Shown: positions 1 through 64,000 of the stretch, in pieces
Numbering within the stretch: the stretch's first letter is position 1
Layout of the letters: the number at the start of each line of letters is the position of its first letter
Origin: a virus
Virus record (IMG/VR): IMGVR_UViG_3300045988_138661
Strand: one strand, 5' to 3'
DNA length: 64,000 nt
Notes under the pieces: generated by a model
Seen by the model: only the letters and a program-made list of their open reading frames with translations
Databases searched by the model: none
What the model was told of the DNA's origin: nothing
Translations under genes and position numbers: made by a program

Positions 1-25853: not shown

Positions 25854-27093
25854 ATTTTATGATACTTGTAGTTTGCTGATGGCGGTTGATACATTTCTCC
25901 AAGAGGAAGAATATACACCAGTTATATCTTCTGTTACTTTAAAAGAATTAGAAAATATAAAAACATCCTCAAATAAAGATGCTGATGTTAAATATTCAGC
26001 TCGTAAAGTATTACATAAATTAAATGAAAATCCTAATAATTATATTATCCAATTATTTAAATTAGACGGATTAAAAATAATTGAAGATTCTAACCTTCCA
26101 ATTACTGATGATAGCAAAATTTTATCTACGGCAATTGAATTTAAATTAGCCCATCCAAATACTATATTTATCACTAATGATTTATCATTAAAAGCAATGG
26201 CAAATCTTTTTTTTGACAAAGATCATATCCAAAGCATAGATGAAGAATTAATTGATGAGTATAAGGGATATGTAGAAATTACAATGTCAAATGCGGAAAT
26301 GGCTGATTTCTATTCTAACCAATATGAAAATATTTATAATTTACATATTAATGAATATTTAATTATAAAAGATAAAGATAATAATATCGTTGATAAAGTA
26401 TGTTATACTGGTGATGGTTATCGTCCTATTTCATTTGGTAATTTTGATTCCGCTCAATTTGGAAAAGTAAAACCTATGAAAGATGACCCTTATCAAGCTT
26501 TATTTGCAGATAGTCTTATTAATAATACTATTACTATGGTTCGTGGCCCTGCGGGTTCAGGTAAAACTTATTTAAGTTTAGCCTTTTTAATGAATCAATT
26601 TGAACGTGGACGCATTGATAGAATCATTGTATTTTGTAATACAATTGCCACTAAAAATTCTGCAAAATTAGGTTTTTATCCTGGCACCAGAGATGAAAAA
26701 TTACTTGATAGCCAAATTGGCAATCTTTTAATTAGTAAATTTGGTGGTCGCTTAGCCGTTGAGCGCATGATTGAAAATGAACAATTAGTTCTTTTACCAT
26801 TAAGTGATATCCGTGGTTATGATACTACTGGAATGAAAGCTGGTATTTATATTTCTGAAGCACAAAATATGGATATTTCGCTTATGAAATTGACTTTACA
26901 ACGTATCGGTGAAGATGGTATTTGTATCATTGATGGCGATGATAAAACTCAAGTTGATGATATTGCTTTTGCTGGGGCCAATAACGGTATGCGTCGTGCT
27001 TCTAAAGTATTTAGAGGATCAGATATATATGGCGAAATTGAATTAAAACAAATTCATCGTTCTAAAATTGCTGCACTAGCTGAACATATGTAA
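25846..27093 (+). CDS. PhoH-like ATPase with N-terminal PIN domain (YlaK-like)
   Basis: PIN-like start KFYDTCSLL; Walker A GPAGSGKT. Confidence 0.7.
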   Translation: MYKFYDTCSLLMAVDTFLQEEEYTPVISSVTLKELENIKTSSNKDADVKYSARKVLHKLNENPNNYIIQLFKLDGLKIIEDSNLPITDDSKILSTAIEFKLAHPNTIFITNDLSLKAMANLFFDKDHIQSIDEELIDEYKGYVEITMSNAEMADFYSNQYENIYNLHINEYLIIKDKDNNIVDKVCYTGDGYRPISFGNFDSAQFGKVKPMKDDPYQALFADSLINNTITMVRGPAGSGKTYLSLAFLMNQFERGRIDRIIVFCNTIATKNSAKLGFYPGTRDEKLLDSQIGNLLISKFGGRLAVERMIENEQLVLLPLSDIRGYDTTGMKAGIYISEAQNMDISLMKLTLQRIGEDGICIIDGDDKTQVDDIAFAGANNGMRRASKVFRGSDIYGEIELKQIHRSKIAALAEHM

Positions 27094-27101
27094 TTATAAG
27101 A

Positions 27102-27125
27102 AAGAGAAGATTTACTTCTTCTCTT
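27102..27125 (+). terminator. terminator hairpin
   Basis: AAGAGAAGA ttta ...TCTTCTCTT then T-rich run. Confidence 0.6.
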
Positions 27126-27155
27126 TCTTTTTTATTTTATAGAAAGGAGGATAAT

Positions 27156-28457
27156 ATGACTAATATTGAAATAGCTTGGAATTATTTGTATAAACAAATA
27201 AAAAATCCTTATGGGACGGCCGGACTAATGGGAAACTTAAAAGCTGAATCAAATTTTAATCCAAAAAATCTTCAAAACAGTTTTGAAAAGACACTTGGAT
27301 TAAATGATGAATAGTATACAAAACAAGTCGATAATGGTAAATATACTAATTTTATTTATGACAAAGCTGGATATGGTTTAGCTCAATGGACCTATTGGAG
27401 TCTTAAAAAACAATTATATGATTTTACAAAAAAGAAAAATACTTCAATAGGAAATTTAAATACGCAACTTGAATTTTTAATTTATCAACTTTCTACATAT
27501 TATCCTACCGTTTGGAATACTTTAATAAATTGTAAAGATATATAGACTGCTTCAAATATAGTTTTAACATAGTTTGAACGACCAAAAGATTAGAGTTTAA
27601 AAATTCAATAGTAGAGATTATATTATGGAGTTGAAATATATGATCAATTTATAGGAAAAGGTGAAGATATGAAAATTGTAGATAATTTAACAACATCTAA
27701 TTATCAAAAAGGTAATAATAGAAAAATAAAATATATTGTAATACATTATTTCGGTTCTTTAGGAACAGCAAAAAATATTAGTAATTATTTCAAAAACCCT
27801 GCCGCTAAATCATCAGCTCATTATTGTGTTGATGAAAAAGATATTATTTATCGTAGTGTTAAAGATGAAGATATCGCTTGGCACTGTGGCACCAGAAAAG
27901 GATATAAACATCCTGAGTGTAGAAATGCTAATTCCATTGGAATTGAAGTAAGACCTTGTAAAATAAATAAATCTAATATTGTAGCCAGTGATACTGATTG
28001 GTATTTTGATCCAAAAGCATTAGAAAATACAATACAATTAGTAAAACAATTAATGTAGAAATATAATATACCTGCGGACCACGTTATTCGCCACTATGAT
28101 GTAACTGGTAAATTATGTCCTCGTCCGTTGTGCGGAACTGACATGAATAGTTATTATAGAACAAGTGGCGATTACCAATGGTAGTTATTTAAACAAAAAA
28201 TTGGTAATAATATAAATATTAATGAGGAGGATGAAGATATGACTTAGGATAAATTTAATGAGATGATGGAAGTTTATTTAAATCAACAAGCCGAAAAAAA
28301 TGCAAGTTCTTGGTCTGAAAAGGAAAGAACTTGGGCTGAAAATAAAGGATACATTAAAGGCGATAGTTTAAATCGTAAGATGTATAAAAAATTTATGACT
28401 CGTGAAGAAATGATTGTAGTTCTTTATAGAATTATGAAAGATAAAGGGTTGGTGTAA
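27156..28457 (+). CDS. two-domain endolysin: lysozyme-like domain (phage tail lysozyme type) plus PGRP-type N-acetylmuramoyl-L-alanine amidase (Amidase_2), read through about 9 in-frame TAG codons
   Basis: One frame from ATG 27156 to TAA 28457. N-terminal GLMGNLKAESNFNP and GLAQWTYW are lysozyme-like motifs. C-terminal YIVIHY...AHYCVD...WHCG...SIGIEV...VIRHYDVTGKLCPRP is a textbook Amidase_2. In-frame TAGs at 27312, 27540, 27567, 27591, 27609, 27612, 28059, 28182, 28245; a holin follows. Confidence 0.7.
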
Positions 28458-28458
28458 T

Positions 28459-28854
28459 ATGAAACAAAAAAGAGAATTTTCTAAAACTCTGTTAATTCAA
28501 GAGTCTGCCTTAATTTGGATTTCAACATTAGCATATATTGTTTTAGCATTTTATTGTATTTATAATGGATATATGGGTTCTTTACCCTGGCTTACCGCAA
28601 GCGCAAGTCTTCCTTGGGCGGCATATGGCGTGAGCCAAGTATATTATTATAAAAAATCAATGGCTGAAAATACTAAAGATGGCGTTAAATATGCTTCAGT
28701 TATGAAAGAGCTTGATGAAGCTTATAATAATTATAAAAAAGAATTAAATAATACACCAACAGTAGATAATACTGAAACCACTTCTATGAGTTATTATACC
28801 GAAGACGATTATAGCGATAATAGTGATCCTATAAATACTGATTATGGTATTTAA
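28459..28854 (+). CDS. holin-like membrane protein
   Basis: Two predicted TM helices, charged C-terminus, immediately downstream of the endolysin. Confidence 0.5.
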   Translation: MKQKREFSKTLLIQESALIWISTLAYIVLAFYCIYNGYMGSLPWLTASASLPWAAYGVSQVYYYKKSMAENTKDGVKYASVMKELDEAYNNYKKELNNTPTVDNTETTSMSYYTEDDYSDNSDPINTDYGI

Positions 28855-28861
28855 TATAAAA

Positions 28862-28897
28862 TTGGATAGTATATTTTATATACTATCCAATTTTTTT
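28862..28897 (+). terminator. rho-independent terminator
   Basis: TTGGATAGTATA tttt TATACTATCCAA followed by TTTTTTT. Confidence 0.8.
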
Positions 28898-28993
28898 ATT
28901 TATATCTCTGGGCGTTTCTCTTAAATATATTATACAAAAAATTTTTTATCTCTGTCAAGTTTTATTTAAATCGGCATTTTAGGCCACGATTTT

Positions 28994-29022
28994 TTGACTT
29001 TCCAAAATATTTTTGTTATAAT
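28994..29022 (+). promoter_or_regulatory. promoter (TTGACT, TGnTATAAT)
   Basis: TTGACT, 17 nt, TGTTATAAT. Confidence 0.6.
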
Positions 29023-29061
29023 ATATTTATAAAATAAAGAAATATGTTATTGGAGAAAAAT

Positions 29062-29673
29062 ATGAGTAATTATATTAATCATTTAAATACTGTTTTGACA
29101 CATAAAAAATATGTATTTAAATATTGTAAAATGGCTGGTATTCCTTGGCGCGGTATTAAGCATGATTTATCCAAGTTTACTCCCATTGAGTTCATTGAAT
29201 CCGCTCACTATTGGACCGGTAATCGTTCTCCAATTGATAATTGTAAAGATATTAATGGATTTAGTAAAGCATGGCAACATCATAAAGGCCACAATACTCA
29301 TCATTGGGAGTATTGGATTGATGATATTAAAGATGGTGGAGTAGGCCATCCAAAAGCACTATTAATGCCTTATGAAGATACCGTTGAACTTCTTTGTGAT
29401 TATTTGGGTGCGGGAGCCGCCTATATGAAAGACAAATTTAATGCGGAAAGCGAATTAAATTGGTGGCTTAAAAAGCGTGAAGAAGTCTTGATGCACCCAG
29501 TTGTTAAATCTTTTGTTAATGTAATTTTTCTTAGATGGAAAAATGGAACTCCTATTGAAGAATTACTTAATAAAAAATATTTAAAGAAATTATATGATGA
29601 TTTAGTTTATGATTATAAATTAAATCAAATTATTCCTAAAGTTAAGGAGGAATCTAATGGCAACGACAATTAA
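29062..29673 (+). CDS. hypothetical protein (His-rich; DUF5662-like by motif feel)
   Basis: ORF with RBS GGAG upstream of ATG 29062; the ORF-track start at 29044 is less likely. Confidence 0.35.
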   Translation: MSNYINHLNTVLTHKKYVFKYCKMAGIPWRGIKHDLSKFTPIEFIESAHYWTGNRSPIDNCKDINGFSKAWQHHKGHNTHHWEYWIDDIKDGGVGHPKALLMPYEDTVELLCDYLGAGAAYMKDKFNAESELNWWLKKREEVLMHPVVKSFVNVIFLRWKNGTPIEELLNKKYLKKLYDDLVYDYKLNQIIPKVKEESNGNDN

Positions 29674-31567
29674 TTTAGATTCTTATGGAGTAAAAGATAT
29701 TAAAACTCTTGAAGGTATAGAAGCAATTCGTCTTAGACCAGGTATGTATATTGGTTCTACTGGACCGGATGGAGTTAAACATATTACTCTTGAAATTATT
29801 TCAAATGCGGTTGATGAATATTTAAATGGTCATTGTACCCGTTGTGATATTTCAGTATCTAAAGATGGTTATGTTGAAATCCGCGATAATGGACGTGGTG
29901 TTCCTTTTGGAAAAGCTAAAGACGGTAGTGAAACATTAGTAAATATTTATACTAAACTTCATACCGGTGCAAAATTTGATAGCAACGGAAAAACTGGATA
30001 TAATACATCTGGTGGTATGAACGGCGTTGGCGCTAAAGCCACTAACGCTCTTTCTCGTTATTTTCAAGTAGCATCTTTCCGCGATGGCAAACACGCTGTT
30101 GCGTCTTTTGAAAAAGGAAAATTAAAAGATTATCAAGAAGAAAAATGGGCTGGTAAAGAGACCGGAACTTGGGTTAAATTTTTGCCAGATGAAAGTATTT
30201 TTAAAGAAGGTATTCTTCTTGATTATGATGCTTTAAGAAAACAAATTCAAGAATTAGCTTATCTTTCTCCTGGCATGGTATTTCATTTTACTTATCTTGA
30301 TAAACCAGAAGAAGAGATTACTTCAAAAAATGGTATTCTTGATTATATTAAAGATTTAAATAGTAATAAAACTTCTCTTACTTCAATTTTTTATACTGAA
30401 AATATTGAAGATAGAATTGGTGTAAAAATTGCTATGGAGTATAACGATACTTATAGCGATACTTATAAACTTTATACTAATTCAATTCCTAATAGTGGTG
30501 GAACGCATCTGACCGGTTTTAGAACAGCACTTACTACTTCTATTAATGAATACGCTCGTGATAAAGGTCTTTTGAAAGAAAAAGACGCTAATATCACTGG
30601 TGAAGAACTTAAAGAAGGATTAAGTCTTGTTCTTTCATTTATTATGCCTGATCCAGTTTTCTCCGGTCAAACTAAAGATGTTTTATCCAGTAGTGAAGCA
30701 AGAACTATTGTTCAACGCCTTGTCTCAAAAGATTTAAAAATTTGGCTCGACAATAATCCAAAAGATGCTAAAGCTATTGTAGACAAGGCAATGTTAGCGC
30801 GTGCGGCCCGTGAAAAAGCGAAAAAGGCTAAAGAAACCGTTCGTAAAGTTGATACGAAGAAAAGAACTATTTTACCTGGCACATTAAGCGATGCTAATAG
30901 TAAAAATAGAAGTGAATGTGAAATTTTTATTGTTGAAGGTCGTTCTGCGGAAGGTCCCACTAAGGAAGCTCGTAACCGCAATACGCAAGCAGTTTTACCC
31001 GTAAGAGGTAAAATTCTTAATACTTTAAAAACAGATTTGCATAAAGCATTAGGAAATAAAGAAATTAGTGCGATGATTGATGCTTTTGGTCTTGAAGTTA
31101 AAGATGGTAAAGTAATTGTAGATGAATCTAAATTACGTTATGGCAAGATTATTATTACAGCGGATGCCGATGTTGATGGTAGCCATATTCGTATTTTATT
31201 TCTTACATTTATTTGGAAGTTTGCACCTGAATTAATTGAAAAAGGTTATATTTACGCTGCGGTTCCACCTCTTTATAAAGCGACTTGGGGCACAAATATT
31301 AAATATCTTAAAGATGACGCTGCCCTTGAAGCATTCAGAAAAACTATGAATCGATCTTTTGAGTTGGGTCGAATGAAGGGTCTTGGAGAAATGGATACTC
31401 ATGAAATGGAATTGGTTATGAATCCAGAAACTCGCACCTTAAAACAGATTACAATGGACGATATGAATCTCGTCAATAAAACATTTATGGATTTAATGGG
31501 CGAATCAGTTGGCCCTCGTAAATCTTTCATTGAGTTAAATGCAGAAAGGGCCAATATTGATGTATAA
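29657..31567 (+). CDS. type II DNA topoisomerase ATPase subunit (GyrB/ParE / T4 gp39-like): GHKL ATPase plus TOPRIM
   Basis: IRLRPGMYIGSTGPDG...EIISNAVDE is the GHKL N-terminus; EIFIVEGRSAEGP is the TOPRIM EGDSA motif. Confidence 0.85.
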   Translation: MATTINLDSYGVKDIKTLEGIEAIRLRPGMYIGSTGPDGVKHITLEIISNAVDEYLNGHCTRCDISVSKDGYVEIRDNGRGVPFGKAKDGSETLVNIYTKLHTGAKFDSNGKTGYNTSGGMNGVGAKATNALSRYFQVASFRDGKHAVASFEKGKLKDYQEEKWAGKETGTWVKFLPDESIFKEGILLDYDALRKQIQELAYLSPGMVFHFTYLDKPEEEITSKNGILDYIKDLNSNKTSLTSIFYTENIEDRIGVKIAMEYNDTYSDTYKLYTNSIPNSGGTHLTGFRTALTTSINEYARDKGLLKEKDANITGEELKEGLSLVLSFIMPDPVFSGQTKDVLSSSEARTIVQRLVSKDLKIWLDNNPKDAKAIVDKAMLARAAREKAKKAKETVRKVDTKKRTILPGTLSDANSKNRSECEIFIVEGRSAEGPTKEARNRNTQAVLPVRGKILNTLKTDLHKALGNKEISAMIDAFGLEVKDGKVIVDESKLRYGKIIITADADVDGSHIRILFLTFIWKFAPELIEKGYIYAAVPPLYKATWGTNIKYLKDDAALEAFRKTMNRSFELGRMKGLGEMDTHEMELVMNPETRTLKQITMDDMNLVNKTFMDLMGESVGPRKSFIELNAERANIDV

Positions 31568-31850
31568 AACTGATAAGGAATATGTAAGTAATTATAAAGG
31601 AACACCTATTGAAATAATTCCTATTCGTAAAGATGACATTATTTTAGCTCATGTTAATAAAGATATTGATATAATTACTTGTAGAGACCTCCACGAACAA
31701 TTACAAAAGTTATTTCCAGATAATAAAGTAAATATTATTAACGATTATTTTATTGATAAAATTACTATTTTTACTAATAGCTCTTTTAATATTGATTGTG
31801 GAGAAAATGAATTCTTAGGGAGGCCATCACATGATTGCGATTTATACTGA
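31560..31850 (+). CDS. hypothetical protein
   Basis: ORF beginning MYKTDKEYV, overlapping the stop of the preceding gene. Confidence 0.35.
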   Translation: MYKTDKEYVSNYKGTPIEIIPIRKDDIILAHVNKDIDIITCRDLHEQLQKLFPDNKVNIINDYFIDKITIFTNSSFNIDCGENEFLGRPSHDCDLY

Positions 31851-32355
31851 TGGATCTTGTCGTGGAAACGGTAAAATAAATAATAGCGGTGGTTATGGGT
31901 TTGTTGTTGTTGAATATGATAGCAATCCTGAGAATGGTATTGTAATTGATGCTTATCAATTAAATGCTTTTGAAGATACTACCAATAACCGTGAAGAAAT
32001 AAAAGCTATTCTTCATGTATTAAAAAAATATGGTAAACGTGATAATGGAGAATGGACTAATGATATCCCTATTGTATATAGTGATTCAGCCTATTGTGTA
32101 AATACTTTTACTAATTGGATGTATGGATGGGAGCGTAATAATTGGATTAAATCCAATAAAAAAGCTCCAGAAAATCTTGATTTAATTAAAGATTATTATG
32201 AAACAGAAAAAGAAGTCAAAATTGATTTAAGAAAAATTTCCGGGCATGATGGCCATTTGTGGAATGAGTTAGCAGATGGTCTTGCTACTGGAAAAATTAC
32301 AGCTGAGGAGGTCCTTAAAAAATATGGGAGAGATTCTAAAAACTCCAATAGTTAA
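31831..32355 (+). CDS. rnhA: ribonuclease HI
   Basis: IYTDGSCRGNG, NNREEI, YSDSAYCVN, N..ADGLA: the DEDD RNase H motifs. Confidence 0.8.
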   Translation: MIAIYTDGSCRGNGKINNSGGYGFVVVEYDSNPENGIVIDAYQLNAFEDTTNNREEIKAILHVLKKYGKRDNGEWTNDIPIVYSDSAYCVNTFTNWMYGWERNNWIKSNKKAPENLDLIKDYYETEKEVKIDLRKISGHDGHLWNELADGLATGKITAEEVLKKYGRDSKNSNS

Positions 32356-34699
32356 TGAAGTGGAGCAATCCTTCCTGGATTACTCTTTAAGTGTAATAAC
32401 TGATAGAGCAATTCCATCCGCAGAAGATGGATTGAAACCAGTTGCAAGACGTATTCTTTATGATATGTTTGATAAAGGATACTTTAATAATAAAAAGTTT
32501 GTTAAGTGCGCTCAGCCAGTTGGTGATGCTATGGGTCGTTTTCACCCTCATGGCGATAGCTCTATTTATGGAGCTTTATGTATTTTAAGCCAACCTTGGA
32601 CAATGCGTTATCCATTAATTTCATTCCATGGCAATAATGGTAGTCGTGATGGTGGAGAACCAGCAGCATATCGTTATACTGAATGTAAGTTATCTAAAAT
32701 TGGCGAAGAAATGCTTGCTGACATTAAAAAGAATACTTGCGATTGGCAATTAGCTTATACTGATGTTGAAAATGAACCAGTGTATTTGCCGGGCCGAATT
32801 CCGCACCTTCTTGTAAATGGCACTACTGGTATTGCAGTTGCTATGGCTTGTTCTTTTGCTCCACATAATTTAACTGAAATTATGGATGCAATTATTTACA
32901 CTTTACGCAATAGTGAGTGTAAAGTTGAAGATTTACTTCAATTTGTTCAAGGTCCTGATTTTCCTACTGGTGGAACTGTTATCAATAAAGATGAATTAAA
33001 AACTGCTTATTTAACTGGTAAAGGTCGAGCTCGTATGAGAGCGGACTATGTAATTGAGCATGAAAAAACACATGATTTAATTGTATTTACTACAATTCCT
33101 TATAAAGTTTCAAAAGATACTCTTTGTGAAGATATTGATAAACTTTGTGAAGAGGGTAAATTAAATGGTATTGTTGCCATTAGAGATGAGAGCACGAAAG
33201 ATGGAGTACGTTTTGTAATTGAACTTGATAAGGGCGTTAGTGCTCAACCTATCATTTCTAAACTTTATAAGTTATCTCGTCTTGAAGAAACGTATAGTTT
33301 TAATCAGGTTGCTCTTGTTAATAAGAAACCAAAACTTTTAAATCTTAAACAGCTTATTGAAATTTATATTAGTCATCAAAAAGATGTCTTATTAAGAAAA
33401 ACAAAATATGAATATGATAAAGCACAAGCGCGTATCCATATTTTAAATGGTATTCTTAAAGCTCTTGAAGATATTGATAATGTAATTGCTCTTATTAAAA
33501 AGAGTGAAAGTGCGGCAGCTGCGCGCCAAGCTTTGATGACTCAGTATAACTTGGATGAAGACCAGGCTAAGGCAATTCTTGATATTAAATTAAGTAGACT
33601 GGCTCGTTTAGAAAAAGTTGAGATCCAAGAGGAAAGAGATAATTTAATTAAGGAGAGCGAGCGTTTAGCTTTAATTCTTAAAGACCCTACTGATGAACTT
33701 GAAAAGATTTTCATTACTATTAAAAATACTTATGGTGATGCACGTATTACTAAAATTATTCAAGCTCCAGTAGAAAAAGAAGATAAAGAAATTGAATATG
33801 TTGAACCTGAGAAATGTGTTGTTGTAATGACTGAGGGCGGAACAATTAAGCGTATTCCAACAACTTCTTATCGCACGCAAAAGAAAAATGGTAAAGGTAT
33901 TAAATCTCAAGAAGATATTACCTCTTGTGTTTTAAGAACTAATACCATTGATTCTCTAATGATTTTCTCAAATAAAGGTGTAATGTATCGTCTTTTAGTT
34001 GACAATATTCCAGTAGGAACAAATAGTTCACAAGGCCAATCTATTAAGAGTCTTGTAAATATGGCTCCTGATGAAAGTCCTGAGACAATGTATTCAATTT
34101 ATAGAGATACTGATGCCAAATATGTATTATTTACTACTAAGAATGGACTTGTAAAGAAAACCGCTTTGGAAGAGTATATTAATACAAAGAAAAAGACTGG
34201 TATTGTCGCAATTAGCTTGCGCGAAGGTGATAGTTTGGCATCTGTATGTTTAATTAAAGATGAGCCTATTGTATTAACAACTAAAAATGGTATGGGAATT
34301 AAATTTAATTCTACAGACATTACCGCGACCTCTCGTGCTACTGCTGGAGTTAAAGGTATTAATCTTAACGAAGGCGATGAAGTAATTTCTACTATGCCAA
34401 TTCGACATGATACTGATTCTATAGCAGTATTTAGTGAAAATGGCTTAGGAAAGAAATTATCTTTAAATGAATTGACTTTACAAAAACGTGGTGGTAAAGG
34501 ACTTAATATATATAAAACGAGTGGGTCTACCGGCCCATTGACCGCAACTGCGTTAATTGCTGATGAAGATAATCTACTTATTACTGGGGATAAAGCATCT
34601 ATTTGCATTTCCGCGAAAGATATTCCTGCTCTTGGGCGTATTTCTATTGGTAATCAGATTATTAAGTCTAGTAAGATTAAGTCAGTAACTAAGGTATAA
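32324..34699 (+). CDS. type II DNA topoisomerase DNA-cleavage subunit (GyrA/ParC / T4 gp52-like)
   Basis: EVEQSFLDYSLSVITDRAIPSAEDGLKPVARRILY; active-site region AAYRYTECKL. Start at ATG 32324 with RBS GGAGG. Confidence 0.85.
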   Translation: MGEILKTPIVNEVEQSFLDYSLSVITDRAIPSAEDGLKPVARRILYDMFDKGYFNNKKFVKCAQPVGDAMGRFHPHGDSSIYGALCILSQPWTMRYPLISFHGNNGSRDGGEPAAYRYTECKLSKIGEEMLADIKKNTCDWQLAYTDVENEPVYLPGRIPHLLVNGTTGIAVAMACSFAPHNLTEIMDAIIYTLRNSECKVEDLLQFVQGPDFPTGGTVINKDELKTAYLTGKGRARMRADYVIEHEKTHDLIVFTTIPYKVSKDTLCEDIDKLCEEGKLNGIVAIRDESTKDGVRFVIELDKGVSAQPIISKLYKLSRLEETYSFNQVALVNKKPKLLNLKQLIEIYISHQKDVLLRKTKYEYDKAQARIHILNGILKALEDIDNVIALIKKSESAAAARQALMTQYNLDEDQAKAILDIKLSRLARLEKVEIQEERDNLIKESERLALILKDPTDELEKIFITIKNTYGDARITKIIQAPVEKEDKEIEYVEPEKCVVVMTEGGTIKRIPTTSYRTQKKNGKGIKSQEDITSCVLRTNTIDSLMIFSNKGVMYRLLVDNIPVGTNSSQGQSIKSLVNMAPDESPETMYSIYRDTDAKYVLFTTKNGLVKKTALEEYINTKKKTGIVAISLREGDSLASVCLIKDEPIVLTTKNGMGIKFNSTDITATSRATAGVKGINLNEGDEVISTMPIRHDTDSIAVFSENGLGKKLSLNELTLQKRGGKGLNIYKTSGSTGPLTATALIADEDNLLITGDKASICISAKDIPALGRISIGNQIIKSSKIKSVTKV

Positions 34700-34707
34700 A
34701 ATCTCAT

Positions 34708-34730
34708 AAAGGAGGATACAATCCTCCTTT
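34708..34730 (+). terminator. terminator hairpin
   Basis: AAAGGAGGAT acaa TCCTCCTTT. Confidence 0.65.
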
Positions 34731-34732
34731 AC

Positions 34733-34761
34733 TTGATTTTTTTAAAAAATTTTTCTATAAT
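34733..34761 (+). promoter_or_regulatory. conserved promoter copy
   Basis: TTGATT, 17 nt, TATAAT. Confidence 0.65.
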
Positions 34762-34790
34762 ATATTTAAAGATAGGACGGAAATAAATCA

Positions 34791-35909
34791 ATGAGTTTCT
34801 CTAAAGAATTGCTTGATAAGTATGCTCCAGAAGCAGATTGTATCCAAGCGATGAAAATTTGGAAATTGCCCGATGGTAAAGAGAGTTTTTTCCCCGTTGT
34901 TTGTAATAGCGGTGAATATTTTGCTGAATTGAAAAAAGATGGATATTGGTATCAGTATGAAAAGACAGAACATTATGATTATTTATTTAGTCGTAATGTA
35001 AGTGCAAATACTGGTATTTTAACTGAAAAGTTAGCAAATGTCCCTCATATTCATGAAGCACTCAAAGATTTACCTTCCGGCACTATTTTAATAGGTGAAA
35101 TTTATTATCCAGGTAAGACTTCTAAAGATGTGACTAAAATTATGGGATGTTTAGCCCCTGAAGCGATTAAACGTCAGCAGTCCAGTGGATTAATCCATTA
35201 TTATTTGCATGATGTTATTAAATATAATGGAATTAATATTCAAAATGAGGGTGCTTGGACACGTTATCAGGTATTAAAAGCCATTTGGGATAAATTTAAT
35301 TTAAGTCAATATTCTTATATGGAACTTGCAGATGCAGTTCTTGATAATATTCAAGAGTTTACTGCGGCCGCTCTTGCTGCGGGTGAAGAAGGCGCAGTTT
35401 TGAAGAAAAAAGATGCTCCATATATTCCAGATAAACGACCGGCATGGTCTTCTATTAAAATTAAAAAGATGGATTATGTTGATTGTATTTGCATTGGATT
35501 TGAAGATGCAACTAAATATTATGATGGTAAAGAAATCACGACTTGGCCTTATTGGGAAAAAGTTTTAGATGATGGTACTACTATTCAGTTGCATGTTTGC
35601 CAATATGGTGATACTGATTGGCAACCAATTACCAAAGGCTATTATTATGGATGGAAGACATCTATGAAGTTAGGCGCCTATGATGATAAAGGAAATCTTA
35701 TTGAAATCGGAACGGTATCCTCTGGATTAACTGATGAACTTAAAGAAGCTTTTGCTAAGGAACCTGAAAAATACCTTAACCAAGTAGTTTCTATACAGTG
35801 CATGGAAAAAAATAGCAAAGATCACACTTTAAGACATGGATTTTTTAAAGGATTCCGCGATGATAAGAACATTACCGACTGCACTTTGGCGGAATGTTTT
35901 GACAAATAA
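34791..35909 (+). CDS. ATP-dependent DNA ligase
   Basis: Motif I ELKKDGYW (KxDG) and overall adenylation-domain-like layout. Confidence 0.65.
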   Translation: MSFSKELLDKYAPEADCIQAMKIWKLPDGKESFFPVVCNSGEYFAELKKDGYWYQYEKTEHYDYLFSRNVSANTGILTEKLANVPHIHEALKDLPSGTILIGEIYYPGKTSKDVTKIMGCLAPEAIKRQQSSGLIHYYLHDVIKYNGINIQNEGAWTRYQVLKAIWDKFNLSQYSYMELADAVLDNIQEFTAAALAAGEEGAVLKKKDAPYIPDKRPAWSSIKIKKMDYVDCICIGFEDATKYYDGKEITTWPYWEKVLDDGTTIQLHVCQYGDTDWQPITKGYYYGWKTSMKLGAYDDKGNLIEIGTVSSGLTDELKEAFAKEPEKYLNQVVSIQCMEKNSKDHTLRHGFFKGFRDDKNITDCTLAECFDK

Positions 35910-35927
35910 AAAAATTTTTTGTAAAAT
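35899..35927 (+). promoter_or_regulatory. promoter whose -35 overlaps the ligase stop codon
   Basis: TTGACAAATAA, 17 nt, TGTAAAAT. Confidence 0.5.
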
Positions 35928-35960
35928 AGACTTGTAAAAATTAAGGAAGAAAATTTTTAA

Positions 35961-36161
35961 ATGAAAACAAAAGAACTCAAGAATCTCGCAAAAAAAATTG
36001 CTAATGCAGAATTAGTCGTTCAGACAAGTGAAGACCCGCAAGTTGTTCGTAAAGCCCAGAATCAAATTATGGAACTTTCGAGCCACGTTCACAGTCTTGA
36101 TGATATTACGACCATTGATGAAATGGTTCAAGAAATTCTTGGAAAAATTCTTGACAAATAA
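35961..36161 (+). CDS. small hypothetical protein
   Basis: 66 aa. Ends ..ILDK-stop with an embedded TTGACA -35, the same arrangement as at the ligase end. Confidence 0.4.
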   Translation: MKTKELKNLAKKIANAELVVQTSEDPQVVRKAQNQIMELSSHVHSLDDITTIDEMVQEILGKILDK

Positions 36162-36179
36162 AAAATTTTTTACTATAAT
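36151..36179 (+). promoter_or_regulatory. conserved promoter copy
   Basis: TTGACA, 17 nt, TATAAT. Confidence 0.6.
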
Positions 36180-36252
36180 ATTTACATAACCTAAAGGTTA
36201 AAAGAAAAAAATAAAAAAAATATTTAATTATTTAAAGGAGATTATTATTATT

Positions 36253-36522
36253 ATGGCTATGAAGGAAAATTCTAAGAAGGTTCTTAATTATTTGAAGGAA
36301 GTTAACGGTCAGGAAGTTACCGCTGCTGATGTTGCTGAGGCTCTCGGTCTCGAGAAGCGTTCTGTTGATGGTATCTTTACCAGTGCTATTCAGCGCAAGG
36401 GTCTCGGTCTTCGTACTCCCGCTGAGGTTGAGCTTGAGGACGGCACTCATAAGCAGGTCAAGTTCCTCTCTCTCACTCCCGCTGGCATGAGCTTTGATCC
36501 CGACGCTCCTGACGCGGAGTAA
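36253..36522 (+). CDS. small GC-rich hypothetical protein (possible wHTH)
   Basis: 89-aa ORF with GC much higher than its neighbours. Confidence 0.4.
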   Translation: MAMKENSKKVLNYLKEVNGQEVTAADVAEALGLEKRSVDGIFTSAIQRKGLGLRTPAEVELEDGTHKQVKFLSLTPAGMSFDPDAPDAE

Positions 36523-36537
36523 TTAATATAGATTATT

Positions 36538-36566
36538 AAGGGGTAGATATTTAATATCTGCCCCTT
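36538..36566 (+). terminator. rho-independent terminator
   Basis: AAGGGGTAGATATTTAATATCTGCCCCTT followed by a T-run. Confidence 0.8.
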
Positions 36567-36581
36567 CTTTTTTAAGTATTT

Positions 36582-37595
36582 ATGCTTACTTTAATAATTG
36601 CTATACTGGCGTTTATTATTGGTGGATTTTTAATATATTTTATTTTACGTCCACGACTAAATAATGTTCAAAAGCTTAATGAAGAAATAGTAAAACAAAA
36701 CAAAGAGCTTGAATCTAAAAATTTAGATTTAAATGATTAGTATACAATATTATCAACGGCAGTAAAAAGTATTACTTCCAGAAAAGAAGAAGTAGAAAAT
36801 AATTTAAATATTCTTTAGTCCAAAAGAGACGAAGTTGAAAATAGTTTAAATTCTTTATAGAATCAAGCAAAGCAGTCAGCGGATATTTTCTATCAGCAAT
36901 CAATGGAAAATGCTCGTGTTCGCCTTGAATACGATTTAAATAAACAAGAATTTAAATATACAAAAGCTAAAGAAGAATATGAAAATGAATATCAATCAAC
37001 TCTTGTTGATTGTTCTTTAGAATTATCTAATTTAATTGATTCTAAAAAAGAAGAATTAAATAAATTAGATGAAGAAATTCAATTACATAGTAGAGAAGTC
37101 GCGGCCGCAGTTGATGCCGCGAAACGCGCTGAAGAAATTAAAAACCAAGCTGATTTTTATAAATTATAGTTGCCTCAAATAGATATTGATGAAATCAGTC
37201 TTCTTCGTTCTATCGAGCCAAAACTTCGTGATAAAGATATTTTAAATAAAGTAATTTGGAAAAGCTATTATGAAAAACCAACTACAGATTTAATTGGTCG
37301 AGTAATTGGCTCTGGAATCCATACGGGGATTTATAAAATTACTAATTTAGAAAATCAAATGTGTTATGTGGGACAAGCGGTTGATCTTTCTGCGCGCTGG
37401 AAACAACATATTAAACGCGGAATCGGCGCAGAGCCCGCCACGCGCAACAAACTTTATCCTGCTATGTTGGCTATTGGAGTAGAAAATTTTAGTTTTGAAG
37501 TAATAGAAGAATGCTCTCGCGAGGAATTAGATGTGCGAGAAGATTATTGGCAAGATTATTTTAAAGCTAAGGAATTTGGATATAGTATAAAATAA
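36582..37595 (+). CDS. membrane-anchored coiled-coil protein with C-terminal GIY-YIG nuclease domain (homing-endonuclease-like), 4 in-frame TAG codons
   Basis: Single frame: N-terminal TM helix MLTLIIAILAFIIGGFLIYFIL, coiled coil, then IYKITNLENQMCYVGQAVDLSARWKQHIKRG (GIY-YIG). TAGs near 36738, 36816, 36858 and 37167. Confidence 0.5.
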
Positions 37596-37653
37596 TGTAT
37601 AGAATAATTGATAAACGTGGGACAGGAAAAACGAGAAGTAATGAGGATTGATT

Positions 37654-38229
37654 ATGAAAAATAATAAAATCGTCAGTAATGTAAGAGTCTATGACTTGCC
37701 AGAAAGTATGGTTGCTTCTGGATATCCAATGAGAACGGATACCGAGCAACATCCAATTAATGATAAAGATATGACAAGATGTTAGAATCTTGTATCTGCC
37801 ACAAAAAGTGGTAATATGGCTCATGCCCAATTTTTAACTGGTATTAGAGTTAATTTTGATTTAACTTTTTCCAATAAGGCTTGGGTTGAAGCAGAAAGAT
37901 ATAGATTTCTTGAATTTGTATCTTCGCAATCCACAATGCATTGTATTACTAAATTTGATTTAAATGAACAATATAATGAATATGTTGATCCAAGAATCAT
38001 TGAGATAATGCGTGAGAAAGTTGATATTTATAATAAACTTTTAAGTATCATTGATAGAATTAAGCATTGTGAAACTGAAAATAAAAATGAAAAAATTAAA
38101 ATGCTTGAACAACTAGAAGAAATTAGAAAAGAGAAATATCTTGAAATTCTATACTCTAATCCTGCTGGATTTTTGCTTACCGCAAGATTAACTACTAATT
38201 ATAGATGTTTAAGAAACATATACATTTAG
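37654..38229 (+). CDS. hypothetical protein, weakly ThyX-like, 1 in-frame TAG
   Basis: Frame continuous from ATG 37654 through the TAG at 37780 into the ORF at 37816. KAWVEAERYRFLEFVSSQS only loosely resembles the ThyX RHR/S-x-x-x-S motif. Confidence 0.3.
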
Positions 38230-38323
38230 AGAAAAAACCATCGTCTTCCCGAATGGAGAGAATTTTGTAAATGGATTGAAACTCTTCCTTATGCGGAAGA
38301 ACTATTGGTAAATTAATCATAAC

Positions 38324-38352
38324 TTGATTTTTCTAAATAAATATTATATAAT
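38324..38352 (+). promoter_or_regulatory. conserved promoter copy
   Basis: TTGATT, 17 nt, TATAAT. Confidence 0.65.
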
Positions 38353-38390
38353 ATTTATATAAGATAAAGAAAGGTTATAAACTTTTTAAA

Positions 38391-38768
38391 ATGAGTAAGA
38401 AACAAGCATTTATTGATTATGTTGAAGAATTAATTGTTGCCACTAATGAAAACCGCTATCCAGTAGTAATGAGTGAAGATGCTCGTATCTATTGGGAAGC
38501 GCTAAAAGCTAAAGAAGAAACTGAAAAGCCTCTATTTACTGAGGGCGGAAAAGCCATTATTAAATGGATGCAAGATAATAATAAAGATATTCCTCTTGTT
38601 AAATCAAGAGAAATTGCCGAATATCTCGGCGTGTCTAGCCGTGGAGTTGCGGGTTCCATGCGCAAATTAGTATCTGATGGTTTCGTAGAAAAAGTTAGTC
38701 AAGATCCAATTATTTATACTTTAACAGAAAAAGGAAAAAATATTAATTTATTGAATTTATTTAATTAA
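38391..38768 (+). CDS. winged-helix DNA-binding protein
   Basis: 125-aa ORF. Confidence 0.4.
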   Translation: MSKKQAFIDYVEELIVATNENRYPVVMSEDARIYWEALKAKEETEKPLFTEGGKAIIKWMQDNNKDIPLVKSREIAEYLGVSSRGVAGSMRKLVSDGFVEKVSQDPIIYTLTEKGKNINLLNLFN

Positions 38769-38782
38769 GGAGAAATTTATTT

Positions 38783-39730
38783 ATGAAGAAAGTAATGGAA
38801 AATGCTACTCATATTGAAGGTATCTTGTACGAACATGCTTTGGAAAATAAGGTAACCGGACCAAATTCTAAAAATCCCGGCACTCCTTTTATTTCTGGTA
38901 CTATTAGTATTGCTACTGATAATGCTCTTACTAATATCGTCCAGGTTCACTTTACTTATGTAACTCAAACTACTACTAAGGGCACTCCTAATGCTACATA
39001 TAGTATTCTTCAGAATATTATTGATGGTACAATTGGTAACTATATGGCTGATGGAGAAGATAAAGCTGCTAAGCTTCGTGTTGATTCTGCGATTGGTCTT
39101 AATGAATTTTATTCTGATCGTAACGGCAAGGAAGAACTTGTAAGTACTAAGCGCAATGAGGGCGGATTTGTTCATACTACTACTACTCTTATTGATGATG
39201 AAAAGCAGCGCAATACTTTTAAGTGTGATATGATTATCACCAATGTGACTCACATTGATGCTGATGAAGAGCACAATATCCCTGAAAAGGTAATTGTTAA
39301 AGGAGCAATCTTTGATTTCCGCAAGTCTTTACTTCCTGTTGAGTTTACCGCTACTAATCCTGGAGCTATGGCTTATTATGAGGGTCTTGGAGCTTCTCCT
39401 TCTGAGCCTGTATTTACAAAGCTTTGGGGTCGTCAGGTATCTGAAGTAATTAAGCGTGAGATTCGTGAAGAGTCTGCATTCGGTGACGATAATGTTCGTG
39501 AGGTTCAGAGTACTCGTAAGGATTTTGTTATTACCGGTGGTGCTAAGGAACCTTATGTTTGGGATGATGAAAGTTCTATCACTGCGAAAGAGCTTACTGA
39601 AGCTATGGCCGCACGTGAGACTTATCTTGCTACTTTGAAACAGCGCCAAGATGAATATAAAGCTTCTAAACAGAATTCTACTACTGCTACTTCTGTAGCA
39701 TCCAACGCTACGGAAGGCTTTAAATTTTAA
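38783..39730 (+). CDS. putative ssDNA-binding protein (partner of the Sak4-like ATPase)
   Basis: 315 aa, no TAG, GC-richer, abundant-protein codon bias. The functional call is from context only. Confidence 0.3.
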   Translation: MKKVMENATHIEGILYEHALENKVTGPNSKNPGTPFISGTISIATDNALTNIVQVHFTYVTQTTTKGTPNATYSILQNIIDGTIGNYMADGEDKAAKLRVDSAIGLNEFYSDRNGKEELVSTKRNEGGFVHTTTTLIDDEKQRNTFKCDMIITNVTHIDADEEHNIPEKVIVKGAIFDFRKSLLPVEFTATNPGAMAYYEGLGASPSEPVFTKLWGRQVSEVIKREIREESAFGDDNVREVQSTRKDFVITGGAKEPYVWDDESSITAKELTEAMAARETYLATLKQRQDEYKASKQNSTTATSVASNATEGFKF

Positions 39731-39751
39731 TCATAAATTAGCCATTAAATA

Positions 39752-39780
39752 GCGATGACCTCCCAATAAGAGGTCATCGC
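39752..39780 (+). terminator. terminator-like hairpin
   Basis: GCGATGACCTC ccaataa GAGGTCATCGC. Confidence 0.5.
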
Positions 39781-39877
39781 GCTAAAGTTAATTTATATGA
39801 TGATTTTTGTAATATACTAAATTTAGAAAAAATACTTAAAGAGATAATAATTAAAACAAATAAGGAGAAATAATATA

Positions 39878-40873
39878 ATGGCTATTGATTTAACTAAAAT
39901 TCAACCTCATAAGGTAAGTAAAGATCTTTCTGGTTATATTACTTTTATTTATGGCAAGCCTAAGACAGGTAAGACTACTTTGGCTACTCAAATGCCAAAT
40001 TCTTTGCTTTTAGCTTTTGAGCAAGGTTATAACTGCCTTCCTGGTGTTATGGCCGCAGATATTACTTCTTGGGCAGAAATGAAGCAAGTCTATCGTGATT
40101 TGAAGCGTCCAGAAGTAAAAGCAATGTATAACGCTATTATTGTAGATACTATTGATGAAGCTGCTAAGTATTGTGAGAAATATATTTGTAATCAAAATCA
40201 AATTGAATCTCTTGGAGATCTTGGTTATGGTAAGGGCTGGTCTAAATTCAAAGATGAATTTAATGAAGTTTTTAGAGGTTTAACTCGTCTTGGATATGCC
40301 GTTTTCTTTATCGGACATGAAAAAGAACAAACTGTAACTCGTCCTGATGGTACTGAGGTTGTGGCAGTAAGACCAAATCTTTCTCAGTCTACTCGCACTA
40401 TTATCACCGGTATGGCTGATGTTTATGGATATGCGCATCAAAAAGCAGCAGGCCAAATGTCTGTTTTAACTCTTCGTTCTGGTAATGATCTTATTGACTG
40501 TGGCGGTCGTTTTAAGTATATTGAGAGCGAAATTCCTATGAATTATGATAGTCTTATTAATGCCATCCATGAGGCTATTGATAAGGAAGCTGCTGACAAT
40601 GGTGGTAAATTTGTCACTGATGAAAAGATGGTCATTGCTCCTGAAGCTCCTACTTATGATTATGAAGCACTTATGGCTGAATTCCAAAATCTTGCTGGAG
40701 ATATGATGAATAAGAACCCTGGATTCTTTGGTCCTCGTATAACTCAAATTATTGATAAATATTTGGGCAAAGGTAAGAAAATTTCTGATGCCACTCCCGA
40801 ACAGGCAGAATTTATATCTTTAATTGTTGGTGAAATTAAAGATGATCTTCTTCCTCAAATGGAAAATAAGTAA
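39878..40873 (+). CDS. Sak4-like RecA-fold ATPase (AAA_24 family, ssDNA annealing/recombination)
   Basis: ITFIYGKPKTGKTTLA is Walker A; the layout is that of the phage Sak4/AAA_24 family. Confidence 0.5.
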   Translation: MAIDLTKIQPHKVSKDLSGYITFIYGKPKTGKTTLATQMPNSLLLAFEQGYNCLPGVMAADITSWAEMKQVYRDLKRPEVKAMYNAIIVDTIDEAAKYCEKYICNQNQIESLGDLGYGKGWSKFKDEFNEVFRGLTRLGYAVFFIGHEKEQTVTRPDGTEVVAVRPNLSQSTRTIITGMADVYGYAHQKAAGQMSVLTLRSGNDLIDCGGRFKYIESEIPMNYDSLINAIHEAIDKEAADNGGKFVTDEKMVIAPEAPTYDYEALMAEFQNLAGDMMNKNPGFFGPRITQIIDKYLGKGKKISDATPEQAEFISLIVGEIKDDLLPQMENK

Positions 40874-40889
40874 ATAAATATATAAATCT

Positions 40890-40918
40890 AAACCGGAGCA
40901 GTAAAATTGTTCCGGTTT
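40890..40918 (+). terminator. terminator hairpin overlapping the next promoter
   Basis: AAACCGGA ... TCCGGTTT. Confidence 0.65.
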
Positions 40919-40945
40919 GACTTTTAATTAAAAATATTGTATAAT
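40917..40945 (+). promoter_or_regulatory. promoter (TTGACT, TGnTATAAT)
   Basis: TTGACT, 17 nt, TGTATAAT. Confidence 0.6.
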
Positions 40946-40977
40946 ATTTATATAAGTAATGGAAAGGAGTAATTTAT

Positions 40978-41523
40978 ATACATAAAGTCAAATGTGTTTA
41001 TTGTCAACAAATGTTTGACAGAGATAAGTATCCATATGTTCAAGTAAAATCTCGAAGATATGCTCATCCTGAATGTGCTAAATAGGCTGAGAATAATGAA
41101 GACACTCCTTTACAAGTTCATAATCCGCCCGAAAAAGTAAAAACAAAAGAAGATTTAGATAAAGAAAAATTTGAAGAATATGTAAAAAATTTATTAGGAG
41201 AATCATATATTAATGCTCGCGTCCGCAAGCAAATGAATGATTATATCAGAGAATATCAATATACATATTCTGGAATGTTAAAAGCCTTAGTTTATTTTTA
41301 TGAAGTTAAAGGAAATAATAAAAATAAAGCTAATGGTGGAATTGGTATTATACCTTTTATTTATAAAGACGCTTACAATTATTATTATAATCTTTGGATG
41401 ATTCAACAATCCAATAAAGATAAAAATGTTATTGATTACGTTCCTAAATTAAAGGAAATAAAAATTCCTATTCCTAAAAAAGAACCTCGAAAAAGATCAG
41501 TTTTTACATTTTTAGATGAATAG
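40978..41523 (+). CDS. zinc-finger hypothetical protein with a non-ATG start (ATA/ATT) and 1 in-frame TAG
   Basis: Stop-free frame from 40960 (after the TAA at 40957) to the TAG/TAA at 41523. No ATG before the conserved CVYCQQ...HPEC; RBS AAAGGAG 8 nt before ATA 40978. Confidence 0.35.
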
Positions 41524-41533
41524 GAGGAGTTAA

Positions 41534-43066
41534 ATGCCGAGTAAATATGTAGATCCGACAGCGATCACGCAAGTTATAGGGTGTGTATATAATACTCCTT
41601 AGCTTTTGGATTTTACTGATAGATATACAATAACTGATGAAGATTTTGTCGATGAATTTCATAGAATTGTTTTTGGAGCAATATATAAAATTCATGAATT
41701 AGGAGCTTAGAAAATTACTTTAGAAAATATTAGTGATTTTCTTTCTTCTCGACCTAAATATGAAGCTACATTTAAAGTCAATAAAGGCGAAGAGTGGTTA
41801 TTAAAAGTTTCTGAAAATGCGAAACCTTTATCATTTGATTATTATTATGGTCGTTTAAAAAAAATGTCTCTACTTCGTGCTTATGACAGATATGGTATTG
41901 ATGTTTCTTTTATTTATGATCCTGATAATATTTTAGATACTGAAAAAAAACAATTACAAGAAGATAATCTTGATAATTCTTCATTAGAGCATATCGCACA
42001 ACTAATTGATGACCGCATAGAACAAATTAAATATGAGTATGTAAATGACGTTGAAGGAGTTGCAGTTCAAGCGGGTGATGGAATTTTTGAATTACTTGAC
42101 GATTTAGAGCAACATCCAATAGCAGGAAGTCCTCTGTATGGGCCATTAATTAATACAGTTACTCGTGGAGCAAGACTTAAAAAGTTTTATTTGCGCTCCG
42201 CGGCTACCGGCGTAGGTAAAACTCGTTCTATGATTGCGGATTCGTGTTATATTGCTTGTAATAAAATATATGATGATACTTTTGGAAGTTGGATCAAAAA
42301 TGGAATCCAAGAACCAGTATTGTATATAACTACAGAGCAAGATAAAAATGAAATTCAAACAATGATGCTTGCTTTTCTTTCTAATGTGAATGAAGAACAT
42401 ATTATTTATAATGAATATCAAGGAAATGAAAAAGAACGAGTAATAGAAGCTGCGAAAATTCTTAAAGATAGTCCATTGTATATTCGTGAATTACCTGATT
42501 TTTCATTACAAGATGTCGAAAATGAAATCAAAAAAGGCATTCGCGATCATGATGTAAAATATATATTTCATGACTATATTCATACAAGTATGAAAATTCT
42601 TGAAGAAATTACTCGTCGTAGTGGTGGAGTAAAACTTCGTGAAGATAATATACTTTTTATGCTATCTAATAAATTAAAGGATATCTGTAATCAATATGGT
42701 GTTTTTATTATGTCAGCAACACAGTTAAATGGTGATTATGTTGATTCTAAAACCCCTGATCAGAATCTTTTGCGTGGAGCAAAATCCATTGCTGATAAAG
42801 TAGATTATGGATCAATTCTTTTAAATGTCCAAGATGATGATTTAATTTCATTGGAAAAAATACTAAACACAAAATTATTTGATACTCCAACTATTAAAAT
42901 GTCTATTTATAAAAATAGACGTGGCAGGTATAAAGGAGTTATTTTATGGTGTAAAGCAGATTTAGGAACTTGTAGAATTATTCCTATGTTTTGTACTACA
43001 TATGCTTATGAACTTGTTCCTATTGATGATATAAAAATTACTCTTGAAGAAGAGTCAGCTTTTTAA
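41534..43066 (+). CDS. DnaB-like replicative DNA helicase with 2 in-frame TAG codons
   Basis: One frame: DnaB N-terminal-domain-like region, then a RecA-like domain with Walker A AATGVGKT. TAGs at 41600 and 41708. Confidence 0.7.
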
Positions 43067-43083
43067 AATTAAGGAGAAAAATT

Positions 43084-43266
43084 ATGAAGAGTGGTAATGT
43101 TGAATACAAGATGAGCAATAGAATGGCTAAGGAGATTATTCGTTCTTATAAAGCCATTCCTAGTCTTGCTAAGCTTCGTCCGCAGGAAATGCTTGTCCAT
43201 TATGTTAATGAACAGTGTGGACTTATGAGAAATTGTTCTAAAGTAATTACTTATGATAGTATTTGA
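43084..43266 (+). CDS. small hypothetical protein
   Basis: 60-aa ORF with RBS AAGGAG. Confidence 0.35.
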   Translation: MKSGNVEYKMSNRMAKEIIRSYKAIPSLAKLRPQEMLVHYVNEQCGLMRNCSKVITYDSI

Positions 43267-44356
43267 TAAATCAGAAATTCGTCAAGCTCTTGTGCTTGAA
43301 AATATTTATGATTTATTAATTGAATGGGGCGGAGATCCTGAATATACAGAATTCGGGATTCTCTCTTCCACCATTTGTCATAATCCTCCTGGAGAAGGTA
43401 GCAGAAAACTTTATTTTTATGAAAATACAGGATTATTTAAGTGCTACACAGGATGTGATTCAACTTTTGATATTTTTGAATTATGTTCTAAAGTAATGAA
43501 AATTCAATATGATGAAGAATTTGATTTAAATGATTCAGTTTTATGGGTTGCTCGTCGTTTTGGTTTATCAGGTATGATAAAAGATGACGACATGGGTAAA
43601 ACTTTAGATGATTGGAAAATTTTATCAAATTATTCTCGTATTCAAGAGATTGAATTAAAAAATAATAAAATTATTTTAAAAGATTATGATGATTCTATTT
43701 TAAATAGATTAAATTATAATATTAAAATAATTCCTTGGCTTGATGAGGGAATTTCTCAAGAAGTAATTAATAAAGCGCGTATTGGTTTTTATCCAGGAGC
43801 AGATCAAATTACAATTCCGCATTATGATATTAGTGGAAGATTTGTGGGCTTGCGCGGACGCACTATGTGCAAAGATGAGGCAGAGCTATATGGGAAATAT
43901 AGACCAATGAAAATAAATAATCAATTATATAATCACCCTCTTGGAATGAACTTATATGGATTAAATTGGTCTAAAAATGCCATTGGCATAATGAAAAAAG
44001 CAATAATTTTTGAAAGTGAAAAATCAGTATTGAAATATGCTACTGATTTCGGTTGGAATAACAATATATCAGTAGCTTGTTGCGGAAGTAATGTTTCTTC
44101 GCATCAAATTCAATTATTATTAGATAGTGGTGCACAAGAAATTATAATTGCTTTTGATAGACAATTCCAAGAAATTGGAGACGCGGAATTCCAACATCTA
44201 AAATTAAATCTTTTAAAAATTAGAACTAAATTTAAAAATGATGTACTCATATCTTTTATTTTTGATAAAAATATGATTACAAAATACAAAGATTCACCAA
44301 TTGATGAAGGAAAAGAAAAATTTTTACAATTATATAAGGAAAGGATATTTATATGA
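43253..44356 (+). CDS. DNA primase (zinc-binding plus TOPRIM-like)
   Basis: CHNPPGEGSRKLYFYENTGLFKCYTGCD (zinc finger); a TOPRIM-like acidic region follows. Confidence 0.5.
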   Translation: MIVFDKSEIRQALVLENIYDLLIEWGGDPEYTEFGILSSTICHNPPGEGSRKLYFYENTGLFKCYTGCDSTFDIFELCSKVMKIQYDEEFDLNDSVLWVARRFGLSGMIKDDDMGKTLDDWKILSNYSRIQEIELKNNKIILKDYDDSILNRLNYNIKIIPWLDEGISQEVINKARIGFYPGADQITIPHYDISGRFVGLRGRTMCKDEAELYGKYRPMKINNQLYNHPLGMNLYGLNWSKNAIGIMKKAIIFESEKSVLKYATDFGWNNNISVACCGSNVSSHQIQLLLDSGAQEIIIAFDRQFQEIGDAEFQHLKLNLLKIRTKFKNDVLISFIFDKNMITKYKDSPIDEGKEKFLQLYKERIFI

Positions 44357-44420
44357 ATGATCCTATCTCTGTAAATGATACAATTATTTCACTGAGTGCG
44401 CAGATGGGAGAGAGTGGTTT

Positions 44421-44738
44421 ATGACAGGTATTGTTTGGTGTAATACTTTCATTGAAGGGGCTGAACAATTAGAAAGAATTGAAGAACAATATAAAGCAAT
44501 GGGCATAAAACCAATAGAAAAAAATAAATCTATCAATCGTTATTCTATAGTTTTTGAAAATGAAGATTATTGGAGAGTAGTTATTTCTACTGGAAATGCC
44601 AGAGGTTACAAGTGTAATATTTCTTATATTTCTCGTCAAATTCCTCTTTCAGTTATTAAAATTATTATTTTTCCATGCACAAGAGCCCTTCCTTATACTG
44701 CTTATCATTACTATGGTGATCCAGTAGAAAAGGACTGA
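44421..44738 (+). CDS. hypothetical protein
   Basis: 105-aa ORF. Confidence 0.35.
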   Translation: MTGIVWCNTFIEGAEQLERIEEQYKAMGIKPIEKNKSINRYSIVFENEDYWRVVISTGNARGYKCNISYISRQIPLSVIKIIIFPCTRALPYTAYHYYGDPVEKD

Positions 44739-44807
44739 TATGAATAAGTAAATTATAGAAATTCTTAAATAATAGTGGTGGTATTATGAAAGGAGGTTGA
44801 ATAGCCT

Positions 44808-46436
44808 ATGGACTATCAACTAAAAGCCCCTCGCATCCCGCAGTATTCAGCGGTCGAACAGGTGCTAACCAATAGAGGAATTAAATTACAAGATATTCCT
44901 CATTATCTTAATACCACTGATGACGACATTATAGAACCAGCGACTATTGATAGAATAGAAAATGGTGCAAAAATGCTCGTCAAACATATTGCACAAAATG
45001 ACAAAGTTCTTATATAGGTAGATAGTGATTGTGATGGTTATACTTCGGCGGCCGCACTCATGAATTACTTATACTGTCTTTTTCCTGCGTTTGTGCAAAA
45101 CAATATTTTTTATCGTGTCCATGCAGGAAAACAACACGGAATTATACCAGATAGTATTGATAAAGATATTAAATTAGTAATTGCTCCAGATTCTTCATCA
45201 AATGATTATTTAGAACATGAATATTTATATAAAAATGGTATTGACGTGTTGGTAATAGACCACCATGAAGCTGATAAAATATCATAGTATGCTTGTATTA
45301 TTAACAATCAATTATGTGATTATCCGACCAAATCTTTATCTGGTGTAGGAATGGTTTATAAGTTTTGTTGTTATATTGATGAACTTATGAATGTTCAGTA
45401 TGCGGATCATATATTGGATTTAGTTGCTCTTGGAATGGTGGCCGACATGATGGATATGCGTGATTTTGAAACAAAATATTTAATTAATAAAGGCTTACAA
45501 CAAATCACCAATCCTTACTTCAGAGGCATAATCAATAGAGATTAGTTTCATTTTAATAATGAGATTACGCCTATTGGAGTAGCTTTCTATATTGCTCCTT
45601 TAGTTAATGCAACTACTCGTGTTGGGACGCAAGAAGAAAAGCTCATGCTATTCGAGTCAATGCTTGATTTTAAGGGATACGAACTTGTCCCTTCAACAAA
45701 ACGTGGATGTAAAGGTCAAGCAGAAACAAGAGTAGAACAAGCTTGTCGTAATTGTACTAATATCAAGAATAGGCAAACTAAAATCAGAGACACTAGCTTG
45801 GAAAAAATTGAATAGATAATCGTAAATCAAAATCTTTTAAGTAATAAAATCTTAGGAATTAAGTTAGATGGATTTGCTGCTGATAAAAATTTGACTGGGC
45901 TAATGGCCAATCAATTAATGAGCAAATATCAACGTCCTGTTTTAATTCTTAATAAAACAGTAGATGAAGAAACTCAACAAATTTGTTGGGAAGGCTCCGG
46001 CAGAGGATACGACAAATCCGCACTTAAAGACTTTAGAGAATTTTGTCAAAAATCAAATCTAATTATGTATGCGGAGGGACATCCTAACGCTTTTGGATTT
46101 GGTATTATTGATGATAATTTTGATAAATTTATTGAATATGCGAATTCTGCTTTACAAGATTTTGATTTCACCCCAATTTATAGTGTTGATTTTATTTATC
46201 ACACTAATGATTTAGTTGGAAAAGATATTATTGATATCGCTCAACTTAAACCACTTTGGGGCCAAGGGGTAGAAGAAGCATCTATTGCCGTTGAAGGAAT
46301 AAAAGTTGCATCAAATAACTTAACTTTAATGTCAAAAGATAAAAATCCTACCTTGAAGATAACTATGCCAGATGGCATCAGTTTAATCAAGTTTAAGTCG
46401 TCCGAGGAGGAATACGAGAAATTGTATTCTGAATAG
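44808..46436 (+). CDS. RecJ-like DHH-family phosphoesterase/exonuclease with 4 in-frame TAG codons
   Basis: Four ORF-track pieces (44808, 45060, 45351, 45891) share one frame and are joined only by TAGs at 45016, 45286, 45543 and 45813. DHH motifs VDSDCDGYTS, LVIDHH, GH..AFG are present. Confidence 0.7.
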
Positions 46437-46558
46437 GGTTATGTGACAATTAATATCGTTGGTAAATGCGAACGAAATATATGGAATAATAATATTAGTC
46501 CTTAGATTATTATAGAAGATTACGAAATTGTAGATAGGGCTGCTTATTATTTTTAATA

Positions 46559-46587
46559 ATTGACACTACGACTAATAGACTTAAAAA
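46559..46587 (+). promoter_or_regulatory. possible weaker promoter (TTGACA with a poor -10)
   Basis: TTGACACTACGACTAATAGAC... Confidence 0.3.
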
Positions 46588-46609
46588 ACCTATTAGGAGG
46601 AAATCATTT

Positions 46610-47449
46610 ATGAAAAGATATAAGATTTTAGCAGGAAGTATTATTTGTTTTGTATTAATTTTTATTTTACAAACATCAGCTCTTGCTTTAAATTATAGCG
46701 AAATCACTACTTTTTCGGAAGCTTACATCCCTTCTGAACCGTCAACTGTATATAATTTTTTACCAGAAGAAACTATTAATATGGAACCTATGGATAGAGA
46801 AATTAATGATACAGTTAATCGTAAAGAGCTTAAATCTCTAATTCAAGAGTATCAAGAGATTGTAAATAGTGCTCATGACTTAGCCGAAGCAACAAGAGCA
46901 TTAGGGTATGATGAAAATCATCCTATTATTGAATTTGCTAAAAAAGAATATGAAACTGCTAATGAATATTTGGAAATTTATCAGAATCGTTTAGATAAAA
47001 TTAATTCTCAATGGAATGATAAATTATCTACTTATCCAGTAGCAACAGAAATTTGGCTTTATATGAAAGACCAAGGATGGAATGACGCGGTTTGCGCAGG
47101 TATTTTGGGTAATATGATGGCAGAATGCGGCGGTCATACTTTATCTTTACAGCCAACTGCCTCTAACAAATATTATTATGGAATTTGTCAATGGAGTAAA
47201 GGGTATTCAAGTGTTTGGTATTCTGATTTAGACACACAATGCGAATTCTTAATAAATACTATTGAATACGAATTTAATACTTTTGGTTCTTCATATAAAA
47301 GAGGATTTAATTTTAATTCTTTTTTAAATTTAAATGATGAAAAAGAAGTTGCTAAAGCTTTTGCAAAATGTTACGAGCGTTGTGGATCAAGTTCTTTAAA
47401 TCAAAGACAAAAGAATGCGACCACTGCTTATAATTATTTTACTAATTAA
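46610..47449 (+). CDS. secreted lysozyme-like protein (phage tail lysozyme domain)
   Basis: Signal-peptide-like N-terminus; GILGNMMAECGG...GICQWS is a lysozyme-like motif. Confidence 0.5.
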   Translation: MKRYKILAGSIICFVLIFILQTSALALNYSEITTFSEAYIPSEPSTVYNFLPEETINMEPMDREINDTVNRKELKSLIQEYQEIVNSAHDLAEATRALGYDENHPIIEFAKKEYETANEYLEIYQNRLDKINSQWNDKLSTYPVATEIWLYMKDQGWNDAVCAGILGNMMAECGGHTLSLQPTASNKYYYGICQWSKGYSSVWYSDLDTQCEFLINTIEYEFNTFGSSYKRGFNFNSFLNLNDEKEVAKAFAKCYERCGSSSLNQRQKNATTAYNYFTN

Positions 47450-47455
47450 TTTTAC

Positions 47456-47487
47456 GGCTATATGAAGATTTATTTCTTCATATAGCC
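47456..47487 (+). terminator. terminator hairpin
   Basis: GGCTATATGAAGA tttattt CTTCATATAGCC. Confidence 0.7.
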
Positions 47488-47512
47488 ATTATTTTTATTT
47501 ATGGAGTAAATT

Positions 47513-47974
47513 ATGGAAAAATTTAATTATTATGATGATGACATTAATATGATATATTAGGCAACCCCACAAAAAAGTGGTGAAGCATTAAAAAATTTAT
47601 CCGAATCCTTAGCTTCATTTACAATAGCCAGCGAGGACATAGATAATTAGTTAAAACAGTTAGGGATTACTGGAAAAACTCTTTATGAAGTTCTAAGTCA
47701 AATTGCAGATAAGTGGGTTGATGTATCTTTAGCCGGGTGTACAGGGAAAGATGATCTAAGCGGACCGGGAACAAGCGAGGAAACCGACAAACCAAATGAA
47801 AAATGTGATTTAGAAATTTTTGATGAAAATGAGGATTCCACAATTTTTCCTAATTCTGCTATCACACATGATATAATCAAAAATAAAAATGGTACTATTA
47901 CAGAAACTGCATCTATTGGAGATCCAATTATAATTCAAGCAGATAACGCAGATAATGAGTTTATTATATTTTAA
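47513..47974 (+). CDS. hypothetical acidic protein with 2 in-frame TAG codons
   Basis: Single frame from ATG 47513 to TAA 47972-47974. Confidence 0.35.
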
Positions 47975-47976
47975 AT

Positions 47977-48005
47977 TTGACTAAATAATTAAAATATGGT
48001 ATTAT
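47977..48005 (+). promoter_or_regulatory. promoter (TTGACT, TGnTATTAT)
   Basis: TTGACT, 17 nt, TGGTATTAT. Confidence 0.55.
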
Positions 48006-48037
48006 ATAAATATAAATGAAGAAAGAAGAAAAATATT

Positions 48038-48310
48038 ATGGATTTAAAAGAAATGATTGATAAAGCTTATAAATACGATAATAGTTTAGAATTTTTTGAA
48101 GAAAAAGAAAAACATACTAAAGGTTATATATATGATAGTCTTTGTTATAGATATCAATTAGCTCGCTATAAAGCAATGGAAATGGATATAAATACATTTG
48201 CGATTGATTTAGGACTAAAAGAAGCTCAAAAGAAAGCAAAAAAGTTATATGAAAGAGATTGCCTGCGTTTTTACCAAATTCTTGATGAAGCAATTGGAGA
48301 ACATGATTAA
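48038..48310 (+). CDS. small protein, tandem paralog A (ends ..LDEAIGEHD)
   Basis: ATGA coupling to the next gene. Confidence 0.4.
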   Translation: MDLKEMIDKAYKYDNSLEFFEEKEKHTKGYIYDSLCYRYQLARYKAMEMDINTFAIDLGLKEAQKKAKKLYERDCLRFYQILDEAIGEHD

Positions 48311-48636
48311 TGAAAAAGAAATATTATCCTAAGCGAGATAATAATTTTTATTTAGATAAAACTAAAGAAGAAATTTTATCAGAAATTGATTATGATAATC
48401 CAGAAACTTTTTTACCGTATCTTGAAATACTAGATTATCCATATCTTGAATATGAATGGAATCGTTGTCTTCAACTTGGAAGAGGGCGCAATTTAAATAA
48501 TATTTTTGGTAGGTATATTGCACTAATGCGTCTAAAAGGATATAAAAGTTTTTCATATCAAGATAGCAATTATTTAAATAATGCGAGAAAGAAAAATGAT
48601 GAAATTTTAGATGAAGTGATTGGAGAGCATGATTAA
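48310..48636 (+). CDS. small protein, tandem paralog B (ends ..LDEVIGEHD)
   Basis: Shares the C-terminal nonapeptide with the upstream ORF. Confidence 0.4.
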   Translation: MKKKYYPKRDNNFYLDKTKEEILSEIDYDNPETFLPYLEILDYPYLEYEWNRCLQLGRGRNLNNIFGRYIALMRLKGYKSFSYQDSNYLNNARKKNDEILDEVIGEHD

Positions 48637-48857
48637 TGTGGATTTACTGGAAAGAGCAATGTAATTATTGCTCTAATTATGAAAGTTGCTCTTATTACAA
48701 TAAAGCTCAAGAATTAATTTCTAAATTAGATAGTATAGATAGACATACAACAGGTGTTTATGGAACATTAAAATGGGCTTGTGATTATTTTAAAGTTGAT
48801 GAAAATAAATATTATAGATTAAACCCTGGAGAATGTGAAAATGGAATTAACTCGTAA
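48636..48857 (+). CDS. small Cys-rich protein
   Basis: 73-aa ORF. Confidence 0.35.
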   Translation: MWIYWKEQCNYCSNYESCSYYNKAQELISKLDSIDRHTTGVYGTLKWACDYFKVDENKYYRLNPGECENGINS

Positions 48858-50034
48858 ACAAGAAGAAGGATTGAAAATTGCGGTTGAGCGCTATTATGCT
48901 CATAAACGTTGGACTTGTATAGCGGGATACGCGGGAAGTGGAAAAAGCACTTTGATTAAATTTATTATTTCTGCTCTTGATGTCGATCCAGAAGAAGAAG
49001 TTTGTTATGTGGCATTTACAGGTAAAGCTGCGACTGTGCTTCAACAAAAAGGCTGTCCAAATGCGACAACTGCGCATAAACTCCTATATAAAGCTAAAAT
49101 GATGGCTAATGGAACTTTTAAATTCTTTCCAAAAGATAATAGTGAATTAGCGCAATATAAAGTAATTGTTGTCGATGAAATATCAATGCTTCCTAAAAAA
49201 TTATGGGATTTAATGCTAACTCATGGCATTTATATTATCGCGGCGGGCGACCCTGGCCAGCTGCCTCCTGTAGATCCTAATGAAAATAATCATGTATTAG
49301 ATAAACCGCATATCTTCCTTGATGAAATTATGCGCCAAGCGCAAGATAGTGAGATTATTCGTTTTTCAATGTGGATTAGAGAGGGTAAATCTTTAATTTC
49401 TTATCGTCCAGAAGGGAAACAAGTAAGAGTATATGATAAAAGTCAAGTTATACCTGAGATGTATGATTGGGCGGATTAGATTATTTGTGCTAAAAATGCC
49501 ACAAGAACTAAAATTAATAATGTAGTCCGATTAAGAAAAGGATTTGATCCTAATGTCCCTCAAATTGGAGATAAAATTATTGGATTACATAATAACTGGG
49601 ATTTTATGTCTGAGAACCGAGTATGGGCTTTAACTAATGGCACTGTTGGAACTATTGAAGATTTTTATACTGAAGACATTCGAGTCCCTTATTATATTTC
49701 AGAAGTTCCTATTACTTATATGTTTACCCAAATTGTTTTAAGCGATGGAGATAAATTTTGTGGAACTCCAATTGATTATAAACAACTTATCACTGGTGAA
49801 GGAACTCTTACGGGCAGTCAATGTTATCAATTAAGAAATAATAAACAATGTCTCGATCCTCCATTTGATTTCTCCTACGCTTATGCTATTACCTGTTGGA
49901 AAGCGCAAGGTAGCGAGTATGGAAAAGTATTGGGATTTGAAGAAAATCATCCTTTTGATCGAGAAGAACATAAAAAATATTTATATACTATGGCTACTAG
50001 AGCCAGTGATAAATTAGTAATTATAAGGAAGTAA
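48835..50034 (+). CDS. Pif1/RecD/Dda-like SF1B DNA helicase with 1 in-frame TAG
   Basis: Walker A GYAGSGKST and Walker B VIVVDEISM lie before the TAG at 49477. (TAG)IICAKNATRTKINN and YTMATRASDKLVII lie after it, in the same frame. Confidence 0.7.
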
Positions 50035-50037
50035 TAA

Positions 50038-50682
50038 ATGAAAAAAATATTATCAATAGATTTTGATATTATAATGTCTCCTTGTATTCAACTTTACAAT
50101 AATTATTCGACTGATGATTGGGAAACATTATGTTCTCATTTTGAAATTTTAAAATTTGCTAAACCCGATTATATCCATTTTAAAAGGCTTTTACGACTTT
50201 TATTAAAATTAAGTAAAAGTATGAAAAAAGAAAATATTCATTTTATTGTTTCACATGAAATGATTGCTACTTATGTTGATGAAAATATAGATGATACTAT
50301 ATCTTTAATTAATATAGACCATCATCATGATATTGCTTACGTCGATAAAGACATTGAAAATAAAATTGAATATTTAAATTGTGGAAATTGGGTAAAATAT
50401 CTATCTGAAAAAGGTAAATTAGAAAATTATGTTTGGATTAAAAATGAAGATTCAACTGATTATACAGAAGATATAAAATTTAATTTTTCGTCTACTCCTA
50501 TTATAGAGTGCAATTTAGGAACGATTGATACTCCTGATGAATTATTTATTTGTTTATCACCTCAGTGGATTCCACCTCATTTAAGATGTCTTTTTTATAT
50601 TATTGTAGATATATTTAATAGCATTTATGATACTGAATTTAAAATTCAAGGAGACGAAGAAAATAATGGTAAATACATCTAA
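50038..50682 (+). CDS. hypothetical protein
   Basis: 214-aa ORF. Confidence 0.4.
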   Translation: MKKILSIDFDIIMSPCIQLYNNYSTDDWETLCSHFEILKFAKPDYIHFKRLLRLLLKLSKSMKKENIHFIVSHEMIATYVDENIDDTISLINIDHHHDIAYVDKDIENKIEYLNCGNWVKYLSEKGKLENYVWIKNEDSTDYTEDIKFNFSSTPIIECNLGTIDTPDELFICLSPQWIPPHLRCLFYIIVDIFNSIYDTEFKIQGDEENNGKYI

Positions 50683-50929
50683 TTTAAATTCAAGTATTAA
50701 TGCTATACTTGAAAATAATATGTTTCTTAAGGACGCGGATTTAACTTAGGATTTAAACTCTAATTTAGAACTTTTTGCTCATGACTTAAATGTAGAATTA
50801 GATATGCTAAATTCTATGGTTTGTGATAATATAAATAAAATATCAACTCGATCAAAAGATTTTTCTAATTTTTTAAGAGATATTCGTAGTATATGCGATA
50901 ATTATATCTCTCGATTTGATATTTATTAA
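50665..50929 (+). CDS. small hypothetical protein with 1 in-frame TAG
   Basis: ATG 50665 to TAA 50927-50929. Confidence 0.3.
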
Positions 50930-50944
50930 ATAATATGATAATAT
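50916..50944 (+). promoter_or_regulatory. promoter (TTGATA, TGnTAATAT)
   Basis: TTGATA, 17 nt, TGATAATAT. Confidence 0.5.
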
Positions 50945-50978
50945 ATAAATATAAATGAAAGATGAAAGGAATGTGCGA

Positions 50979-53900
50979 ATGAGATCATATTTCGGGATTC
51001 ACAATCATACAATGTATTCAAATTTACGTCTATTAGATTGTATTAATAGACCACAAGCTCTTATTGATAAAGCAATAGAGTTAGGGCTATCAGGAATAAC
51101 TATTACAGACCATGAATGTCTTTCTGCGCACATGGAAGTAAACCAATATGCAAAAAAATTAAGAGAAGAAAATCCTGATTTTACCATTGCTCTTGGCAAT
51201 GAAATCTATCTTACTGATACAAGAGATAATGGACAAAAATATTATCACTTTATTCTTATTGCTAAAGATGCCATCGGACATAAAGCATTAAGAGAATTAA
51301 GTTCTATTGCTTGGATTCATAGTTATGTTGATAGACGTATGGAACGAGTTCCTACTTTAAAAAGTGAACTTGAAATGGTAATGGAACAATATAAAGGACA
51401 TGTTATAGCAACAACTGCTTGTATTGGTGGAGAACTTGGTAGCTGTATTTTACCAATGTTCCAAGCAGAATTAAATAAAGATATTGAAACTCAAAATAAA
51501 TATTATAATCAAATAATTGATTATATCAATTTTTGTATTAAAGTATTTGGAAAAGATGATTTTTATCTTGAATGTGCGCCATCTACTGATGCTGAGCAAA
51601 TAATTGTAAATCATAAAATTTATCAAATCGCCAAAGCATTTGATTTAAAAATGGTAGTTGGAACAGATGCACATTATTTAACTAAAGAAGATAGACCCAT
51701 TCATAAAGCATATCTTACTTCTAAACCAGGAGAAAGAGAGGTTGATGATTTTTATAAATTTACTTACTTAATGACAAGTGATGAAATTTTTGAATTAATG
51801 GAACCTTATGCTAATGATTGGGATAAAGATAATAAAACAGGGAAAGAATTGATAAATTGGATTCTTGATAACACTCAAGAGATTCAAAATAAAATTTCTT
51901 TTTATTCATTAGAAAGAAAACAAATTATTCCAAAAGTTGAAGTAAAGGATTATAAGAAAGGATTCATTCCTTCAAATTGGTTTGATAAATATCCAATTAT
52001 CTGTTCTTTAATTGATAGCGACAATATTCAAGAACGATATTGGGTAAATGAATGTATTAAAGCTTTACAAGAAAAGCAACTTTATGATAATAAAAATTAT
52101 TTAGAGCGACTTGAAATTGAAGCTGATATCATAAAAGATATTGGCGAAAAATTAGATGACTGTCTTTTTGCTTATTTTAATACTTTCCAACATTATATTA
52201 ATTTATTTTGGGAATGTGGAAGTATCGTAGGCCCCGGGCGAGGTTCTGCAACTGGCTTTTTATCTAATTATCTTTTAGGTATTACTCAATTAGATCCAAT
52301 TCGTTGGGGACTTCCTTATTGGAGATTTTTAAATAAGGAGCGCGCGGAATTACCTGATATTGATATTGACCTTGCCCCAAGTAAACGTCCCGCGATTTTT
52401 GAAGCAATTAGAAAAGAACGTGGAGAATTAGGTCTAGTTCAAGTTGCTACATTCGGAACTGAAGGCACTAAACAAAGTATTTTAACCGCTTGCCGTGGGT
52501 ATAGAAGTGAAGAATTTCCAGAAGGAATTGATGTTGATAATGCTCAATACATGTCTTCGTTAATTCCTCAAGAGCGTGGATTTTTATGGCCTATCCATGA
52601 TGTTATTTATGGTAATGAGGAAAAAGATCGTAAACCCGTTCAAGCGTTTATTCGAGAAGTAAATCAATATCCTGGTCTTTTGGATATCATTGTATATATT
52701 GAAGGAATGGTTAATAAACGTTCTTCTCATGCTTCTGGTGTTATCTTATATGGCGACGACCCATTTGATACCGCATCATTTATGAGAACTCCTAGTGGAG
52801 ATATGATTACTTGTTGGGATCTTCATAAAGCGGAAGCCGCTGGAGACACAAAATATGATTTCCTTGTAACTGAAGCTTCTGACAAAATTATTACTTGTTA
52901 TCAATTACTTCTAAAAGATAAGCAGATTCCAGAATTATCTTTACGAGAATTTTATAATAAATATATTCATCCAGAAGTGATAGATACAACTGATCAAGCA
53001 ATTTGGGACCATCTTGCCGCTGGTGATGTATTAGATGTATTCCAATTTTCTACGGGAGTTGGTTTGGCGATCGCGAAACGTCTTAAACCACAAAACCCTA
53101 TGGAAATGACAGCGGCTAATGCTATGATGCGTCTTATGTCTGAAAAAGGCAAAGAATCACAGCAAGATAGATATTATCGTATTCAACATTCAGGTATTAA
53201 AGTATTTGATGATGAAATGAAGGCTCAGCATCTTCCTCAAGAATTAATTGATAAGATGCATAAACATTGTGATAAATATTATGGATGTTGTCCTATTCAA
53301 GAGCAAATGATGGAAATTCTTATGGATGTAGCTCATTTTACTCTTGGTGAAGCTAATACTGCGCGTAAGATTGTTGCTAAAAAACAAATGGCTAAAATTC
53401 CACAATTGAGAGAACAAGTATTTAGTAAATTTGATAATGAGAAATCTGCTGAATACTTTTGGGAAATCGCAGTTGCTCCTCAATTAGGATATGCATTTAG
53501 TCTTAATCATTCTCTTCCTTATTCATTTGTAGCAATTCAAATGATTTACTTAGTAATTCATTTTAATCCTATTTATTGGGATACTGCTTGTTTAATTGTT
53601 AATAGTGGTTCCCTTGAAGATAATAGTAAAGAAGAGATTGTAGATATTTATGCTCCTGAAGGTGATGATTTAGCTAATGGAGTAACATTTGAAGATCTTC
53701 CTGATAAAAGTGGTAAAATCCGCAAAACTGCGGCTACTGACTATGGAAAAATTGCCAAAGCCATTAGTGATATTCAAAAAGCAGGAATTGAAGTAGGCCT
53801 TCCTGATATTAACAAATCTAAATTTGGATTTGCTCCTGATATTGAAAATAATAAAATCCTTTTTGGATTAAAAGGTATGTTGAATGTTGGTGATGAATTA

Positions 53901-54968
53901 GTTAATACAATCATTGCTAATCGTCCTTATTCAAATCCTAAAGAATTTTTATACCGTATTAAGCCAGGTAAACAAGCTATGATTTCTCTTATTAAAGGCG
54001 GAGCTTTTGATAATATGATGGATAGAAAAGAATTAATGGTTTGGTATATTTGGGAAACTTGCGATAAAAAGAAAAGAATTACTCTTCAAAATATGGGCGG
54101 ACTTATGAAGTATGATCTTCTTCCAGAAGAAAATGAAAATCAAATTATGGCTCGCCGTATTTATGAATTTAACAGATATTTAAAAGCAATTTGTAAAACT
54201 GCGAAAAATAACAGTTTATATCAACTTGATGAACGAGCAATTAATTTTTTAGTAGAAATTGGAGAAGATAATAATATTCAATTTGATGGCACCAATTATT
54301 ATTTAAGTGAAAATATTTGGAATAGTATATACCAAAAGTGGATGGATGTATTTCGCGCTTGGATTGCTAATAACAAAGATGAAATTTTGGATAATCTAAA
54401 TATGAAAATATTTAAAGATGATTGGGATAAATATGCTAATAAAAATAATTTATCTGCTTGGGAAATGGAAGTCCTTTGTTATTATTACCATACCCATGAA
54501 TTGAATAATATTAACAATGATAAATACGGATTTGTAGATTTCTTTAAGCTTCCAGAAGATCCAATAATTGATAGAAGTTTTACTAAAGGAAATCATACTA
54601 TTCATATTTATAAATTGTTTAAAATTTGCGGAACTTGTATAGCAAAAAATAAAACTAAAAGCACTGTAACTATCCTTACTACTACTGGTCCTGTAGAAGT
54701 AAAGTTTAGAAAAGAATATTTTAGTTTATTTGATAAACAAATTTCAGAGCGTGGTGCAGATGGAACCAAACATATTGTTGAAAAATCTTGGTTTAACCGC
54801 GGAAATATGATTGTAGTCTCTGGAATTCGTAATGGAGATAATTTTATGTCAAAAAAATATGCTTCTTCTGGAGGACATCAATTATATAAAATTGATGAAA
54901 TTTTATCCAATGGCGATTTAGTTTTAAAAGATGCCCGTTATCAAGGAGGAATTGAAGAAGATGTATAA
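50979..54968 (+). CDS. DNA polymerase III alpha-subunit-like replicative polymerase (PHP domain plus polymerase core)
   Basis: PHP motif GIHNHTMYS...ITDHE; pol III alpha signature GPGRGSATGFLSNYLLGITQLDPIRW. ATG 50979 is preferred over 50955, which lies inside the promoter's conserved downstream element. Confidence 0.85.
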   Translation: MRSYFGIHNHTMYSNLRLLDCINRPQALIDKAIELGLSGITITDHECLSAHMEVNQYAKKLREENPDFTIALGNEIYLTDTRDNGQKYYHFILIAKDAIGHKALRELSSIAWIHSYVDRRMERVPTLKSELEMVMEQYKGHVIATTACIGGELGSCILPMFQAELNKDIETQNKYYNQIIDYINFCIKVFGKDDFYLECAPSTDAEQIIVNHKIYQIAKAFDLKMVVGTDAHYLTKEDRPIHKAYLTSKPGEREVDDFYKFTYLMTSDEIFELMEPYANDWDKDNKTGKELINWILDNTQEIQNKISFYSLERKQIIPKVEVKDYKKGFIPSNWFDKYPIICSLIDSDNIQERYWVNECIKALQEKQLYDNKNYLERLEIEADIIKDIGEKLDDCLFAYFNTFQHYINLFWECGSIVGPGRGSATGFLSNYLLGITQLDPIRWGLPYWRFLNKERAELPDIDIDLAPSKRPAIFEAIRKERGELGLVQVATFGTEGTKQSILTACRGYRSEEFPEGIDVDNAQYMSSLIPQERGFLWPIHDVIYGNEEKDRKPVQAFIREVNQYPGLLDIIVYIEGMVNKRSSHASGVILYGDDPFDTASFMRTPSGDMITCWDLHKAEAAGDTKYDFLVTEASDKIITCYQLLLKDKQIPELSLREFYNKYIHPEVIDTTDQAIWDHLAAGDVLDVFQFSTGVGLAIAKRLKPQNPMEMTAANAMMRLMSEKGKESQQDRYYRIQHSGIKVFDDEMKAQHLPQELIDKMHKHCDKYYGCCPIQEQMMEILMDVAHFTLGEANTARKIVAKKQMAKIPQLREQVFSKFDNEKSAEYFWEIAVAPQLGYAFSLNHSLPYSFVAIQMIYLVIHFNPIYWDTACLIVNSGSLEDNSKEEIVDIYAPEGDDLANGVTFEDLPDKSGKIRKTAATDYGKIAKAISDIQKAGIEVGLPDINKSKFGFAPDIENNKILFGLKGMLNVGDELVNTIIANRPYSNPKEFLYRIKPGKQAMISLIKGGAFDNMMDRKELMVWYIWETCDKKKRITLQNMGGLMKYDLLPEENENQIMARRIYEFNRYLKAICKTAKNNSLYQLDERAINFLVEIGEDNNIQFDGTNYYLSENIWNSIYQKWMDVFRAWIANNKDEILDNLNMKIFKDDWDKYANKNNLSAWEMEVLCYYYHTHELNNINNDKYGFVDFFKLPEDPIIDRSFTKGNHTIHIYKLFKICGTCIAKNKTKSTVTILTTTGPVEVKFRKEYFSLFDKQISERGADGTKHIVEKSWFNRGNMIVVSGIRNGDNFMSKKYASSGGHQLYKIDEILSNGDLVLKDARYQGGIEEDV

Positions 54969-55536
54969 AATTATTGCATTATGTGGAAAATCTGGTGCAG
55001 GAAAAGATAGCCTAATGATGGCTACCTTTTCCCATTTGAAAGAATATTTAAATCCTATTATAAGCCATACTACGCGCCCAAAGCGTGAAAAAGAAGTAGC
55101 AGATAAAAATTATCATTTTGTTTCGAATGATCAATTTTTAACTTTAATTGATGAAAATAAAATGTTAGAAACTACTTGTTTTAATAATTGGTATTATGGC
55201 ACAAGTATTGACAGTTTATCTGATAGTAAAATTAATATTGGTGTTTTTAATCCCGAAGGAATTATAAGTCTTCTTAAAGATGATAGAATTGAATTGGAGA
55301 TATATTATATCACCGCTAAAGGGAAAACACGCTTAATTAGGCAATTAAATAGAGAAGAAAATCCTGATGTAGATGAAATAATTAGAAGATATACCACTGA
55401 TGAAATTCAATTTCAACTAATGGATAATATTAAATGCAATATTATAACAAATGAAACATTAGAAGATTATAATAATATCGTTAATCTTTTAACTCAAAAA
55501 GTTAGACAATGGGCGGAAATGGACCAAGATAAATAA
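54961..55536 (+). CDS. guanylate kinase-like nucleoside monophosphate kinase
   Basis: P-loop CGKSGAGKDS plus the guanylate-kinase signature SHTTRPKR. Confidence 0.6.
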   Translation: MYKIIALCGKSGAGKDSLMMATFSHLKEYLNPIISHTTRPKREKEVADKNYHFVSNDQFLTLIDENKMLETTCFNNWYYGTSIDSLSDSKINIGVFNPEGIISLLKDDRIELEIYYITAKGKTRLIRQLNREENPDVDEIIRRYTTDEIQFQLMDNIKCNIITNETLEDYNNIVNLLTQKVRQWAEMDQDK

Positions 55537-55549
55537 TTATTTACTAACA

Positions 55550-55597
55550 AAACCTAAATATAGTAGAATATTCTAAAAGAACTACTATATTTAGTTT
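55550..55597 (+). terminator. long imperfect hairpin (terminator/attenuator) directly before the nrdD RBS
   Basis: AAACCTAAATATAGTAG ... CTACTATATTTAGTTT. Confidence 0.5.
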
Positions 55598-55610
55598 GGA
55601 GGCAAAAAAA

Positions 55611-57833
55611 TTGTATATTATTAAACGTGATGGAAGTATAACTCAATTTAATAAAAAGAAAATTATTAACGCAATAAATAAAGCATTTATTGAAGTTGAT
55701 GGTAAACTATATGAAGATGATACTGCAAAAGATATAGCAGAAGACATTGAAAGACAAATAAATCATTTCCCTGATGGAAGCGTTGGAGTAGAAGATCTTC
55801 AAGATTGGATTGAAGATTATTTAATGCGTTCTGAGCGACGCGATGTTGCTCGTGCTTATATCAGATATAGATATAAGAAAGAAGTCGCTCGTAATAAAAA
55901 AGATGATTTTATTAAAGCAATTCGTGAAAAGCTCGATGGCAATAATGTAAAGAATCAAAATGCTAATGTTGACGAACATTCATTCGGCGGTCGCACTGGT
56001 GAAGCAAGTAGTGTTGTTACCAAACAACTTGCGCTTGATTATTTACTTTCACCTATGGCTCGTAAGAATCATATTGATAATATTATTTATACTCATGATC
56101 TTGATTCTTATTATGTTGGTTCTCACAATTGTTTAAGTGTTCCCTTTGATGATTTACTCGCCAATGGATTTAATACTCGTCAAGCTGATGTCCGTCCTGC
56201 GGGCTCAATTAATACAGCATTTCAATTAATCGCTGTTATTTTCCAAATTCAAAGCCTTTGTCAATTTGGTGGAGTTAGTGCCACTCATTTAGACTGGACT
56301 ATGGTTCCCTATGTAAGAAAATCTTTCTTTAAACATTTCAATGATGGTATTGAATTTTTATATGAAGGATTAGATATGAGTAAATATGATGGTTGTTATA
56401 GTAAAAAAACTCCTATTGAAGATGATTTTTATAAATCATTTCCGAAGGCATATAAATATGCTATGAAAATGACTATTCGTGAAACTCATCAAGCTGCGGA
56501 AGGCCTTTACCATAATCTTAATACTTTACAGTCTCGTAGCGGTAACCAATTACCATTTACGAGTATTAATTATGGCACTTGCACCTTACCAGAAGGTAGA
56601 ATGGTAACTAAAGCATTATTAGATGTTTCTATTGAAGGTCTTGGTAAATTGCATAAAACTTCAATTTTTCCTTGTGGAATTTTCCAATGCATGAAAGGAG
56701 TTAACCGTGAAGAAAGAGACCCAAATTACGATTTATTTAAACTCGCATTACGTTCAACCGCCACAAGATTGTACCCAAATTATGCTAATGTCGATTGGTC
56801 TGGAAACGCAGGATATGACATCAATGACCCCCGTACCTACTTTTCTACGATGGGATGTAGAACAGCCAATGGATATGATATTAATGGTTTCGGTCAATTG
56901 AAAGATGGCAGAGGAAATATTTGCCCTGTTACTATTATTCTTCCTACTCTAGCGATGATGGCAAAAGAAGAATGTTAGAAAGAAGGACAAGAAGAAGATA
57001 TTGTCTCTGTTTTCTTAGCTTTACTTGATAGAAAAATCAATGAAGCACGTATTCAATTAATGGAACGTTTTGAATGGATTTGTTCTCAAGATCCTGGATC
57101 TGCGAGATTTATGTATGAAAATAATGTTATGGCAGGTTATGTTCCAGAAGAAGGAATTCGTTCCGCTCTTAAACACGGAACTCTTGCTATTGGTTAGATT
57201 GGTCTTGCAGAAACTCTTCAAATTCTCATTGGAGAAGATCATACCACAGAATACGGTATGAAAATTGCTAAAAAGATTGAAAAACGTTTCAAAGATAGAT
57301 GCGCTGAATATAAAGAAAAATATAAATTAAATTTTGGTGTATACTATACTCCTGCAGAAAATCTTTGCTATACTGCTATGACAAAATTCAAAGAAAAATA
57401 TGGCATTATACCTAATGTTTCTGATAAAGAATTTTTCACTAATAGTATTCATGTTCCCGTATGGAAGAAAATTTCTCCCTTTGACAAAATTGATATTGAA
57501 AGTCAGTTGACAGGTTATTCTTCTGCTGGATGTATTACATATGTAGAATTAGATTCTACTGTAAAACATAATATTGATGCTCTTGAAACTATCGTCAATT
57601 ATGCGATGGATCACGATATTCCTTATTTCGCTGTAAATGTTCCTAATGACACTTGCCTTGAATGTGGTTATTGTGATGAATTTAATGATTCTTGCCCTGA
57701 GTGCGGAAGTCATAATATCCAACAATTGCGTCGTGTAACTGGTTATCTTACAGGTAATTATAAAACTGCTTTCAATTGGGGCAAACAAAAAGAAGTTGAA
57801 GCAAGAGTAAAACATACAGGGTAGATGGAATGA
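55611..57833 (+). CDS. nrdD: anaerobic ribonucleoside-triphosphate reductase NrdD (ATP-cone, catalytic core, zinc ribbon, glycyl-radical motif); TTG start; 3 in-frame TAG codons
   Basis: ATP-cone IIKRDGSITQFNKKKIINAI. C-terminal zinc ribbon CLECGYC...CPECGS and glycyl-radical RVTGYL follow the TAGs at 56976 and 57195 in the same frame. The terminal TAG at 57822 is followed by a TGA 3 codons later. Confidence 0.85.
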
Positions 57834-57871
57834 TACATTCAATTTATGATTTAGCAAACTATTTTAATTAG

Positions 57872-57895
57872 AAACAAGGACGAAAGTATCCTTGT
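57872..57895 (+). terminator. hairpin downstream of nrdD
   Basis: AACAAGGA cgaaagta TCCTTGTT. Confidence 0.4.
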
Positions 57896-58173
57896 TCTAA
57901 TTAGATAGTAATATGTGCTTATATAACTGATAATTCTCAAGAAGTTTATAATTATTTAGATAAAAATAATATTATACCAATCAGGATATCAAAAACTCGT
58001 ATAGAATGGCAAGAAAATAATGAGCGATGGATATGGTTACCTATAACTTAGAATACCAGGGGTTATAGATTTTATAAAATAAAAATATCTAAAAATTATA
58101 ATAACGAAGAAATATTAAAAACAATAATTATTCCTTATTGTAGTTTATATTGTTGCTCTTGGGAGGTTATGGA

Positions 58174-58851
58174 ATGAATTATTCTAAAAAACCTTTAAGG
58201 AAGCATTAGAAAATAAAAAATAAATTAGAAAAAGCTACAGAAGTATTAAATAAAAAAATTGATTCGGAATTAGAAGCAATTATAAAAATAATATTTTCTT
58301 GGATAGCTAATGATGAAAAAATTAATACAGAAGAACATCAAACTATTCTAATAAATTTATTTTATAAGGCTTTAGAAAATCTTTATTCAGAGATTAATAT
58401 AGAATTAGGAAAAATTTACACAAAAGTAGCTCCATTTAATTTGCAGAATATCGCAAATTTAACTTTTCAAGAAGATGGAAAAACATTAGATGAGCGGATT
58501 ATTAAATATTTAGATGACTTAGAAGAAAAAAGACTATCTGGTGATTTTCCAGATAATTTAAAAAGTTTTAGTGTTAATATGTATTCTCGTCTATTAAATA
58601 ATGAAAGTAAATATTTATTCACTCATTTAATGGAAATGAAAATAAAACCCGTAGCTTCAATACTCGTAATTGAATCAGGGACTTGTGGTGATCTATGCAG
58701 TGAATGGGATGGAGAGTATCCGGCAGGAGAAGATATTCCTCTTCCTCCTTACCATACTAATTGTTAGTGTTCTGCTTATTATATTGAAACTGATGATGAA
58801 GATGACGTTAATGATTTAGATTTAGAAGTGGAGGAAATAAAGGATATATGA
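58174..58851 (+). CDS. Mu-F/SPP1-gp7-like (head morphogenesis family) domain protein with 2 in-frame TAGs, one inside the conserved HxNC-x-C motif
   Basis: The C-terminal region has the shape of the Mu F signature (TCGDLC...DGE....PLPPYHTNC-TAG-C, family consensus ..HPNCRC). It lies between nrdD and nrdG. Confidence 0.45.
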
Positions 58852-59300
58852 AATATGCAGGAATTATAAAGAATGATTTGGCGGCGGCACCCGGAGTATG
58901 TGTATCATTTTTTACACAAGGGTGTCCGCACCATTGTGAAGGATGCCAAAACCCCGAAACGTGGGATTTTAATGGTGGGAAAGAATTTACTAATAAAGTA
59001 TTAGATGAATTAATTACTGCCATTAATGCGAATAATGTTGAGCGTAATCTTTGTATTATGGGTGGAGAGCCTCTCTGCCCTGAAAATGAATTTTTAACTA
59101 ATTTAGTTATTACTGAAATTAAAAAAATATATCCAAATATTAAAATATATGTATGGACTGGATATGTTTATGATGATTTGAAGAATAGTAATAATATTAG
59201 AATTAAGAATATATTAAAAACTGCTGATTATCTAATTGATGGACCATATATCCAAAAGGAAAGAGATATCACTTTGCCTTTGCGCGGTTCCCGCAATTAG
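58848..59300 (+). CDS. nrdG: anaerobic RNR activating protein NrdG (radical SAM); ends at a TAG and may extend to the TGA at 59341-59343
   Basis: CPHHCEGC (Cx3Cx2C) near the N-terminus, small size, follows nrdD. Confidence 0.75.
   Translation: MKYAGIIKNDLAAAPGVCVSFFTQGCPHHCEGCQNPETWDFNGGKEFTNKVLDELITAINANNVERNLCIMGGEPLCPENEFLTNLVITEIKKIYPNIKIYVWTGYVYDDLKNSNNIRIKNILKTADYLIDGPYIQKERDITLPLRGSRN

Positions 59301-64000: not shown

Follow-up and report, generated by a model that had tools for sequence, protein, structure and literature searches.

In crAss-like (TAG) and Agate (TGA) gut phages, lysis cassettes are preferentially recoded (Borges et al., bioRxiv 10.1101/2021.08.26.457843; Nat Microbiol 2022). 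In the bioRxiv version of that study (10.1101/2021.08.26.457843), the Jade 'code-change module' was found to adjoin lysis genes, and recoding was proposed to block premature lysis. Metaproteomics has confirmed code 15 in human-gut phages (Peters et al., Nat Commun 2022, PMC9523058), and recoded gut phages were found to have HDV-like 'theta' ribozymes beside their suppressor tRNAs (Kienbeck et al., Nat Commun 2024, PMC10879173). The amber-rich endolysin described here, located in a 64 kb window (the whole stretch of DNA analyzed), is a fit to this published pattern and not a new mechanism, and the idea that lysis is gated by the code is already that of Borges et al. What is new is the arrangement: the cassette lies between two terminators, it has no promoter of the host type, and the start of its putative holin abuts the endolysin stop.

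As in the phages of Borges et al., a low-GC gut phage with an apparently standard-code host is concerned, TAG stands for Gln and the phage lineage has a suppressor tRNA, and, within the window as a whole, an amidase-type lysin belongs to the genes with the strongest bias toward the recoded codon. Unlike those phages, this one belongs to a different lineage of ~195 kb with a Gram-positive-type endolysin; its cassette lies outside the structural/late block, as a terminator-flanked island among PhoH, gyrase, and ligase genes; a spanin is absent; and replication genes use TAG too. As a further difference, no gene for a release factor or for an aminoacyl-tRNA synthetase was recognized in the window, and the release-factor GGQ motif was found in none of its frames. 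As in the phages of Peters et al., TAG is decoded as glutamine, here as judged from sequence; their validation concerned crAss-like phages of Bacteroidota, another lineage than that of the window phage.

The cassette resembles canonical Gram-positive holin-endolysin cassettes in several ways: its endolysin has two catalytic domains and lacks a signal sequence, the gene directly 3' of the endolysin codes for a small membrane protein whose C-terminal tail is charged, and the pairing of the two genes is kept in the standard-code relative L009. It departs from them in that the holin candidate has no curated family match, the endolysin depends on amber suppression, and the locus is distant from structural genes. 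The laboratory amber lysis mutant lambda Sam7 carries a single engineered amber in its holin and is grown on host suppressor strains. In both cases, lysis-protein synthesis is conditional on an amber suppressor tRNA, but in the present phage there are nine natural ambers, they lie in the endolysin, and the suppressor is encoded in the phage lineage.

The phage, a ~195 kb gut phage that uses genetic code 15, most likely has a host in Bacillota (Clostridia). When 20 kb around the endolysin was searched by megablast against 50,697 deposited phage genomes, no match was obtained, and protein-level matches in deposited phages did not exceed 51% identity. The Pol III alpha of the window was closest to that of SPbeta-like Bacillus phages (39% identity). 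Near-identical phage contigs were binned into bacterial MAGs.

The endolysin gene (27156-28457, plus strand, as are the other elements of the locus given below) comprises 433 sense codons, including nine TAG codons read as Gln, followed by TAA at 28455-28457. A Shine-Dalgarno sequence, AAAGGAGG (27143-27150), can be read off 5 nt 5' of the ATG and is kept in the relatives L001, L007, L008, and L012. At the local base composition, 433 codons without TAA or TGA would be expected by chance with a probability of ~2e-12, and the other two frames across the gene contain 29 and 61 such stops. The product matched Phage_lysozyme2 (PF18013, residues 3-165, 27162-27650; E=4e-26) with 92.2 bits against a curated Pfam cutoff of 28.2, and Amidase_2 (PF01510, residues 188-324, 27717-28127; E=1e-25) with 90.6 bits against a cutoff of 26. 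Of the nine TAGs, six lie inside the former domain and one (codon 301) inside the latter, and both alignments span TAG positions. PHROG lysis families were also matched, including PHROG 20388 (endolysin). As hydropathy over 19-residue stretches reached at most 0.4 within the N-terminal 130 residues, no signal or SAR sequence was recognized. By its sequence, the gene is intact and conserved, and its product is predicted to be a cytoplasmic, holin-dependent, cell-wall-degrading enzyme whose domains point to peptidoglycan cleavage. An SLH-like C-terminus (residues ~345-433) was considered and rejected, because no Pfam match at E<=10 spoke for it. A second Phage_lysozyme2 protein, which is signal-anchored (46610-47449), has no TAG among its 11 Gln codons.

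The in-frame stop triplets of the endolysin are exactly nine, all TAG, and amount to 2.08% of its codons. The first, codon 53 (27312-27314), would end the product after 52 residues under the standard code; it is TAG in 15/15 near-identical relatives and CAA in L007, and Gln is the commonest residue of this column (52/111 homologs). Codon 130 (27543-27545) is CAA in L008, and at codon 139 (27570-27572), both L007 and one near-identical relative have CAA. Codon 146 (27591-27593) occupies a nearly invariant Gln column, with Gln in 110/113 homologs. Codons 152-153 form a TAG-TAG doublet (27609-27614), whose second codon, 153, is replaced by CAA in one relative. The remaining three are codon 301 (28056-28058), codon 343 (28182-28184), which is CAA in L007 and one relative, and codon 364 (28245-28247), which is polymorphic among near-identical relatives (8 CAA, 4 TAG, and 3 CAG at 92-98% identity). 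Altogether, TAG and CAA are exchanged at 11 endolysin columns among relatives at 67-94% identity. The number of TAGs is 7-10 in 17 near-identical relatives and 10 in L008, where only three positions are in common with the window gene; in the L007 lineage, the endolysin has just 4 and the holin has one. A bias of the TAGs toward the 5' end was not significant given the distribution of Gln codons (Fisher P 0.09-0.66, four lineages), and no base was preferred 3' of the TAGs (4 A, 4 T, 1 G). Elsewhere in the window, TAGs occur inside the DnaB and DHH/RecJ domains, and all 61 TAG-free genes terminate in TAA (49) or TGA (12), none in TAG. Because TAG swaps with CAA/CAG in relatives and column 146 is Gln in nearly all homologs, TAG can be assigned with confidence, on these comparisons, as a sense codon for glutamine, i.e., genetic code 15. 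With nine sense TAGs, the full-length endolysin therefore needs an amber suppressor.

The preliminary description of this DNA had reported a two-domain endolysin (lysozyme-like plus Amidase_2) with nine in-frame TAGs, about 2% of its codons, and a doublet at 27609-27614, and all of this was borne out, with both Pfam domains above threshold. The interval it had given, 27156-28854, holds the endolysin only up to 28457, and the remainder is a separate gene, the putative holin (28459-28854). Its premise that endolysin synthesis needs recoding is likewise sound, as TAG is a sense codon for Gln and the suppressor is encoded by the phage lineage. None of the 8 tRNAs detected in the window by ARAGORN and Rfam is a suppressor, and further tRNAs lie upstream. 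A tRNA(CUA) was found at L034:1190-1279, in a contig that also carries a 95%-identical endolysin; in near-identical ~195 kb genomes, it lies ~35 kb from the endolysin and ~9 kb upstream of window position 1. Moreover, an exact 33-nt match to it is present in a 197 kb contig that also contains the endolysin. This tRNA is 90 nt long, with an 18-nt class-II-like variable arm, G73, and unpaired U1/U72, and it adjoins a 90-nt tRNA-Tyr. At the first base 3' of the L034 tRNA(CUA) begins a weak HDV-like ribozyme match (26 bits versus an Rfam gathering score of 44). This placement resembles that described by Kienbeck et al., but the match is below the gathering score and outside the window, and the ribozyme is putative.

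TAG was used for 9/25 Gln codons in the endolysin and for 50/604 elsewhere in the window (binomial P=1.1e-4; ~0.009 after correction for 84 genes). When only TAG-using genes were considered (50/232 Gln codons), the excess was not significant (P=0.07). The endolysin also differed from the 38 neighboring genes at 8443-36522, in which none of 216 Gln codons is TAG (Fisher P=3e-10), including the ORF at 21764-21958. These comparisons cover the 64 kb, i.e., ~1/3 of the genome, and three independent lineages. The endolysin is thus a TAG island within a 28 kb TAG-free block, which implies that translation starts in a standard-code cell. TAGs also occur in the genes for a DnaB-like helicase (2), a RecJ-like nuclease (6), an anaerobic RNR (3), a RuvC-like protein (3), and a GIY-YIG protein (4). 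The endolysin had been described as having the highest TAG density in the window, and this is correct for the TAG count and among sizeable genes, but equal or higher densities are reached in two small ORFs, with 3/142 (2.1%) at 61567-61995 and 3/115 (2.6%) at 57830-58177.

The lysis cassette lies midway through a block of early genes. Upstream, between the stop of the PhoH-like gene and the endolysin ribosome-binding site, lies a terminator-like hairpin with a T tract (27098-27139; 13 bp stem at 27098-27129, -19.7 kcal/mol, z=-2.6). Because L007 and L008 have hairpins of different sequence at the equivalent site, its structure is conserved by compensatory change. A second terminator-like hairpin with a T tract (28858-28894, 17 bp stem) closes the cassette and is conserved in L007. 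Further downstream, a sigma-70-like promoter, TTGACT-17-(TG)TATAAT (28994-29022), also conserved in L007, serves the next operon, which is TAG-free and encodes DUF5662, GyrB, RNase H, and GyrA. This promoter has ~20 near-identical copies in the window, and none of them, i.e., no host-type promoter of the kind used by the TAG-free neighbors, is located at the lysis cassette. In a promoter/terminator state model, TAG per Gln codon was 17/69 versus 35/517, a difference driven mostly by the endolysin and obtained with loose motif rules; the association of TAG use with transcription context is suggestive.

The putative holin is a 131-aa protein named from position and topology. It has one strong hydrophobic helix (~residues 16-36, hydropathy 2.0), a weak one (~41-63), and a C-terminal tail that is acidic (14 acidic versus 6 basic among the last 66 residues). 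It shows 29% identity (E=2e-6) with a 117-aa gene product encoded 3' of the endolysin homolog in the standard-code phage L009. Its identity as a holin, given as a fact in the preliminary description, is thus favored by topology, position, and this homology, whereas searches of Pfam, PHROGs, and NCBIfam gave no family match, also when the E-value limit was relaxed. The gene adjoins the endolysin and, as had been stated, contains no TAG. However, the contrast between the two genes, which had been taken as meaningful, is uninformative because the holin has only three Gln codons, all CAA (chance of no TAG, P 0.26-0.74), and it is not conserved, as the L007 holin ortholog carries TAG at codon 14. 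At the junction TAA-T-ATG (28455-28461), the endolysin stop lies one base 5' of the holin start; the same junction occurs in L001 and L007, and an overlapping TAATG occurs in L008. Such geometry suits a possible translational coupling of holin to endolysin. No hairpin sequestering the holin start or its ribosome-binding site was found (fold z=0.14), and coupling would therefore rest on the stop/start geometry only.

Several other explanations of the TAGs were weighed. If they were real stops, the endolysin would be a decayed or fragmented pseudogene, and under table 11 its frame is indeed broken nine times. This explanation was effectively refuted by the absence of TAA and TGA from the frame, the alignment of both Pfam domains over the TAGs, the full-length orthologs exchanging TAG and CAA in >20 contigs, and the TAGs in other essential window genes. 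It is also very improbable that TAG encodes another amino acid, such as Ser or Tyr. The length, variable arm, and G73 of the tRNA(CUA), together with its position beside tRNA-Tyr, would suit such a reading, but the recurrent exchanges of TAG are with CAA/CAG, and no Ser or Tyr exchange was seen, the single exception being a TCT at column 93, at which the window sequence reads AAG. Moreover, the near-invariant Gln column 146 is TAG, and under general tRNA-Gln rules the unpaired U1/U72 and G73 would be compatible with Gln identity.

A more serious rival, though still an unlikely one, is that the TAGs are a passive by-product and regulate nothing: the endolysin would be made late, when suppression is complete, TAG would be a neutral synonym of CAA/CAG accrued by drift or C-to-T pressure, and timing would come from the holin and from transcription, through terminator read-through or an unrecognized late promoter. 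This agrees with the turnover of TAG positions between lineages (counts 4-10), the nonsignificant excess over other TAG-using genes, the existing transcriptional insulation of the cassette, and the many non-lysis genes containing TAG. However, 36% of the endolysin Gln codons are TAG and none is CAG, while its CAA-only neighbors have ~0% G-ending Gln codons (13 CAA and 0 CAG in the PhoH-like gene), and TAG is therefore not simply replacing CAG. In addition, L008 retains a high TAG load at mostly other positions, and a lysis-gene bias was independently found in two other phage clades by Borges et al. Alternatively, the TAGs might serve high late expression, with a late suppressor tRNA so abundant, perhaps above host tRNA-Gln, that TAG is well translated and has no role in early silencing. 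The large phage tRNA set and the codon-based tuning of late genes discussed by Borges et al. are in line with this reading, but the most conserved Gln columns of the endolysin (40, 77, and 104) are always CAA, the large and presumably abundant Pol III alpha-like protein has no TAG among 50 Gln codons, and UAG is intrinsically costly through RF1 competition. Such codon adaptation was, accordingly, judged improbable.

The reading we favor, with moderate confidence, is that this is a working endolysin of a code-15 phage whose TAG load acts as a translational lock over transcriptional insulation, not as a lysis clock. At the onset of infection, RF1 would terminate at UAG, and transcripts leaking past the upstream terminator would yield the 52-residue fragment only. 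Full-length endolysin would not appear until the phage suppressor tRNA competes effectively, with a yield scaling approximately as the ninth power of the per-codon suppression s (0.2% at s=0.5 and 39% at s=0.9). As the holin start directly adjoins the endolysin stop and is preceded by a weaker ribosome-binding site, holin translation may be gated indirectly via coupling. Premature or host-forced expression of lysis functions would be blocked by the TAG load.

It is plausible that endolysin yield, and hence lysis timing, is tied to suppression. The timing idea is weakened, however, because replication genes also carry TAGs: with 2-6 in the DnaB-like, RecJ-like, RNR, and RuvC-like genes, suppression must work during replication, well before lysis. 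In canonical holin-endolysin systems, such as those of lambda and T4, lysis time is set by the holin and not by the amount of endolysin, and the specific lysis-timing version is weakened for this reason and by the lack of statistical weight and conservation of the endolysin/holin contrast. The "safety lock" reading thus fits the data better than the "clock" reading. More speculatively, and in our view doubtfully, the TAG count might set a graded threshold (yield ~s^n) and, together with the coupled holin and the terminator, might make lysis depend on an AND gate with two inputs. Genes with 2-3 TAGs (helicase, RNR) may then be on at moderate suppressor levels and the nine-TAG endolysin only near full suppression, while the TAG-free holin may be gated indirectly by coupling to the endolysin; the inputs may be terminator read-through and the code switch.

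Genes of this nine-TAG type are fragmented by standard gene callers, and heterologous expression of the endolysin is impossible without recoding. The compact cassette, consisting of a terminator, a nine-amber endolysin, a possibly coupled putative holin, and a terminator, is a convenient test object. If the TAG load gates the endolysin, this would be the third independent case, after the crAss-like and Agate phages, in favor of a mid-infection code change protecting the lysis decision, and it would come from a phage of Gram-positive gut bacteria.

The endolysin frame opens at 27156 (+) and closes after 433 codons with TAA at 28455-28457; it contained exactly nine in-frame stop triplets, every one TAG, located at 27312, 27543, 27570, 27591 and 27609 (+; codons 53, 130, 139, 146 and 152) and at 27612, 28056, 28182 and 28245 (+; codons 153, 301, 343 and 364). 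The nine in-frame TAGs reported in the preliminary description and its TAG-TAG doublet at 27609-27614 (codons 152 and 153) were thus borne out, while the interval it gave to the endolysin, 27156-28854, spans two genes, the endolysin at 27156-28457 and a second ORF at 28459-28854. At the window's base composition, the chance of a 433-codon frame without TAA or TGA was approximately 2e-12, and such stops numbered 29 and 61 in the two alternative frames over this interval. Pfam Phage_lysozyme2 (residues 3-165) and Amidase_2 (residues 188-324) both matched far over threshold and aligned across the TAG positions, in agreement with the lysozyme-like plus Amidase_2 architecture described earlier, and both halves fell in PHROGs endolysin families. 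As the frame is long and open and the domains span the TAGs, the endolysin gene is, judged from its sequence, intact, with TAG decoded as a sense codon.

To retrieve homologs, the endolysin with its nine TAG positions masked as X was used as the query, yielding 5,608 homologs. The closest, at 94%, 72% and 67% identity, all came from human-gut metagenome contigs, and because their genes are untranslatable under NCBI table 11, these relatives are recoded too; a standard-code homolog (P0005) showed 52% identity. Codon-level alignment of the window with recoded relatives revealed exchange between TAG and CAA at eleven columns, and codon 364 was polymorphic for TAG, CAA and CAG among fifteen relatives at 92-98% identity. 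Among 113 more distant homologs, the column of codon 146 was Gln in 110, Gln was the most frequent residue at codon 53, and the remaining TAG columns, like several CAA columns, were variable polar positions. The relatives showed no TAG exchange involving codons for Ser, Tyr, Leu or Trp, apart from a single TCT in column 93 (AAG in the window). These alignments give good support to TAG being read as Gln (genetic code 15), a code that metaproteomics has confirmed for crAss-like phages (PMC9523058).

None of the window's eight tRNAs carried a CUA anticodon, and no release-factor motif was found in the window. IMG/VR contained fifteen contigs, the longest of 197 kb, whose endolysin is 93-95% identical to this one, and these indicate a genome of approximately 195 kb. 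Sequence 5' of the window's first gene, fetched from one of these contigs (L034, 94.6% identical to window 1-12730), contained a CUA-anticodon suppressor tRNA (L034:1190-1279; 57.7 bits against the Rfam tRNA model), placed approximately 8.8 kb ahead of the window's first base and approximately 35 kb away from the endolysin. Its 90-nt length, 18-nt variable arm, unpaired U1/U72 and G73 make this tRNA unusual; three contigs contained an exact 33-nt match to it, one of 197 kb bearing the endolysin as well. A weak HDV-like ribozyme match (RF02682, 26 bits, E=0.03, below the gathering score) starts at the base following the tRNA, the two together lying in L034:1190-1334, which agrees with the published link between "theta" ribozymes and suppressor tRNAs of phages (PMC10879173). 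By eye, L034:~728-925 resembled an intron-interrupted tRNA, in that its D arm is tRNA-Gln-like, its acceptor halves match and CCA is encoded; ARAGORN made no call for this element. Within the window's phage tRNA array, a RAGATH-33 RNA (RF03102, 126.8 bits, above the gathering score) was located at 3594-3722 (+), directly after tRNA-Leu at 3489-3580.

For the TAG load, genes were called with TAG as sense, starts were picked by ribosome-binding-site strength, and ORFs overlapping tRNAs were dropped, leaving 84 genes with 629 Gln codons, 59 of them TAG. TAG terminated none of the window's 61 TAG-free genes. In the endolysin, 9 of 25 Gln codons were TAG, compared with 50/604 in the rest of the window (binomial P=1.1e-4; approximately 0.009 after correction for 84 genes) and 50/232 (22%) in the other TAG-using genes (P=0.07). 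The most striking of these figures was the local contrast, as the 38 neighboring genes at 8443-36522 used TAG in 0/216 Gln codons (Fisher P=3e-10), so the endolysin is a TAG island inside a 28 kb TAG-free stretch. The only apparent TAG-bearing exception in this block was a wrong-frame ORF and was ruled out. The endolysin has the top TAG count in the window, but the claim of highest density did not hold strictly, since its 2.08% is tied or exceeded by small ORFs at 57830-58177 (2.6%) and 61567-61995 (2.1%).

Unusual codon usage was also observed in a major-vault-protein-like gene (Pfam MVP_shoulder, Vault_3) and the adjoining DUF2828/DUF7788 gene (8443-9969 and 10087-12585, +), where Gln was nearly all CAG (27:0 and 9:0) in a window otherwise CAA-rich, and very long antisense ORFs were present (e.g., 10051-12267, 738 codons); recent acquisition from another codon-usage background is suggested. 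The SPFH/Band 7 (flotillin-like) gene at 23531-24916 (+) was likewise CAG-biased (20 CAG, 1 CAA). In a series of Mtd_N-type tail-fibre-like paralogs, the window copy (88-1356, +) had no TAG, and the upstream copies (L034:2834-9738) had 0-3.

The second ORF of the cassette (28459-28854, +; 131 codons) starts with an ATG one base past the endolysin stop and encodes one clear hydrophobic helix, a weak second helix and an acidic tail. No holin family match was obtained across three HMM libraries; the protein shows homology (29% identity, E=2e-6) to the product of the small gene found after the endolysin homolog of L009, a standard-code phage, and "putative holin" is a fair label. As described previously, it has no TAG, but with only three Gln codons (P of zero TAG 0.26-0.74) this absence means little, and its ortholog in the recoded relative L007 has a TAG at codon 14. 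Except for the contrast with the holin and the density claim in its strict form, the observation of a TAG-rich endolysin is real. The ribosome-binding site of the holin is weak and that of the endolysin a perfect AAAGGAGG; the junction reads TAA-T-ATG in the window and overlapping TAATG in the recoded relative L008, and no RNA structure sequestering the holin start was found.

The cassette lies among non-structural genes: SPFH/Band 7, kinase, phosphatases, NADAR and PIN-PhoH upstream, and DUF5662, GyrB, RNase H, GyrA and ATP-dependent ligase downstream. A near-identical sigma-70-like promoter, TTGAYT-17-TATAATAT(A/T)TATA, occurs in approximately 20 copies 5' of tRNAs and TAG-free operons (e.g., 5431-5459, 10020-10048, 12641-12669, 16294-16322, 19683-19711, 20621-20649, 21701-21729, 34733-34761, 38324-38352, 40917-40945, and 28994-29022, which serves the operon immediately 3' of the holin), and is probably the signature of host-RNAP (early) transcription. 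No such consensus promoter was found for the lysis cassette. Between the PhoH-like stop and the endolysin Shine-Dalgarno lies a strong terminator, formed by a hairpin at 27098-27129 and a T tract, and as the T tract ends at 27139, approximately four bases from the Shine-Dalgarno at 27143, there is no space for a promoter; a second terminator (28858-28894) lies 3' of the holin. The upstream hairpin is present in L007 and L008 with wholly different sequence, that is, the predicted structure is conserved and the sequence is not. This terminator-flanked context, lacking the consensus promoter, is new here. The layout of hairpin, TAG-bearing genes and next consensus promoter recurs at ~36530-38316 and ~47455-47974, where the genes encode a GIY-YIG protein with 4 TAGs and proteins of 220 aa and 153 aa with 2 TAGs each. 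By a crude scoring driven heavily by the endolysin, TAG made up 17/69 Gln codons in genes behind a terminator vs 35/517 in others. Two 3-TAG genes at 6310-8170 (+), for an unassigned 283-aa protein and a GmrSD_N/DUF262-like protein, immediately follow a 271-aa gene that is free of TAG and has a consensus early promoter, so TAG genes are not limited to terminator-insulated slots.

The TAG-gated lysis timing first proposed for this endolysin is a plausible hypothesis and is the same as that published by Borges et al. (bioRxiv 10.1101/2021.08.26.457843). Compared with published recoded lysis cases, the lineage differs (~195 kb genome), the cassette is an insulated island amid early genes, and TAG is used in replication genes too. 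Pol III alpha was closest to SPbeta-like Bacillus phages (39% identity), and relatives of the endolysin occur in Oscillospiraceae, Ruminococcaceae and Lachnospiraceae phages and prophages. Phage contigs sharing 98% identity with the window (L049, JALFQD010000403.1; L054, CAMELE010000001.1) were found in GTDB MAGs labeled Clostridium sp. and 'uncultured Mollicutes', reflecting mis-binning or a host hint.

Endolysin synthesis requires nine UAGs to be decoded, and the lineage encodes the decoder tRNA (in the relative's contig piece L034). Complete TAG avoidance in the surrounding genes implies that translation would start in a standard-code cell. Early in infection, RF1 would stop translation at codon 53, and transcripts leaking through the terminator would give no enzyme; as the suppressor accumulates, yield would rise approximately as s^9 (0.2% at s=0.5, 39% at s=0.9), and holin translation may follow via coupling. 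Caution is necessary, because DnaB-like, RecJ-like, RNR, RuvC-like and GIY-YIG genes contain 2-6 TAGs as well, so suppression must function during replication; the L007 lineage endolysin has only four TAGs; a second Phage_lysozyme2 protein with an N-terminal signal anchor (46610-47449, +; hydropathy 2.3), set among replication genes and unlike the endolysin in TAG load, has none in 11 Gln codons; and in established lysis biology timing is set by the holin. The main rival, a late-expressed gene whose TAGs are neutral passengers, was considered rather unlikely. We infer instead that the TAG load would lock out lysis that is premature or forced by the host, atop transcriptional insulation, and would not itself be the clock.
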